64,000 bases of DNA from an uncultured Acidobacteriota bacterium (GCA_963770895.1 CAVYRF010000002.1:96001-160000); one strand, 5' to 3'; positions 1-64,000 are shown, counted from the first letter of the stretch. Translations and numbers: made by a program. The notes: generated by a model from the letters alone, not told the origin.

Positions 1-335
1 ACCAGCAGGGAATCCTGATCGCAATCGGCGATCACCTCGACGACCGCCAGCGTATGTCCGGAAGTCTCCCCCTTGCGCCACAGCCGCCCGCGCGAACGGC
101 TCCAGAAGTGCGCCTGGCCGGTCGAGATCGTCAGCTCCACCGCCTGCCGGTCGGCAAAGGCCAGCATCAACACGGCGCCCGTCGCCACGTCCTGCACCAC
201 CACCGGAATCAACCCGCGATCGTCGTAGCGCAGCGCGGCGGCGTCCACCGCGCCCGGCACGGCGGCAGGGGTAGGGGTAGGGGTAGGCGTAGGCGTAGGG
301 TCAGAGGCAGGGGCGGGCACGGAAGCAGGACTCAT
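1..335 (-). CDS. hisI: Phosphoribosyl-AMP cyclohydrolase HisI (possibly HisIE; runs off the window edge)
   Basis: Manual translation from ATG at 335 gives [21 protein letters not shown]...[15 protein letters not shown]...VLMLAF...[18 protein letters not shown]...[12 protein letters not shown] overlap with the hisF stop. Not in the ORF track. Confidence 0.95.
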
Positions 336-1123
336 GGCGTGGCCTCGCGGACGGGGAAGCCGGCGGCGGCCAGGGCGCGCTTCACCTCGCCGACGGTGTG
401 GGTGCCCTGGTGAAAGATGGACGCGGCCAGCACGGCGGCCGCGCCGGCGGCAAGGGCGGCGGCCAGGTGGGCCGGCTCGCCGGCGCCGCCGGAGGCGATC
501 AGCGGCACGGGACAGACGGCGGCGGCGGCAGCCAGCAGCTCCAGGTCGTAGCCGCCGCGCGTGCCGTCGTGGTCGATGCTGGTCAGGAGCACCTCGCCGG
601 CGCCGGCGGCAAGGCCCGAGCGCAGCCAGTCCAGGGCCTCCAGGTCGGTCGGCGTGCGGCCGCCGGACACCACCACCTGCCAACCGCCGCCGGCCCGGCG
701 CCGCGCGTCGATCGACAGCACCACGCACTGGCTGCCAAATCGGTGTGCCAGCTCGCCGATCAGGGCGGGCCGGCGGACCGCCGCGGTGTTGACCGCCACC
801 TTGTCGGCGCCGGCCCCCAGCAGCCGTGCCGCATCCGCGACGGAGCGCACGCCACCGCCGACGGTGAGCGGAATGAACACCTGCTCGGCGGTGCGCTCGA
901 CCCAGGCGATGTCGTTGTCGCGACCTTCCGGCGAGGCGCTGATATCGAGGAAGACGATCTCGTCGGCCCCCTGCGCGGCATAGCGCGCGGCGGCCTGGGC
1001 CGGGTCTCCCTGGTCCACCAGGTCGCGAAAGCGCAGCCCCTTGACCACGCGCCCGTCCGCCACGTCCAGGCAGGGGATGACGCGCCGGGTGAGCCCGGTG
1101 GGGCCGGGCGTCGCGGCCTTCAT
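332..1123 (-). CDS. hisF: Imidazole glycerol phosphate synthase cyclase subunit
   Basis: [52 protein letters not shown] motifs. Start at ATG 1123 overlaps the hisA stop. Confidence 0.97.
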
Positions 1124-1926
1124 CCTGGTCCGGCCCCCGCCGGGGTGGAATTGGCGTTGGGTTTGGCGTCGGCGGTGGTGTCGGTGCCGGCGTTGCCGGC
1201 GCAGGCGGCAAGGGCCGCGGCCAGGTCGATTTCGTGCTCGTACAGGGCGCGGCCCAGGATCACGCCGGCCAGGTCGGGGCAGGCCGCCGCGGCGAGCAGG
1301 TCGGCAACGTTGCGCACGCCCCCCGACAGCAGGGCGGGCAGGCCGGTCGCCGCGGCCACATCGCGGGCCAGGGCCAGGTTGGGACCGCCCAGCATGCCGT
1401 CGCGCTCGATGTCGGTGACCAGCACCGCCGGGCAGGGCAGCCCGCGCAAGTGCCCGCAGACGTCGGCCAGCACGCGGTCGGAGGGGCGGGTCCAGCCCGC
1501 GACGCGCACCTCGCCACCAGCCGTCTCCACCGCCGGCACCAGCCGCCCGGGCAACGCCAGCGCCAGCTCGGCAAAGCGTTCCGGCTCGCGCGCCGGCATC
1601 GACCCCAACACCACCCGCTCGCATCCCGCCGCCAGCGCCCATTCGACCGCTGCACGGTCGCGCAACCCACCGCCCAGCTGCACCCCCGCGCGGCCGCCAT
1701 CGCCCTGGCCCACCGCCGCCAGGATCCGCAACAGCAGGTCGCGCTGGGGCGGCTCGCCAAACGCGGCGTCCAGGTCCACGATGTGGATGCGGCGGGCGCC
1801 GGCGCGCACAAAGCCGGCGGCGACGGCCGCCGGATCGCCGGGGTACAGCGTCGAGCGCAAGGCGTCGCCCTGCCGCAGGCGGGCGACGCGCCCCTGACGC
1901 AGATCAATCGCCGGCAGCAGGTCCAC
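1120..1926 (-). CDS. hisA: ProFAR isomerase
   Basis: [49 protein letters not shown] motifs. GTG start inferred at 1926. Confidence 0.95.
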
Positions 1927-2614
1927 TCGCCATCTCCAAGTAGTTGTCCAGCAGCCGCAATCCGGCGCTGCCGCTGCGCTCGGGATGAAACTGCGTCCCC
2001 AGCACCCGCCCTCGCCCCGCCACCGCCACAAACGTCCGCCCATGCGTCGCGCGCGCCAGGCACGTTTCGTCGGCCGCCTCGTCAGGGGCATAGCTGTGCA
2101 CAAAGTAGACGTAGCACCCCTGGCCCGGCCCCCCGGCTGCCCCGCCGTGCGAGCCGAGGCCGGCGAGCAGGGGGTGGTCCGCCAAGTCGTGCAGCCGGTT
2201 CCAGCCGATGTGCGGCACCGGCACGCAGCCGGGCAGGCGGGTGACACGCCCCGGCAGCAGGGCCAGGCCGTCGGTGATCCCGAACTCCTCGCCGGCCTCG
2301 AACAGCAGCTGAAAGCCGACGCAGATCCCCAGCAGCCAGGCGCCTTCCGCCAGCGCCGCGCGCAGCGCCGCCTCCAGCCCCCCACGCAGGGCGTCCCGCG
2401 GCGGCGCGAACGCCCCCACTCCCGGCAGCACCAAACAGCGCGCCGCGGCCACCCGCGCCGGATCGCGCGTCACCGTCACACCGGCGCCCAGGTGGGCCAG
2501 AGCCCGCGCCAGGTTGCCCAGATTGCCGACGCCGGCATCGATCACCGTCACCCGCCGCGCCGCAGCCGCGGCGGCGGCGGCGCCCGGCGAGTCACTCTGG
2601 CCGGCCGCGCTCAT
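1904..2614 (-). CDS. hisH: Imidazole glycerol phosphate synthase glutaminase subunit
   Basis: LVLPGVGAF, LGICVGFQ (catalytic Cys), VPHIGWN, YFVHSY, QFHPERS. ATG 2614 overlaps the upstream stop. Confidence 0.96.
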   Translation of the reverse strand: MSAAGQSDSPGAAAAAAAARRVTVIDAGVGNLGNLARALAHLGAGVTVTRDPARVAAARCLVLPGVGAFAPPRDALRGGLEAALRAALAEGAWLLGICVGFQLLFEAGEEFGITDGLALLPGRVTRLPGCVPVPHIGWNRLHDLADHPLLAGLGSHGGAAGGPGQGCYVYFVHSYAPDEAADETCLARATHGRTFVAVAGRGRVLGTQFHPERSGSAGLRLLDNYLEMASGPAAGD

Positions 2615-4554
2615 GCGGTCAGCGTCCCCTTCGTGCTCGGCACGTCGGCGCCTGGCGTGGCACCCGCCGCCGCCGGCCGCAGCGCCACGGCCTGGCGCAG
2701 GGCCAGCGCGACGGCCTTGAAGGCGGCTTCCGCCGCGTGATGGCCGTTGCGCGCGGCCAGGATCTCCAGGTGCAACGTGAGGCGGCCACGGTCGGCGAAC
2801 GCCTGAAAGAAATCCGCTACCAATGTCAGCGGAAACTCCGCCGTCACCCACGCCGCGGCCATGTCGCGCGGCGCGCTGTAGTGGAAAAAACCTCGCCCCG
2901 AAAGGTCCACCACCGCGCGCGCCAACGCTTCGTCCAGCGGCGCATAGGCGGTGCCGAAACGCACCAGCCCGCGGCGGCCGCCCAGCGCACCGTCCAACGC
3001 CTGCCCCAACGCGATGCCGACGTCTTCGACCGTGTGATGCAGATCGACGTGCAGGTCGCCCTGGGCCTCCACCTCCAGCCCCAGGCCGCCATGCGTCGCC
3101 AGCGCCTGCAACATGTGACCGAAGAACCCGTTCGCCGCCGCGATCCGGCGCGGCCCCCCGTCCAACTTCAACACCAGCCGCACCCGCGTTTCACCCGTAG
3201 CGCGCTCCACCGTCCCCTGTCGCGCCGCCGGCGCTCCCGCCGTCGCAGCGGCGGCTTCCGCCGGCGCGGGATGAACGGGGCCAGCACTCTGGCCTACTCC
3301 CATTTGCCCGCCGATCGGGCTCTCCACCGTTCCGGGCAGCGCCGCCGCCCCCCCGCCACCGCCGACCATCCCTACACTTTTGCCGGCAGCCTCGCGGCCA
3401 GCTCCGTAGGCGACCACGGCCTGCCCTTCACCACCTTGGCCAGATACCGCGACCGGTTCGGCGCCCGCGCCCCCCGCCGGCAGCAGCTCGGCGAGGGCTT
3501 GGCGGGTGGCGCGCAGGGCGGCGCCGCTGCCGATCGAGATGCGCAGGGCGCCGTCCAGGCCGGGATTGGCACCCACGTCGCGCACGCGGATGCCGCGCGC
3601 CGCCAGGCCGTCGCGCAGGGCTGCCGCGGCGGCGGCGCTGCCGCACCGCACCAGCAGGAAGTTGGCTTCGGATGGCAGCACCTGCAAGCCGGCGGCTTGC
3701 AGCATGAACTGCCATTGGGCGCGGCGGGCGACCACCAGGGAGATGCGCCGCCGGGCGGCTGGCGCCGCGGCCAGCACGGCTCTGCCGGCGAGCACCGCCG
3801 GGACGCCCACGTTGTAGGGCAGCTTGACCTTCAGCAGCTCGGCCACCAGCCGCGGATCGGCCAGCAGGTAGCCCAGCCGCAGGCCGGCCAGCGCCCACGC
3901 CTTCGAGAAGGTGCGCAGCAGGATCAGGTGCGGATGGCGCGCCAGCAGCGGCCGGTAGTCGAAGCGGCAGAACTCGCCGTAGGCGTTGTCGAGCAGGAAC
4001 GGCCCCTCCTGCCGCGCCGCCAGCGCGTCGATCGCTTCCGGCGGCGGCGCGTCGCCGGTCGGATTGTTGGGCGCGCACAGCAGGAGCGGCCGGCGCGGGT
4101 CGCGCGCCACCTCGGCCTCCAGCTCCGCCAGCGGCAGGCGCAGCCCCGCCGCCGGCGGCAGGAAGCGCGGCACGCCGCCCGCCTTCAGCACCAGCATGCG
4201 GTACAGGGCGAAGCTCGGCTCGTAGCCCACCACCTCGCTGCCGGGCGCCACCAGCGCCGACAGGCAGACGTCCAGCAGCTCGTTGGAGCCGTTCCCCACC
4301 AGCACTCCCGCCGCCGGCCAGCCGTGCAGCTCCCCCAGGTCGCGGCGCAGCGCCTCGGCGTGAAAATCGGGATACCGCGCCCAGGCAGCGGCGCGCAGCG
4401 CGTCCGCCACCCGCCGCTTGAGGCCCGGCGGCGGCTCGAACGGCGCTTCGTTCTGGTCGAGCTTGTGGCGGCACGGGGACAGGTCCAGCGAGTAGGCGCG
4501 CAGCTGGCGCAGCTCGCCGCGCACCAGGCTTGCGGGATCGGCGCCCGCCTTCAT
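2611..4554 (-). CDS. hisCB: Fused histidinol-phosphate aminotransferase (HisC) / imidazoleglycerol-phosphate dehydratase (HisB)
   Basis: N-terminal PLP domain (KLDQNE, GNGSNE, PNNPTG, RTFSKAWALAGLRLGY) and C-terminal IGPD (RATGET, GDLHVDLHHTVED, NGHHAAEAAFKA, PSTKG) in one frame, joined by a Gly/Ala linker. Confidence 0.9.
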   Translation of the reverse strand: MKAGADPASLVRGELRQLRAYSLDLSPCRHKLDQNEAPFEPPPGLKRRVADALRAAAWARYPDFHAEALRRDLGELHGWPAAGVLVGNGSNELLDVCLSALVAPGSEVVGYEPSFALYRMLVLKAGGVPRFLPPAAGLRLPLAELEAEVARDPRRPLLLCAPNNPTGDAPPPEAIDALAARQEGPFLLDNAYGEFCRFDYRPLLARHPHLILLRTFSKAWALAGLRLGYLLADPRLVAELLKVKLPYNVGVPAVLAGRAVLAAAPAARRRISLVVARRAQWQFMLQAAGLQVLPSEANFLLVRCGSAAAAAALRDGLAARGIRVRDVGANPGLDGALRISIGSGAALRATRQALAELLPAGGAGAEPVAVSGQGGEGQAVVAYGAGREAAGKSVGMVGGGGGAAALPGTVESPIGGQMGVGQSAGPVHPAPAEAAAATAGAPAARQGTVERATGETRVRLVLKLDGGPRRIAAANGFFGHMLQALATHGGLGLEVEAQGDLHVDLHHTVEDVGIALGQALDGALGGRRGLVRFGTAYAPLDEALARAVVDLSGRGFFHYSAPRDMAAAWVTAEFPLTLVADFFQAFADRGRLTLHLEILAARNGHHAAEAAFKAVALALRQAVALRPAAAGATPGADVPSTKGTLTA

Positions 4555-5873
4555 CCGAGCCTCCGGCGGGCCGCCGCGGCATGCGCCGGCAGCCCCTCCG
4601 CGTCGGCAAGGCAGGCCGCCGCCTCGGCCCAGCGCGCCGCGGCCGCCGGCGAGAAACGCACGGCATGGCTGCGGCGCAGAAAATCCTCCACGCCCAGCGC
4701 CGACGCGAACCGGGCGCTGCCGCCGGTGGGCAGCACGTGGCTGGGTCCCGCCACGTAGTCGCCGAACACCTCGGACGTGGCCGCCCCCAGGAAGATCGCG
4801 CCGGCCGACCGCACCCGCCCGGCCAGCGCCTCGGCGCCGGCACCCACCAGCTGCAGATGCTCGGGCGCGATCTGCTCGACCAGCGCCAGCGCCTCGTCCC
4901 AGCCGGCGACCACCAGGGCGCAGCCCATGCCGGCCAGCGCCGCCCGCGCCGTGGCGGCGGTCGGCAGCGCCGCCAGCTGCGTCGCGACCGCGGCGGCGAC
5001 AAGCCGCGCCAGCTCGCGCTCCGGGGTGATCAGCACCGCCGCGGCCAGCGGATCGTGCTCCGCCTGCGCCAGCAGGTCGGCGGCGATCAGCGCCGGATCG
5101 GCGCCGGCGTCGGCCACAACCACCACCTCGCTGGGGCCGGCCAGGCCGTCGATCGCGACGTCGCCGGCCACCAGCCGCTTGGCGGCGGTCACCCAGGCGT
5201 TGCCCGGACCGACGATCTTGTCCACCCGCGGCAGCGACGCCGTGCCGTAGGCCAGCGCCGCCACCGCGTGGGCGCCGCCGATCCCCCACACCTCCTCGAC
5301 CTCCAGACGCGCCAAGGTGTACCGCAGCGCCGGGCTCGCCGCAAAACCCGCCGGCGGCGTCGCCACCACAATCTGAGCGACGCCTGCCAATCGCGCCGGC
5401 ACCACGGTCATCACCACCGTCGACGGATAGTTCGCCCGGCCGCCGGGGACGTAGATGCCGACCCGCCCGAGCGGCGTCACGCGCTCCTCCAGCTCCACGC
5501 CGTCGTCGCCGCCCGCCGGGCCCCCCGCCAGCCGGTAGCCCTGCCGCACCTGCGGCGCATGAAAGCGCTCGACCGCCGCGATCGCCCGCTCCAGCGCCTC
5601 GGCAAAGCCGGGCGGCAGCTGCCCGCGCACCGTTGCCGCCGCCGGTACGCTCAGCCGCAGCTCCGCTGCCCCCACCGCCGTCGCGCCGTCGAGCCGCCGC
5701 GCCAGGGCGAGCAGCGCCCGGTCGCCGCCGCCGCGCACCTTGTCGACGATCAGCGCCGCCTGGCGCAGCGTGCGCGCGTCGAGCACGCTGGCGCCGCGGC
5801 CGGCGATGGCCGCGATGCGCCGCCGGCCCGCCCGCGAGCCGGCCGCCACCACCTGTAGAGGTCCACGGCTCAT
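4551..5873 (-). CDS. hisD: Histidinol dehydrogenase
   Basis: GIYVPGG, DKIVGPGNAWV, AGPSE, DLLAQAEHD, APEHL, GDYVAGPSHVLPT motifs. Confidence 0.97.
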   Translation of the reverse strand: MSRGPLQVVAAGSRAGRRRIAAIAGRGASVLDARTLRQAALIVDKVRGGGDRALLALARRLDGATAVGAAELRLSVPAAATVRGQLPPGFAEALERAIAAVERFHAPQVRQGYRLAGGPAGGDDGVELEERVTPLGRVGIYVPGGRANYPSTVVMTVVPARLAGVAQIVVATPPAGFAASPALRYTLARLEVEEVWGIGGAHAVAALAYGTASLPRVDKIVGPGNAWVTAAKRLVAGDVAIDGLAGPSEVVVVADAGADPALIAADLLAQAEHDPLAAAVLITPERELARLVAAAVATQLAALPTAATARAALAGMGCALVVAGWDEALALVEQIAPEHLQLVGAGAEALAGRVRSAGAIFLGAATSEVFGDYVAGPSHVLPTGGSARFASALGVEDFLRRSHAVRFSPAAAARWAEAAACLADAEGLPAHAAAARRRLG

Positions 5874-6496
5874 GCCACCGCTCCCGCCGCCTCCAGGCGG
5901 TCCAACCAACCGTTGAGGCGCGCCCGGTGGCGCTGGAACGCCGCCCGGTTCACCACCAGGCAGGGCGTCACCGGCGCCACCGCCTCGATCTCCACCAGAC
6001 CATTGGCCGCCAGCGTGCCGCCGGTCTGCACGATGTCCAGCGCCAGGTCCGCCAGCTGCAGCACCGGCGCCAGCTCCACCGCGCCGGACAGGCGCACGAT
6101 CTCCGCCCCCCAGGCCCGCTCCGCCACCAGCCGCCGCGCCGTCAGCGGATACTTGGTGGCCAGCCGCACCTGCTCGCCGGCGCCCGGCAACGCCCTGGCG
6201 CGCCCGATCAAGGCAAAGCGGCTGCCACCGGCCGCCAACCGCGCCGGCACCAGCAGGTCGCGCCCCAGCTCGTCCAGTACGTCGCTGCCCACGATGCCGC
6301 AGTCGGCAATCCCATGCTCGACGTACAGCGGCAGGTCCCAATCCTTGAGCGCCAGCACCTCGACCTCGTCGTCTGGCAGCATCGTGCGCAGGCTGCGGCC
6401 GCTTTCCTCCAGACCGACCAGGCCCAGTCCCGCGGCGCGCAACGCCGCCACCGCCGTGTCCAGGTTGCGCCCCTTGGGCAGCGCCAGCCGAATCAT
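5870..6496 (-). CDS. hisG: ATP phosphoribosyltransferase, short form
   Basis: LALPKGR, ADCGIVGSDVLDE, RLATKYP, GAVELAP, DIVQTGGTL. 208 aa, lacking the C-terminal regulatory domain, consistent with the adjacent hisZ. Confidence 0.96.
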   Translation of the reverse strand: MIRLALPKGRNLDTAVAALRAAGLGLVGLEESGRSLRTMLPDDEVEVLALKDWDLPLYVEHGIADCGIVGSDVLDELGRDLLVPARLAAGGSRFALIGRARALPGAGEQVRLATKYPLTARRLVAERAWGAEIVRLSGAVELAPVLQLADLALDIVQTGGTLAANGLVEIEAVAPVTPCLVVNRAAFQRHRARLNGWLDRLEAAGAVA

Positions 6497-6606
6497 CGGC
6501 CCACCTCCCCGCCGCCGCCGGCAACGGCGCCCACCGCGGCAGAAACGGCTGTTGCCACAGAGGCGGGAGCCGGCTTACGCCCCTTGGGCAATGCCGGCTG
6601 GATCAT
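6493..6606 (-). CDS. 37-aa chimeric mini-ORF (HisG-like N-terminus + HisZ-like C-terminus) created by duplication of the hisZ/hisG junction
   Basis: Manual translation: MIQPALPKGRKPAPASVATAVSAAVGAVAGGGGEVGR*. ATGA overlaps with both the hisZ stop (6603) and the hisG start (6496). Confidence 0.6.
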   Translation of the reverse strand: MIQPALPKGRKPAPASVATAVSAAVGAVAGGGGEVGR

Positions 6607-8144
6607 CGGCCCACCTCCTCGCCGCCGGCGGCAACGGCGCCCGCGGCGGTAGCGACGGTGGTGGCTGAGGTAGGAGGTGAAGGGCTGGCGGCGGAGGCTT
6701 CGGCAACCAGGACGCCGCAGCCGGCCTCCAGCAGCCCGTCCAGGTTGAGCGAAAATCCCACCGCGTCGATGTCGGCGCCCAGCGCCCGGAACAACCCGCC
6801 ATAACGGCCGCCGCCGCCCACCGGCACCGCCGCGGCGCCGGCGTAGGCATGAAACACCAGGCCGTCGTAATACGCCCGCGCGCCTGCTTCGCCAACCTCC
6901 CAGCTCACGCCGGCAAACTCCGCCAGGTCGACCCGCAGCGCCACCCGCGGAGCCAGCGCCGCCATTTCGTCCCGCAGCGCCAGCAGCCCCCGCAGCCGCG
7001 CCGCCGCCTCGGCTCCCAGGTCCTCCGGCCGCGCCGGCAGTCCGGTCTCCACCACCGGCAGCAGCACCGGGCAGGCCCGCCGCACGACGCTGCGCTCCCG
7101 CCGCGCCACCGCCGCGGCCACCGTCGCCGGCGACTCGCCCACCGCCGCCAGCAGCGCCGCATCCAGACAGCCCGCGAGTCCCATCACCACCTCCTTGGGC
7201 CCCGACGTGGCTTCCAGCGCGGCCAAAAACAGCGCCAGCACCTCGCGCTCGGCCTCGGCAACCGCCTGCCGGCCAGCGTCTCCCGGCACGCCACCGCCGG
7301 TGTCCGCATTGCTGGCCGCTCCCGCATCACCGCCAGCCCCCGCACCGCTTCCGGCGCTCACATCCCCAGCAGCCCTTGCAGCGCCAGCAGCACTTGGAGC
7401 GCCAGCGGCCCTTGCATCGCCAGCAGCCCTTGCATCGCCAGCAGCCCTTGCATCGCCAGCAGCACTTGCATCGCCAGCAGTCCTTGCATCGCCAGCAGCC
7501 CTTGCATCGCCAGCAGCCCTTGCATCGCCAGCAGCACTTGCATCGCCAGCAGCACTTGGAGCGCCAGCAGCACTTGGAGCGCCAGCAGCCCTTGCAGCGC
7601 CAATACGACCTGCATCGCTCGCAGACCTTGCGTCATGCGCAGCTATCACATCGCGTGCGGCACTCGCATCGCTGCCAGCCCTTGCATCACCCGCGCCGCC
7701 CGCTGGATCGCCCGCGCCCGCGGGGGTCGCCGCTGACAGGCGCTCGACGCCCAGCTGGTAGAGCTCCCGCCGCCAGCCGTTCGCCTCGCCGCGGCGCTCG
7801 CGATAGCGCACCACGTCGCCGCGGTACGACAACCGCAACGGCAGCGGCGGCCCCCCCGGCCCCCCCAGGCGCGGCGCGAGCAGGCGCGCCAGCATCGGCG
7901 TGAAGTCCGCGCGCAGCGCCAGCTGCTCACCGTCGCGGTCGATGAAGCGATACAACTCGTCGCGGCTCGCCGGCGTCAGCAACGCCTCGTAGGGCTCCAG
8001 GTAGTCCAGGATGGGCAGGATCGCCTCGGCGTAGCCGTGGCGTTCAACCAGCTCTGCCAGGTGCTGCTCCAAAGCGCGCCGCGCCCGCGCGCTCTCGAAA
8101 AGCAGCGCCACCACCCCGGTCGGCAGGGCAGCCGAAACCCTCAT
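6603..8144 (-). CDS. hisZ: ATP phosphoribosyltransferase regulatory subunit with a large repeat insertion
   Basis: LPTGV, YRFIDRDGEQLALRADFTPMLAR, RLSYRGDVVR, RELYQLGVE, YYDGLVF, GGGGRYGGL. Lies directly upstream of short hisG. Confidence 0.92.
   Translation of the reverse strand: MRVSAALPTGVVALLFESARARRALEQHLAELVERHGYAEAILPILDYLEPYEALLTPASRDELYRFIDRDGEQLALRADFTPMLARLLAPRLGGPGGPPLPLRLSYRGDVVRYRERRGEANGWRRELYQLGVERLSAATPAGAGDPAGGAGDARAGSDASAARDVIAAHDARSASDAGRIGAARAAGAPSAAGAPSAAGDASAAGDARAAGDARAAGDARTAGDASAAGDARAAGDARAAGDARAAGAPSAAGAARAAGDVSAGSGAGAGGDAGAASNADTGGGVPGDAGRQAVAEAEREVLALFLAALEATSGPKEVVMGLAGCLDAALLAAVGESPATVAAAVARRERSVVRRACPVLLPVVETGLPARPEDLGAEAAARLRGLLALRDEMAALAPRVALRVDLAEFAGVSWEVGEAGARAYYDGLVFHAYAGAAAVPVGGGGRYGGLFRALGADIDAVGFSLNLDGLLEAGCGVLVAEASAASPSPPTSATTVATAAGAVAAGGEEVGR
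7365..7692. repeat. In-frame 18-bp tandem repeat (gcagcccttgcatcgcca and variants) encoding AAGDAR/AAGAPS units inside HisZ
   Basis: About 13 near-identical units visible at 7369-7600, with degenerate copies to about 7690. Confidence 0.95.
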
Positions 8145-8979
8145 GCCAACCCCATATCCAAGGGCCGCAACGATGGCTGTATCACCACCTGCAATATTGG
8201 ACGCAGAACAGGCTGCAAAAAGCAAAACCTCCTTCCGGGTCCCGGAAAGAGGTGGCGATGGGCTGCGGCGATCCTCGTCCCGGGGCGATTGCCGGGGCGA
8301 GAGCCCCGATCAGCCGTGCGGCGGATGGACGTCGTGACGCCAAGTGCCAGCTTCCGCGGCGACCACGGACAGCGACAGCGAACCGCAAGCGGCCGCTGGG
8401 CACATGGACTTCACGGTCAGGCTCATCGTCGTCACGTTATCGATCATAGCGACCCCAACGCAACGCGTCAAACCGGGGGGTGGTGTCCCAAAACTGTGTT
8501 GGCGCAAGGACACTATCCGCGGGTGCCGGTGGCGGTCGCCAGCGAGGCGCGACTCGGTGACAGGTGCCCATCGTCGCCGCAATGCCTTTGGGGGTGCTGC
8601 AGGGTGATGAGGGGATGCCGATACTCGCCGCCTGCCGAGCCTTCCAGACCGCTCATCGGCGGTCTCCGCGACAGGAGCGGCAGGTAGGGACTTGCCCCCG
8701 AGGCGTTCTCGGGCGCCCGTCACCGGCCAGCGGTCAAGGGTGCGACTTCACCGGCGCCCGCCACCGACCTGGGGAGAACGGCTCGGCAGGCGAAGCTCCC
8801 CCGGCCACCGGCCAGGACCGGCAGGCGGGTTTCGTCTCACATTTCGCCGCTGGTGCACGCCAGCCAACCGAGGCTTTCTTCTGGAAACGCAAGGCGGCAA
8901 TAGGTTAAAATCTATAAAACGCAAATCGGCGTTCGCTGCCAGGGACGCCAACAACGAATCGAGAAAAGGAGACGACTGC

Positions 8980-9240
8980 ATGAACCGCTCACGAAACCTC
9001 TTGCTGGGCGCGATGCTGGCCCTGATGGCGCTGGCGGGTTGGGCCCAAGTGCAAGCTCAGGGGTGTAGTTTGGTGTGCACCTGTGTGAAGCTATGTGGCT
9101 TCGACTACGCAAGTTGCGAAAGCGCTTGCAAGGGCGAAAAGACCTGTCTGGCCACCTGCGCCGCCAACCACGATGCTTGCGTGAGCAACTGCCAAAATGA
9201 CATCGAGGTAGCGAAATTGCCTACTGGCAAAACCAGATGA
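8980..9240 (+). CDS. Small secreted protein with five CxxxC motifs (86 aa)
   Basis: SD aaggag before ATG 8980. Signal peptide MNRSRNLLLGAMLALMALAGWAQVQA. 10 Cys in the mature part. Confidence 0.8.
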   Translation: MNRSRNLLLGAMLALMALAGWAQVQAQGCSLVCTCVKLCGFDYASCESACKGEKTCLATCAANHDACVSNCQNDIEVAKLPTGKTR

Positions 9241-9672
9241 CTTAAAAGAGACGAGTTACCGAATAACGGGATTTCTCGCAGGCCAGCGCTCGTGAAGGTG
9301 AGGTGCGCCTGTTCTCAGCCACGCCGCGGAGCTGCATTGAACGCTGTCCAGGTCGTGCGAGCGCTGCTGGTCGAGGAAATGAGCAGCTCCCACCCCAGTG
9401 GCCTGCCCGGTGAGCTCGCTTGCCATCCGCTCGCCCTCTGGCCCCCTGGCGGCGTTGCGACCTGCCGGAAGTGCCGGGACAGGCGACAGCCCCGGCCGCC
9501 TCCTCGACATATCCCTGCCATGCCTGCGCGCACCGCCGCCTGCAGCCTGTGCGCCGTCCCAGCCGGAGCTTCTTTAGGGCGCCCGGCGGGTAGTGGCGGT
9601 CACGTCTTGGCGACCTGGCGACACGAGAACTCGTGTACGCAGGAAAACGAAACCTACCCCAGGGAGTGCCAC

Positions 9673-9933
9673 ATGTCTCGATTCGCCTCTCTCCAGTCAC
9701 GTATTGCGCTTCTCCTCATTCTTGTCGCCGTCATCGCGGCGCTGGTGCTTCTCCCGGCGGCTCCAGCCGCGGCCTCTTCCCAATGCCCCAGCCGCTCCTG
9801 CCTGGTAACCGGCGCCATATACTTCAACGACGCCAACCACGATCAGGAGGTAGGCCAGTGCAGCTGCCAGCACTGTACAGGGGAGCAAACCGCCTACTGG
9901 CAGTCGGTCCCGGCCTGCTGCCCCTGCACGTAG
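9673..9933 (+). CDS. Small secreted Cys-rich protein, DUF6289-like (86 aa)
   Basis: SD agggag and a signal peptide. Motif YFNDANHDQEVGQC...CTGEQTAY is shared with the genes at 11894 and 36201. Confidence 0.8.
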   Translation: MSRFASLQSRIALLLILVAVIAALVLLPAAPAAASSQCPSRSCLVTGAIYFNDANHDQEVGQCSCQHCTGEQTAYWQSVPACCPCT

Positions 9934-10099
9934 CACGACAGTTTACTGACGGGGGTCGGGCTCGGCTCACCGGTCGTGTCCTGGTATGAAACGACCGCCG
10001 CTCGCCGTCGAGGCCGCGACGGCCCAGCCGCCCTCGTCCTGCTTGGCTGCGGTAGCGTCCTGTTGGGACAGCACCCAAGACGTGGTGCTGTCCTAAATC

Positions 10100-10229
10100 A
10101 CGTCCCGCTCGCACCAGCTCCACCAGCTGGCGGCGAAACTCCGCGGCGCACGGCGCTCGGTGTCTCTGTGGCATCGTGGACTCCTCTCTCCCAAATCATG
10201 GGGTTGTCCACGAAACCGGGGTAACTCCA
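10100..10229 (-). mobile_element. IS3-family remnant (left inverted repeat plus truncated orfA)
   Basis: Minus strand begins TGGAGTTACCCCGGTTTCGTGGACA (IS3-type 5'-TG end). SD ggag, then ATG 10174 reading MPQRHRAPCAAEFRRQLVELVRAGR (IS3 OrfA HTH start), after which similarity is lost. Confidence 0.8.
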
Positions 10230-10277
10230 CATCTGGCGCGGGATGATCTCCGCCCCACCAGCCATCCTCGTCGGTGA

Positions 10278-10306
10278 TTGAACCCTGTCGCTACGTCTTG
10301 TAGTAT
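10278..10306 (+). promoter_or_regulatory. Sigma70-like promoter for the 10329 gene
   Basis: TTGAAC-17 nt-TAGTAT, followed by SD aggaggt. Confidence 0.55.
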
Positions 10307-10328
10307 TCTCGCCAGGAGGTATTTAAAA

Positions 10329-10688
10329 ATGCGCAAATACCATTTGGCTGTGGTGCTTGCAGGGCTCTGTGGGCTCGCCGGGGCGTTCGGCGGTGCCGCC
10401 CACGCCGCGAGCGGTCCCATGTCGCCGGCACCGGCGCCGACCGCGGACACGCTGGCCCCGTGGCTTCATCCAGCCCTGAATATGACTCAGTCTTGCCAGC
10501 AGATTCCCAATCTGCCCGCGCCAACGCGGCTGATCTGCGGCACCACCAGCGTGCCCACCTCCTGCGTCGGCAAGGTCATCTACAACGCCATCTGCGGCAT
10601 CGGCGCCGGCGGTTACTGCCTTTATTGCTGGCAGGGCGACGGGCCGCCCGACGACTTCGGCAATTATCCCTGCGACTGCCGCAACTAG
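10329..10688 (+). CDS. Secreted Cys-rich protein (119 aa; 8 Cys in the C-terminal domain)
   Basis: Strong SD aggaggt, signal peptide ending AHA, Pro-rich spacer, then a Cys-rich domain ending PCDCRN. Confidence 0.8.
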   Translation: MRKYHLAVVLAGLCGLAGAFGGAAHAASGPMSPAPAPTADTLAPWLHPALNMTQSCQQIPNLPAPTRLICGTTSVPTSCVGKVIYNAICGIGAGGYCLYCWQGDGPPDDFGNYPCDCRN

Positions 10689-10936
10689 CACCGCGGCAAG
10701 ATCGGGTCTGGAAGGGCGGCGCCGCCCTCGCGTCCCTGGCGCAGGGCGGCGGAGCCGCAGGCCCGGCCACCGCCCTGCTCGTCACGCTCAGGGACCTGGC
10801 GGCCCCTGCATCCGCTCCAACCGCTGTTCGCGCCACCCGACCCAGGAAGAGCGGCACCGGCGGCGGTCAGGCGCGATCGACACATGATTGCGCACATTGT
10901 TTATTTATGAATGCAGCTATCTGAAAAGGAGAGGAT

Positions 10937-11428
10937 ATGCGTCGCTTTGCCCTGCTTGTTGTGGCCCTCGCCCTCGTCGCCGCCGGTCCCGCCGCCGCGG
11001 TCAACGTCTACTGGACCTCGGTCGGGTCGGCGGGCACCGTCGATCCCACCAGCGTCGTGCCGTTCTACAACGGCGCCGCCATCGAATACCCCACCACTTC
11101 CGCGGCGGAGCAGCCGATCATCGTCCGCTACAACGTCACCGATACCAACCTGAACAACGATCCGGGCTGGACCACCCTGGAAGTCGGCACCGCCGGTATC
11201 GCCGCCACGGACACCGTGCAGGTCACCCTCTTCGCGGTCGGCATGTGCAGCGAAACCCTCACCGCGCTCTGCTCGGTCACCATCACCGGTGGGCCCATCT
11301 GCCCGGCCGAATGCCAGTTCAGCTCGTCCGCCTTCGACTTCAGCAGCCACGCCTACTTCATCGAGGCCGTGCTGAGCCGTACCAGCACCTCGGTCAACCC
11401 GCAGCTGTTCTACCTGAGCATCCACTAA
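10937..11428 (+). CDS. Secreted hypothetical protein (163 aa, beta-rich, 4 Cys)
   Basis: SD aggagagg, signal peptide ending AAA, typical high-GC3 codon usage. Confidence 0.85.
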   Translation: MRRFALLVVALALVAAGPAAAVNVYWTSVGSAGTVDPTSVVPFYNGAAIEYPTTSAAEQPIIVRYNVTDTNLNNDPGWTTLEVGTAGIAATDTVQVTLFAVGMCSETLTALCSVTITGGPICPAECQFSSSAFDFSSHAYFIEAVLSRTSTSVNPQLFYLSIH

Positions 11429-11433
11429 ATGCG

Positions 11434-11465
11434 CTCGGGCCCCGGCCGGCAAGCCGGGGCCCGAG
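11434..11465 (+). terminator. Hairpin after the 10937 gene
   Basis: Perfect 13-bp stem ctcgggccccggc / gccggggcccgag just after the stop codon. Confidence 0.6.
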
Positions 11466-11599
11466 AGTGTTCCTGCCTGCCGAACAAGGTCACCGATGCT
11501 CCACTGGCGCCGGGTCAAGCCGGCCCGCCATCGCCGGGGTCACGACCCCATGGCCGACATAGCCGTTTCGGAGTCGATCGCGCTTGACCGGAAGCACCT

Positions 11600-11701
11600 T
11601 TATGGAAAGGGTATCCCGATCCAGATAGCAGCAACAGCAAAGGTCATTGCCAAAGCAGCGATTGAACCGGGCATTGAAATCTTCTTTGTTGGTCTATTCA
11701 C
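11600..11701 (-). pseudogene. Signal-peptide-only remnant of another secreted protein
   Basis: GTG-started VNRPTKKISMPGSIAALAMTFAVAAIWIGIPFP* in a locally AT-rich patch downstream of the 11894 gene. Confidence 0.3.
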
Positions 11702-11893
11702 TCGACCCACCGCTCTAGAAGGGTTCTTCCCATCATCGAGACTGACAAGGGTTTATGCTTCGCGCCACCGGGGGGCCGCGGCGGCCCAAAGGGCGGACGG
11801 GAGGCTCGTCGGGGAGGAGGTGGGGGGAGACGGGGCCGCCCCACAGCAGGCGCAGGGCGGCGGTTGCCTCCGAAGCTTTTCGGCAGGAGCTGA

Positions 11894-12157
11894 TCAGTTG
11901 CAGCTGATCTTAACAACCGTGTCGTAATCGGTGATGTCACCGGTGCAGGTCCACGTCTGGCAGCAGCCGTGGTGACACGAGCCCACCACGGTCTGATGGC
12001 TGGCGTTGTTGTAGTAGGTGATCGTAACGATATTAAAATCGTCGCAGACGGCGGCTGCCGACCTCTGCTGGGGGCCGACCATGGCCACGGCAAACACCGC
12101 CAACACGATCGCCAGCAGGCTCAGACGTCGCAGCGTGGAGGTCCTCGATCCCACCAT
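11894..12157 (-). CDS. Small secreted Cys-rich protein, DUF6289-like (87 aa)
   Basis: SD gaggag and a signal peptide. YYNNASHQTVVGSC...CTGDITDY motif. Confidence 0.82.
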   Translation of the reverse strand: MVGSRTSTLRRLSLLAIVLAVFAVAMVGPQQRSAAAVCDDFNIVTITYYNNASHQTVVGSCHHGCCQTWTCTGDITDYDTVVKISCN

Positions 12158-12388
12158 TTTCTTCTCCTCTTGTAAGAGCCTTTGATTGTAACATACCAGG
12201 TAGCATGGACTCCACCTAGAGGACCGCCAAGCCAAGAACACCGCCCTCAACATGTCCCTGCCAACGAGCTACTACGACCGGCTGGGAGTATCCAGGCCTG
12301 CCTCGTAGCCAGCGGGATGGGTCGACCGGCCGCGGTGCTGCTCCACCCCACCCCGCTGGTAACGCTCGTCGCTCAGCGCCGTCCGGCC

Positions 12389-12468
12389 GGCGCCTCTGGC
12401 CCCCGACGCACCCGTCGCGGCGTCAGGGCTTGCCGACCAGCTGCACCGCGGCGATCTCGTTCCAGCCC
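12389..12468. repeat. ~80-bp direct repeat, copy 1 (orphan copy of the lipoprotein gene 3' end)
   Basis: Matches 15284-15362 with few differences. Encodes GWNEIAAVQLVGKP* on the minus strand. Confidence 0.9.
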
Positions 12469-12615
12469 TGGCTCAGCGCCGAGACCGGATCGATCCGCGT
12501 TGCGCGGGACGCGGCAACCGCGATCACCGCGAAGGCAAGGCCGACGACTGTGCCCAGGCTCAGGCACTAGAGCCGCACTGCAATGCAGACGCCCACGGCC
12601 GGCTGGCCGCGAGCG

Positions 12616-15015
12616 CTACGGCGCCCCCTGGAGCGCCGCCAGCGTGCTCACCAGCTGCCCGATATTGGCGATCGGATAGGTGTCGTTCCGCGCCTGGACC
12701 GCGGCGCCGTAGCTGCCGAACTGGGCGAAGTTCGCGGTGGACGCGTACGCGGCGGGGACCTCCCCGCCGAGCCCCGTCCCCAGATAGCTCAGCAGAGCCA
12801 TCCACTCCTTCAGCTCCTGGACGCCCCCGCTGCCGGGAGCGGCGTCGATGCGATTGGCCAGCAGACCGGGCAGATCGGCTCCCGTCAGCACCGCGCCGCC
12901 GGTGGCGGAGGCGTACGGCGTGATGGCGATGCCGAACTCGCTCTCGACGGCGCCGAGCAGCAGCAGCGCGTAAAGATCCACCGCCACCCGCACCCTTACC
13001 GCTTCGGTGAGGGCGGAGGCGGCGCCGGTATTGGTGAGATCGTTGGGGGCGAAACCGTACACGGTGTCGATGGCGGCGACGGCCTTGGACACCACCAGCG
13101 CGCTCAGCGTGGTCGTGCCGGCGGCGCTGTCCGCCGCCGCGGCCGCGGCCACGACTCCCAGCGCGCCGAGGTTGACGGCGATCTCTTGGTTGTTCGGCGC
13201 TACGTCATTCAGCGCCACCATGGCGGCGGCGTACGGATTACCGCCGGCGTAAGCCGCCAGCAGCGCCGCGCCGCTGTCGGTCCCCAGGCTGGCCAGGGCG
13301 CCCAGGGCTTGCAGCGCCACCGGCGAACCGGCGCCAGCTTTCTGGCTCGTCACCTGGAGCACGCCCGCCGCGGTGGCGTACTTGAAGTAGTCGTATGACT
13401 CCGCGTCCTTGAGGACGTAGCGAAGGCCGGAAAGATTCAGATAAAACTGAGACGATACGAGATTGCTCTGCGCCACCAGCTGGAGGGCGCACACCTTCTG
13501 GATGTCGCCGAGACCGAGGTACGCCGAGATCGCCGGGTAGCCCACCGGCAGCGCCTGGGTGGGATCCGGCGAGATCCCGAGCGGCAGAACGTTGTAGACG
13601 TCGGCGAAGCTCAGGGGAACGCCGGCGCGCAGCTTGCCGCGCAGAACGCCCGTCGCCACCACCGCGGTTTGGAACGGCGTGAAGTCGTAGCCGGGGAGGT
13701 TGCTGGGCGTCTGCGCGATGATGGCGTTGGGAACGTTGCGCAACGCGTCCGCGGCGAGGTCGCCGAGGCCGTTGGGCGACAACACCGGATTCGTCTCGTT
13801 CGACACCATGTCCTGCGCCGCGGTGCCCACCGGATGATAGATACCGGTGGCGAGGTTCGCCGGATCGTAGTCGGCGAAAGTCTGGCTGAAGAAAGCGGCC
13901 AGCGCTGCGTTGAGCTGTAGATCCGCGGACCTGACGAGCGCCGCGACTCCCGGATCGGGCTTCAACGTCCGGTGAATGCCGACGCGGATCGCGGCAAGGC
14001 TGGCGTCGGTCATGATCAGATTGCTGGAAGCGTCGGCGGTGGTCGATTGGGTGGCCGCGTGATACGTCAGATCGATGCGGGCGACGTTGGTGCCGAAGGC
14101 GCCGGCGTCGATGATCTGGGTGTTCCAGCTGCCGTTGGGCACCGCGTGCGCGGAAGCCAGCGGCGTGTGAGTGTGGCCGGACGCGATCACGTCGATGCCG
14201 GTCACGTGCCGGGCCAGGTCCACGTCCTCGCCGTTGAGGCCGGCGGCGTCGGTGCCGGAGTGGGAGAGGGCGATGACGATTTGCACGCCCGACCTCTGCC
14301 GCAGACCGTCCACCAGAGCCTGGATGGCGGCGTAGTCGATCGTGAAGCTCACCGGCGCCGAACCGGGCGCATCCAGTGCCGCCTCCTTGCCCATGAGCCC
14401 GATGTAGCCCACCTTGAGGCCGTTCGACAGCTGCTCGACGCGCGTGCTCTGGATGGCCTTGCCGTCGCCGACAAAGGGCGCGAGATCGGTATTGCCGCCG
14501 AGATTCATGTTGGACGCCACGATCGGGGTGCGAAACGAGAACCCGCCCGCCGCCGCGCCGAGCATCCGCGCCAGCCCCTTGGGCGTGTAATCGAACTCGT
14601 GGTTGCCGAGCGTCACGCAGTCGTACTGCATGACCTTGAGGAACTTGAGCGCCAGCGGCCGCGAGCCCAGCGTCAGGTCGTAGAGGGTGCCCATCGTCCA
14701 ATCGCCGGAGTCCACCAGGACCACCGGATGACCCGCGCTGGCGCGGACGAAGCTCACGTAGGAGGCGATTCGCGCATAGGCGCCGGTGACGCTCCTGCCG
14801 GACGCCGGATCGACGTCCAGGCCGACATGATCGGACCCGTTGGCGTGATCGTGCAGATCGGTGGTCTGCAGGATGGTGATCTGGGAGTCGCCGACAGGAT
14901 GACGCTTGCCGGCGTCGCCCAGCCCCGCGGCGCCCTGCGCGCACAATCCTGCCGGCAGCGACAGCACGACGAGCACGCAGATTGCAGCGGCCAATCCGAG
15001 CTTTCTGGACCTCAC
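12616..15015 (-). CDS. Secreted bifunctional metallophosphatase / 5'-nucleotidase
   Basis: TTDLHDH, VDSGD, TLGNHEFD, LSHSG, IASGHTH calcineurin-like motifs and an LGDLAADA C-terminal domain. SD aggagg before GTG 15015. Confidence 0.9.
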   Translation of the reverse strand: MRSRKLGLAAAICVLVVLSLPAGLCAQGAAGLGDAGKRHPVGDSQITILQTTDLHDHANGSDHVGLDVDPASGRSVTGAYARIASYVSFVRASAGHPVVLVDSGDWTMGTLYDLTLGSRPLALKFLKVMQYDCVTLGNHEFDYTPKGLARMLGAAAGGFSFRTPIVASNMNLGGNTDLAPFVGDGKAIQSTRVEQLSNGLKVGYIGLMGKEAALDAPGSAPVSFTIDYAAIQALVDGLRQRSGVQIVIALSHSGTDAAGLNGEDVDLARHVTGIDVIASGHTHTPLASAHAVPNGSWNTQIIDAGAFGTNVARIDLTYHAATQSTTADASSNLIMTDASLAAIRVGIHRTLKPDPGVAALVRSADLQLNAALAAFFSQTFADYDPANLATGIYHPVGTAAQDMVSNETNPVLSPNGLGDLAADALRNVPNAIIAQTPSNLPGYDFTPFQTAVVATGVLRGKLRAGVPLSFADVYNVLPLGISPDPTQALPVGYPAISAYLGLGDIQKVCALQLVAQSNLVSSQFYLNLSGLRYVLKDAESYDYFKYATAAGVLQVTSQKAGAGSPVALQALGALASLGTDSGAALLAAYAGGNPYAAAMVALNDVAPNNQEIAVNLGALGVVAAAAAADSAAGTTTLSALVVSKAVAAIDTVYGFAPNDLTNTGAASALTEAVRVRVAVDLYALLLLGAVESEFGIAITPYASATGGAVLTGADLPGLLANRIDAAPGSGGVQELKEWMALLSYLGTGLGGEVPAAYASTANFAQFGSYGAAVQARNDTYPIANIGQLVSTLAALQGAP

Positions 15016-15283
15016 GGTTCTCCTCCTTCGCCTTGGTTCGGCAACCGGCGCACGCACGCGGTGCGGCGTGGTGGGCCAAGGCAAGTCTTCTCTACGGCGG
15101 ATGGCAGCAGCTTACCATGCGCGGGATCGGCGCTCGATCGCGGCGCCGGCAATGTGAAGGGTCGACTTCGCGCCCGGTGACATGCCTCAACTGCTTGCCT
15201 GCACGGCCGTTCTGTTGCCCCGGCCGCGGCGCGCCTGACGGCGCGACCGTGCTCGGGCCGGGAGCCGGAGGCGCCGGCCGGGC

Positions 15284-15362
15284 GGCGCCTCCGGCCCCCG
15301 CCGCACCCGTGCGGCGTCAGGGCTTGCCGACCAGCTGCACGGCGTCGATCTCGTTCCAGCCC
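15284..15362. repeat. ~80-bp direct repeat, copy 2 (native 3' end of the lipoprotein gene)
   Basis: Matches 12389-12468. Confidence 0.9.
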
Positions 15363-16174
15363 GGCACGGCGTTGGTGGCGAGGGTCACCTTGACGCGGTT
15401 CACCTTGTAGGAGGTCACCGGGAACTTGAGCAGCAGGTAGTTGAGCTCCTTCGTCGGGTCGTCGCCGGTCCAGATGCGGTGCGCCACCCCGGCGTCGTCG
15501 ATCAGCTCCACCTTCACCACCGCTCCCGATCCCTGCGACTCGCGGACGCGCACCTCGGTGGCGTGCACCGGCTTGGCGTACTTGAGGTCCAGCCACTCGA
15601 TGCCGCCGTCCTGGGTGCTCGGCGCCCACGCCTTGCCGTTGTCGCTATACGATTCGACGTTGGGCACACCGGTCGCCTGCATGGGGGAAAAGGTATCGTT
15701 GCCCAGATGGTTGGTGTAGCTCGAAGAGGCGGTCGCCGAGGTCGCCCACTGGCCGTCGGGATCGTTCTTGATGTCGTCCTGGTGCAGCGACCACTGCGCC
15801 GCGGCCTTGCGGGACGGGGCCTCTTCCGCTCCCGCCTTGATCGTCGGCGAGCCGGTCGTCGCCGAAGCCTCGGCGACGGTGTCGGTCGACTGTCCCGTGA
15901 TGGGCGCGGCGGCGGTTCCGGAGCTCATCGCCCCGGCGTCCGAGCTCATCGGCGGCGCCGCCTCGGCGGTCGTTGCGGGGGTCGTCGCGGGAGCCGCCGC
16001 TGGCGCCGCGGCCGGAGCCGGTTCGGGCGCCGGGGCGGCGGCGGGCGCGCTCGCCGCCGTGTTGTCGCCCTCCTCCTGCTTCTTGTGGCATCCGGTCGTC
16101 ACCACCGGCAGCAGCCCGCAGAGGGCGAGCGCCAGGCAGCTTGAACCGAGACTGAGACGAGGCTTGGCATCCAT
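15317..16174 (-). CDS. Lipoprotein with Ala/Pro linker and a C-terminal discoidin/jelly-roll-like domain
   Basis: Lipobox-like TTG-C. QWATSATASSSY...AWAP...EWLDLKY...WNEIDAVQLVG domain. Confidence 0.8.
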   Translation of the reverse strand: MDAKPRLSLGSSCLALALCGLLPVVTTGCHKKQEEGDNTAASAPAAAPAPEPAPAAAPAAAPATTPATTAEAAPPMSSDAGAMSSGTAAAPITGQSTDTVAEASATTGSPTIKAGAEEAPSRKAAAQWSLHQDDIKNDPDGQWATSATASSSYTNHLGNDTFSPMQATGVPNVESYSDNGKAWAPSTQDGGIEWLDLKYAKPVHATEVRVRESQGSGAVVKVELIDDAGVAHRIWTGDDPTKELNYLLLKFPVTSYKVNRVKVTLATNAVPGWNEIDAVQLVGKP

Positions 16175-16416
16175 GGCAATTCTCCTCGGAGACCCTGGAA
16201 ATGGCGTGGGCTGCCCCCATCATATCGAGAAAGAGCAATGCCGGTGGGCCTGAGAACATGCGAGCCGCGCCCCAAACTACAACCCTACCCCCGGGGCCGG
16301 CCCGCCGAGAAAACGCCCTGATAGATTGGGCGCGCGGGCGCTCATACGCTTCGCCTCCGTAGACGGACAGGATGGGCCGCTTTCCGCGCCGCCGGCTCCG
16401 TCTACAATCGCGCTCC

Positions 16417-17784
16417 ATGACCGACGACAGTGCGTTGGAGGAGGCCCGCCGGCCGCGACGGTGGCTGGCCGCGGTGCTGCTGGTTCGCCAGGTGTGGCTG
16501 GCAGTGGGGCTGACGCTGCTGCTGCTGGCGGTTGCCGAGGCCGGCGCGCGCCTGGTGCTGCTGGCGCGCCCGCCGGCGGTCGATCCGCGGGTGCATGCCG
16601 ACGCCTACGCGGGGGCGCCGTGGGTGGCCGGGCTCTACGCCGAGATCGCCCAGGTCGGGCGGATGCGCTGGGAGCCATACGTCTATTGGCGGCGGGTGGC
16701 ATTTGCCGGCCGCTTCGTCAACGTCGACGAGCGCGGGCTACGGCGGACCTGGCAGCCGCCCGAGGCCGCGGCGCTCGCGGGAGCGGCGAGGCCGGGGGCA
16801 GCGGCGGCGGTGTCGGGGGCGGAGGCGGGGGCGGGGGCGGCGGTCAAGCCGAAGGGAACGGTGACGGGGGGCGCCGCACCGGCGGCGCTGCCGCGTCTGT
16901 TTTTTTTGGGCGGCTCGGCGGCGTGGGGCAGCGGCGTGCGCGACGACCACACCATCGCCTCGGAGCTGGCGCGCTGGCTCGCCGCCCACGGCGCGCCGGC
17001 GCTGGTGACCAACTACGGCGAGTCGGGTTACGTCTCCACCCAGGCGCTGCTGGTCCTGGTGCGCGAGCTGCAGCGCGGCGCGGTGCCCGACACCGTGGTG
17101 CTCTACGGCGGCGCCCTGGACGTGTCGAGCGCGACCGCGGCGGTGGGGCGGGTCGGGGTGCCGCTCAACGAGGGGAACCGCGAGCGCGAGTTCGATCTGC
17201 TGCGCCATGCGCGGCGCCTGGTGCCGGCGGCGCTGCGGGTGGTGGCGGCACGCTCGGCGCTGGTCAAGCTTGCCGGCTTCCATCTGCAACAGCCGCCGGC
17301 GGCGCCGGCGCCGCCGCTCACCCCAGCGCTCGCCGACGCGGTGGCTGGCGAGCTCGCCGCCAATCGCCGCATCCTCGCGGTGCTGGCGGCGAGCTACGGC
17401 TTCCGGCTGATCTGGGTCTGGGAGCCGTCGATCCTGGAGAAGCCGCAACTGACCGCGTATGAGCGATCCTATTGCAATCGCCTACCCACGCCGCTGCGCG
17501 GCTGGCAGCCCATGGTGGTGAGCCGGCTGCGGCGCGAATGGAGCACCAGCGGCGGCGGCGGCGCCAGCGGTGACGCCGCGTGCGAGGTCCTGTTCCTGGA
17601 TGACCTGTTCGCGCCAATCGCGGCGCCGCGCTTCATCGACCAGAGCCACACCAGCGAAACCGCGAACGCCGAGGTGGCGGCGGCGATCGGCGGGCGCCTG
17701 CTGGCTGCAGGGTGCGGCGGCCTCAGGCGCCGCCCCGCCACCGACTCCACCGTCAGAAACTCCTGCCCGTCCTGGTCCAGCTAG
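16417..17784 (+). CDS. Membrane-anchored SGNH/GDSL hydrolase-family protein
   Basis: N-terminal TM helix, FLGGSAAWG block I, NYGESGY block II, FIDQSH block V. Confidence 0.8.
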   Translation: MTDDSALEEARRPRRWLAAVLLVRQVWLAVGLTLLLLAVAEAGARLVLLARPPAVDPRVHADAYAGAPWVAGLYAEIAQVGRMRWEPYVYWRRVAFAGRFVNVDERGLRRTWQPPEAAALAGAARPGAAAAVSGAEAGAGAAVKPKGTVTGGAAPAALPRLFFLGGSAAWGSGVRDDHTIASELARWLAAHGAPALVTNYGESGYVSTQALLVLVRELQRGAVPDTVVLYGGALDVSSATAAVGRVGVPLNEGNREREFDLLRHARRLVPAALRVVAARSALVKLAGFHLQQPPAAPAPPLTPALADAVAGELAANRRILAVLAASYGFRLIWVWEPSILEKPQLTAYERSYCNRLPTPLRGWQPMVVSRLRREWSTSGGGGASGDAACEVLFLDDLFAPIAAPRFIDQSHTSETANAEVAAAIGGRLLAAGCGGLRRRPATDSTVRNSCPSWSS

Positions 17785-17851
17785 GCACCGGTGGGCCCCG
17801 CCGCCGGCGGCAGGGCGCCGCCGGCTGGCGAAGCGATGTGCGCGCGCTGCC

Positions 17852-18673
17852 TTACGGGCAGGTCGCGAACGCCGAGGTGTCCTGAATCGGCTGGAACTCG
17901 GTGTTGGCCGGGTTTGTGTACGTCTTGGTGGCGTTGGTCTGCAGGTCGGTCACCGTGATGACCGTGTTGACGTTGGTGAGACCGCCGGCGAAGACCCAGT
18001 ACGCATTGTCGACCGGGCAGCCGTCGAGCACCTTGATCACCGCTTCGACGTTGGTCGAGGAGAAAAACCACAGGTAGCCGGTATCCGACGTCAGCTGCAC
18101 GGCATTGGCGTTGCCCGAGCCGCTGGCGCCGGCGTTAAAGGTGGCGCGCACCTGGAAGCGCCCGTTGCTCAGGCAGAGAGTGTTGGGGTCGTTGGGGCAG
18201 TTCGTGGTCGTGCTGCCGCAGGTGAACTTGAAGGTGTAGTTGCCCGACTGGCTGGCGGAGGTGTTAGTCACCGCCCAGGTCCAGTTGCCCGCCGCGTTGA
18301 GCGAAGAAGGCACCGTGACCGTGCCGGGCCCCTGGAAGTCGGACGAAGAGGTGAGCACGTCGCCCGAAGGGTTGAGCAGCTCCAGGACGGGATCGAACTC
18401 CGTGCTGGTCAGGGTGCCGGTCACCGATTCGGAAACCGTGCCGGCGAACTGGTAGTACTGCACCGGCGTGCCGTCCGGCAGGGTGCAACCCCCGGATGCG
18501 AGAGTGCCGTTGACCGTGGAACCGCAGGTGATCGCCTGCGGGGTACACGCTGCTGTCGCCCTGACTTCGGCCAGTCGCTGCGCGACCGCGCCGTCCTTTG
18601 CGGATGCCTGGGCCAGACCAAGAGTGGGGGTGACGAGGGCGGCGCAGAGTGCGGTGAGCAAAACGTATCGCAT
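17852..18673 (-). CDS. Secreted protein: PPC-like domain plus conserved C-terminal beta domain (LCL..GRF...WFF...NVE..IKVLDGC..YWVFAGGLTNV)
   Basis: Signal peptide and FDPVLELLNP PPC-like segment. The C-terminal domain is one I recall as recurrent in Thermoanaerobaculia secreted proteins (not database-checked). Confidence 0.85.
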   Translation of the reverse strand: MRYVLLTALCAALVTPTLGLAQASAKDGAVAQRLAEVRATAACTPQAITCGSTVNGTLASGGCTLPDGTPVQYYQFAGTVSESVTGTLTSTEFDPVLELLNPSGDVLTSSSDFQGPGTVTVPSSLNAAGNWTWAVTNTSASQSGNYTFKFTCGSTTTNCPNDPNTLCLSNGRFQVRATFNAGASGSGNANAVQLTSDTGYLWFFSSTNVEAVIKVLDGCPVDNAYWVFAGGLTNVNTVITVTDLQTNATKTYTNPANTEFQPIQDTSAFATCP

Positions 18674-18898
18674 ATAGGAAATCTCCTCGCGGATAGCACC
18701 CGGCTTGGAGGTAGCCCGACGACCCTTTGCTCCGGCCTGTCCTGTTGAACCGTCGGTCGTGCTCCCATGGGCGCCAGGGGATGGCGGCCGGACTTCGCCA
18801 CTATAGCCGAACCTGCCACCCGCGGCCAGGGCCGAGGGTGAGGGGGGGCTTGCGCCACCCCCTTCGGCGGGCGCCCGGAGCCGCCAGGCGGCGGGGCT

Positions 18899-19018
18899 TT
18901 ACGCGGTGCAGTTTTCGCAGGTCAGCGCGCAGGTGGGATAGCACCCGGACTGCGGGTCACAGACCGTCGGCGTGGAGCGCACCAGGCCGCCGGCAGCCAG
19001 CGCCAGGCCCTTGGTCTC
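18899..19018 (-). pseudogene. Leaderless RiPP/lanthipeptide-like precursor remnant
   Basis: ETKGLALAAGG-LVRSTPTVCDPQSGCYPTCALTCENCTA* with coding-like GC3, starting right after the hisS stop. No ATG or complete leader. Confidence 0.45.
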
Positions 19019-19020
19019 CG

Positions 19021-20484
19021 CTACGCCGGCGCTCCCGGCGCCGGCACAGGCGTCGGCGGCAAGGCCGACCCCGCCAGCATTTCGCGCACTCCGGCCACCA
19101 GGTCCGCCCGCGGCACCGCCCGCTGGCCCGGCCGCTCGGCCAGCCACTCCAGGCGAGCGCCGACTTTCTTGGCCCGCTCGCGGCCGGCCTCCATATCCTT
19201 GAGCGTGACGATGCCGTTTTCCTTTTCGGTCGAGCCGTACAACAACACGATCGGCACGCCGGTCGCGTCGCCGTATTTGATCTGCTTGCCGACGCCCTTT
19301 TCGACCCCCAGGTAGAGCTCGGCCGGAATGCCGGCGCGGCGCAGCTCCCACGTCATCGCCACGCACTCCCCTTCGAGCGCCGGATCGATGCGCGCCACCA
19401 GCACCTGCGCCGTCGCCTTGCGCCCGCCCGCCCGCCCCAGGTGCTGCAGCGCCGCCAGCAACCGGTCGACGCCCACCGAAGCCCCGGTCGCAGGCAGCCG
19501 CTCGCCCAGGAAGCGCATCACCAGGTCGTCGTAGCGGCCGCCGCTCGCCACCGATCCGAACTGCGGCGCGTCCAGCAGCACCGCCTCGAACACCGGTCCG
19601 GTGTAGTACGCCAGGCCGCGGGCGATGCTCACGTCCAGCGCCACCTGGTCGCCGCCGTAGCCCAGACCGTCCAGCTGGCCCGAGATCCGCTCCACCTGGT
19701 CGATCTCGGGTCCCGCCGCCGCCTGCGCGGCGAAGAACGCCCGCAGCTGCGCGATCACCTGCCCGCGGTCGCCGCTCTGGATGGCCAGGAACTCCTCGAT
19801 GCGCGCCACCTGCTCCGCCGCCAGACCGACGCCGCGGATGAAGTCCCCGGATTCGTCGTGGTAGCCGGTCGTCAGCTCTTTCTTGACCTTCTGGATGCCG
19901 ATCTTTTCCAGCTTGTCCAGCACCCGCAGCACGTCCGCGCCGCCCGCGACCGCCACACCGATCGACCCCAGCAGCGCGTTGAGGATGCCGCGGCTGGAAT
20001 AGCGCACCCGAAAGGCGCCCACCTGGAGCGCCGTCAGCGTGTCGCACAACCCGGCGATGATCTCGACGTCCGCCAGCTCGGACTCCACCCCCACCGAGTC
20101 GATGTCGAACTGGATGAACTCGCGGTACCGCCCCTTGTCCGGCTTGTCCGCCCGCCACACCGGCGACACCTGGTACCGCCGGAACGGCCGCGGCAGGTCG
20201 TTGTACTGCGCCACCACCCGGGCCAGCGGCACCGTCAGGTCGAACCGCAGCCCCAGCGCCTCCCCCTCGGGACTTGCCACGGTGAAGATCGACTGCTGCG
20301 CCTCCTGCCCCGCCGACCCCGTCAGCACGTCCATGTACTCGATCGCCGGCGTCACCAGCGGCGTGAACCCATACAGCTCGTACACCCCCCGGATCGTATC
20401 GATCAGCCCCTGGCGGGCCAGCATCGCCTCGCTCCGCAAATCGCGCAACCCACGCGACAGCCGCGGCTCAACAGCTCCCTTCAT
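19021..20484 (-). CDS. hisS: Histidyl-tRNA synthetase, alphaproteobacterial-like type
   Basis: RGLRD, LRFDLTVPLAR, motif 2 WRADKPDKGRYREF, ARGLAYYTG, GGRYDDL. Insert DESGDFIRGVGL and C-terminal W..ERPGQ extension. Confidence 0.97.
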   Translation of the reverse strand: MKGAVEPRLSRGLRDLRSEAMLARQGLIDTIRGVYELYGFTPLVTPAIEYMDVLTGSAGQEAQQSIFTVASPEGEALGLRFDLTVPLARVVAQYNDLPRPFRRYQVSPVWRADKPDKGRYREFIQFDIDSVGVESELADVEIIAGLCDTLTALQVGAFRVRYSSRGILNALLGSIGVAVAGGADVLRVLDKLEKIGIQKVKKELTTGYHDESGDFIRGVGLAAEQVARIEEFLAIQSGDRGQVIAQLRAFFAAQAAAGPEIDQVERISGQLDGLGYGGDQVALDVSIARGLAYYTGPVFEAVLLDAPQFGSVASGGRYDDLVMRFLGERLPATGASVGVDRLLAALQHLGRAGGRKATAQVLVARIDPALEGECVAMTWELRRAGIPAELYLGVEKGVGKQIKYGDATGVPIVLLYGSTEKENGIVTLKDMEAGRERAKKVGARLEWLAERPGQRAVPRADLVAGVREMLAGSALPPTPVPAPGAPA

Positions 20485-20521
20485 CGCTGATTTTCCTTAC
20501 ACCGCCCCAACCCAACGCGAC

Positions 20522-20603
20522 GGCCCGGCCGCGGGGGGACAACAAGCGGGCGACGAGCCTACAAGACCGCCCCACAACGCGCAAGCAAACCGCCGCGCGC
20601 CCC
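20522..20603. repeat. ~80-bp imperfect direct repeat, copy 1 (left of the 20680 gene)
   Basis: ggcccggccgcggg...acaagcgggcg..agcct.caagaccgc...acaacgc matches 21478-21568. Confidence 0.85.
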
Positions 20604-20679
20604 GGCGAACCTGCGAAAATAGGAGGCAGCAGCGCATCCACCGCCGTCCACCCTCGCCCTTTCCCAGGAGGACCGCCCC

Positions 20680-21441
20680 ATGAGCACGAGCAAAACGTTC
20701 GACCTGGCCGGCATCGTGAAGGCCCTGATCGCCGCGACGGACTGGGTCCACGGAGACCTCCGGGGATGGCAACCTGTCCCGCAGGCGGACAAGACCGACC
20801 GGCAGCTCGAGCTGCTGCGCCGGCTGGAGGCGATCAGCTTCGATCTGCCCCGGATTCCGGAGCTCAAGGCCTGGGCTGCGATGAGCGCCGACGAAATCAA
20901 CGCCATCCTCAAGCGCGAGGGCTTCGAGATCAAGCTCTTGCCGTGGCCGATCGACGGACGGAACTTCGGCGTGGTGGCCATCCTGGACGTCACCGTGGAG
21001 TGGATCGAGGCCGGCGACGGCGCCAAGGAGATCCGCCGCCGAACGGCCGACGGCCAATACGACCACACCACACCCGCCTATCCCGCCTTCGAGCTCTCCG
21101 CCCACCAGAACCGCCTGGAGTGCCTCACCGTGTCCGGGAGCGACCAGCCGCTGGTCCGCATCCCGACCAAGTCCGGTGACGTGGTCTGCATTCACGTAAC
21201 CCCGGACGCGGGACTCGACACCTTCGGCCTGTACGACGCCGTGGCCAGGATCTCGGCGGCAGCCAGGCCGGACCCCGACACCTACGCCAAAGTCCTGGAC
21301 GTGACCATCCCAAAGGTGAAGCTCCGCCAGCAGGTGGACATCTCCTGGATGGAGGGCATGCACATCGGCCGCACCGACCCCCAAGGCGACCCGGACCACT
21401 TCGATCTCCAGCGAGTCCTGCAGGGCCTCGACAACGTGTAG
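20680..21441 (+). CDS. Hypothetical protein, possibly a truncated serpin-like fold
   Basis: SD aggagg and coding-like codon usage. VTIPKVKLRQQVDISWMEGM resembles the serpin lPKFkl...dl segment. Confidence 0.75.
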   Translation: MSTSKTFDLAGIVKALIAATDWVHGDLRGWQPVPQADKTDRQLELLRRLEAISFDLPRIPELKAWAAMSADEINAILKREGFEIKLLPWPIDGRNFGVVAILDVTVEWIEAGDGAKEIRRRTADGQYDHTTPAYPAFELSAHQNRLECLTVSGSDQPLVRIPTKSGDVVCIHVTPDAGLDTFGLYDAVARISAAARPDPDTYAKVLDVTIPKVKLRQQVDISWMEGMHIGRTDPQGDPDHFDLQRVLQGLDNV

Positions 21442-21477
21442 CGCCCGCAGCCGACAAGCGGCCACGAACGGGAGCAA

Positions 21478-21568
21478 GGCCCGGCCGCGGGGACACGACA
21501 AGCGGGCGGCCAGCCTGCAAGACCGCTCAACAACGCAACAAGGCGTAAGCAAGCCGCCCGAGCGCCCC
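21478..21568. repeat. ~90-bp imperfect direct repeat, copy 2 (right of the 20680 gene)
   Basis: Matches 20522-20603 with a short insertion. Confidence 0.85.
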
Positions 21569-21618
21569 AGCCCGCAGCCGTCCAGCCGCGGAGCGCGCTC
21601 GAGCCGAAGCACCGGCGC

Positions 21619-22014
21619 TCAGGGCTGCTCTTCGGCGCCACCCTGCAGCAGGAACTCTCGCAGCGCCACGGCATTGTTGCGCTCCGTGTCGCGCGCCGCG
21701 AACACCAGCGTCAGCGTCCGCCCTGCCGCCGCGGCCCGCAGCTGGGCCAAAGCCGCCCTGGCTTCGTCGTGCGTGCGTAGCTCGTCGAAGTAGCGACGCC
21801 GCATCTCTTCCCACAGCTCCGGCCGATGGTGATACCACTCCCGGAGCGCCGTGCTCGGCGCCAGATCGCGCAGCCACAGATCCAGCCGCGCCGCCTCCTT
21901 GGAAACCCCGCGCGGCCACAGCCGGTCCACCAGCACCCGGCACCCATCCTCGGCCGCCGGCGCCTCATAAGCCCGCTTCAGCCGGATCTCGCGAATCTTG
22001 TGCAGGCGCGCCAT
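21619..22014 (-). CDS. DUF488 (YeaO-like) protein
   Basis: LKRAYE...DGCRVLVDRLWPRGVSKE...LAPSTALREWY...NNAVAL. Confidence 0.93.
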   Translation of the reverse strand: MARLHKIREIRLKRAYEAPAAEDGCRVLVDRLWPRGVSKEAARLDLWLRDLAPSTALREWYHHRPELWEEMRRRYFDELRTHDEARAALAQLRAAAAGRTLTLVFAARDTERNNAVALREFLLQGGAEEQP

Positions 22015-22118
22015 AGAACGCTAATTCCTTATGCGAGACGATCGGCGCAAGGTTTGCGCCAGGTCTTTCCACCAATGGTGATCCGACCGCTGCGCTTGGA
22101 GAGCTCCTTGACAGGCCG

Positions 22119-23123
22119 CTAGCTGTTGCGCGCGTCGTGGGAAATAAAGCGATGGTGATAGCCTGACCAATAGGCATCAAAGATTTCAGGGTTTTTCGCT
22201 TTCGATACGATGAAACATGGGCGCGCGCGATTCTCGGGTTGATATCCATTGGGTGTTAGAACCAGAAAAGCCACTCGGTCGTCCTCGGGGTCTACGAATG
22301 TGACCGAGAACGGGACGAAGGTGACTCGCCTGATGGTGAGCTGATCGGGGCCGAAGCCGGCCGCATTGGCCCAGCTATCCAGGGTTTTGAAAAACTGTGT
22401 TGCCACCTTGAGATCCTCTTTGTAGGCACTCTCGCCTGCTACATACGCCCACGTCCTGACCGCGTGCTCATCGGCAAGATTGCATAACATGATATCCACC
22501 CGACGACAACGATCGGGCATCAGGAAGTCGAAAAGAGCGGTCCGCAACTGCTCCTGACGCGCAGGTGTCTCAGTCAGAAAGAAGTGATTCTGCGCAGCGA
22601 CGAAGATATGCCTTCGTGCCCGCGAGAACAAATCAAAGAATGTGTATGGCGTGTCGGCGACTCGCCTGGCAGCAAGCGCCAACGAAGTACGCTCATGATG
22701 ATCTGTTCCAACGAGGTCTTCTGGATGCGCAGCGGACTCGGGAAAACTATTAATCCAACTTGTCAATTTCTTACCGAGCGTATTAGGTAAATCGCTTTTA
22801 TTGTATACGATCGTTCGCTGATCCTTGACATCGAAGAAGAGGTGCGACGGCGACTGTGCCAATGTGATAATCGGCTTCCCCAAGGCTTGAGCGTAGCCGA
22901 CCTCCAATGCCACATTGGGATTCTGCCCGGTTACATCGGCTATGCAGACTGTCGCTTTCCTTACTTCAGCCATCATTTGCTCAGTAATCTGGCCGGCTTT
23001 CGTGATCTCGTCGGCCCAAATACAGTCTGCTTTAGCAACTTTCGCGCGTTTGACAGCCTTTCGGATTGCTTCACGTATTTCTACAAATTCAGACTTGAAG
23101 GGCATTATTACGAAGATGTACAC
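22119..23123 (-). CDS. AT-richer foreign gene: nucleoside 2-deoxyribosyltransferase/TIR-like N-domain plus DUF5919/PLD-like C-domain
   Basis: FVIMPF...ADE...IADVTGQNPNVALEVGYAQALGKP...FDV motif. SD aagagga before GTG 23123. Visibly lower GC than the flanks. Confidence 0.8.
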   Translation of the reverse strand: MYIFVIMPFKSEFVEIREAIRKAVKRAKVAKADCIWADEITKAGQITEQMMAEVRKATVCIADVTGQNPNVALEVGYAQALGKPIITLAQSPSHLFFDVKDQRTIVYNKSDLPNTLGKKLTSWINSFPESAAHPEDLVGTDHHERTSLALAARRVADTPYTFFDLFSRARRHIFVAAQNHFFLTETPARQEQLRTALFDFLMPDRCRRVDIMLCNLADEHAVRTWAYVAGESAYKEDLKVATQFFKTLDSWANAAGFGPDQLTIRRVTFVPFSVTFVDPEDDRVAFLVLTPNGYQPENRARPCFIVSKAKNPEIFDAYWSGYHHRFISHDARNS

Positions 23124-23552
23124 GTAGACGGTCCTCTTACATATGATTGAGGTGCGATGCGATTTGGGGTGGGTTTCTAATAGTCCGCCTTGGCCCTCGG
23201 CGTGCTCTCGCACATTAGCATATTTTACCGGAAGCCGTGATCGCGGTTCTCTCGGGGAGGTTGCCTACTCCAGCGAGCGCCGTGCCTCAACCGCCGCCAT
23301 TCCATCGCGCCCATCCAGGGCCACGCCAGGACCCGGCCGCGGGCGGACCAGGACGCGCTTCCGAATTCGCCGAGGTGACCACGCGCCGCCCAAAATGGGG
23401 AAGCCGAAGGTGACCGCCCGGCCCTCAGACCTCCGAAATGGGGAGCCGGCCTACGACCGCAAGCGGAAGCACGTAGAATCCCGAACGAGGATCAAGCCGC
23501 ATCCGCGACTGCTGACCGTCGCACTAAATTATTTTGATTCAGACACTTAGAA

Positions 23553-23627
23553 TGGCACCGGTGGTTGGATTTGAACCAACGACCCCCTGATCCACAGTCA
23601 GGTGCTCTCCCCCTGAGCTACACCGGC
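23553..23627 (-). tRNA. tRNA-His (GUG), non-canonical acceptor end (no G-1, G1:U72, G73), CCA encoded
   Basis: Folds as GCCGGTG TA GCTC-AGGGGGA-GAGC A CCTGA-CTGTGGA-TCAGG GGGTC GTTGG-TTCAAAT-CCAAC CACCGGT G CCA (75 nt). Confidence 0.97.
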
Positions 23628-23642
23628 GTATGGGAGCGGGGA

Positions 23643-23672
23643 ATCCTACAATAGACGCTCGCCGTCAGTCAA
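23643..23672 (-). promoter_or_regulatory. Sigma70-like promoter of tRNA-His
   Basis: Minus strand TTGACT-18 nt-TAGGAT, ending 15 nt before G1. Confidence 0.6.
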
Positions 23673-23720
23673 AGCGCCGCGGCGCCGCTGGAGCAGGCAA
23701 GGGCACTGACAGCAAAGAAC

Positions 23721-25220
23721 TTAGCCGAGCTGTGGCAGAACGGGCAGGCCCAGCAGGCGGCGCGCCAGGGGGAGCGGCAGGGTTTGGCCGGTCATCAGGC
23801 GGAACTGGCCCATGGCCTGGCCCAGGAGGACTTCGCGGCCGTCCACGGTGACGGCGCCGAGCGCCGCGGCGGCCACCAGCAGCGGCGTCTGGTCGGCGCC
23901 GTCCCGGCGATAGACCAGGTCGATGACGACCGTGCCGGGCCGCACGGCGGCGACGTCGAAGGGCAGCTCTTCGCCGCGCTCGCCCCGTCCCAGCGGGGTG
24001 GCGTTGACCAGCAGGTCGAAGTCGCACGGCGCCAACTGCGCCAGCGGCAGGCATTCCAGCCCCAGGTGGGCGGCGGCCTGGGCGCCGCGCTCGGGGTCGC
24101 GGTTGAACAGGGTGACGCTGGCGCCGGCGCGGTGCAGGCCGACGGCCGCGGAACGGCCGCCGCCGCCGGCGCCGATCACCGCGGCGGTGCGGCCGGCGAC
24201 GTCGATGCCGCGCTGGCGCAGCGGCTCGACGACGCCCTCGGGGTCGGTGCATTCGGCTTCCCAGACGCCGGCGCGCAGCACCAGGGTGTTGGCGGCGCCG
24301 ATCAGGCCGGCGAGCGGGCTTTCGGCGCCGGCGACGGCCAGGGCGGCGGCCTTGTGGGGGGCGGTGATCGACAGACCCTGGATGGGCAGCCCCAGGGAGT
24401 CCAGGCCGCCCTCCTCGATCACCTCCAGCCAGAAGTCGCCGAAGGCCGGGGCGTCGAAGCCCAGGTAGAGGGCGGGGATGCCCAGTTCCCGGTAGGCGCC
24501 GTTGTGCAGGCGCGGCGACAGCGAATGGGCGACCGGGTGGCCGGCGACGCCGCAGAGCGTGGCGACCGGCGGCAGCGCCGGCAGGCCGTAGTCTTCGCGC
24601 AGCGAGCGGATGGTGGGCTGCCCCGGCGCGACCGGCGCGTCGCCGGCGGCGCCGTAGACGACCGGCGCGCCCAGCCGTGGCGCCAGCAGGCGCGTCCAGG
24701 CGCCCGACGCCCCGGCGGCGAAGGCGATCACGTCCGTACGCTCCAGGCGCTTGAGCAGGGCGAGCGGCGCCAGGTTTTCGCCCGGTTGCCCGGCGGCCGT
24801 GACCAGCTTGTAGAGCGCCGCGTCGGCCTCCGTCAGGCGGCCCAGGCAGGCCTCCAGGGCGTCCACGTCACCGGCCGGGCCGTGCCACGAAATCACCCGC
24901 CGCTCGGGCGGGATGGCTTCCAGGATCTCGGGCCGCAGGTCGCGCGCGCCCTCCAGGTCGAGGCGGTCGTAGCGCGCCGCGGCGTCGAGCAGGCGGCGCT
25001 TGCGGCGTTCGAGCGAGCCCTCGAAGGCGCCCCATTCCGCGCGGCTGCGCAGGGTGTACAGGAGCTTGCCGGGAAACAGGCGGCGCAGCGGCTCGGGATC
25101 GAGGTCGCCGGCCAGGTCGGCGCGCACCTCCAGCCATTGGACCCCTTCCAGGTCAGCCGCCACCGCGGGGGTGAGCGGCGCGCTCAGCGTGGCGACCAGG
25201 GAAGCCTCGGCGGCCGGCAT
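23721..25220 (-). CDS. aroDE: Bifunctional type I 3-dehydroquinate dehydratase / shikimate dehydrogenase
   Basis: LEVRAD, YTLRSRAEWG, ISWH, LYKLV (DHQase I). GHPVAHSLSPRLHN, SITAPHK, GAGGGGR, NATPLG, DLVY (SDH). Confidence 0.9.
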   Translation of the reverse strand: MPAAEASLVATLSAPLTPAVAADLEGVQWLEVRADLAGDLDPEPLRRLFPGKLLYTLRSRAEWGAFEGSLERRKRRLLDAAARYDRLDLEGARDLRPEILEAIPPERRVISWHGPAGDVDALEACLGRLTEADAALYKLVTAAGQPGENLAPLALLKRLERTDVIAFAAGASGAWTRLLAPRLGAPVVYGAAGDAPVAPGQPTIRSLREDYGLPALPPVATLCGVAGHPVAHSLSPRLHNGAYRELGIPALYLGFDAPAFGDFWLEVIEEGGLDSLGLPIQGLSITAPHKAAALAVAGAESPLAGLIGAANTLVLRAGVWEAECTDPEGVVEPLRQRGIDVAGRTAAVIGAGGGGRSAAVGLHRAGASVTLFNRDPERGAQAAAHLGLECLPLAQLAPCDFDLLVNATPLGRGERGEELPFDVAAVRPGTVVIDLVYRRDGADQTPLLVAAAALGAVTVDGREVLLGQAMGQFRLMTGQTLPLPLARRLLGLPVLPQLG

Positions 25221-25457
25221 GGCGCAAGGATACCGGAAGCGCCGCCCTTCCCCGTCTTCGTCACACAGCCGGCGCTTCCACTGCACAACGGACCGTGCAA
25301 GAATGATCTTGTAGCCAGGTGACGGGCAGGGGCCCGCCAAAGCGGCGGTGATCCTTGCTTTGCCGAGCCACCGGCGAGTCGCCTTCGACCAGAAACCGAC
25401 AGATCTCGGCGTTTTCGGGATTGCGCTCGATAACTAGCAGCGTTCTTGGCCTTCGCT

Positions 25458-26423
25458 ATGGATGAATGGGTCGCAGAGCTCAGCCGCCACGGATTGGCGT
25501 TCGTGTTCGCCAACGCCGTGGCCGAACGGATCGGCGTGCCGGTGCCGGCGCTGCCGGCGCTGTTCGTCGCCGGCGCGCTCGCGGCAAAGGGCCTGATCGC
25601 GCTCCTGCCGCTGCTGGTCATCGCCGTCGCCACGCCGCTCGCCCTGGACCTGGGGTGGTTCGGGCTGGGCGCCTGGCGCGGCCAGCGGGTGGTGCGCTTC
25701 ATCTGCCGCATCGCGCTGTCTCCCGACGCGTGCGTGCGCCAGACACGGTCGCTGTTCGAACGCCGCGGCCTGGTGTCGCTGCTGTACTCCAAGTTCGTCC
25801 CCGGCTATTCGCTCGTCGTCCTGCCGCTCGCCGGCGCGGCGCGCGTGCCGATCGGCTCGTTCCTGCTGTGGGACGGCCTCGGCAACCTGGTGTGGGCAGG
25901 GTCGGCGGTGGGCTGCGGCTACCTGTTCCACGACGCCGTCGGCCGCGGCCTGGTGCTCCTGCACCGCCTGGGCCTGTGGGCGCTGGTCCTGGCGATCACC
26001 GGGCTGGTCGCGGTGGTGGCGGTCAAGTGGTGGGAGCGGCGCCGCTTCTACCGGCTGCTGCGCCTGGCCCGCATCACCGTCGACGAGCTGCGCCAGCTGA
26101 TCGAAGGCGGCCAGCCGCCGGCCATCGTCGACGTGCGCACCAGCGGCAGCTTCGCCGCCAGCCACATTCCGGGCGCGCTGCGCATGACCCTCGAAGAGAT
26201 CGACCACCGCCTGGCGGCGCTGCCGCGCGAAGGCGAGATCGTCCTGTACTGCACCTGCCCCGACGAAGCTTCCGCCGCCCGCGTCGCCCGCGCCCTCATG
26301 GACCGCGGCTTCACCCGCGTGCGGCCGCTCGCCGGCGGCCTCGATTCATGGCGCGAAGCCGGCCTGGCGCTCGAAGACGAAACCCTGTCGCTGATGCCGC
26401 CGCTGCACCTCAAGATCGGTTGA
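25458..26423 (+). CDS. DedA/VTT membrane protein fused to a rhodanese domain
   Basis: ERIGVPVPA, SKFVPG DedA motifs. IVDVR, HIPGA, LYCTCPDEASAA, LAGGLDSW rhodanese motifs. Confidence 0.92.
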   Translation: MDEWVAELSRHGLAFVFANAVAERIGVPVPALPALFVAGALAAKGLIALLPLLVIAVATPLALDLGWFGLGAWRGQRVVRFICRIALSPDACVRQTRSLFERRGLVSLLYSKFVPGYSLVVLPLAGAARVPIGSFLLWDGLGNLVWAGSAVGCGYLFHDAVGRGLVLLHRLGLWALVLAITGLVAVVAVKWWERRRFYRLLRLARITVDELRQLIEGGQPPAIVDVRTSGSFAASHIPGALRMTLEEIDHRLAALPREGEIVLYCTCPDEASAARVARALMDRGFTRVRPLAGGLDSWREAGLALEDETLSLMPPLHLKIG

Positions 26424-26441
26424 TCTGCCCAGTTCCCCTAA

Positions 26442-28391
26442 ATGACCGACCAACGCGAGACCCTGGAGATCGACGTGCTGTTCGTGGGCGCCGGGCCGGC
26501 CAGCCTGGCCGGCGCCTACCACCTGGCGCAGCGGCTGCGAGCGCACAACGCGCAGGCGGCCAAGCCGGTGGAGCTCAGCATCGGCGTGCTCGAAAAGGGC
26601 AGCGAGATCGGCAGCCACGCCCTGTCCGGCGCGGTCGTCGACCCGCGCGCCTTCGCCGAGCTGTTCCCCGACGATTGGGCCAGCGCGCCCTTTGAAGCGC
26701 CGGTCGGCAAGGAGCAGGTACTGTTCATGACGCGCACCGGCGCGCATTCGATGCCCATCCCGCCGCCGCTCGACAACCACGGCTGCTACGTGGCTTCGCT
26801 CGGCAAGCTCCTCAAGTGGATGGCGCCGCGCGTCGAAGCGGCCGGCGTCGATATCTTCTGTGAGTTCCCGGCGGTCGCCGCGCTGATCGAAGACGGATGC
26901 GTCGTCGGCGTGCGCACCGGCGACCGCGGCGTCGGCCGGCACGGCGAAAAGAAAGCCAACTTCGAGCCCGGCATCGACATCCACACCCGCTGCGTGGTGC
27001 TGGGGGAGGGACCGCGCGGCACCCTCACCAAGCAGCTCGACACCGCGTTCGGCCTGTCGCGCGACAGCAACCCGCAGCTGTACGCCCTGGGCCTCAAGGA
27101 GGTGTGGGACCTGCCGCCCGGCCGCGTCACGCCAGGGGAAATCATCCACACCCTCAACTGGCCGTTGGGCTTCGACCACTTCGGCGGCGGCTTCCTCTAT
27201 GGCATGCAGAACGACCAGCTCATCGTCGGGCTGGTGGTCGGCCTCGATTACAAGAACCCGCTGTTCGATCCGCACCTGGAATTTCAGCGCTTCAAGACCC
27301 ATCCCGCCGTTGCCCGCCTGCTGGCGGGCGGCAAGATGTCGTTCTACGGCGCCAAGGCGATCCCCGAAGGCGGCTGGTGGTCGCTGCCGCGCCTGGGCGG
27401 CGAGGGCTTCCTGCTCATCGGCGACTCGGCCGGGTTCCTGGACAGCCAGCGCCTCAAGGGCATCCACCTGGGCATGAAGTCCGGCATGCTGGCCGCCGAC
27501 GCGATCTTCGAGCAGCTGGTCGCCGGCGGCGCCGGGCCAAGCCATGCCGCTGCAGCCGTGGCCGACGGCGCCGGGCCAAGCCATGCCGCCGCAGCCGCAG
27601 CCGCAGCCAACGCCGCCGTGCCAGGCCCTGCCGCTGCAGCCCTAGCCGGCGCCGCCGGGCCAAGCCCTGCCGCCGTGGCCGCAGCCGACGGCGCTGCCGC
27701 AGCGGCCGCAGGGCCGCTCGCGCCGCTCGCCGCCGCCTTCAAGGCGAAGGTCGATGCCAGCTGGATCCGCCAGCAGCTCTGGCCGGTGCGCAACTTCCAC
27801 CAGGCGTTCGATCACGGTTTTCTGGCGGCGATGTTCCAGGCCGGAGCCGGCCTGATCAGCGGCGGCCGCGGCTGGGGGTTCGCCAATCGCCTGCCGACCC
27901 ACGCCGGCCACGAGCGCATGGTGCCGCTGACGTCGCCCGCCGGCCGCCGCTTCGAGCCGCCGGAGCCGCTCCCCGCGCGCACCACCGCCGCGGGCGCCGC
28001 CGGCACCTCCAGCTCGTCAGCCGCCGCCGCCCCCGGCGCCGCAGCCGCCGACACCACCCAGCTGGTCTTCGACCGCCTGGCCGACGTGTACATGTCCGGC
28101 ACCGCCCACGACGAAGACCAACCGGTCCACCTGCACGTCGCGGACCCCAACATCTGCGTCACTCGCTGCACCACGGAATACCGCAATCCGTGCGAACGCT
28201 TCTGCCCCGCGGCCGTCTATGAGATCGTTCGCGACGCCGCCGGCCCCCGCCTGCAGATCAACGCCGCCAACTGCGTGCATTGCAAGACCTGCGACATCAT
28301 GGACCCCTACGGCATCATCACCTGGGTCCCCCCGAAGGCGGCGGCGGCCCCAATTACAGCAAGATGTAGCGGGGCACGGCTCGCCTCCTGA
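26442..28391 (+). CDS. Electron transfer flavoprotein-ubiquinone oxidoreductase (C-terminus apparently frameshifted; canonical end would be 28369)
   Basis: VGAGPAS, EKG..GSHALSGA, IGDSAGF..RLKGIH, 4Fe-4S motifs CERFCPAAVYE and NCVHCKTCDI. Confidence 0.95.
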   Translation: MTDQRETLEIDVLFVGAGPASLAGAYHLAQRLRAHNAQAAKPVELSIGVLEKGSEIGSHALSGAVVDPRAFAELFPDDWASAPFEAPVGKEQVLFMTRTGAHSMPIPPPLDNHGCYVASLGKLLKWMAPRVEAAGVDIFCEFPAVAALIEDGCVVGVRTGDRGVGRHGEKKANFEPGIDIHTRCVVLGEGPRGTLTKQLDTAFGLSRDSNPQLYALGLKEVWDLPPGRVTPGEIIHTLNWPLGFDHFGGGFLYGMQNDQLIVGLVVGLDYKNPLFDPHLEFQRFKTHPAVARLLAGGKMSFYGAKAIPEGGWWSLPRLGGEGFLLIGDSAGFLDSQRLKGIHLGMKSGMLAADAIFEQLVAGGAGPSHAAAAVADGAGPSHAAAAAAAANAAVPGPAAAALAGAAGPSPAAVAAADGAAAAAAGPLAPLAAAFKAKVDASWIRQQLWPVRNFHQAFDHGFLAAMFQAGAGLISGGRGWGFANRLPTHAGHERMVPLTSPAGRRFEPPEPLPARTTAAGAAGTSSSSAAAAPGAAAADTTQLVFDRLADVYMSGTAHDEDQPVHLHVADPNICVTRCTTEYRNPCERFCPAAVYEIVRDAAGPRLQINAANCVHCKTCDIMDPYGIITWVPPKAAAAPITARCSGARLAS

Positions 28392-28460
28392 CAGGACCGC
28401 CGCGCCTTCCGACCGGCGCGGCGCTCGTGGCAGGGGCCGCCAAGGGATTGTTGAGCTGAG

Positions 28461-29711
28461 CTAGTTCCGGCGCGACGAGCTGCCGGCCGGCTCGATCACG
28501 CAGTCGCCGCTGTGGGTCGAGATGTGGATGGCGGTGCGGCCATCGCCGCGGCGGGCGCCGACGATCTTGTCGCGGTGGCCGTTGTGCCGCAGCAGCGCGT
28601 CGGCGTAGGCGACGCGCAGGTCGCCGCTGCCCTGGTCGGCCGTGACGTCGAAGGACGCGGCAGGGCCGGCCGTGACCCGCACGTCGCCGCTGCCGGTCTT
28701 GGCCGTCAGCACGCGGGTGTGGCCGAGCGAGCTGACCACCACGACGTTGCCCGAGCCGGTGTCGGCCAGCAGCTCGTCCATTTCAACTCCCAGGACCCGC
28801 ACTTCGCCGCTGCCGGTGTCGGCCACCAGCTTGCCGGCGGCGCCGTCGTGGACGGTGACGTCGCCCGAGCCGGTGTGCAGCATCAGCCGCCCCACCTCCA
28901 CCTTGTCGATGCGCACGTCCCCCGAGCCGGTGTCGATGTTGGCGTTGCCCACCAGCTGGTGCACCACCACGTCGCCCGAACCGGTGTCGATCGAGGTTTC
29001 GCCGCGGCTCAGGCCCAGCTCCACGTCGCCGCTGCCGGTGCCCAGGCGCAGCTGGCCGGTGAACGCATCCAGGCGGATGTCGCCGTTGCCGGTATCGATC
29101 GTCAGGTCGCCCTGCAAGGCGTTGCCGTGCAGGTTGCCCACCAGGTTGCGCAGCGCCATGCCGGCCAGCGGCGGCACGGCGATGCGCAGGTCGGCGTACA
29201 ACGTCGGCGCCGAAGAGCGCCGGCCGGTGTAGACCCGCACCCGCTCACCGCGGTAGGTCGTCGAGCTGGAGCTGTTGTCGAACAGGCTCCAGAAGCTGGA
29301 TTCGGTCTTGTCGCGCGGCTGGGGATAGAAGAACGACCGGTAGCGCTCGACCGGATAGGCCAGCGCCCACTCGTCGCGCCCCTTGCCGTCCTGGGCGCGC
29401 ACCCACTGCATCCCCTGGACCATCCACTGCGTCTCGCTGGCCCCCGACGCCTCGCCGTGGACAGTGGCGTCGACGACCACCTGGTTGCCGGCGCCCGGCA
29501 CCAGCTCCACCTGCCCGGCCAGGTTGGCCAGCCGCAAGATGCCGCCAGGCGTCATCGGGAAGGTCTGGCGGAAGGTGCGAACCAGCGGTTCCGCCGCCAG
29601 CTGCCCGGCCACCAGGCACAGGCCAAGACCGACCAGCACCAGCGGCCGGCGCGCGGCGCGCATCCGGTCCGTTTGCCGTGCGATGGAAAGAAGCGATGTC
29701 GGTCGAGCCAT
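28461..29711 (-). CDS. Secreted DUF4097-family beta-strand repeat protein
   Basis: Signal peptide and repeated DTGSGDV units. Confidence 0.88.
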   Translation of the reverse strand: MARPTSLLSIARQTDRMRAARRPLVLVGLGLCLVAGQLAAEPLVRTFRQTFPMTPGGILRLANLAGQVELVPGAGNQVVVDATVHGEASGASETQWMVQGMQWVRAQDGKGRDEWALAYPVERYRSFFYPQPRDKTESSFWSLFDNSSSSTTYRGERVRVYTGRRSSAPTLYADLRIAVPPLAGMALRNLVGNLHGNALQGDLTIDTGNGDIRLDAFTGQLRLGTGSGDVELGLSRGETSIDTGSGDVVVHQLVGNANIDTGSGDVRIDKVEVGRLMLHTGSGDVTVHDGAAGKLVADTGSGEVRVLGVEMDELLADTGSGNVVVVSSLGHTRVLTAKTGSGDVRVTAGPAASFDVTADQGSGDLRVAYADALLRHNGHRDKIVGARRGDGRTAIHISTHSGDCVIEPAGSSSRRN

Positions 29712-29891
29712 GGTGGAATCCTCCGGTTGCCGTCCGCCCCCCACTACGGCGCCGCTTCGCAGAAGGTTGCAAACACCCCCGTCACGGCACACGGGCGGAG
29801 CGCCCTGGGAATCCGGCGAAACCGGGCAGGCCGCCGCCGCCCGGTACCGGGTACCCCGCCGCCCGGCACCCGGCGGTACCCCGCCGCCGAG

Positions 29892-31208
29892 CTAACTTGC
29901 GGCCGGCGCGCCACCGGCGGGCGCGGGCGAAGCGGGCGCGGCGGGGGCGCCAGGGGCGGCGCCGTGGCGCTTCATGATGAGGGCGCCGTTGGTGCCGCCG
30001 AAGCCGAACGAATTGGTCAGAGCGTAGCCGAGATCGGCCGGCCGCGCCGTGTGCGGCACGAAGTCCAGGTCGCACCCTTCCCCCGGCTGCTCCAGGTTGA
30101 TCGTCGGCGGCAGGATCTGGTGGCGCACGGCGAGCGCCAGGATGCCGCATTCGAGGCCGCCCGCGGCGCCCAGCAGGTGACCGGTGGCAGACTTGGTGGA
30201 CGAAACCGCCAGCTGCCGCGCATGGTCGCCGAAGACACGGTGGATGGCCTTCACCTCCGACAGGTCGCCCAGCTGCGTCGAGGTGCCGTGGGCATTGATG
30301 TAGCCGATCGCCTGCGGCGCCAGCTCCGCGTCGTCGAGCGCCGCCTGCATGCAGCGCACCGCGCCGCGCCCTTCGGGGTCGGGCGCCGCCATGTGGTAGG
30401 CGTCGGCGCTCATGCCGTAGCCGACGATCTCGGCATAGATGGGCGCGCCGCGCCGTTCGGCCGCGCCCATCTCTTCGAGGACCACGATGCCGGCCCCCTC
30501 GCCGATGACGAAGCCGTCGCGCCCGGCGTCCCAGGGGCGCGACGCGCGCTGCGGATCGTCGTTGCGGTGGGAAAGGGCGCGCATGGCGCAGAATCCGGCG
30601 ATGGCGAGCGGCGTGATGACCGATTCGGTGCCGCCGGCGAGCATGGCGTCGGCGTGGCCGTGCTGGATCAGCCGGAAGGCATCGCCCACGGCGTGCAGGC
30701 CGGTGGTGCAGGCGGTGGCGGGCGAGGTGTTGGGACCGCGCGCGCCGTAGTGGATGGACACCAGGCCGGCCGCCATGTTGACGATCAGGCCGGGGATGAA
30801 GAACGGCGATACCCGGCCCGGCCCCTTTTCCAGCAGCACGCTGTGGGTCGCTTCGATCAGCGGCAGGCCGCCGATACCCGACCCGATCACGACGCCGACC
30901 CGATCGCCGTTGCCCTGGTCGATGACCAGCCCCGAGTCGGCCAGCGCAAAGCCAGCCGCCGCCAGCGCGTAATGGATGAAGGTGTCGCTCTTCTTGACGT
31001 CCTTCTTGTCCACGTAGTCCAGGGGGTTGAAGCCCTTGACCTCGCCGGCGATGCGCGACGGGTAGTCGGTGGTGTCGAAACGCGTCACCGGACCGATGCC
31101 GCTGTGACCGGCGAGCAAGCCCTGCCAGGTCGGCTGCGTCCCCACGGCAAGGGGGGACACCAGGCCGACCCCGGTGACGACGACACGGCGGCGCGTGGCG
31201 GAGCTCAA
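29892..31208 (-). CDS. fabF: 3-oxoacyl-ACP synthase II
   Basis: RRVVVTG, TACTTG, INAHGTST, STKSATGHLLGAAG, NSFGFGGTN. Confidence 0.97.
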   Translation of the reverse strand: MSSATRRRVVVTGVGLVSPLAVGTQPTWQGLLAGHSGIGPVTRFDTTDYPSRIAGEVKGFNPLDYVDKKDVKKSDTFIHYALAAAGFALADSGLVIDQGNGDRVGVVIGSGIGGLPLIEATHSVLLEKGPGRVSPFFIPGLIVNMAAGLVSIHYGARGPNTSPATACTTGLHAVGDAFRLIQHGHADAMLAGGTESVITPLAIAGFCAMRALSHRNDDPQRASRPWDAGRDGFVIGEGAGIVVLEEMGAAERRGAPIYAEIVGYGMSADAYHMAAPDPEGRGAVRCMQAALDDAELAPQAIGYINAHGTSTQLGDLSEVKAIHRVFGDHARQLAVSSTKSATGHLLGAAGGLECGILALAVRHQILPPTINLEQPGEGCDLDFVPHTARPADLGYALTNSFGFGGTNGALIMKRHGAAPGAPAAPASPAPAGGAPAAS

Positions 31209-31257
31209 GATCTCTCGATGGGTGTTGACGCTGGCGCTGGAAGGATGATCTGCAGGA

Positions 31258-31500
31258 TCAGTTCTGATCCCCGGCGTTCTGCTCGATGTAGTCCACCGCC
31301 TCTTTGACGTTGCCGATCTTTTCCGCTTCTTCGTCCGGGATCTCGATCCCGAACTCTTCTTCGAAAGCCATCACCAGCTCGACGATGTCGAGGGAGTCGG
31401 CACCAAGGTCGTCGGTGAAGCTCGCTTCCATGGTCACCTCGTCCTCATCCACCCCGAGCTGCTCGACGATGATGCTCTTGACCCTATCCGCTACAGCCAT
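31258..31500 (-). CDS. acpP: Acyl carrier protein
   Basis: [22 protein letters not shown] aggagg. Confidence 0.98.
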
Positions 31501-31634
31501 CGGTTGCCCTCCTTGAAATGTCCCGCGTCGCGGCACACAGAGCGCGGTTCTAACATAAAGCCCCCCCGCTGGTCCATGGCGCGCAGGGCGCGAGCGGTGT
31601 GACAGAGCCGCCGCGCTTCAGGCTCCGCAGGCGC

Positions 31635-32378
31635 TCAGATGTAGAGACCTCCTGACACGTTGAGCGCCTGGCCGGTCACGTAGCCGGCCTGGTCGCTCGC
31701 CAGATACAGCACGGCGGCCGCCACGTCGGCGACCTGCCCCAGACGTCCCAGCGCGATGCCCCCGGTCAGCTCGGCGCGCGCCGCTTCGGGCAGCGCCGCG
31801 GTCATCGCCGTTTCAATGTAGCCGGGAGCGACCACGTTGACGGTGATGTTGCGGCTGCCCAGCTCGCGGGCGAGCGACTTGCTGAAACCGATCAGCCCCG
31901 CCTTGGCGGCTGCGTAGTTGGCCTGGCCGGCGTTGCCCATCAACCCCACCACCGAGGAGACGCTGATGATCCGCCCCCATCGGCGCCGGATCATACCGCG
32001 CGCCAGCTCGCGCGACAGCGCGAAGGCGCCGGTCAGGTTGGTGCGCAGCACCCGCTCCCAATCCTCCAGCGACATACGCAACAGCAGGCTGTCGGCAGTG
32101 ATTCCAGCGTTGTTGATCAGGATGTCGATCGCCGCAAAGCCTTCGGGCAGCTCCTTCAAGCGCCCCGCCACGGCGGCAGGCTCCGCCACGTCGAGCGCCA
32201 GCGGATGGGCCTGCCCCCCCGCGGCCGCGATCTCGCCGGCCAGCGCCGCCAGCTTGTCGGCAGAGCGCGCGGCGACGACCACGCGGGCGCCCTGCGCGGC
32301 GAGCAGCCGCGCGATCGCTTCGCCGATACCCTGCGAGGCGCCGGTGACCAGCGCCGTCCTGCCGTCCAGCCGGAACAT
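31635..32378 (-). CDS. fabG: 3-oxoacyl-ACP reductase
   Basis: TGASQGIG, NNAGIT, YAAAK, NVVAPGYI. Confidence 0.97.
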   Translation of the reverse strand: MFRLDGRTALVTGASQGIGEAIARLLAAQGARVVVAARSADKLAALAGEIAAAGGQAHPLALDVAEPAAVAGRLKELPEGFAAIDILINNAGITADSLLLRMSLEDWERVLRTNLTGAFALSRELARGMIRRRWGRIISVSSVVGLMGNAGQANYAAAKAGLIGFSKSLARELGSRNITVNVVAPGYIETAMTAALPEAARAELTGGIALGRLGQVADVAAAVLYLASDQAGYVTGQALNVSGGLYI

Positions 32379-33475
32379 CAGGCCTCCTTCTCTTCTGCCG
32401 CCGCCGGCGCCGCCGCTGGTGGCGCCGCCCAACCGTCCAGGAGCTTGTGCAGCAGCTCGGGCTCGGACAGCGACGCCGCCTGCACGCCGGTGACGATGCG
32501 GCGGTTGAGGCCCGACAGCACACCGCCGGCGCCGATTTCGAGCAGCGCCGTGGCACCGGCCGTGCCGGCCATCCACTCTACGGTTTCGACCCAGCGCACC
32601 GGGTTGTCGATCTGGCGCACCAGCGCGTCGCGCGCGGCATCGCCCGAGGTCACCGGCGCGGCGTCGACGTTGGTCACCACCGGCACCACCGGGTCGTGGA
32701 AAGGGGTCGCCGCCAGCAGCTCCGCCATCGCCAGCCGCGCCGGGCGCATCAGCGGCGAATGGAAGGGCGCCGACACCGGCAGCAGCGTCGCCTTGCGCAC
32801 GCCGCGCTCCTTGGACAGCGCCACGGCGCACTCGATCGCCCGGCGATGGCCGGCCAGCACCGTCTGGCCGGGGCCGTTGAAGTTGGCCACGGCGCACACC
32901 TCGCCGGGCGTCGCGGCCTGGGCGTCGCGGGCGATGGCGGCCACCACCTCGGCGTCCAGGCCCAGCAGCGCCGCCATGGCGCCCTCCCCCACCGGCACCG
33001 CCTGCTGCATCAGCTCGCCGCGGCGCCGCACCAGGCGCAGAGCGTCGGCGAAGTCCAGCGCCCCGGCGGCGACCAGCGCCGAATACTCGCCCAGGCTATG
33101 GCCGGCGACCGCGACCGGCGCCGGCAGCGGCGGCCAGTCGCCGGAAAAACCCGCCGGCGGTTCGGCAGCGGTCAGCGCGCGGTAGATCGCGATCGACACC
33201 GCCAGCAGCGCCGGCTGGGTGTTGGTGGTCAGGTTGAGATCTTCGGCAGGCCCCTCGAAACAGAGCCGGCTGAGCGGCACGACCTCGCCAGGGCCGGGAG
33301 CGCTGGCGGGGGGAGCCCCTGCGTCCAGAGGCGCGGCGGCGCTCGCGGTGGCGGCGACCACCGCGTCGGCGGCGGCAAAGGTGTCGCGGGCGGCGGCCGC
33401 GGCCTCCGCCCATGCCTTGCCCATGCCCGGCTTTTGCGACCCCTGACCGGGGAAGACAAAGGCAACGCGGCGCAT
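32378..33475 (-). CDS. fabD: Malonyl-CoA:ACP transacylase
   Basis: FPGQGSQ, TQPAL, GHSLGEY, SAPFHS. Confidence 0.97.
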   Translation of the reverse strand: MRRVAFVFPGQGSQKPGMGKAWAEAAAAARDTFAAADAVVAATASAAAPLDAGAPPASAPGPGEVVPLSRLCFEGPAEDLNLTTNTQPALLAVSIAIYRALTAAEPPAGFSGDWPPLPAPVAVAGHSLGEYSALVAAGALDFADALRLVRRRGELMQQAVPVGEGAMAALLGLDAEVVAAIARDAQAATPGEVCAVANFNGPGQTVLAGHRRAIECAVALSKERGVRKATLLPVSAPFHSPLMRPARLAMAELLAATPFHDPVVPVVTNVDAAPVTSGDAARDALVRQIDNPVRWVETVEWMAGTAGATALLEIGAGGVLSGLNRRIVTGVQAASLSEPELLHKLLDGWAAPPAAAPAAAEEKEA

Positions 33476-34518
33476 CAGTGCCCCGCCTCGCGCTGGCCCG
33501 GCCGGTCCGCGGAGTGGGCGTGCAGCTCCGCCAGCTTGTCGCCGATCTTCCTGTCCAGCTGCGCGTTGGCAAACTCCACGGCGCGCCGGATGGCGCTCTG
33601 GATGGCGCGTGCGTTGGAGCGGCCGTGGCCGATGAAACAGCCGCCGGCGATCCCCAGAAGCGGCGCCGCGCCGTATTCCGTGTAGTCGACGCGCTGGCGG
33701 AAGCGGTCGAAGGCCGGGCGGCACAGCAGGTATCCCAGGCGGCTGCGCAGGCTGCGCGACAGCTCCTCGCGCAGCATGCGCGACATCAGCTCGGCCAGCG
33801 ATTCGGCGCTCTTCAGCACGACGTTGCCGACGAACCCGTCGCAGACGATGACGTCCACCGAGCCGTTGAACACGTCGCGCCCCTCGACGTTGCCGACGAA
33901 GTTGAGGCCGGTCGCCTTGAGCGCGCGAAACACCTCGCGGGTGAGGTCGGTACCCTTGCCTTCCTCCTCGCCGATCGACATCAGGCCGATGCGCGGCGTG
34001 GCGGCGCCCAGCACCTCCTGGGCGTAGCAGTGGCCCATCACCGCGAACTCCAGCAGGTGCTCGGGCTTGCTGTCGACGTTGGCACCCACGTCCAGCACCA
34101 CCGACCGGCCGTTGGCATGCGGGAACACGGCGGCCAGCGCCGGCCGGTCCACGCCGGGAGCCGTGCCGATGACCATCTTGGCGGCGATCATCGCCGCACC
34201 GGTGTTGCCGGCGGTGACCATCGCCTGGGCGCGGCCGTCCTTGACCGCCTCGGCGCAGATGCGGATCGAGGAGCGGCGCTTCTTGCGGATCGGCGTGATG
34301 GCCGGCTCGTCCATCCCCACCACCTCTTCGGCATGCAGGATGCCCAAGCGGTCGCCCAGCCCGGCTGCCTCGGGCAGGCGCGCCAGCTCCGCTTCGATCC
34401 GCTGCCGGTCGCCGACCAGCAGGACGGGGGCGCCGTCGTCCACCACCGCGCGCACGGCCCCTTCGACCGCGCACTGCGGCGCGTGATCGCCCCCCATGGC
34501 GTCTACGGCAATCGGCAT
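33475..34518 (-). CDS. plsX: Phosphate acyltransferase
   Basis: IAVDAMGGDHAP, AGNTGA, LDVGAN, DGFVGNVVLK, IGHGRS. Confidence 0.97.
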   Translation of the reverse strand: MPIAVDAMGGDHAPQCAVEGAVRAVVDDGAPVLLVGDRQRIEAELARLPEAAGLGDRLGILHAEEVVGMDEPAITPIRKKRRSSIRICAEAVKDGRAQAMVTAGNTGAAMIAAKMVIGTAPGVDRPALAAVFPHANGRSVVLDVGANVDSKPEHLLEFAVMGHCYAQEVLGAATPRIGLMSIGEEEGKGTDLTREVFRALKATGLNFVGNVEGRDVFNGSVDVIVCDGFVGNVVLKSAESLAELMSRMLREELSRSLRSRLGYLLCRPAFDRFRQRVDYTEYGAAPLLGIAGGCFIGHGRSNARAIQSAIRRAVEFANAQLDRKIGDKLAELHAHSADRPGQREAGH

Positions 34519-34718
34519 GCATCTCCTCGCGAACCTGCAAGCCCGGGCGCGGCGGCGGCGCTCAAGCGCCGGGACGCACCCGCGTCACGGCGGCGCCGCC
34601 CGGCGATCGGCCGGCACGACGCCTCGGACGCGGCGCCGCGATGGCCAGCGGCCGGAAGCGGGCGAACCATCCCCCTGCGGCTCGGTTCGGCGGCCCCAGC
34701 GCGGGCCGCCGTTGCCTT

Positions 34719-34904
34719 CTAGGTAGCCTCTTTGCCTTCGATCACCGGCCGGCCGTTGTAATAGCCGCAGTGAGCGCAGGCGCGATGCGGCAGCTTGACT
34801 TCGCCGCAGTTCGAGCAGGTGGACGTGGCGGGACGGTCCAGCGCGTCATGAGCCCGGCGGCGGTCGCGCCGGGCTGAGGAATGTCGTCGTTTTGGATTCG
34901 GCAT
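34719..34904 (-). CDS. rpmF: 50S ribosomal protein L32 (zinc-ribbon type)
   Basis: MPNPKRRHS...CSNCG...PHRACAHCGYY. Confidence 0.97.
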   Translation of the reverse strand: MPNPKRRHSSARRDRRRAHDALDRPATSTCSNCGEVKLPHRACAHCGYYNGRPVIEGKEAT

Positions 34905-34944
34905 CGAAGTCTAGCCTCGCTAAGTCGATCGCATGGATCGGTGT

Positions 34945-35583
34945 TCAGTGTGGCGCACCGCGTCGTTTGCCGGGGTTAGCGGGCTTCGCGGCGTTTTCGG
35001 AGTTTCCGGGTTCCCCGGAGCTGCCCAGGCTGCCTTTGAGGGAGGCCAGAGCCGCCCATCGCGGATCGGGCTCCGGTCCGCCGCAGGAGCACGTCCCGGC
35101 GGCCAGATCGGCACCGCACCGCGGGCACAGCCCAGGACAATCAGGCCGGCACAGCGGCTTCATCGGGATGTTCAGCTGCAACTGCTCAAGGATCAAGTCG
35201 CGGGTGTCGAGCTCGTCGCCCGGCACCACCATGACGCTCAAATCGCTGTCCAGCAGCTCGCGCTCGCCCGCGTCCAGCCCCTGCTCGCGCTCCGCCTGCC
35301 GGTGGTGGCCGTGGCCGCCATGCTCCTCCACCACAATCATCAGCTCCACCTGGGCGCCGGCAGCCGCCACGTGCGGCTTGAGACACCGGGTGCAGGCGAG
35401 CGTCAGATCATACGAGAGCTGCCCGCGCAGCAGGTACCCCGGATCGGCGTACACCACCTGGCCGCGCCAATGGACCGGCCCGAGTGCCAAAACTTCAGGC
35501 CTGTCCAGCGCTTCGGTCGGGATGCTCTCGGTTTCGTCCCAGCTGCAAGGCTCTTCGCGTACCTGGTCCAGCCAAATCTTCAT
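34945..35583 (-). CDS. yceD: DUF177 / YceD-family protein
   Basis: CTRCL, PMKPLCRPDCPGLCPRCG, DPRWAAL. Upstream of rpmF. Confidence 0.92.
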   Translation of the reverse strand: MKIWLDQVREEPCSWDETESIPTEALDRPEVLALGPVHWRGQVVYADPGYLLRGQLSYDLTLACTRCLKPHVAAAGAQVELMIVVEEHGGHGHHRQAEREQGLDAGERELLDSDLSVMVVPGDELDTRDLILEQLQLNIPMKPLCRPDCPGLCPRCGADLAAGTCSCGGPEPDPRWAALASLKGSLGSSGEPGNSENAAKPANPGKRRGAPH

Positions 35584-36001
35584 CCAACAACCCCCAGCCG
35601 GGCAAACGCTGAGGCTAAGCCATTCCTTCCCGGCTTGTCAACGCCGGCCGCGGCGGGTCGTCGGGTCCCCCCCATACCGCCCGCCGGTTTGCAGCATGGC
35701 AGGCGCGGCGGCCACGCTGCCGTAAACCCGCGGTGCCGCACCACCGTACACGATCGGGCCGCGGAGGAGCGGCAAGGTGGAGAGCTGGAGGGGTAGAGAG
35801 GTGGAAAACCTGGTGAAATCGGTTGCACCATCGTTGCGGCGTGGCCCGGGCCGGGTTCGCTCCCAGGCGCTGATCCTGTCGCGGGGATTTCGGACGGTCC
35901 CCAGGCGAGCTCTGGCGCGGGCTCGGGTCCTGTCTCTGGGCGTGATCCTGGCCACGACGCTGCCCTGGGCTCCAGGTGACGCTGCTGCGGCGGCTGGTGC
36001 G

Positions 36002-36079
36002 GGCGGCGACCACCTGCACCCCGGCGACGACGGCTACAAGCTCCTCGCCGGCGCCATCGACCTGGCGCTCTTCAAGTAG
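36002..36079 (+). pseudogene. Orphan 3' fragment of an SGNH/GDSL hydrolase gene
   Basis: GDHLHPGDDGYKLLAGAIDLALFK* is SGNH block V (DxxH) plus the terminal helix, with no matching N-terminal part upstream. Confidence 0.7.
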
Positions 36080-36200
36080 CGGGCCGCCCGCCCCGGCAAG
36101 GGGTGCGGCGGCGCGGACATCCTGGGCGCGAAGGTCACGGCGCCCCGAGCCGTCGCACCCTTACCTACAGGAGCTGTACCGCAAACAAAGGAGAGCCCAA

Positions 36201-36482
36201 GTGAGATCGAACGACAGCAGCATTCTGCGCTCGCCCCTGCTCAAGGCGCTCGGCCTGGTGGCCGCGCTGGCGCTGGTATGGAGCGCCGGGGTCGTACCGG
36301 CCCACGCCTTCACCATCTGCGAATGGGACAACGACATCATCTTCACCTATTACTCGGACGCCTCCCACACCACGGTCGTCGGCAGCTGCAGCGAGGGCTC
36401 CTGCCCGCCAGTCGGCTGCTCGGGCACCAAAACGCAGTACTACGTCACCCACACGGGTCTCCTCTGCGAGGTCTGCCACTAG
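36201..36482 (+). CDS. Small secreted Cys-rich protein, DUF6289-like (93 aa)
   Basis: SD aaggag, GTG start, signal peptide ending AHA. YYSDASHTTVVGSC...CSGTKTQY motif. Confidence 0.85.
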   Translation: MRSNDSSILRSPLLKALGLVAALALVWSAGVVPAHAFTICEWDNDIIFTYYSDASHTTVVGSCSEGSCPPVGCSGTKTQYYVTHTGLLCEVCH

Positions 36483-36509
36483 CTACACGCCACCAGCCCT
36501 CCGGCGGTC

Positions 36510-36536
36510 GCGCTCCCGGCGGCGGGCCGGGAGCGC
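36510..36536. terminator. Hairpin between convergent genes
   Basis: 11-bp perfect stem gcgctcccggc / gccgggagcgc. Confidence 0.55.
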
Positions 36537-36623
36537 AGGCGTCCAGCGTCAATATCATTTGCCCCCGAGCCGCTGGCGCCGGCGCCTGGCTGGCGGGGCG
36601 CCCGGCGGCAGCGGCGGGCCGGC

Positions 36624-38918
36624 TTAGCGGTGTGCCAGGCTGCAGGACTGCAGGACCAGGCGCAGGCGCGGATGCGGCGACTCGACGCTCGCGTCGAGCG
36701 ACGCCCGGTCGCAGTTGGCGAGCGGGTCCAGCACCGTCTCCCAATCGCGCCACAGCGCGACTTCGCCGCGGGATGCCAAAGGGAAGTCCTCGACGAATTT
36801 GCGGATGCGGCTGACCAGGCGATAGGCGCCCGCCGGGTCCAACCAGACTCCCAGGGAGAGATCCTCCCCGGCCCCCTCCACCGCCGCACCGCCCCCCCCA
36901 GGCATGGGCGGTAAGGCGGCCCCCGACACCCTCGCCCCTCCTGCCGTTGGCGCACCGCCGCCCGTCACGCCTGCCGTGACCGCACCAGCACCCGCCGCGC
37001 CTGCCGTTGCCGCACCCCGGCCAACCGCGCCTGCCGTTGCCGCACCCCGGCCAACCGCGCCTGCCGTTGCCGCACCCCGGCCAACCGCGCCTGCCGTTGC
37101 CGCACCCCGGCCAACCGCGCCTGCCGTTGCCACACCACCGCCCGGCGCGTCCGCCGTTGCCGCACCGCGGCCCGCCACCCCTGCCGTTGCCGCGCCACCA
37201 CCCGATTCCCCTGCTGCCGCCGGCCGGCCAGCGGCCGGCGACCCCGCCGCGGTGGCGCCGCCGCCCGGCGCCCAGCCGGCGGCGGGCACCGGCGGCACCA
37301 GTGCCGCCAGGCGCGGGGCGAGCGCCGTCGCCTGGCGCAGGCTGGCGGCATCCAGCGCGACGACGTGCCAGCCGGCGACGTCGGCCGACGGCATGTGGCC
37401 GCTGAAGAAGCGGAACACGCTTTCGGCCGGCAGGTGCCAGCGCTGCGCCGGCGCGACGTTGAACACGGCGAGGCCCGGCAGATCCCCCAGCGACGTCAGG
37501 CGTGAACCGCCGGTTTCGAAGAGGGCCATCGCCGCCGGCGGCAGCCGGCGCAACGACGCGGCGGGCGCGCCCGGCGTGCCCGGCGCGGCGCCGCCGGTCC
37601 GTGGGGATGCCGGCGGCACCGGCCCCCCCAACGTCCCGGGTCTGGCCGCCGGGCCGCCCGCCTGCGGGGATCCTGAGCCGACCGCCGGGCCGCCCGGCTT
37701 CGGGTAGCCCGCCTCCGGCTCTCCCTTTGGTGGGGGCGCGCCCGCCCATCTGTCGGCCCCGGCCTGGCCGCCGGACGGGTCGGCCGTGCCGCCGCGACGC
37801 CGGCGCCCCGACGCGCGGGGCGGGGCGCCGTTGGACGGAAAGAGGATCTCGGGCATGGCGTTGCTGGGCACGGCCGACCCGTCGGGCGCCGCGTCCCCCT
37901 CCAGCGCGGAGGCAGCCGCCGAGGGCGCCGCCCCCTCCGCCTTCCAACCCGGTCCGACGGCGACCAGCAAGGTGGCGGCGCCCGCCGAGGCGACCCCCGG
38001 CAATGTCGCCGCGGAGGCTGCCCCCGGCGCCCCCCCGGCCAGCGCCAATACCAGGTCGGCGTCCTGGCGGGTCAGCGTGTAGTACCCGGTCGGGATCTGC
38101 AGCCGCTCGCCGCGCCAGTGCACCACCGCCAGGCTTTCGGGCAACTCCGGCAGCCCGCCGCCAGCACTCCCGGCATCGCCGGCACCGCCGGCAGCACCGG
38201 CCGGGTCGGCACCGGGGCGGCGCGGCGGCGGCACCGCGCTGCCGGCGGCGACGTTCCACAGGCGCCCGTCCCAGGCGACGCGCATGCGGCCGGCGGCGCC
38301 GCCGGCGAGCCAGGGATTGCCGGCCAGGTGGCCGGCCAGCTTCGCCACCACCGCCAGCGACGGATAGATGCGCGCCGCCAGACGCATCCGGCCGCCCGCC
38401 AGATCCGCGCAAGCCGTCAGCTCGCTGGCCGGCGGCACCTCGAACGGCCCGAAGGCGGGCACCTCCAGCGGCTCGGCCGCCTTGCCGCCGGCCGCGGCGG
38501 CGCCGCTTTCGGCGCCGTGGGCGAGCCGCGCCGCGGCGGCGATCACCTCCGGCAGGTCGCCTACCGCCGCGGCCAGGACGCCCAGGTTCTGGTGCGGATA
38601 GGGGATCCAGACGCAGACGTCATAGGCGCCGCCCGCCAGCAGCTCCCGCGGCCCGATCGGCCTGTCGCCGTCGCCCACCTGGGCACCGCCCGCCGAGGGC
38701 ACCGCCTCGCCTGCCGCGGGCACCGCACCCCTCGCCGTCTGGCCGGCATTGCCCTGCACACCGCCGGCTCCGACCCCGGCCCCGGCCGGCGGCAGCTGTG
38801 CCGCCGCCACCTGGTCGAGCCGCGGCGCCACCGCGCGCTCGCGCGGCAGGTACCAGTACGCCACGTGGGCCGCCGTCAACACCAGCAGCACCAGGACCGC
38901 CCAGGTGGTCCGCTTCAT
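36624..38918 (-). CDS. Membrane-anchored hypothetical protein with long Gly/Ala/Pro insertions
   Basis: N-terminal TM helix, ordered segments separated by low-complexity inserts, ATGA-coupled to the upstream GT. Confidence 0.75.
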   Translation of the reverse strand: MKRTTWAVLVLLVLTAAHVAYWYLPRERAVAPRLDQVAAAQLPPAGAGVGAGGVQGNAGQTARGAVPAAGEAVPSAGGAQVGDGDRPIGPRELLAGGAYDVCVWIPYPHQNLGVLAAAVGDLPEVIAAAARLAHGAESGAAAAGGKAAEPLEVPAFGPFEVPPASELTACADLAGGRMRLAARIYPSLAVVAKLAGHLAGNPWLAGGAAGRMRVAWDGRLWNVAAGSAVPPPRRPGADPAGAAGGAGDAGSAGGGLPELPESLAVVHWRGERLQIPTGYYTLTRQDADLVLALAGGAPGAASAATLPGVASAGAATLLVAVGPGWKAEGAAPSAAASALEGDAAPDGSAVPSNAMPEILFPSNGAPPRASGRRRRGGTADPSGGQAGADRWAGAPPPKGEPEAGYPKPGGPAVGSGSPQAGGPAARPGTLGGPVPPASPRTGGAAPGTPGAPAASLRRLPPAAMALFETGGSRLTSLGDLPGLAVFNVAPAQRWHLPAESVFRFFSGHMPSADVAGWHVVALDAASLRQATALAPRLAALVPPVPAAGWAPGGGATAAGSPAAGRPAAAGESGGGAATAGVAGRGAATADAPGGGVATAGAVGRGAATAGAVGRGAATAGAVGRGAATAGAVGRGAATAGAAGAGAVTAGVTGGGAPTAGGARVSGAALPPMPGGGGAAVEGAGEDLSLGVWLDPAGAYRLVSRIRKFVEDFPLASRGEVALWRDWETVLDPLANCDRASLDASVESPHPRLRLVLQSCSLAHR
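36995..37135. repeat. 30-bp in-frame tandem repeat (ccgcgcctgccgttgccgcaccccggccaa) encoding GAATAGAVGR
   Basis: Four identical units plus degenerate flanking copies. Confidence 0.95.
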
Positions 38919-40516
38919 CGCCCACCTCGCCGGCCCCGGCGACCCCGGAGATCCCTGCGATCGTCGCCGCCAGCCTCGGTCCAGCCCGCGGCACCGTCCA
39001 TCATGTTGCCTTTGGCGCCGCGGCCGGCGCCGCCAGCGCCGCCGCCTCCTCCACCGCCACGGACGCCTCCACCGCCACCGACACCTCCACCGCCACCGAC
39101 GCCGCCATCGCCACCGGCACTTCCATCACCGCCTGCACTTCCATCGCCGCCCGCGCTGCCGATGGTTTCGACCAGCGGCTGCGCCACCGCCGCCAGCAGC
39201 TCGTCGTCGTCTTCGCCCACGCCCAGGTCGCACAGCTCGGCGCTGACCTCCCGCACCAGGTCGGCGGCCACGTCGTCGGCGGCATAGGGGGCCAGCGGCG
39301 GCAGGGCGCGGAAGGGCGCCGCCCCCGTCTGCACGACGTCGGACAGCACCCTGGCGTAGCCGCGCGCCGAGCTTTCCAGGTCGTGGTGGGCGGCGGCGTA
39401 GCGGCGAGCGTTCTCGCCCAGGGCGGCGACCAGCGCGGGGTCGGCTTCCAGGCGCTCCAGGCAGGCCAGCAGCAGATCGTCTTCCAGGGCGCCAAGGTCG
39501 ATCTGGACGCAGGCGCCTTCCGGGATCTCGGCAAAGGCTCCCACCCGGCTGACGATCACCGCCTTGCCCATGCCGAGCAGGCGAATCAGCGTGCCGGACG
39601 TTTCGCCGGCGGTGGGATAGCGCAGGTTCACCGCCACGTCCGCCGCGGCCATGTGGCGCAGAAAATCGTCCAGGCCGACGCGGCCGGTCACCTGCACGCC
39701 CTGCATCAGCTCGGGCGGCGCCACCGCCGCCAGGTCGAAGTGCGGCGACACCTCGCCGACCAGCATCAGGACCGCCCGCGGCGCGCGCCGGCGCAGGCGC
39801 GCGAAGGCGCGCAGCACCACCTGCGGCCGCTTGGCGGCGGTGACAAAGCCGAACGAGGCGACGACGAAGGCGTCGCCGGCCAACCCCAAGGCGGCGCGCG
39901 CCGCGGCGCGGTCGGGCGGCGGCGCCGCGCCCAGGCTCAGGTGATGCGGCACGACGGCGACCCGCGCCAGCGGCCGGCTGGCGAGCACGCGCCGGCGGGT
40001 GAAGTCGTTGTGCACCAGCAGGGCGCAGCTGCGGTCGACCACCCGTTCGAACAGCGGGTAGCTCCACGGATCGAGCGGCACGCCGGTCGCCAGGCAGCGC
40101 CGGGCCACGGCTTCGCCGCTCATGCCGTAGGCATAGCGCATCTCCCGCACGTAGGCTGCCGCGTCGCCGGCCATCAGAGTCAGATCGCGCACCAGGTGGT
40201 GCAGCACGAACTCGTGCAGCACCACGACACCCGGATGCGCGAGCAGTGCATGGTAGATGCCCGCGTGGTAGTCGCGGTTGTTGCCCAGCTGGTAGAGCAC
40301 GGCGTCGAAGCGTCCCGCCGCGGCCAGCCCGGCAAAGGCCCGCTCGGCATGCGCCGGCAGGCCGGCCAGCTCCGCCGCGGCGCCGGCGGCGCGCCAGCCG
40401 TCGGGCACGATCAGCTCGACGTCCACGTGGCGCGCCAGCGCCGGCAGCAGCTCGGCGCTGTAGTCGGCGATGCCGGAACGCGACGGCGGCAGCGGGCTCC
40501 AGCAGGCGACGCGCAT
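38915..40516 (-). CDS. Glycosyltransferase family 4
   Basis: SPLPPSRSGIADYS, YQLGNN, VVLHE, FGFVTAAKR, LRYPTAGETSG. Confidence 0.9.
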   Translation of the reverse strand: MRVACWSPLPPSRSGIADYSAELLPALARHVDVELIVPDGWRAAGAAAELAGLPAHAERAFAGLAAAGRFDAVLYQLGNNRDYHAGIYHALLAHPGVVVLHEFVLHHLVRDLTLMAGDAAAYVREMRYAYGMSGEAVARRCLATGVPLDPWSYPLFERVVDRSCALLVHNDFTRRRVLASRPLARVAVVPHHLSLGAAPPPDRAAARAALGLAGDAFVVASFGFVTAAKRPQVVLRAFARLRRRAPRAVLMLVGEVSPHFDLAAVAPPELMQGVQVTGRVGLDDFLRHMAAADVAVNLRYPTAGETSGTLIRLLGMGKAVIVSRVGAFAEIPEGACVQIDLGALEDDLLLACLERLEADPALVAALGENARRYAAAHHDLESSARGYARVLSDVVQTGAAPFRALPPLAPYAADDVAADLVREVSAELCDLGVGEDDDELLAAVAQPLVETIGSAGGDGSAGGDGSAGGDGGVGGGGGVGGGGGVRGGGGGGGAGGAGRGAKGNMMDGAAGWTEAGGDDRRDLRGRRGRRGGR

Positions 40517-40534
40517 GTCAGCGGGCCGCGGCGC

Positions 40535-41575
40535 TCACGCGGTCAAGCGCGCGACCACCTGGTCCCAGGCGATCTCGCGCACCTTCTGCTGGCCGGCCGC
40601 ACCCAGGACGCGCCCCTCCGCGCGGTCGCGGAACAGGCGGTCCAGGCGCGCCGCCAGCTCGCGCGGCGCGTCGGCGGCGCAGACAAAACCGTTCACGCCA
40701 TCTTCGACGAACTCCAGCACGCCGCCGGCGTCGGCCGTGGTGACCACCGGCTTGCCGGCCTTGAACGCCTCGACGGTGACGTAGCCGTAGTCCTCGTCGT
40801 AGGGGGCGAAAAACACGCCGCAGGCGCCGGCGAACTGCTCGACCACCGCGGCGTCGTCCACCCAGCCCAGCAGCTGCACGCGCTCGGCGACCCCCAGGCG
40901 CGCCGCCAGCTCCAGCAGCGCCTCGCGTTCGGGGCCGGTGCCGGCGATGCGGCAGCACACCGCGGTCTCGGTGTGCCGCAGCGCCTTGATCAGCAGGTCG
41001 AAGCGCTTCATCCGGTCGAGCCTGCCGATCGAGAACACGTAGTCGCCGAACTCACCCGCACGGTAGGGCAGCCGCGGCGGCGGGTAGAGCACCTGCGCCT
41101 CGACCTGGTTGTGGCGTTGCAGGCGGTCGGCGACGTTGCGCGAGATGGCGAACACCGCGCGCGCCTCGGCGAGCGTGCGCCGGTCCATGTCGCGCACCAT
41201 CGCCATCACCCGCTGGTCGCGCGGCTCCTGCGGCGCGAAATCGCTGTGGCGGGTACCGTACAGGTCGTAGATCTGGCGCAGCTGGTGCACCAGCCAGACC
41301 ACCTTGTTGGGGTGTTTGACCAGGTAGGACGGGAAGCGCGTGGCGATGACGCGGTCGATCCGCCTGCCCTGCGACGCGCGCAGGTCGATCAGCCGCCACG
41401 CCAGGCACCCCTTGAGCAGCTCCACCCGCGTCGGCCATTCGAACGGCAGCGTCACCACGTCCACTTCATGGCCGCGCGCCCGCAGCTCGTCGCGCAGCGA
41501 GGCCACCAACATCTCGGCACCGCCGTGGGCAAACGGCACCTGGGCGCCGCAGATGCAGATGCGCTGGCCGCTCAA
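40535..41575 (-). CDS. Glycosyltransferase family 4
   Basis: VPFAHGGAE, IGRLDRMKR, EDYGYVTVEA. TTG start overlapping the upstream stop. Confidence 0.92.
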   Translation of the reverse strand: MSGQRICICGAQVPFAHGGAEMLVASLRDELRARGHEVDVVTLPFEWPTRVELLKGCLAWRLIDLRASQGRRIDRVIATRFPSYLVKHPNKVVWLVHQLRQIYDLYGTRHSDFAPQEPRDQRVMAMVRDMDRRTLAEARAVFAISRNVADRLQRHNQVEAQVLYPPPRLPYRAGEFGDYVFSIGRLDRMKRFDLLIKALRHTETAVCCRIAGTGPEREALLELAARLGVAERVQLLGWVDDAAVVEQFAGACGVFFAPYDEDYGYVTVEAFKAGKPVVTTADAGGVLEFVEDGVNGFVCAADAPRELAARLDRLFRDRAEGRVLGAAGQQKVREIAWDQVVARLTA

Positions 41576-42123
41576 CCCTGTCGCCCCTGGCCGGCCGGCG
41601 CCGCCGGCGGCGTGGTCGGATCGCCGCCGGCCGCAACCGGCGCCGCCACCGCCCCGCGCGCCGCCTCCAGCTGCGTCAGCCGCGCCGCCAGCAGCCGCGT
41701 CTCGCGCACCACCCGCTCCTCGGCTTCGGCAAGCTCCTGCAGCAGCCGCCCGGCAGCCTGGTTGAAGGCGTTCTGCTGCGCCAACACCGGCCGCATGAAC
41801 CACTTGAGGAAGAGGTGGAAGAACGCCTTGCGCACGAAGACGATCAGCGAGCCCCAGCGCGGCCGGTGCGAAAAGGCGACCGGCTCCTGGACGTATTCGC
41901 ACGACTTGACCGCCAGCAGCCCCTGCGCCAGCGCCGTCACCCCGCCGCCACCGCTCCCGCCGACAGCACCGTAATCGCCGACGCCCCCGATCGTCGCCAC
42001 CTCGGCCTGGCGCTGCCGCACGCCCGAACGCAGCTGCTGCAGCGTCTCCGCCACCCGCGGGTCGAGCTCGCCAGACTCCGCCCCGCCGCCAGCCTGGCCG
42101 CCATCCGCCGCCGCCGCGCTCAT
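41572..42123 (-). CDS. Hypothetical coiled-coil protein of the glycosylation cluster
   Basis: SHRP..G..IVFVRK...QQNAFN motif followed by a coiled coil. Coupled to the downstream GT. Confidence 0.75.
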   Translation of the reverse strand: MSAAAADGGQAGGGAESGELDPRVAETLQQLRSGVRQRQAEVATIGGVGDYGAVGGSGGGGVTALAQGLLAVKSCEYVQEPVAFSHRPRWGSLIVFVRKAFFHLFLKWFMRPVLAQQNAFNQAAGRLLQELAEAEERVVRETRLLAARLTQLEAARGAVAAPVAAGGDPTTPPAAPAGQGRQG

Positions 42124-42157
42124 CGCCGTCGTCGCCCTCGCCGCATGTCGCGTTGCA

Positions 42158-43912
42158 TCAGGGCGGCCCTTCGAAGCCCAGAAAGACGCCCAGGTTGCGG
42201 TCGTCCGAGCTCTTGGAGTCGCGGTGCGCCGGCACCACGCCGGCGCTCGACGTCAGCACGAACCGGTAGAAGTACTCATGCGGCGCGTCGGGGAAGAAAC
42301 CCAGGTCGCGCGCCGCCGGCGCCAGCGGCAGCTCGACCGGCGTTCCCTGGCGCTTGGCGTCGGAGTCGAAGCGCACGCGCACCGTGGCGCCGCCGCTGGT
42401 CAGCGTCAGCTCGTTGATGTCGGACAGCGAATAGGCGGTGAAGCGCAGGCTGGCGACCGGCTCGGGCGACACCACCACCACCTCGGAGCGCGAGGCCCCC
42501 CGCACCCACACCCCGCGCGGATGGTGCTCGTCGGCGTAGAAGTTCTGCTTCGGCACCACCCAGACGCCGCCCGGAAACGCCGCCAGCTGGTAGCCGGGGA
42601 TCTGGTGCAGCAGCGTCAGCTCCAGCGGCAGCGCCTGGAAGGCCCGCCCGCGCACGTGCGCCTGCAGGCTGGGCGCCGGCGCCAGCTGCATCAGCGGCAC
42701 CGCCACCGCCGCCGCCGTCCACAGCCCCGCGGCGACGAACGGCAGCAGCAGGCTGCGCCGCGCCGTGATGCGCCCGGGCAGGAACAGCAGCGCCGGATAG
42801 ATGCCGGCAAAATAGCGGTTGCCCAGAAACCCCATGCCGCCCTGGTAGTTGTTGGGCCGCATCACGAACAGCACCAGGCAGTAGGCGGCCAACGCCGCCA
42901 GCAGCAGGTTGCGCGAGCGGTCCTTGGGCCCCGCCAGGTAGAGGCCGACGGTGAAGAGAGCGAAGGGGAAATACGGCAGCAGCCCGGTGTGGCGGCCAAA
43001 CACGAAGTAGCCGGCGTCGTACAGCAGCATGCGCGGCGTCGTCTCGACCCCCAGCGCCGACCACGAACCGAAGCTGGTGCCGCGGTACAGGGCCCAGAAG
43101 TCCTTCGGGCTCTCGTACGGATACTCGCTGTTGAACGACCGCCGCTGCACGCCGCGGTAGGGGCTGAAGGTGCCGGTCAGGTGGCGCTGCGCGGCAAACA
43201 GCAGCGCCAGCGCCAGCAGCGCCGGCGCCGCCAGGGCGAGCAGCCCGCGCCACCGCCGCTGCCACGCCAGGTCCACCGCGATCGGCGCTCCCAAGAGCAC
43301 CGACGGCTCCTTCGAAGCGAAGGCGGCGACCAGCAGCAGGCCGGCGAACCCCATCAGCAGGTGCTCGCGGCGCCCCCACTCCTGCCGCCGCCGCGCCACC
43401 TGCCAGGCGAGCAGCGCAAAAAAGCCGCACGCCATGTCGAAGACTTCCGGCTGCAGCCAGAAGACGTAGCCGAACGCCGCCGAAGCGAAGAAGAAGCCGC
43501 CCAGGTAGAGGCCGACGTGGCCGCTCTGGTCGCGCCAGAACCACCACGCCGCCCACAGCATGGCCAGAAACAGCGCCATGTTGAAGATCACCATCCCCTG
43601 CACGCCGAACATCGCGTAAAACGGCACCGCCGCCAGCGGATAGATGAAGGGCTTGCCGTAGCGCAGGGTCTTGCCGCCGTCGCGCGTCGACAGGATGAGG
43701 CCGTTGGGGCCGTTGTCCCAGACCGCGTAGGCGCGGTCCAGGTCGCGCTTGTCGAAAGCCAGGTCGTGGTCGTGCCACAGACTTTGCGTCATCAGCACGT
43801 ACGCCGGCTCGTCGGCGATCGGACCGGGAGGGAAGTGGATCTTGTAGACCGTGCCGGCAAGCCCCAGCAGCAGCACAGACACACACACGGCGGAAAGGGT
43901 TCGCGAGGACAT
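42158..43912 (-). CDS. Multi-TM membrane protein, GT-C fold-like
   Basis: ADEPAY after the first TM helix, many TM segments, GNRYF loop. Confidence 0.8.
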   Translation of the reverse strand: MSSRTLSAVCVSVLLLGLAGTVYKIHFPPGPIADEPAYVLMTQSLWHDHDLAFDKRDLDRAYAVWDNGPNGLILSTRDGGKTLRYGKPFIYPLAAVPFYAMFGVQGMVIFNMALFLAMLWAAWWFWRDQSGHVGLYLGGFFFASAAFGYVFWLQPEVFDMACGFFALLAWQVARRRQEWGRREHLLMGFAGLLLVAAFASKEPSVLLGAPIAVDLAWQRRWRGLLALAAPALLALALLFAAQRHLTGTFSPYRGVQRRSFNSEYPYESPKDFWALYRGTSFGSWSALGVETTPRMLLYDAGYFVFGRHTGLLPYFPFALFTVGLYLAGPKDRSRNLLLAALAAYCLVLFVMRPNNYQGGMGFLGNRYFAGIYPALLFLPGRITARRSLLLPFVAAGLWTAAAVAVPLMQLAPAPSLQAHVRGRAFQALPLELTLLHQIPGYQLAAFPGGVWVVPKQNFYADEHHPRGVWVRGASRSEVVVVSPEPVASLRFTAYSLSDINELTLTSGGATVRVRFDSDAKRQGTPVELPLAPAARDLGFFPDAPHEYFYRFVLTSSAGVVPAHRDSKSSDDRNLGVFLGFEGPP

Positions 43913-43958
43913 GGGGGCAAGGATCTTGAGGCCGTAAAGATACACTCTTCCCCCGACC

Positions 43959-45446
43959 ATGGCGATTTCGCACCCCTCCCCGCGCGGCACGCCGCACCCC
44001 CCCGGCCTGCCGCGCCGGCTGCTGCGCGCCGCCCGGCGCTGCGCCTCGCCGCGCCGGCTGGCCGCCACCGCCGCCTTCGGCGCCGCCCTGGTGCGCGACA
44101 TTCGCCGCCGGCGCCGCGATCCGCGCCTGACCGTCGCCGTCGACATCGATTCGCTCTACGAGACCTTGACCGGCGTCGGCTGGTACCTGTACCAGATCCT
44201 GGCCCACCTGGCCGACCGCGACGACGTCGCCCTCCGTCTCTACGGCCAGCGCCTGACGCCCGTCGCCGCGCGCGCCCCGGTCGTGCCGCTGCCGGCCGGC
44301 CCGGCGATCGAGCACGTCACCTACCAGGCCCCCGACGGGCTGGTGGTGCCGCCCTGGCGGGCGAACCAGCTGCTCGGCCGCGCCGCGCCGCTGCTCGTGG
44401 CGGCCGACCGCAACCGCGTGCTGTTCGGCCCCAACTACCTGCTGCCGCCGCTGTTCCGCTTCGCCGGCGGGGCGCGGGTGGTGACCGTGCACGACCTGGT
44501 GGTGCGGCGGCTGCCGGGAGCCGTGCGCCCCGACACCGCGCGGGCGCTGGCCGCCAACCTGGACCGGACGCTGTTCGACGCCGACCTGCTGCTCACCCCC
44601 AGCGACGCGGTGGCGCAGGAGCTGATCGCCGAAGGCGTCGCGCCCGCCCGCGTGCGCCCCATCCACCACGGCCCCGGCAACCTGACGCCGATGGCGCCCG
44701 CCGCGCCCGCGGCCGCGCCGGTGCTGGACCCCGACGCGACCACCAACCTGCAGTGGGATGCCGCCAAGCTCAACGCCATGGCTGCAGCCGGCGCGGCCGG
44801 CGCTTCCGGCGCGATCGGCGCCACCGGAGCGACTGACGCGACCGGCTCGGCGGCGCCGGCCGCCGAGCCGCCAACGCCGCCGTCACCGCCCCCCGGCACG
44901 CCGCCCAGCTACGGCCTCTTTGTCGGCACGCTCGAACCGCGCAAAAACCTGGGCACCCTGCTGGCCGCCTGGCGGCAGCTGCGCCAGCAGGGCGCGACGC
45001 CGCCGCTCGTCGTCTGCGGGCCGCAAGGGTGGCGGGCCGCCGCCCTGCGCCGCGAGCTGGCGCAGGCCCAAAGCGAGGGCTGGCTGTGGTACCCGGGCTA
45101 CGTCACGCCGCAGGAGCTTGCCGCGCTCTACCGCGGCGCGACGGTCGTGGCCCTGCCCTCGCTCTACGAAGGCTTCGGCCTGCCCGCCCTGGAGGCGATG
45201 GCAGCCGGCGCGCCGCTCGTGCTATCCGACCTGCCGGTCTTCCACGAGGTGGCGGACGACGCGGCGCTCTACGCGCCGGCGACGCGGACCGACCTCTGGC
45301 GCGAGCGGCTGCGCCAGGTGCTGGACGACGCCGACCTGCGCGCCGACCTGGCCCGGCGGGGGCGGCTGCGCGCCGCCCGTTTCGACTGGCGGCAGGCGGC
45401 CGCCGCAACCCGTGATGCGTGGCGTGACGCGGCCGCCCGTGACTGA
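43959..45446 (+). CDS. Glycosyltransferase family 4 (MtfB/WbaZ-like)
   Basis: TGVGWY, TVHDL, VGTLEPRKN, EGFGLPALEAMA. Confidence 0.92.
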   Translation: MAISHPSPRGTPHPPGLPRRLLRAARRCASPRRLAATAAFGAALVRDIRRRRRDPRLTVAVDIDSLYETLTGVGWYLYQILAHLADRDDVALRLYGQRLTPVAARAPVVPLPAGPAIEHVTYQAPDGLVVPPWRANQLLGRAAPLLVAADRNRVLFGPNYLLPPLFRFAGGARVVTVHDLVVRRLPGAVRPDTARALAANLDRTLFDADLLLTPSDAVAQELIAEGVAPARVRPIHHGPGNLTPMAPAAPAAAPVLDPDATTNLQWDAAKLNAMAAAGAAGASGAIGATGATDATGSAAPAAEPPTPPSPPPGTPPSYGLFVGTLEPRKNLGTLLAAWRQLRQQGATPPLVVCGPQGWRAAALRRELAQAQSEGWLWYPGYVTPQELAALYRGATVVALPSLYEGFGLPALEAMAAGAPLVLSDLPVFHEVADDAALYAPATRTDLWRERLRQVLDDADLRADLARRGRLRAARFDWRQAAAATRDAWRDAAARD

Positions 45447-47622
45447 GCCACAGGCCGGCGCGGAGACGCCGGCGGCCCCGGTCCCGAGCAGGCGGGAGGG
45501 CGCCAGGCCTGGCGCCGGTCGGGGCGCCGCGCCGGACGCCGTCGCCGCCGCCCTCCTCTACCTGGGCGCCACCGCCTGGTACCTGCGGCCGATCTGGCGG
45601 GTGTTCGCGACCGACATCGCGCCCGACCCCTACGATCCGGTGTTCGTCCTCTACCTGATGAAGTGGGGCGTCCGCCAGCTGCGCGCCGGCCTGCCCAACT
45701 TCTGGGACGCGCCGTTCTTCTTTCCCACCCCGCACGTCGTCGCCCTCTCCGATCACGTGTTCGGCGCCGGCGTGTTCGCCGCCGCGATGTCGGTGCTGAC
45801 GCCGAACCCGCTGGTCGCCTACAACACCCTGCTGCTGAGCTGCTTTGCCGCCAGCGGCCTGGCGGTGTGGTGGGTGCTGCGCCGCACCGGCGTCGCCTTC
45901 CTGCCCGCCCTTGCCGGCGGCCTCATCTACGCCTTTTCGCCCTTCCGCTGGTCGCAGCTGTCGCACCTGCAAGTGCTGCTGGCGGCGTTCATCCCGCTCG
46001 TCCTGTGGACCTGGTACCGCCTGCTCGCCGCGCCCACCTGGCGGCGCGCCGCCGCCTTCCTCGGCTGCTACCTGGTCCACCTGTCAGGCGGCCTCTACCT
46101 GGCCTACATGATCCACGTCGCCCTGGCCGCCCTGGCCGCCAACCGCCTGCTGTGGCCGCCGCGCCGCACGGCGGCGGCGCCCGGCGACAGCCCGGGCGAC
46201 GCCAGCGGCGGCGCTTCCACCCCCCCGGCGCTGCCGCTGTGGCGCCAGGCCTTGATCCTGGCGACGGTCGCCGTGGTCGCCGGCGGGGCCCTGGTCACCC
46301 TGTTCCGGCCCTACCGGCAGATCTCCCGCGTGATCGACATGGTGTGGTCCGCCGACGTGTTGCGCGTGTGGGGCACGACGGTCCTGTCGTTTCTCACCCC
46401 GTCGCCCACCAGCCGCTACTCCAGCTGGTGGCCGCTGGCGCTCTACCGCTCCGAAAATTCGCTGTTCGCCGGCTTCCTGCCCAGCGTGCTGGCGGCGGCC
46501 GGCCTGATCTGGACCTGGCGCCGGCTGCGGCCGCGGCACCGCCGCGCTCCTGGCGCTCCCACCCCAGGCGTCCCGCCGCCGCTCTGGGCGCGCGTCGCCC
46601 TGGCGGCGCTCCTGGGCGCCGGCATCGCCGGCTTTCTGCTGGGCGAGATCTACACCTGGGGGCGCGACGTGCCACAGCTCGCGGGGGTTGTGCCGGGGGA
46701 CGGCTACCCGTTGGCGTGGCGCCTGTGCGCTGCCGGCATCGCCGGCTGGCTGCTGCTCTATCGGCGGGTCCACGGTGCCTGGCCGATCATGCTGCGCCCC
46801 CTGGAGCCCTGGCAGCGCGGCCTGCTGCTGGCCGGCGCCGCCTGCACCGCGCTGTCGTTTCCCATGGTGTTCAACGCCGCGCGGGCGGTGCTGCCGGGCC
46901 TTGCCGCCATGCGGGTGCCTTCGCGCTTCTATGCTTTCATCTCGCTCGCCCTTGCCGATGTCGCCGCCCGCCAGCTCGAGCGCTGGCTGGACGCGGCGCG
47001 ATGTTGGCAGAGGGGGCGCATCAGGCGCATGGGACATGTGGGACGCCGGTGGCGCCTGCTGCCGGCGACACTCGGGGGGCTGGCGGTGGCGTTGCTGCTG
47101 ATCGAGCTGGCACCGCGGCCGGTTGCCTGGGAGGAGCTGCCGGCGGAGAAGGACTTCGACCCGGTCTATCACTGGCTGCGCGACCAACCGTCGGTCCAGG
47201 CCCTGCTGGAGCTGCCGCTCGCCGACACCGACCTGCGCATCCCGGAGCTGGTCAACGTCTCCTATCTGTACTACGGCACCCTGCACTGGAAACCGCTGGT
47301 CAACGGCTACAGCGCCCACTGGCCCGGCGACCACGCGCAGCTCAGCCTGGAGTGCTGCTCGCCGGTGCCCGACGGCGATTGGCTGGAGCGCCTGCGCAGC
47401 TGGGGCGTCACCCACCTGCTGGTCCACCGCGACGATCTCTCGCCCTGGGAGCAGCGTGCCCTGGACGCGTGGGAAACCACCGGCGTCGCACAACGCGTCT
47501 ACGCCGACGCCGGCGGCGACCGCGTCTATCGCCTGCTGCCGGCGCCAACGCCAACGACGCCGGCACCACAGGCCATCCGGCCGGCGCCCATCCGCCCCGC
47601 GCCGCGCGCGGCCGTCCGCTAA
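45439..47622 (+). CDS. Multi-TM membrane protein, GT-C/YfhO-like
   Basis: DP...WDAPFFFP, YAFSPFR, MRVPSRF, LVNGYS motifs. GTG start at 45439. Confidence 0.8.
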   Translation: MTEPQAGAETPAAPVPSRREGARPGAGRGAAPDAVAAALLYLGATAWYLRPIWRVFATDIAPDPYDPVFVLYLMKWGVRQLRAGLPNFWDAPFFFPTPHVVALSDHVFGAGVFAAAMSVLTPNPLVAYNTLLLSCFAASGLAVWWVLRRTGVAFLPALAGGLIYAFSPFRWSQLSHLQVLLAAFIPLVLWTWYRLLAAPTWRRAAAFLGCYLVHLSGGLYLAYMIHVALAALAANRLLWPPRRTAAAPGDSPGDASGGASTPPALPLWRQALILATVAVVAGGALVTLFRPYRQISRVIDMVWSADVLRVWGTTVLSFLTPSPTSRYSSWWPLALYRSENSLFAGFLPSVLAAAGLIWTWRRLRPRHRRAPGAPTPGVPPPLWARVALAALLGAGIAGFLLGEIYTWGRDVPQLAGVVPGDGYPLAWRLCAAGIAGWLLLYRRVHGAWPIMLRPLEPWQRGLLLAGAACTALSFPMVFNAARAVLPGLAAMRVPSRFYAFISLALADVAARQLERWLDAARCWQRGRIRRMGHVGRRWRLLPATLGGLAVALLLIELAPRPVAWEELPAEKDFDPVYHWLRDQPSVQALLELPLADTDLRIPELVNVSYLYYGTLHWKPLVNGYSAHWPGDHAQLSLECCSPVPDGDWLERLRSWGVTHLLVHRDDLSPWEQRALDAWETTGVAQRVYADAGGDRVYRLLPAPTPTTPAPQAIRPAPIRPAPRAAVR

Positions 47623-47634
47623 GATGCCTGCCCT

Positions 47635-48787
47635 ATGGAGCGCCGGGTGGCCATCGATCTACGCGCGCTGGTGCCGCCGCCGACCGGGATCGGCGTCTAC
47701 ACCCGCTCGCTCGCGTTGGCCATGGCGCGGCGCGGCAGCGGTTTTCGCTACCTGGGGATGGCCCACCAGCCGCCGCGGGGCGCCGACGAGCTGGCCGCCG
47801 CCGGCATCGCGGTCGAACACCAGCCGGCGCCGCTCGGCGTCCTGTGGCAGCAGCTGGTCCTGCCGCGGCGGCTGCGGCGCGGCGACGTCGACCTGCTCTG
47901 GTCGCCGTTGATCACCATGCCCCTGGCCTGTCCGGTCCCCGCCGTGATCACCGTCCACGACCTGACGGTGCTGCTCATGCCCGAAGCCCATCGCGCCAAG
48001 GTGCGCATGAGCATCCTGCCGTTCTTGCGCCCGTCGCTGGCCGCGGCGCGCCGCCTGGTCACCATTTCGCGCGCCACCGCCGACGACCTGGCGGAGCACT
48101 TCCCCGCCACGACGGAAAAGACCGAGGTGGTCTACCCCGGCGTCGACGCCGAGTTCGTGCCCGCGCCCGCGGCAGACGTCGCCGCCACGCGCGCCCAGCT
48201 GGGAGCGCCCGATGGCTACCTGCTCTACGCCGGCACGCTCGAACCGCGCAAAAACCTCGGCGCCCTGCTCGACGCCTGGGAAGCGCTGGCGGCCGACGAC
48301 CCGCGCTTTCCGCCGCTGGTCCTGGCCGGCCCCTACGGTTGGGGCAGCCGCGCCCTGGTGCGGCGCATTGCGGCCATGGCGGCGCGGACCGCCGGCGGCG
48401 GCACCGCCGCGGCGGCCGCCCCCCGCCTGATCGCCCTCGGCCGTCTCGAACGCGCGCACCTGGTGCGCGTCGTCCAGGCGGCCAGCCTGTTCGTCTATCC
48501 TTCGCTCTACGAGGGGTTCGGTCTGCCCCCCGCCGAAGCGATCGCCTGCGGCGTGCCGGCCGTGGCGCTCGCCACCTCCAGCCTGCCCGAGGTGGTGGGC
48601 GACGCCGGCGTGCTGGTCGAACCGGGCGACACGGCGGCGCTCGCCGCGGCACTGGCGCGCCTGGTGGCCGATCCCGTCCATGCCGCCGACCTGGCCGCCC
48701 GCGCCCTGGCGCGCCGCGACCGCTTCCGCTGGGAGCCCACGGCGGCGGCGATGGAAGACATTCTGGAGCGCCGCGGCCGACTCCTGA
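47635..48787 (+). CDS. Glycosyltransferase family 4 (natural stop probably TGA 48785-48787, out of frame in this assembly)
   Basis: TGIGVY, TVHDL, AGTLEPRKN, EGFGLPPAEA. GT homology ends at about 48770. Confidence 0.85.
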
Positions 48788-48838
48788 ACCGGGTCGATTT
48801 CCGCTCCCGGCGCAACTACAATCAACGTCATCGCTTCC

Positions 48839-50173
48839 GTGACCGTAAAAACCTACAAAGTCGGCCTCGACGCCCGCAAGCTGCAAGACTTCGGGATCGG
48901 CACCTACATCCGGAACCTGGTGCGATCGCTCGCCGCGGCCACCACGCCGGCGGCAGGTGCGCAGGCGCCGCAGGAGCCGGCCGCGCCCATCCCGAGCGCG
49001 GCGGCGGCAGAGGCCGTAACGACCGCGCCCGCCGCCGCCCCGCGAAAAACCGATGCCGCCCGCCCCAACATGCCGCTGCGCTTCGTCCTGCTGGTGCGGC
49101 CCGAAGATCGCGAGCAGCTGGCGGACCTGCCCGCCAACTTCGAGCTGGTGGTCGAGAGCGCGCCGGTCTACTCGCTGCACGAGCAGGCGACGCTGTCGTG
49201 GAAGCTGTGGCGCCAGCGCCTGGACCTGTATCACGCCACGCACTACGTGCTGCCGGCGGTGCTCTCGTCGCGCGTCGTGGTCACCATCCACGACATCATC
49301 CACCTGCTCTATCCCGAGTTCCTCCCCAGCCGCCTCGCCTTCCTGTATGCGCGCGGCATGATCAATCGCAGCCTGACGCGCGGCGACCGCGTGATCGCGG
49401 TGTCGCAGAACACCCGCGCCGACCTGATGGAGCACTTCGCCGTCGACGGCGCCAAGATCGAGGTGATCTACAACGGCGTCGAAGACATCTTCCGGCAGCG
49501 CCTGCCCGAAGACGAGATCGCGCGCTGGCTGGGCCACCTGGGGATCACCCGCCCCTACCTGCTGTTCGTCGGCAATCCCAAGCCGCACAAGAACCTCGAC
49601 ACCGTGGTGCAGGCCTACGCCCGCGCCCGCAGCCAGGGCGGCTTCGACGCGCCGCTGATCTGCGTCGGCAACCGGTCCGGTTCGGAATTCAAGATCCGCC
49701 AGCGCGCCGAGCACCTGGGCATCGGCCAGCACGTGCGCCTGCTCGGCCACGTCGCGCAGGAGGCGCTGCCGGCGATCTATCAGGGCGCCACGCTGTTTCT
49801 CTACCCGACGCTCTACGAAGGCTTCGGCCTGCCGGTCATCGAGGCGATGGCCTCCGGCGTCGCGGTGATCACCTCCAACACTTCGGCGCTGCGCGAGATC
49901 GCGCAGAGCTACGCCTACCTGGTCGATCCGCTCGACATCCCGGCGATGGCCAAGGCGATCGCCCAGTGCATGTCCGACCCCGAGCATCGCGCCGCGCTGG
50001 CGCGCCTGGGTCACCGCCGCAGCGAAGATTTTCGCTGGGACGCCACAGCCCGCCAGACCCTCGCCGTCTATCGCTCCGTCCTCGGCGGCGGCGCCGGCAC
50101 CGCAAGCGCCGCTGCCGGCACGGCGACTTCGTCCGCACCACCCGTGCCACCAGCGAGCGGGAGAGCGAGTTGA
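48839..50173 (+). CDS. Glycosyltransferase family 4
   Basis: GIGTYIRNL, TIHDIIH, VGNPKPHKN, EGFGLPVIEAMA. Confidence 0.93.
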   Translation: MTVKTYKVGLDARKLQDFGIGTYIRNLVRSLAAATTPAAGAQAPQEPAAPIPSAAAAEAVTTAPAAAPRKTDAARPNMPLRFVLLVRPEDREQLADLPANFELVVESAPVYSLHEQATLSWKLWRQRLDLYHATHYVLPAVLSSRVVVTIHDIIHLLYPEFLPSRLAFLYARGMINRSLTRGDRVIAVSQNTRADLMEHFAVDGAKIEVIYNGVEDIFRQRLPEDEIARWLGHLGITRPYLLFVGNPKPHKNLDTVVQAYARARSQGGFDAPLICVGNRSGSEFKIRQRAEHLGIGQHVRLLGHVAQEALPAIYQGATLFLYPTLYEGFGLPVIEAMASGVAVITSNTSALREIAQSYAYLVDPLDIPAMAKAIAQCMSDPEHRAALARLGHRRSEDFRWDATARQTLAVYRSVLGGGAGTASAAAGTATSSAPPVPPASGRAS

Positions 50174-51405
50174 GCGAGCCGCGGGTGGCGCTGGTGCACG
50201 ACTGGTTGACCGGCATGCGTGGCGGCGAAAAGGTTCTGGAACAGATCGCGGCGCTCTATCCGCGGGCACCGATCTACACGCTGTTCCACTTTCCCGGCAG
50301 CGTCAGCGCCGCCATCGAAAGCCACCCCATCCGCACCAGCTTCCTGCAGCGGGCGCCCGGCATCCGCCGCGGCTACCGGCGCTACCTGCCGCTCTTCCCG
50401 GCGGCGATCGAGGACTTCGATCTGTCGGCGTTCGACCTGGTGATCTCCTCCAGCCACTGCGTGGCAAAAGGGATCGTGCCGCCGCCGGGCGGCTATCACC
50501 TGTGCTACTGCCACAGCCCGATGCGCTATGCGTGGGACCAGCAGCACGCCTACTTCCCGCGCCGGCGCGGCGCCGTCGCGCGGCTGCGCGGCCTGGCGCT
50601 GTCGGCGCTGCGCGCGTGGGACGCCGCCGCGTCCGCACGCGTCGATCGCTTCGTCGCCAACTCCAGCTTCGTCGCCGCACGCATCCGCAGCTTCTACGGC
50701 CGCCATGCCGACGTGCTGCACCCGCCGGTGGCGATCGATTACTACACCCCCGGCCCGCCGCGCGGCGGCGACGTCGCGCACGCGGGCGAGCGCGGCGCCT
50801 ATGCCCTCATGGTTGCGGCGCTCGCGCCCTACAAGCGCGTCGACGTCGCCATCGCCGCCTGCCGCCGCGCCGGCATCGAGCTGCGCATCGCCGGCGACGG
50901 CCCCGAGCGCGATCGCCTGGAGCGCCTGGCCGGCGGGCACGCGCGCCTGCTCGGCCGGGTCGACGATCAGGAGCTGCTGCAGCTGTATCGCGGCGCGCGC
51001 TTCTTCCTGCAACCGGGGGTCGAGGACTTCGGCATCGGCGCCGTGGAAGCGCTGGCCTGCGGCACGCCGGTGGTGGCGGCCGGGCGCGGCGGCATCGTCG
51101 ACATCGTCGAAGACGGGCGCCACGGCGTCCTGTACGACGACCGCCTGGACGGCGACGGCGACGGCGGCGACACTGGCGACGCTGCCGACAGTGGCGATGC
51201 CAGCGGCTCTGGCGACAGGGCCGGCGGCCGTGGCGCAGACCAGGCGGCGGTAGCCGCAACCGCGGCGGCGATTGACAAAGCGCTGCGGATCAGCTTCAAT
51301 CCATTGAACCTGCGCCAACGGGCGGAGTCGTTTACCGCCAAAGCGTTTACCGAAAGATTCCAAGATCTGTTGTTGAATCGACCCCCGAGGGAAAACCTCC
51401 GTTGA
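50170..51405 (+). CDS. Glycosyltransferase family 4
   Basis: VALVHDWLTGMRGGEKV, YCHSPMRYAW, EDFGIGAVEA. TTG start overlapping the upstream TGA. Confidence 0.92.
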   Translation: MSEPRVALVHDWLTGMRGGEKVLEQIAALYPRAPIYTLFHFPGSVSAAIESHPIRTSFLQRAPGIRRGYRRYLPLFPAAIEDFDLSAFDLVISSSHCVAKGIVPPPGGYHLCYCHSPMRYAWDQQHAYFPRRRGAVARLRGLALSALRAWDAAASARVDRFVANSSFVAARIRSFYGRHADVLHPPVAIDYYTPGPPRGGDVAHAGERGAYALMVAALAPYKRVDVAIAACRRAGIELRIAGDGPERDRLERLAGGHARLLGRVDDQELLQLYRGARFFLQPGVEDFGIGAVEALACGTPVVAAGRGGIVDIVEDGRHGVLYDDRLDGDGDGGDTGDAADSGDASGSGDRAGGRGADQAAVAATAAAIDKALRISFNPLNLRQRAESFTAKAFTERFQDLLLNRPPRENLR

Positions 51406-52829
51406 TCCGGCAACGCCATCGCATCACCTCCAGCGTCTATCTGGCTTCCGACCTGGCCGCCACCCTGGCGGCCTTCGCGGCGGCCTGGCTGCTGCGTTTC
51501 CAGCTGGCGATCATCCCGCTCACCAAGGCGGTTCCCGATTTCCAGCCCTACCTCTACCTGCTGCCCTTCGTGGTGGTGCTCTGGCCGCTGGTGTTCTACT
51601 TCCACGGCCTCTACCAGAGCCGCCGCGGGCGCAGCCGCGTCGACGAAGTGCTCACCATCCTGCTGGCGGTGGTGCTCGCCACGGTCCTGCTGTCGGTGGT
51701 CATCGCCTGGTACCGGCCGCCGGCGTCGCCGGGCAGCCACGAATACTTCACCTACAGCCGCGCCTTCCTGGCGCTGTTCGCGCTGGTCGACCTGCTGTTC
51801 GTCGCCGGCACCCGCATGCTGGCGCGCTGGGGGATGCGGCGCGTACGCCTGTCCGGCCACAACGTGCAGCGCATCCTGGTGGTCGGCGCCGGCGCTCTCG
51901 GCCGCGAGATCACGCAGAAAATTCTCGCCCATCGCGAGATGGGTTTCGAAGTGGTGGGCTTCCTGGACGACGATCCCGGCAAGGCCGGAACGACCGTCGC
52001 GGGCGTGCCGGTCGTCGGCACGCTGCGCCAGGCCGAAGAGGTGCTGACGGCGCGCAGCATCGACCAGGTGTTCCTGGCGCTGCCGGTCGAGGCGCACAAA
52101 AAGATGCTGCAGCTCATGGAGCTGATGGCGCGCGAATGCGTCGAGATCAAGCTGGTCCCCGACATCCTGCAGTTCGCGACGCTCAACGCGGCGGTGGAAG
52201 ATCTCGACGGCACTCCCGTCATCAACCTCTCGCAGGTGCCGCTGCAAGGTTGGAACAGCCTGGTCAAGCGCGGCATGGACCTGGTGATCGGCGCGGTGGC
52301 GCTGCTGCCGCTGCTGCCGGTGCTGCCGCTGGTGGCGCTGGCCATCTGGCTGGAAGATCGCGGCCCCATCTTCTACCGCCAGGAGCGCATGGGCCTGGAC
52401 GGCAAGCCCTTCATGATTCTCAAATTCCGCTCCATGCGGGTCGACGCCGAAGCCACCAGCGGACCGGTGTGGGCGATCAAGGACGATCCTCGCCGCACGC
52501 GCGTCGGCGGCTTCCTGCGCCGCTGGTCGCTCGACGAGCTGCCGCAGATCTGGAACGTGCTGACCGGCGACATGTCGATCGTCGGACCGCGGCCCGAACG
52601 CCCCACCTTCGTGCGCGAGTTCAAACACAAGATCCCGCGCTACATGCTGCGCCACCGCGTGAAGTCGGGCATCACCGGTTGGGCGCAGGTGCACGGCTGG
52701 CGCGGCAACACCTCGATCAAGAAGCGCATCCAGTACGATCTCTACTACATCCAGAACTGGTCGCTGGCGCTCGATTTCAAGATCCTCTGGATGACGCTGC
52801 GCCACGCGCTGCGCCTCAACGCCTACTGA
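51402..52829 (+). CDS. Undecaprenyl-phosphate sugar phosphotransferase (WcaJ/WbaP family)
   Basis: N-terminal TMs, CoA-binding-like domain, KFRSM, SLDELPQ, SIVGPRPE, GITGWAQV. Confidence 0.95.
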   Translation: MIRQRHRITSSVYLASDLAATLAAFAAAWLLRFQLAIIPLTKAVPDFQPYLYLLPFVVVLWPLVFYFHGLYQSRRGRSRVDEVLTILLAVVLATVLLSVVIAWYRPPASPGSHEYFTYSRAFLALFALVDLLFVAGTRMLARWGMRRVRLSGHNVQRILVVGAGALGREITQKILAHREMGFEVVGFLDDDPGKAGTTVAGVPVVGTLRQAEEVLTARSIDQVFLALPVEAHKKMLQLMELMARECVEIKLVPDILQFATLNAAVEDLDGTPVINLSQVPLQGWNSLVKRGMDLVIGAVALLPLLPVLPLVALAIWLEDRGPIFYRQERMGLDGKPFMILKFRSMRVDAEATSGPVWAIKDDPRRTRVGGFLRRWSLDELPQIWNVLTGDMSIVGPRPERPTFVREFKHKIPRYMLRHRVKSGITGWAQVHGWRGNTSIKKRIQYDLYYIQNWSLALDFKILWMTLRHALRLNAY

Positions 52830-53007
52830 CCTCGCGCCGCGCCGCCTGGTAGCGGCCAGCGATCGCGGTCTCGTCGCGCGCTCCCACGAGGCACGCGCAA
52901 ATCCTTACAGGATGGGCATTTTTTCGCCGCGCCGCGACGGCGCCGCAGGTGCGTCGCGCACCGCGCCGGGCGACGACGTGGACCGCTGCACAACCGGCTG
53001 GTCACCG

Positions 53008-53064
53008 GCACTAAGGATAGAGGTCCAAAAATTCTTGACACCCAACATGTTGTGGGCGTACGCT
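53008..53064 (+). promoter_or_regulatory. Promoter (TTGACA-18-TACGCT) overlapped by two NrdR-box-like sites 32 bp apart
   Basis: gcactaaggatagagg (53008) and acccaacatgttgtgg (53040) compared with consensus acaCwAtATaTwGtgt. Confidence 0.5.
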
Positions 53065-53116
53065 ACCTTGCAAATCTTGGCCCAGCAGTTTGGGCATCTT
53101 TAGAAAGGAGACTTGA

Positions 53117-53359
53117 ATGCCAGTGAAGAGTGCGACCACGAAGGCGGCGGCGAAGACCGCGAAGCCGAAGGTGGCCAAAAAGACCGTTGCCGCAAAGAAG
53201 GCTGCTCCGAAGTCCTCCGCTGCCAAGAAGACCACCAAGGCGGCTCCCAAGAAGACCACCGCTGCCAAGGTGGTGAAGGCGGCCGCTCCCGCCAAGAAGG
53301 CTCCGGCGAAGAAGGCGGCGCCGGCGAAGTCCGCAGCCGCCAAGAAGTCGGCGAAGTAA
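53117..53359 (+). CDS. Histone H1-like Lys/Ala-rich nucleoid protein (80 aa)
   Basis: SD aaggag, PAKK/AAKK repeats, no acidic residues. Confidence 0.88.
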   Translation: MPVKSATTKAAAKTAKPKVAKKTVAAKKAAPKSSAAKKTTKAAPKKTTAAKVVKAAAPAKKAPAKKAAPAKSAAAKKSAK

Positions 53360-53370
53360 AAGGGCTGATC

Positions 53371-53396
53371 CTCACCCGGTGCTCATCCCGGGTGAG
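53371..53396 (+). terminator. Hairpin after the H1-like gene
   Basis: Stem ctcacccgg / ccgggtgag. Confidence 0.55.
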
Positions 53397-53662
53397 ATCG
53401 AGATCCCGCGGCTCTTTGTCAGGCGACGTTCTGGACTTTTCTGGGCACCATCTTTTCTGCCTTCGTTCCCAGTGCATTCATCCCAGCGTCGCCTTCACAC
53501 ACCCTCTCCCCCGGCTCGCCGCGCCGACCTCACCGCCGTCAAAAGCAGTCCCCGCAGCGGTTTTCTTGACCCCTTCCAATTTGCTCCAGCGCCTTGCCAC
53601 CTGCGCCGGATGCCCCGCGCCAGCGGCCCGCGCGCCGCTTGCCGCACGCGGACGGCGGCGCC

Positions 53663-54568
53663 TCAGACCGTCGTGCGCAGCCGCGAAGCGGCGGCCCTGT
53701 CGAGCAGCCAGATGAGCTTGCCCGCGACCGGCGCCACCACCTGCGCCGGATAGACCGCCGGCTGGCGCTCGCCTTCGAGCACCGCGGCAACCGCCGCCGC
53801 CTTGGCTTCGCCGCTCACCACGAACATCACCACCGCCGCGTGGTTGAGCACCGGCGGCGTCACCGTGATGCGGAACGTGTTCTGCGCCGCGACCCACGGC
53901 GCCGCCGTCAGGCGCCGGCGCTCGTCGAGCGCCGGACTGCCCGGAAACAGCGATGCCGTATGGCCTTCCTCGCCCAGGCCGAGCAGCACCAGGTCGAAGC
54001 GCGGCCAGTCCAGCTGCTCTTCGGCGGACTGCGCCGCCGACGCCGACGAGAACATCGCGCCTTCGCCGCGCACCGGACCGCTCTGCTCGCGCTCGCCTTG
54101 CAGCGCGAAATGCGCGATCAGCTCGCGCTCGTAGAGCGCCGCCGCCACCACCGCGTCGGGCTCTTCGCCGGCAATGCGATGCACCTGCGCGGCGCTCACC
54201 GGCAGCTGGTCCAGCATCGCTTCGCGCGCCATGCGGTAGTTGCTCTGCGCGTCGCCGGGCGGCACGTGCCGCTCGTCGCCCCAAAAGAAATGGATCGCGT
54301 CCCAGGCCACGCGCTGCCGGTACGGCGCTGCCGGATCGGCCAGCAGCCGGTACAGCGCTCGCGGTGTCGAACCGCCCGAAAGCAGCACCGACAGTGGCTT
54401 TGCGGCAGGTGCAGCAGCCGCCGCCGGGTCCGCCGCCGGCACCGCCGCCGCCAGCGCGGCGACGAACTGCTCCGCCGCCGCGCCCGGCAGATCGCCGGCT
54501 TCCGGCAGCACGCGCACCTGCCGGCGCAGATCCATGTCGCTCGCACTGCCGGTCACGTGTTTCTCCAT
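53663..54568 (-). CDS. pgl: 6-phosphogluconolactonase
   Basis: [36 protein letters not shown]. Confidence 0.94.
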
Positions 54569-56169
54569 CGATGGCCTCCGGCGCGGATCAGGTCGTCCGC
54601 CGCGGCCGGTCCCCAGCTGTTGGCGGCGTAGTTGGGAAAGGCGCGCGGCTCGAGCGCCGACCAGACGTCGAGGATCGGCATGACGATGCTCCAACCCACC
54701 TCCACCAGGTCGCTGCGCTGGAAGAGCGTCGAGTCGCCGATCATGCAGTCGTAGAGCAGCGTCTCGTAGCCGGTCTCCACCGACTTGCCGAAGTAGTCGG
54801 AGTAGTCGAAGTGCATGCGCACCTTGCCCAGCTGCATCAACGGCCCCGGCACCTTGCCCTCGAACTGCAGCGAGATGCCCTCGTTGGGCTGGATGTGCAG
54901 GACCAGCGTGTTGCGCTCCAGCTGCTCGACCGGCGTGTCGCGGAAGAGCATGAACGGCGCGCGCTTGAACTGGATCGCCACCTCGGTCACCCGCCGCGGC
55001 AAACGCTTGCCGGTGCGCAGGTAGAAGGGCACGTCCGCCCACCGCCAGTTGTCGACGAACATCTTGAGCGCGACGTAGGTCTCGACGCGCGAACCGGCGG
55101 CGACGTTCGCTTCGGCGCGATAGGCGGGCACCGGCTTGCCGTCGACGACGCCCGGACCGTACTGGCCGCGCACGGTGTCGCGCAGCACGTCTTCGGGAGC
55201 GATCGGCCGGATGGCGCGCAGGATCTTGACCCGCTCGTCGCGCACCTCGTCGGGCGCGAACGAGATCGGCGGTTCCATGGCGGTCAGCGCCAGCAGCTGG
55301 AACATGTGGTTCTGCACCATGTCGCGCAGCGCCCCCGCCTCCTCGTAGTAGCTGCCGCGCGATTCGACGCCGACGGTCTCGGCGACGGTGATCTGCACGT
55401 GATCGATGTAGCGGCGGTTCCAGATCGGTTCGAAGATGCCGTTGGCGAAGCGGAAGGCCAGGATGTTCTGCACCGTCTCCTTGCCCAGGTAGTGGTCGAT
55501 ACGGTAGATCTGCGTTTCGTCGAACACCTTGCGCACGTCGTCGTTGAGCTGGCGGGCGCTCGCCAGGTCGTGGCCGAACGGCTTCTCGATCACCAGGCGG
55601 CGCCAGGGCTGCGGCGCCGCCGGCAGGTGGGACGCCGCCGCGCTCGCGCCGGTGCCGCCGTCCTTGGCGCCGTCGCCCTCCCCTTGCTTGCCGAGCCCCG
55701 CCTTGCCCAGCTTCTGCGCCAGCGTCGCGAACTGGCTCGGCGGCACGGCGAGGTAGAACAGGTAGCAGCCGCGGGTGCCCCACTTTTCGTCGATCGCGGC
55801 CAGCTTCTCTTTGAGCTCGGCAAACGTCTTGGCGTCTTCGAGGTCGCCGTCCACGTACGAAAGCCGGCTGGTCAGCCATTTGACCCTCTCGGGCTCGACC
55901 GTGCCGGTTTCGAACTGGTGGAGGTCTTCGCTCATCTTCTTGCGGAACTGATCGTCGCTCATCTCCGTGCGGCCGACGCCGACGACGGCGAACTGGTCGG
56001 GCAGGTAGCCGGCGGACGCCAGGTTGTAGAGCGCCGGGATCAGCTTGCGCTTGGCGAGGTCGCCCGACGCGCCGAAGATCACCAGCACGCACGGCGGCGC
56101 CGGCTGTTTGCGCGGCGCCGGCGGCGACTCCTCACGCGGCTCGGGGTGCGACGGGTCTGGCGCGCTCAT
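54553..56169 (-). CDS. zwf: Glucose-6-phosphate 1-dehydrogenase
   Basis: [39 protein letters not shown]. Confidence 0.98.
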
Positions 56170-56171
56170 CG

Positions 56172-57155
56172 CTAGCCGCCCGCCGGACGTTCGACGTGGC
56201 CGCCGAACTTGTTGCGCATGGCGGAAAGCATCTTCTCGCCGAACGTGTGCTGCTGGCGCGAACGGAAGCGCGCGTAGAGCGAGGTCGACAGCACGTCGGC
56301 CGGCACCGCCTCTTCGAGCGCCGCGGTGATCGTCCACCGCCCTTCGCCCGAATCGTGCACGAAGCCGGTATAGCCCCCCAGGTCGGGGGTCTCCGCCAGC
56401 GCCATCGCCGACAGGTCGAGCAGCCACGACGAGACGACGCTGCCGCGGCGCCACAGTTCGGCGACGTCGGCCAGGTCGATGTCGAAGCGGTGCTCGGCGG
56501 GCAGCTCCTCCGAGACCGCGTTCTTCATGATGTCGAAGCCTTCGGCATAGGCCTGCATCAGGCCGTATTCGATGCCGTTGTGGATCATCTTGACGAAGTG
56601 TCCGGCGCCCGTCGGGCCGCAGTGCAAATAGCCCTTGTCGGCGGTGCTCTGCTTGCCTTCGCGCCCCGGTGAGGGGGCCACGTCGCCGGTGCCCGGCGCC
56701 AGCGTCTGCCAGATCGGATCCAGACGCTGGACGCTTTCGCGCGGGCCGCCGATCATCAGGCAGTAGCCGCGCTCCAGGCCCCAGATGCCGCCGCTGGTGC
56801 CGGCGTCCAGGTAGTGGATGCCCTTGCCCGCGAGCTCGCCCCCGCGGCGCACGTCGTCCTTGTAATAGGAGTTGCCGCCGTCGATCAGCGCATCGCCGGC
56901 CTCCAGCAGGCCGGCAAAGGTGCCGACGGTCTGCTCGGTGATCTCGCCGGCCGGCAGCATCAGCCAGACGGCGCGCGGCTTTTCCAGCTTGGCGGCGACG
57001 TCTTCGAGCGAGGTGGCGCCGACCGCCCCCTGCTTGACCAGCTCCGCCACCGCCTCAGGGTTGCGATCGAACACCACGCACTGGTGCCCCCCCTTGAGCA
57101 GGCGCTTCACCATGTTGCCGCCCATACGACCCAATCCGATCATCGCTATCTGCAT
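56172..57155 (-). CDS. gnd: 6-phosphogluconate dehydrogenase (decarboxylating, short type)
   Basis: [42 protein letters not shown]. Confidence 0.97.
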
Positions 57156-57395
57156 TGCCGTCGCACCTTTCCGATCCCCGCGGGGATCTCTCTCGCACAG
57201 CCGCCGCGCTGGCCGTCCCGCGCCGCGAGCGCCGCCGGGGCGACAGTCTACTACCGCCGCCGATCCGCTCCGGCGCCGGCGGCCGTCAGCTGCTTGCCAA
57301 AGACTTGCCAAACGCGCGACGGCCGCACGACGGCGGACGGACGGCGGACGGACGGACGGCGGCGGACGGCGGCGCGCGCCGCCTGCCGGCCCCGC

Positions 57396-59024
57396 CTACT
57401 GATAGTCCTTGAACCTTGGCCAGGCGGCGGCGAGCGGCTCGCCCAGGCGGCACACCGTGATCGGCCGGCCGTCCTCGTAGGGCATGGCGTGCGGCAGGCG
57501 CAGCGTACCGGCGCGGCGCACCTCGGCGCAGTGCACGCCAAAGGACGCCGCCGGATCGCCAAGCATGATCAGCACGCTGCCGTCGCAACCGTCCGGTCCC
57601 CACATGTAATAGCTGTTGTGGCCCGAGATGACCGGCGGCAGCAGGAACGGGCGGCCCAGCTCTTCGAGGGCGCCCGCCTCGCCGTAGTTGCGGGTCACGA
57701 TGCAGGCGCGCGCCCGCTCCGCCGGCGGCAGCGCCGCCACCACCTGCGCCACCTGCAGCGTCATCTGCGGCCAGCCGAACATGTCGGCGAAATGCTGCGG
57801 CAGCTCGCCCAGCGCGGTGCGCTCGGGGGAGGCGGGCTTGATCCCCAGCGCCGCCTGGTACCGCACGTAGTCCGCGACCGGCAGCACCGGCAGCCCGAGC
57901 GGCGCGATCAGTGCGCCGCCGGCCAGCAGCACCGTGAGGTACGCCCAGCGCAGGCGGCGCCACCTGCCGCCGCCGGCGCGCTCGGTCGCGGCGGCGTTCG
58001 CGGCGTTCGCGACGTTCGCGGCGCTCGCGCCATCCGCAGGGCCGGCGGGCGCGCCCTCCAGCGCCACCGCGCCGGCGGCGAACAGCAGCGGGAAGAGCGG
58101 CGCCAGGTAGTAGCCCTTGGCGCGGAACGCCATCAGCACCACGATCACCGTCACCGCCAGCCACCCCAGCAGGCGCCAGGGCCGCGCGCGCCGCGCGCAC
58201 AGCAGCCAGCCGAGCCCTGCCGCCCACACCGGCACGGCGAGCGGCTGCATGGCGCCGGCCTGATCGGCCAGGAAGCCGAGCGGCGACGTCGGCACGTTCT
58301 TGGCCGCCTGGGCGTTGCGCAGGAACTCCAGGGTCGGCCAGTGATGCCACGCCTCCCACGCCAGGTTGGGCGCCGCCAGCACCGCCGCCAGCGCCGCCCC
58401 CAGGTAGACCCACGGCTGCCGCAGCGCCTGCCGCCCGGCCGCCGTCGCCACCAGGCCGACCGCCGCGCCCAGGCCGAAAAACAGCATGCTGTGCTTGGTT
58501 TCGAGGCCGATGCCGGCGACGCCGCCAAAGAGCAGCCACAGGCGGGGACCGGCGCCGGCGGCCAGGCGCGCCAGCAGCAGCGCCCCCAGCTCCCACCACA
58601 GCACCTCGAAGGCGTTCATCGACATGACGTGGAAGGTGCCCAGAAACCGCGGCGCCGCCAGGGCGCAGGCCGCCGCCAGCAGCTGCGCGAAGCGGCCGCC
58701 GCCCAGCTCGCGCGCCAGGCGCCCGCACAGGTAGACCACCGCCGCCCCGGCCAGCGCCGGCAGCAGGCGGAGCGCCGGCAGGCTGTCGCCCAGCAGCACG
58801 CGCGACAGCCAGCTGAGCACCGCCACCACCGGCGGGTGATCGACGTAGCCGAAGGCCAGCCGCCGCCCGCACGCCACGTAGTACAGCTCGTCGCGGAACC
58901 AGCCGTAGCGGCCGATCGTCGCCAGCTGCGCCACGAAGGCCGCCAGCGCCAGCAGCGCGAGCCCCGTCCGCGCGTCGCCGGCGCGCCCGTCCCGCGGCGC
59001 GGACACCGACACCGCCGCCGTCAA
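57396..59024 (-). CDS. Glycosyltransferase family 39 / ArnT-like membrane protein
   Basis: YGWFRDELYY, GYVDHPP, multiple TMs, NYGEAGA, ISGHNSY. TTG start overlapping the upstream stop. Confidence 0.88.
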   Translation of the reverse strand: MTAAVSVSAPRDGRAGDARTGLALLALAAFVAQLATIGRYGWFRDELYYVACGRRLAFGYVDHPPVVAVLSWLSRVLLGDSLPALRLLPALAGAAVVYLCGRLARELGGGRFAQLLAAACALAAPRFLGTFHVMSMNAFEVLWWELGALLLARLAAGAGPRLWLLFGGVAGIGLETKHSMLFFGLGAAVGLVATAAGRQALRQPWVYLGAALAAVLAAPNLAWEAWHHWPTLEFLRNAQAAKNVPTSPLGFLADQAGAMQPLAVPVWAAGLGWLLCARRARPWRLLGWLAVTVIVVLMAFRAKGYYLAPLFPLLFAAGAVALEGAPAGPADGASAANVANAANAAATERAGGGRWRRLRWAYLTVLLAGGALIAPLGLPVLPVADYVRYQAALGIKPASPERTALGELPQHFADMFGWPQMTLQVAQVVAALPPAERARACIVTRNYGEAGALEELGRPFLLPPVISGHNSYYMWGPDGCDGSVLIMLGDPAASFGVHCAEVRRAGTLRLPHAMPYEDGRPITVCRLGEPLAAAWPRFKDYQ

Positions 59025-61150
59025 CCCGCCGCCCGCGCCGCGGCGCGGGCGCTGCGCGGCAGCTGCGCGTCGAGGGCGACCAGCGACGAGCGCAGGGCGG
59101 CGCGGTCGCCCTCCGCCAGCCGGCCGCCGCCGAAGCTCTCGCGCAGGTAGAGAGCGACGACGTGCGCGGTGGGCGCCGCGGCGGCGGGGAACCGCGCCGC
59201 GGCAAGCGATTGCAGCGCCAGCGGCGCCGTCGCCGGCGGCACGCGCAAGCCGGCGCGCAGCAAGCGGCTGCGGACGCGGGTGTAGGCCAGGGTGGCGTCG
59301 AGCGGCGGCCGCAACCGCCGCCAGACCAGCGCCGCCGCCGCCAGCAGCGCCACCGCCGCCACCGCCGCCCAGGGCGAGCGCAGCAGCGCGCCGACGGCCG
59401 TCTGGTCCGGCGCCGGCGCCGCGGCGGGCAGCGCCGCGGCAGCCGTGGCGCCGGGCGTCGCGACCAGCGGCGGCGGCTCCGGGTGCGCGCGATCGAAGAA
59501 GCCGAGCAGGCCGCCCCACAGGCGGCGCAGCTGGCCGAAGAACGCCACCTGGTCGTAGATGCCGTAGGTCAGCACGTAGCGGTCCCAGCGGAACTGCACA
59601 AAATCCCAGGCCTGCCGCGTCAGCAGCCAGACGCCGGCGGAGGTTTCGGCCGGGCGGCCGGCCGGCGGCGTCGGATCGAAGATCTGCCAGCCCTGCGCCG
59701 GCCCCAGGTAGGCTTCGACCCAGGCGTGGGCGTTGCTGTCGCGCAGGATCAGGAAGCCCTCGAAGGGGTTGTACTCGCCGCCCAGAAAGCCGGTCACCAG
59801 CCGCGCCGGCACGCCCTGCGCCCGCAGCATCAGCACCATGGCCGAGGCGAAGTATTCGCACTGGCCGCTCTTGTAGCGGAAGAGGAAGCTTTCGATCGGG
59901 TTGTCGTCGACCGTGCGGCCGGCCAGGTCCAGGGTGTAGACGTAGTTCTCGCTCAGGTGCCGCTCCAGGCGCGCGGCGCGCTCGCCGGCAGTGCCCCGCC
60001 CCGCGACGCGCGCGGCGAGAGCGGCGATGTGCGGCGTCAGGCCCCCGGTGTCCAAGGTGGGATCGGACGCGCCGGCGGGCGGCTCCGACAGCAGCACCGG
60101 CCGCTTGCCGATGCCCACCCGGTAGTCGCGCAGCTCCAGCGGGCTGAAGGCGAACGCCAGCGCGCCGCCTCCGTCGATCACCAGCCCGGTGACCTTGGGA
60201 TCGACCTGCAGCGTTTCGACCGGCAGCGGCAGGCTGCGGCTGTGCAGCGGCTGCAGGAAGACGTGCAGCCAGCGGTCGGGGTGGCCGGCGCCCAGCACGA
60301 ACAGGCCGCCCGGCCGGCGCAGCAGCTCGTTGCGCATGCGGGTGCGCTGCCAGCGGCCGTCGCTGTAGCGGTCGTAGGTCGCGGCCTTGAAGCGCAGGTC
60401 TTCGCCGATGCCCGGCGGACCGCCGCTTTCGAACTGCACGCGGATCGCCACCGCGCGGCTGGTGCGGATCTGGTCGATCGAATCCAGGGTCACCGCGTCG
60501 GAAAAACCGGCAGCTTCCTGCACCAGGCCGCTGCCGTTGCCGCGGCCGATGATGTACGGCGAGCGCAGCCGCGGCAGCACCGCGAACAGCGGCACCGCCA
60601 GCAACAGGATGATGACCGTCGATACCGCCACCAGCCGGCCGACCGGCATCGCCGCCAGGCTGGGATCGTCGCGGCTGAAATCGGCCAGCACGTGCAGGAA
60701 GGCAAAGCGCATCAACAGCACCAGCGACAGGACCAGAAACGCGGTCAGGTAGAGCACGATCGTCGGATGCGAGCTGGTGCCCATCGACGCCAGGAAGATG
60801 AAAAAGACGCCGATTCCCACCTGCCACTTGTCGCGCTCGCGCACCATGGCGAACAGCTTGACCAGCAGGGCGAACAGCCCCAGGTGCAGCACCGGCGCCA
60901 CCAGGTGGCCGCGATGGAAAACCAGCAGATCGGCGCCCAGCAGCGGCAGGTAGGCGAACCCCAGGACGTTGAGACCCCACAGCGGCAACCACCTGGCGGG
61001 ATCCAGCCACGCGCGGCGCAGAAAGAAGAGGACGCCGATGGAATACAGGATCACCACCGGCCAGCCGATCACGTCGCTCAGCGGCAGCGGCAGCGGCGCG
61101 AGCAGCGCCAGCCAGCCGATGAGCAGGCGCTTCTGGCGGCCGAAGCTCAT
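59021..61150 (-). CDS. DUF3488 plus transglutaminase domain protein (TgpA-like)
   Basis: N-terminal TMs, GQCEYFASAM, PARLVTGF, AHAWVE, FDPTP catalytic triad. Confidence 0.93.
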   Translation of the reverse strand: MSFGRQKRLLIGWLALLAPLPLPLSDVIGWPVVILYSIGVLFFLRRAWLDPARWLPLWGLNVLGFAYLPLLGADLLVFHRGHLVAPVLHLGLFALLVKLFAMVRERDKWQVGIGVFFIFLASMGTSSHPTIVLYLTAFLVLSLVLLMRFAFLHVLADFSRDDPSLAAMPVGRLVAVSTVIILLLAVPLFAVLPRLRSPYIIGRGNGSGLVQEAAGFSDAVTLDSIDQIRTSRAVAIRVQFESGGPPGIGEDLRFKAATYDRYSDGRWQRTRMRNELLRRPGGLFVLGAGHPDRWLHVFLQPLHSRSLPLPVETLQVDPKVTGLVIDGGGALAFAFSPLELRDYRVGIGKRPVLLSEPPAGASDPTLDTGGLTPHIAALAARVAGRGTAGERAARLERHLSENYVYTLDLAGRTVDDNPIESFLFRYKSGQCEYFASAMVLMLRAQGVPARLVTGFLGGEYNPFEGFLILRDSNAHAWVEAYLGPAQGWQIFDPTPPAGRPAETSAGVWLLTRQAWDFVQFRWDRYVLTYGIYDQVAFFGQLRRLWGGLLGFFDRAHPEPPPLVATPGATAAAALPAAAPAPDQTAVGALLRSPWAAVAAVALLAAAALVWRRLRPPLDATLAYTRVRSRLLRAGLRVPPATAPLALQSLAAARFPAAAAPTAHVVALYLRESFGGGRLAEGDRAALRSSLVALDAQLPRSARAAARAAG

Positions 61151-62211
61151 GCCGACGCCTGCCGCGGCCCGGCGTCCAGGTGGATGCGCAGCTGCGGCGT
61201 GCGCGGGTCGCTGCCCGCGAGCGGCTCGCGGCGCCGTTCCACCGGTTGGATGAGGGCCAGCAGCTCGAGCACCGCCAGGCGCTGGCGCGGCCCGCCGGCA
61301 AAGGGCAGCACGCGGTCGCGCGTCACCAGCTCCACCAGATAGCCGCGCGCCAGGTGGTCGACGGCGGCGGTCGCCGCCTCGCTGACCAGCCGCTCGAAGC
61401 GGCCGATGCGGGCCGGGTCGCGCAGCGGGCCGACGGCGTTGTCGAACAGCACCGACAGCCGCCGCGTGCGCTCGGCTTCCCGCTCCATGTACACCAGCGA
61501 GCCGGTGCGCGCCGTCTGCTTCCAGTGGATGCTGCGCGGATCGTCGCCGTTGCGATAGGTGCGCAGCGAAAAGAGGGAATGTCCCCGGCCGGCGCGGCGC
61601 GAGGCGCTGTCGCCCGGCGCTTCGGGCTCCTCCAGCCGGGTGGCGGCGGCGGGGAAGATCTCCGGGAAGACCAGCACCTCCAGGTCGACCGGGTAGCGCA
61701 CCCCTTTACGGAAGAAGCCGAACGGGAACAGGCTGGACACGTGCGCGTGGGCGAAGCGATAGGGACCGCGGTGCGGCAGCAGCGACTCGATCGCGCCGCT
61801 GCTGCGCCCGTGTCGCGGCAGGTAGGGGACCAGCAGCGGCTTGGCCTCGCGCGCCAGGCGCAGCAGCAGGAACCAGCGCGGCAGCAGCAGGCCGCGGTTG
61901 CTGACCGTGAAGCGCACCGCGAAGGGGCGGTTGGCAAACACCTCTTCCGGCGCCGTCAGCGCGACGCCAAGCCCGCGCACGTTCTGCCGCGACAGCAGCC
62001 CGGACAGGATGAGCATGCCGAACATCACCGCCAGCACCGCGTACAGCGCGTTGTTGCCGGTGTTGGTGGAGGCCAGCGCCACCATCAACGCCAGCAGCAC
62101 GAACCACAGCCCGACCGTGGTGATGCGGATGCCTTCGACCGCCGGACCGCGCCGGCGCGATCGGGCCGCGGGCGGCGGCGCCGGCACGGTGGAAGCGGCG
62201 GCGGACGGCAT
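61147..62211 (-). CDS. DUF58 domain protein
   Basis: NTGNNALY, FPFGFF, LRTYRNGDDPRSIHWKQTAR. Confidence 0.93.
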   Translation of the reverse strand: MPSAAASTVPAPPPAARSRRRGPAVEGIRITTVGLWFVLLALMVALASTNTGNNALYAVLAVMFGMLILSGLLSRQNVRGLGVALTAPEEVFANRPFAVRFTVSNRGLLLPRWFLLLRLAREAKPLLVPYLPRHGRSSGAIESLLPHRGPYRFAHAHVSSLFPFGFFRKGVRYPVDLEVLVFPEIFPAAATRLEEPEAPGDSASRRAGRGHSLFSLRTYRNGDDPRSIHWKQTARTGSLVYMEREAERTRRLSVLFDNAVGPLRDPARIGRFERLVSEAATAAVDHLARGYLVELVTRDRVLPFAGGPRQRLAVLELLALIQPVERRREPLAGSDPRTPQLRIHLDAGPRQASA

Positions 62212-62225
62212 GGCGGCGCGGCTTT

Positions 62226-63218
62226 CTAGATGGGCACCGGGGTGGCGGCGATCACCCGCTCGATGGCCTTGCGGGTGCTTTCCAGGTCGACGCCGCCGCG
62301 CTTGAGCGCCACGCGGTGGGCCAGCACCGGCACCGCCAGGCGCTGCACGTCGTCCGGCACCGCGTAGTTGCGTCCCTCCGCCAGCGCCAGCGCCTGCACC
62401 GCCCGGTACAGGCTTTGCGCGCCGCGGGTCGAGACGCCCAGCAGGAACTCGCCGCCGCGGCGGGTGGTCTCGGCGATCGTCAGCAGGTAGTCGGCCAGCT
62501 TGTCGGCCACCCGCACCTGCTGCGCGCGCACCTGCAGGTCCAGCAGGTCGGCCTGGCTGACCACCGGCTGCAGGCGCTGCAGCACGTCTTCGACGCCGCC
62601 CATCTGCAGCAGCTCGCGCTCGTCGGCGCGCGGCGGATAGCCGAGCGAGAGCGACATCAGGAAGCGGTCCAGCTGCGACTCCGGCAGCGGGAAGGTGCCC
62701 TGGAACTCCAGCGGGTTCTGCGTCGCCAGGACCACGAACGGCTCGGGCAGCAGGTAGCGCCGGCGCTCGACCGTCACCGTCCGCTCGCTCATCGCTTCGA
62801 GCAGCGCCGACTGCGTCTTGGGCGTCGCGCGGTTGATCTCGTCGGCCAGCACGACGTTGGCGAACAGCGGCCCCGGCACGAATTCGAAGCCCTGGTTCTT
62901 CTGGTTGAAGATCGACACGCCGATGATGTCGGAGGGCAGCAGGTCGCTGGTGAACTGGATGCGCTGGAACGCCAGGCCGAGCGAACGCGCCAGCGCCTGG
63001 GCCAGGGTGGTCTTGCCGACGCCGGGAACGTCCTCGATCAGCACGTGGCCGCGAGCCAGCAGGCAGACGGTCGCCAAGCGGATGACTTCGTGCTTGCCGC
63101 GGATGACGCAGGCAACGTTGTCTTCCAGCCGCCGGATGGCGGCGAGCGCCGCCGCGGGAGCCGCGAGCTCGGTTTCATCCTGGGGGCGGGGAGCTGCAAG
63201 GGTCGGCTGCATCGTCAT
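62226..63218 (-). CDS. moxR: MoxR-family AAA+ ATPase
   Basis: EDVPGVGKT, RIQFTSDLLPSD, LADEINRA, ATQNP, SQLDRF. Confidence 0.96.
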   Translation of the reverse strand: MTMQPTLAAPRPQDETELAAPAAALAAIRRLEDNVACVIRGKHEVIRLATVCLLARGHVLIEDVPGVGKTTLAQALARSLGLAFQRIQFTSDLLPSDIIGVSIFNQKNQGFEFVPGPLFANVVLADEINRATPKTQSALLEAMSERTVTVERRRYLLPEPFVVLATQNPLEFQGTFPLPESQLDRFLMSLSLGYPPRADERELLQMGGVEDVLQRLQPVVSQADLLDLQVRAQQVRVADKLADYLLTIAETTRRGGEFLLGVSTRGAQSLYRAVQALALAEGRNYAVPDDVQRLAVPVLAHRVALKRGGVDLESTRKAIERVIAATPVPI

Positions 63219-63359
63219 GCTCCAGACACACGGGCACAGCGTATACGGAGCCGGCGCGTCGGCGGTTCGGTTGCGCACCCGCGCCAGCGGTGCGAGCTTC
63301 CAGGGAGGCAGATTATAGCCACATTCCCAAACGTCACTTTCGCATCGCCCGAGCAACGA

Positions 63360-63388
63360 TTGACCGCCTCATTTTCGTCCTCTACTAT
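63360..63388 (+). promoter_or_regulatory. Sigma70-like promoter upstream of recA
   Basis: TTGACC-17 nt-TACTAT. Confidence 0.6.
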
Positions 63389-63513
63389 GGGACGAGTCGA
63401 TCGGCCCGAGCCGCTCCCCCGTTCCAGCAGCCCGCCGGCTCCCGAGCCCGCGCTTCGCAGGCTCGTCGGCCCCACAACAACAGACCGCCGCCAAGGCAAG
63501 GATCCCTAATCAC

Positions 63514-64000
63514 ATGGCAGACACCAAGACCGACCGACTGAAGGCTGTCGACGCGGCGCTGTCGCAGATCGAGCGCCAGTTCGGCAAGGGCTCGATCATG
63601 CGGCTCGGCCAACGCGAGAGCCACGGCGTCGAATCGATCTCCACCGGCTCGATCTCGATCGACAATGCCATCGGCATCGGCGGCCTGCCTGTCGGCCGGG
63701 TGGTGGAGATCTACGGGCCCGAATCGTCGGGCAAGACGACCCTCGCCCTGTCGACCGTCGCCCAGGCGCAAAAGCGCGGCGGCATCGCCGCCTACATCGA
63801 CGCCGAGCACGCCCTGGACGCCGAATACGCCCGCAAGCTGGGCGTCGACATCGACAACATGCTGGTGTCGCAGCCCGACAGCGGCGAACAGGCGCTGGAG
63901 ATCGCGGAAATGCTGGTGCGCAGCAACGCCGTCGACATCGTGGTCATCGACTCGGTGGCGGCGCTGGTCCCCAAGGCAGAGCTGGAAGGGGAAATGGGCG
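63514..64000 (+). CDS. recA: Recombinase A (5' part; runs off the window)
   Basis: Manual translation [32 protein letters not shown]...[12 protein letters not shown]...IDAEHALD...[12 protein letters not shown]...[11 protein letters not shown]. Confidence 0.98.

What the first reader, a model, noticed from the sequence alone, without database searches (positions are those of the whole stretch)
19021..23628. Candidate new orthogonal His decoding pair: G-1-less tRNA-His with a G73 discriminator next to an alphaproteobacterial-type HisRS
Seen: the tRNA-His(GUG) gene has acceptor stem GCCGGTG/CACCGGT (G1:U72), discriminator G73 and encoded CCA. The base at -1 is C, not G. It has its own promoter and intact arms. 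hisS lies 3 kb downstream on the same strand. Established: almost all tRNA-His use G-1, paired with C73 in bacteria, as the main HisRS identity element. The known bacterial exception is a clade of Alphaproteobacteria (Caulobacter, Rhizobiales) whose tRNA-His lacks G-1, has G1:U72 and A73, and is read by a divergent HisRS (Wang, Sobral & Williams 2007; Yuan et al. 2011). From memory, this HisRS shares that clade's hallmarks: the LDKL...DESGDF..G.GL insert and the C-terminal W...RP.Q extension. Its motif-2 loop, RADKPDKGR, differs from both E. coli-type RHERPQKGR and alphaproteobacterial RNEKPGPGR. Inference: a non-alphaproteobacterial lineage uses a third identity solution, either G73 without a -1 base or an inverted C-1:G73 pair, with a co-adapted synthetase. 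It could be useful as an orthogonal pair.
Basis: partly seen in the sequence, partly recalled or inferred. Interest (0 to 1): 0.9.

Follow-up and report, generated by a model that had tools for sequence, protein, structure and literature searches.

The report
G-1-less tRNA-His pair outside Alphaproteobacteria
A soil acidobacterium decodes histidine with the unusual tRNA and synthetase pair so far described only in some Alphaproteobacteria, and its odd G73 base looks like a tolerated drift variant, not a new recognition system.

Summary
tRNA-His(GUG) at 23553-23627 (-) has G1:U72, G73, an encoded CCA and C at -1. The genome's only HisRS lies 3 kb downstream.

The organism is a Thermoanaerobaculia-like acidobacterium. 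Its HisRS belongs to the G-1-independent class known from Alphaproteobacteria: same motif-2 loop type, same insert, same C-terminal extension, and a clade split at 100 SH-aLRT.

The claim of a third identity solution with a co-adapted synthetase is not supported.
- The RADKPDKGR loop also occurs in relatives whose tRNA-His has A73.
- No HisRS column separates 13 G73 enzymes from 9 A73 enzymes.
- G73 arose at least twice (AU test p = 0.0099).
- Two relatives carry tRNAs identical except at position 73.
- C at -1 precedes 8 of 11 G73 tRNAs of all kinds in this genome, and one G73 genus has G at -1.
- Published Caulobacter kinetics show that position 73 is read only weakly.

The larger result is that this pair occurs under about eleven phylum labels, often with tRNA-His directly upstream of hisS. 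Among 41 relatives, 26 have it, 15 have the canonical pair and none has both, even within one genus. In this genome the canonical tRNA-His is cleanly missing from a conserved Pro-Arg-His-Arg operon. I found no paper reporting this.

The parts
23553..23627 (-). tRNA-His(GUG), 75 nt: G1:U72, C3:G70, G37, G73, encoded CCA, 7-nt D-loop. The base at -1 (23628) is C.
23643..23672 (-). Sigma-70-like promoter TTGACT-18-TAGGAT. Its -10 element ends 15 nt before tRNA position +1.
   Evidence: 1 site found, 0.6 +/- 0.8 in shuffles. The motif stands upstream of tRNA-His in 15 of 15 related loci.
19021..20484 (-). hisS, 487 aa. It is a G-1-independent (class 3) histidyl-tRNA synthetase and the only HisRS in the genome.
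20128..20154 (-). HisRS motif-2 loop RADKPDKGR (residues 111-119). Asp stands where canonical enzymes have the Gln that reads C73.
   Evidence: The role of that Gln is taken from the PMC3937112 passage read.
19819..19920 (-). Class-3 insert LDKLEKIG...DESGDF..GVGL (residues 189-222).
19096..19152 (-). Class-3 C-terminal extension LEWLAERPGQ..VPRADLV (residues 445-463).
20497..23213 (-). About 3 kb lying between tRNA-His and hisS. It holds three ORFs: 22119-23213 (weak Nuc_deoxyrib_tr match), 21619-22014 (DUF488) and 20497-21612 (no family). Relatives have tRNA-His 12-300 nt upstream of hisS instead.
23721..25340 (-). aroD/aroE-type fusion gene. It is the conserved upstream neighbour of tRNA-His in family relatives.

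Best explanation
This is the known G-1-independent histidine pair in a new host. That pair is the 'delta-G-1' HisRS/tRNA-His first described in the Rhizobiales-Rhodobacterales-Caulobacterales group of Alphaproteobacteria. Here it sits in a Thermoanaerobaculia-like acidobacterium.

Inferred mechanism. The tRNA is transcribed from its own promoter. RNase P cuts it at +1, as for any other tRNA, so the mature 5' end is G1 with no extra base. HisRS recognises it mainly through the GUG anticodon and the G1:U72 end of the acceptor stem. The discriminator is read only weakly. This is by homology to the Caulobacter enzyme.

G73. It is an A-to-G change at that weakly read position. It arose more than once in one family without any matching change in the synthetase.

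History. The pair replaced the canonical G-1:C73 tRNA-His and canonical HisRS, which sister species of the same genus still have.

Shown here: the sequence features, class membership, lack of covariation, polyphyly of G73, the mutually exclusive distribution, and the gap in the tRNA operon. Inferred: the cleavage site, the identity elements, near-neutrality of G73, and transfer as a tRNA-hisS cassette.
For: 1. Class membership. HisRS splits into canonical versus the rest at 100 SH-aLRT. The window's enzyme lies in a 68-row clade (100) that also holds 8 rows from an alphaproteobacterial class sample. These share the WRxxKPxxGR loop, the DESGDF insert and the EW..RP.Q..VPR extension. It is only 24-28% identical to the canonical HisRS of E. 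coli and of same-order genomes.

2. tRNA features of the known group. No G-1, G1:U72, C3:G70 and G37 are all met (group definition from PMC3064791).

3. No alternative system. There is one HisRS. There is no Thg1 (the genome is 94.95% complete). No canonical tRNA-His was found.

4. No co-adaptation.
- Loop DKGR occurs with A73 (G014, G025, G027) and with G73. Loop GPGR also occurs with both.
- 0 alignment columns have disjoint residues between 13 G73 and 9 A73 enzymes. The best column (residue 440, in the anticodon-binding domain) follows phylogeny.
- G012 and G015 carry tRNA-His identical except at position 73.

5. G73 arose repeatedly.
- The tree needs 3 changes among 39 rows and 3 among 27 on the careful tree.
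- G012 (G73) is sister to G024 (A73) at 100/98.
- The AU test rejects a single G73 clade, p = 0.0099 (the group was named after the tree was seen).
- A WOR-3 MAG also has G73.

6. C at -1 is not special to tRNA-His.
- 8 of 11 CCA-encoding G73 tRNAs in this genome have C at -1.
- 22 of 42 CCA-encoding tRNAs have a Watson-Crick-complementary -1:73.
- Genus g2 has G at -1 with G73.

7. Biochemistry of the studied member. For Caulobacter HisRS, A73C costs 3-fold, +G-1 costs 5-fold, U72C costs 91-fold and anticodon changes cost 91-1000-fold (PMC3064791, passages read).

8. Replacement.
- Of 41 relatives, 26 have class 3, 15 are canonical and 0 have both.
- Same-genus G002 and G009 have the canonical pair, with tRNA-His inside a Pro(TGG)-Arg(TCT)-His-Arg(CCG) operon.
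- The own genome has that operon at contig C2:2223834-2224140. Its flanking tRNA genes align almost without a mismatch, and only 23 nt lie where tRNA-His should be.
Against: - No experiment bears on this organism. The mature 5' end and the charging rules are inferred from a 35-46% identical alphaproteobacterial class and from one studied enzyme.
- Two defining tRNA features of the alphaproteobacterial group are not met. A73 is G73, and the 9-nt D-loop with U20a is a 7-nt D-loop. Recognition may therefore differ in detail.
- G73 co-occurs with the 7-nt D-loop in 11 of 11 G73 relatives. Only 1 of 9 A73 relatives (G015) has the 7-nt D-loop. This could be compensation rather than shared descent.
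- C at -1 accompanies G73 in 9 of 11 genomes. A C-1:G73 pair could shift RNase P cleavage, as G-1:C73 does in E. coli.
- Both states are stable within genera. That fits neutrality but also fits weak selection.
- The published test was A73C, not A73G.
- Relatives are not independent, and most are MAGs.
Confidence: 0.72

Rival explanations
1. G73 is a positively read identity element, and this HisRS has co-adapted to it. That would make a third bacterial solution for histidine identity.
For: - G73 is fixed in several genera: 11 of the 20 relatives in which this type of tRNA-His was recovered.
- It co-occurs with a shortened 7-nt D-loop.
- The motif-2 position that reads C73 in canonical enzymes is Asp here, not the Gly of alphaproteobacterial rows.
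Against: - The same loop occurs with A73.
- No column separates the two groups.
- G73 is polyphyletic.
- The G012 and G015 tRNAs differ only at position 73.
- Position 73 is a weak element in the studied homologue.
Confidence: 0.1
2. An inverted C-1:G73 pair makes RNase P cut one base early. The mature tRNA then carries an 8-bp acceptor stem with a 5' C-1, a mirror image of the canonical G-1:C73.
For: - C at -1 occurs in 9 of 11 G73 genomes.
- In E. coli it is the -1:73 pairing that shifts cleavage (PMC3064791 introduction and discussion).
Against: - 7 of the 10 other G73 tRNAs of this genome (Trp, Asp, Gln, Ser, SeC) also have C at -1. The pairing is therefore a genome-wide habit, not a tRNA-His signal.
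- Genus g2 has G at -1 with G73. A73 relatives have G or T at -1.
- The Caulobacter enzyme is slightly hindered by an extra 5' base (5-fold).
Confidence: 0.05
3. HisRS does not read G73, but G73 is selected for another reason. It could be an anti-determinant against another synthetase, or it could compensate the shortened D-loop during processing, CCA repair or EF-Tu binding.
For: - The G73 state is stable within genera.
- G73 correlates with the 7-nt D-loop: 11 of 11 G73 relatives, against 1 of 9 A73 relatives.
Against: - G015 has the 7-nt D-loop with A73. The WOR-3 tRNA has G73 with a 10-nt D-loop.
- G73 is the discriminator of Asp, Asn, Gln, Ser and Trp tRNAs here. It would add rather than remove overlap with those identity sets.
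Confidence: 0.1
4. Artefact: a sequencing error, a pseudogene, or an uncharged extra tRNA beside a canonical system.
For: ARAGORN lists a second 'tRNA-His' at contig C2:4578857.
Against: - That second element has a 5-bp stem closing a GTG triloop (C33), no CCA, and C at -1 with G73. It sits in tandem with a degenerate tRNA-like copy. It is not a canonical tRNA-His.
- G73 is conserved in 10 other genomes.
- There is only one HisRS.
- Contigs agree at both tRNA ends.
Confidence: 0.01

Closest known systems
G-1-independent ('delta-G-1') HisRS/tRNA-His pair of Rhizobiales-Rhodobacterales-Caulobacterales-type Alphaproteobacteria and most SAR11. Sources: Wang, Sobral & Williams 2007 and Ardell & Andersson 2006 (both recalled, not held); Yuan et al. 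2011, PMC3064791 (passages read).
   Same: - No encoded G-1, G1:U72, C3:G70, G37.
- HisRS motif-2 loop has lost the C73-reading Gln.
- Same insert and same C-terminal extension.
- Same HisRS clade.
- No Thg1.
   Different: - The host is an acidobacterium, not an alphaproteobacterium.
- The discriminator is G73, not A73.
- The D-loop is 7 nt without U20a, not 9 nt.
- The loop residue is Asp, not Gly.
- In many non-alphaproteobacterial genomes tRNA-His sits directly upstream of hisS (42 of 82 loci).
Canonical bacterial tRNA-His (encoded G-1 paired with C73, kept by RNase P) with canonical HisRS (E. coli, T. thermophilus).
   Same: Same amino acid, anticodon and enzyme superfamily (TIGR00442, PF13393 and PF03129).
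   Different: - No G-1, no C73, U72 instead of C72.
- HisRS is only 24-28% identical.
- It lacks the ERPQxGR loop and carries an extra insert and tail.
- The canonical pair is present in sister species but missing here.
G-1-independent HisRS of some protists (Trypanosoma brucei, Acanthamoeba castellanii). Source: PMC4338351 (listing and abstract seen) and the review PMC9976931 (passage read).
   Same: tRNA-His without G-1, no Thg1, and a non-canonical HisRS.
   Different: - Eukaryotic lineage and an independent loss.
- The nearest solved structures (cyanobacterial, human, Trypanosoma HisRS) match the window enzyme at only 127-200 bits.
- No solved structure of the bacterial class 3 was found.
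Thg1-dependent G-1 addition opposite A73 (eukaryotes, some archaea).
   Same: A purine discriminator and no encoded G-1.
   Different: No Thg1 (PF04446) match in the genome.

Membership tests
Delta-G-1 (alphaproteobacterial-type) HisRS/tRNA-His pair | tRNA-His gene without G at -1 | tested here: met
   The base at -1 is C.
Delta-G-1 (alphaproteobacterial-type) HisRS/tRNA-His pair | G1:U72 and C3:G70 in the acceptor stem | tested here: met
   GCCGGTG pairs with CACCGGT.
Delta-G-1 (alphaproteobacterial-type) HisRS/tRNA-His pair | A73 discriminator | tested here: not met
   It is G73 here and in 10 relatives. It is A73 in 9 other relatives and in all other class-3 loci except one WOR-3 MAG.
Delta-G-1 (alphaproteobacterial-type) HisRS/tRNA-His pair | 9-nt D-loop with U20a | tested here: not met
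   The D-loop is the 7-nt AGGGGGA.
Delta-G-1 (alphaproteobacterial-type) HisRS/tRNA-His pair | HisRS motif-2 loop has lost the Gln that reads C73 | tested here: met
   RADKP-D-KGR here, against ERP-Q-xGR in canonical enzymes. Alphaproteobacterial rows have Gly at that position.
Delta-G-1 (alphaproteobacterial-type) HisRS/tRNA-His pair | Class-specific insert and C-terminal extension in HisRS | tested here: met
   Alignments.
Delta-G-1 (alphaproteobacterial-type) HisRS/tRNA-His pair | HisRS groups with the alphaproteobacterial delta-G-1 enzymes and apart from canonical ones | tested here: met
   68-row clade at 100 SH-aLRT, quick LG+G4 tree of 84 rows. Long branches join at the root, so the root itself is unsure.
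Delta-G-1 (alphaproteobacterial-type) HisRS/tRNA-His pair | Charging independent of G-1 and dependent on anticodon and U72 | not testable with these tools
   Known only for Caulobacter (PMC3064791).
Canonical bacterial histidine identity | Encoded G-1 paired with C73 | tested here: not met
   C at -1 with G73. No CCA-encoding tRNA in the genome has C73.
Canonical bacterial histidine identity | Canonical HisRS (about 430-484 bits against TIGR00442, ERPQxGR loop) | tested here: not met
   The window enzyme scores 338.7 bits, and no second HisRS is found.
Thg1-dependent G-1 addition | Thg1 or Thg1-like gene present | tested here: not met
   PF04446 gives no match in the genome, which is 94.95% complete.

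The most novel reading that the evidence does not exclude
The G-1-independent tRNA-His/HisRS pair is not a one-off alphaproteobacterial trait. It is a two-gene identity cassette (promoter, tRNA-His, hisS) that moves between phyla. It has displaced the canonical G-1:C73 system again and again, down to species of a single genus, each time with loss of the canonical tRNA-His from its operon. Because this enzyme barely reads position 73, the discriminator then drifts (A73 to G73 at least twice). Where the acceptor end does change in a strongly read position, the motif-2 loop changes with it: a Phycisphaerae subclade has C72 together with a 2-residue loop insertion.
Probability: 0.55. Interest if true: 0.65.

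Novelty: new variant of a known kind. Interest (0 to 1): 0.5.

Why it matters
G-1 on tRNA-His is treated as a nearly universal identity mark. Its loss in bacteria is described as a single event that marks one alphaproteobacterial clade (PMC3937112 and the 2023 review PMC9976931, passages read). It is even used there as a phylogenetic character.

These data change that picture in three ways.
- The same system appears under about eleven phylum labels.
- It is physically linked to its tRNA.
- It swaps with the canonical system inside one genus.

That makes replacement of a tRNA identity rule a recurrent, transferable event, and it weakens the trait's use as a clade marker.

The natural A73/G73 and U72/C72 variants, with their own enzymes, are ready-made material for mapping how this HisRS class reads the acceptor end. 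They also widen the set of HisRS/tRNA-His pairs that may be orthogonal in E. coli. The specific G73 claim is minor.

Tried and rejected
- Second tRNA-His. ARAGORN's second hit (contig C2:4578857-4578930) was examined and rejected as a decoder.
- Covariation. The search over the whole HisRS alignment found none.
- Empty cassette site. In four canonical genomes (G002, G009, G016, G017) the aroD/aroE orthologue is present and no tRNA lies within 6 kb. The downstream genes are not syntenic, so no clean empty site could be defined.
- WOR-3 MAG G042. It has both a canonical-scoring (448.7 bits) and a class-3 (388.3 bits) HisRS. Only the class-3-linked tRNA-His was seen among the 30 of 37 tRNA matches inspected. 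Whether this is coexistence or a binning artefact is not resolved.
- Expression. No RNA holder is listed for the tRNA stretch, so the 5' end could not be mapped.
- Literature. Searches found no report of this system in non-alphaproteobacterial bacteria. Among the 8 papers from 2015 onward that hold the phrase 'universal tRNA feature', none does by title or abstract. Wang 2007 and Ardell & Andersson 2006 are not held, so what they say about other phyla was not checked.
- Supplements were not opened. Supplementary figures of PMC5389517 (8/4 tRNA-His) and Figure S1 of PMC3937112 could bear on the distribution claim.
- Structure prediction, complex prediction and the large protein searches were not used.

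Full report
WHAT IS THERE

The window holds one tRNA gene, tRNA-His(GTG), at 23553-23627 on the minus strand (ARAGORN; Rfam tRNA 69.2 bits). Read 5' to 3' it is atac|GCCGGTG-TA-GCTC...CACCGGT-G-CCA|ttct. That is a 7-bp acceptor stem with G1:U72, discriminator G73, an encoded CCA, and C at -1. It lacks the extra 5' G that canonical bacterial tRNA-His genes carry.

hisS is 19021-20484 (-), 487 aa. It scores 338.7 bits against TIGR00442 (cut-off 286.75) and matches PF13393 and PF03129.

THE GENOME

The genome (G000) has 8.16 Mb in 3 contigs, 70.8% G+C and 94.95% completeness.
- It has a single HisRS (tblastn; family search).
- It has no Thg1 (PF04446).
- No canonical tRNA-His was found.

ARAGORN's second 'tRNA-His' (contig C2:4578857) is one of two tandem tRNA-like elements. 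Its anticodon arm is a 5-bp stem closing a GTG triloop, and it has no CCA. It is not a canonical decoder.

WHO IT IS

The closest HisRS (71-76% identity) are in MAGs labelled Thermoanaerobaculia or Acidobacteriota. Next (57-62%) come Phycisphaerae and other Planctomycetota. Then (43-53%) come Zixibacteria, Nitrospirota, WOR-3, Coatesbacteria, Cloacimonadota, Ignavibacteriota, Edwardsbacteria, Deferrimicrobium and one Chitinophagales-labelled MAG. These are the depositors' labels. The lineage is therefore not alphaproteobacterial.

WHICH HisRS CLASS

Alignment separates three classes.
- Canonical: FR[YH]ERPQxGR loop, no insert. This includes E. coli K-12 and several genomes of the window's own order.
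- Class 2: YRGERPQxGR, a short insert and a QCD motif.
- Class 3: WRxxKPxxGR loop, a long insert ending ...DESGDF..G.GL, and a C-terminal EW..RP.Q..VPR extension.

The window's enzyme is class 3. So are eight rows from a sample of the alphaproteobacterial class.

On a quick LG+G4 tree of 84 rows, canonical enzymes split off at 100 SH-aLRT and class 3 forms a 68-row clade at 100. The Thermoanaerobaculia enzymes (98) are sister to the Phycisphaerae ones (99). Long branches meet at the root, so I make no claim about the origin of the class.

The nearest solved structures are cyanobacterial, human and Trypanosoma HisRS at 127-200 bits. E. coli and Thermus enzymes reach only 86-89 bits.

IS G73 A NEW, CO-ADAPTED IDENTITY ELEMENT?

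In 41 genomes of the window's order, including its own, this type of tRNA-His was recovered in 20.
- G73 in 11: genera g1, g2, g3, g4 and g10 of family f1.
- A73 in 9: g5, g6 and g7 of f1, and families f2, f4, f7 and f11.

Evidence against co-adaptation:
- The window's RADKPDKGR loop recurs in the A73 genomes G014, G025 and G027. The RADKPGPGR loop occurs with G73 (G010, G018, G020) and with A73 (G013, G015, G023).
- Over the whole alignment, no column has disjoint residues between 13 G73 and 9 A73 enzymes. The best classifier (residue 440, anticodon-binding domain) tracks phylogeny.
- G73 needs 3 changes on both trees (39 and 27 rows with known position 73).
- G012 (G73) is sister to G024 (A73) at 100/98 on a careful LG+C20 tree.
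- An AU test rejects one G73 clade (p = 0.0099, log-likelihood difference 47.6). I named the group after seeing the tree.
- The tRNAs of G012 and G015 are identical except at position 73.
- A WOR-3 MAG has G73 independently.
- For the one studied enzyme of this class (Caulobacter), A73C costs 3-fold and an added G-1 costs 5-fold. U72C costs 91-fold and anticodon changes cost 91-1000-fold (PMC3064791, passages read).

A purine swap at a weakly read position is the economical reading.

One caveat: G73 goes with a 7-nt D-loop in 11 of 11 G73 relatives, whereas 8 of 9 A73 relatives have longer loops. I cannot tell compensation from shared descent.

IS C AT -1 MEANINGFUL?

In this genome 8 of the 11 CCA-encoding tRNAs with G73 (Trp, Asp, Gln, SeC, three Ser, and His) have C at -1. 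Overall 22 of 42 CCA-encoding tRNAs have a complementary -1:73. Genus g2 combines G73 with G at -1. A73 relatives have G (family f1) or T (other families) at -1. The inverted-pair idea therefore has no specific support, though only 5'-end mapping can close it.

THE WIDER PATTERN

Linkage.
- In 42 of 82 class-3 hisS loci with enough upstream sequence, tRNA-His(GUG) lies 400 nt or less (mostly 12-150 nt) upstream on the same strand. It lies farther in 2 and is not seen in 38. Four loci were dropped for lack of flank, and a few loci are duplicates of one genome.
- None of 5 canonical hisS loci has a tRNA in its flanks.
- A TTGAC-N17-19-TAnnnT promoter motif precedes the tRNA in 15 of 15 Thermoanaerobaculia loci listed. 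In the window it is at 23672-23643.
- In family relatives the order is aroD/aroE fusion, tRNA-His, hisS.
- In the window about 3 kb with three unrelated ORFs lies between the tRNA and hisS.

Distribution.
- Of the 41 relatives, 26 have class 3 (one of them split), 15 have a canonical HisRS (391-484 bits) and none has both.
- The split runs through genus g1. The own genome and 7 others are class 3; G002 and G009 are canonical. It also runs through g4.
- A canonical tRNA-His (g-1, GTGAG[CT]G...C73-CCA) was verified in 9 of the 15 canonical genomes. The other 6 were not examined.
- In 6 of 6 loci examined with flanks, it sits in a Pro(TGG)-Arg(TCT)-His-Arg(CCG) operon.
- The own genome has this operon at C2:2223834-2224140. 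The Pro and Arg genes align almost without a mismatch to G009 and G002, and only 23 nt lie where tRNA-His should be.
- In a phylum sample of 301 genomes, 24 match at E <= 1e-80. Of these, 13 are confirmed class 3, 7 are class-2-like and 4 were not inspected. All 9 adjacent tRNA-His found there have A73.

Together with the inter-phylum sister relation, this suggests transfer of the pair followed by loss of the canonical one. Differential loss from a long-lived double state is not excluded.

LITERATURE

Papers I could read describe the G-1-less system as confined to some Alphaproteobacteria and as having likely arisen once: PMC3064791, PMC3937112, PMC5370408, PMC5389517, and the 2023 review PMC9976931 (passages read). 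Six searches found no report from other bacterial phyla. 'Not in print' is therefore provisional.

VERDICT

The pair is a new variant of a known kind (new phylum, G73, short D-loop). The co-adaptation claim is not supported. The interest lies in the distribution and the replacement pattern.

Claims that rest on unpublished genomes: the Pelagibacterales row (L050, from G041), and the use of G041 as the centre of the alphaproteobacterial class sample.

Noticed in passing
Genome contig C2:4578857-4579014 (locus L053 6858-7014), outside the window: Two tandem tRNA-like elements score 51.4 and 54.8 bits against Rfam tRNA and share an identical T-arm. The first has an 8-bp acceptor stem, a GTG triloop and no CCA. 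The second has a GAT anticodon loop and a degenerate acceptor stem. They recall the 'polycistrons of irregular tRNAs' reported from acidobacteria (PMC5389517, passages read).
   Followed up: partly
Loci L017-L026 (Phycisphaerae/Planctomycetota MAGs): A subclade of class-3 HisRS has a 2-residue insertion in the motif-2 loop (RCDNPYEKRGR, 10 of 10 rows). All 4 linked tRNA-His have G1:C72 instead of G1:U72. Three neighbouring rows with RAD[KR]PDRGR keep U72. U72 is the strongly read acceptor element in Caulobacter, so this looks like real enzyme-tRNA co-evolution.
   Followed up: partly
Genome G042 (WOR-3 MAG; loci L029, L211): It has both a canonical-scoring HisRS (448.7 bits) and a class-3 HisRS (388.3 bits). 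Only one tRNA-His was found among 30 of 37 tRNA matches inspected. That tRNA has G1:U72, G73, T at -1 and no CCA, and lies next to the class-3 gene. This is either coexistence of two systems or a binning artefact.
   Followed up: partly
Window 20497-23213 (-): Three ORFs lie between tRNA-His and hisS and have no counterpart in relatives' loci. One has a weak nucleoside 2-deoxyribosyltransferase-like match (31.7 bits), one is DUF488 (inactive N3 subclade, 129.9 bits), and the 371-aa one has no Pfam family.
   Followed up: partly
Loci L170-L176 (other Acidobacteriota) and L144-L154 (alphaproteobacterial class sample): A third HisRS class has a WRADRPARGR or YRGERPQxGR loop, a QCD motif and a short insert. 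It is 32-45% identical to the window's enzyme. Its tRNA-His type was not examined.
   Followed up: no
Whole genome G000: Only 42 of 69 predicted tRNA genes encode CCA. None of those has C73. In half of them (22 of 42) the base at -1 is complementary to position 73.
   Followed up: no
Locus L160 (G164, same class): Two tandem class-3-type tRNA-His genes (both A73 with T at -1) stand upstream of hisS.
   Followed up: no
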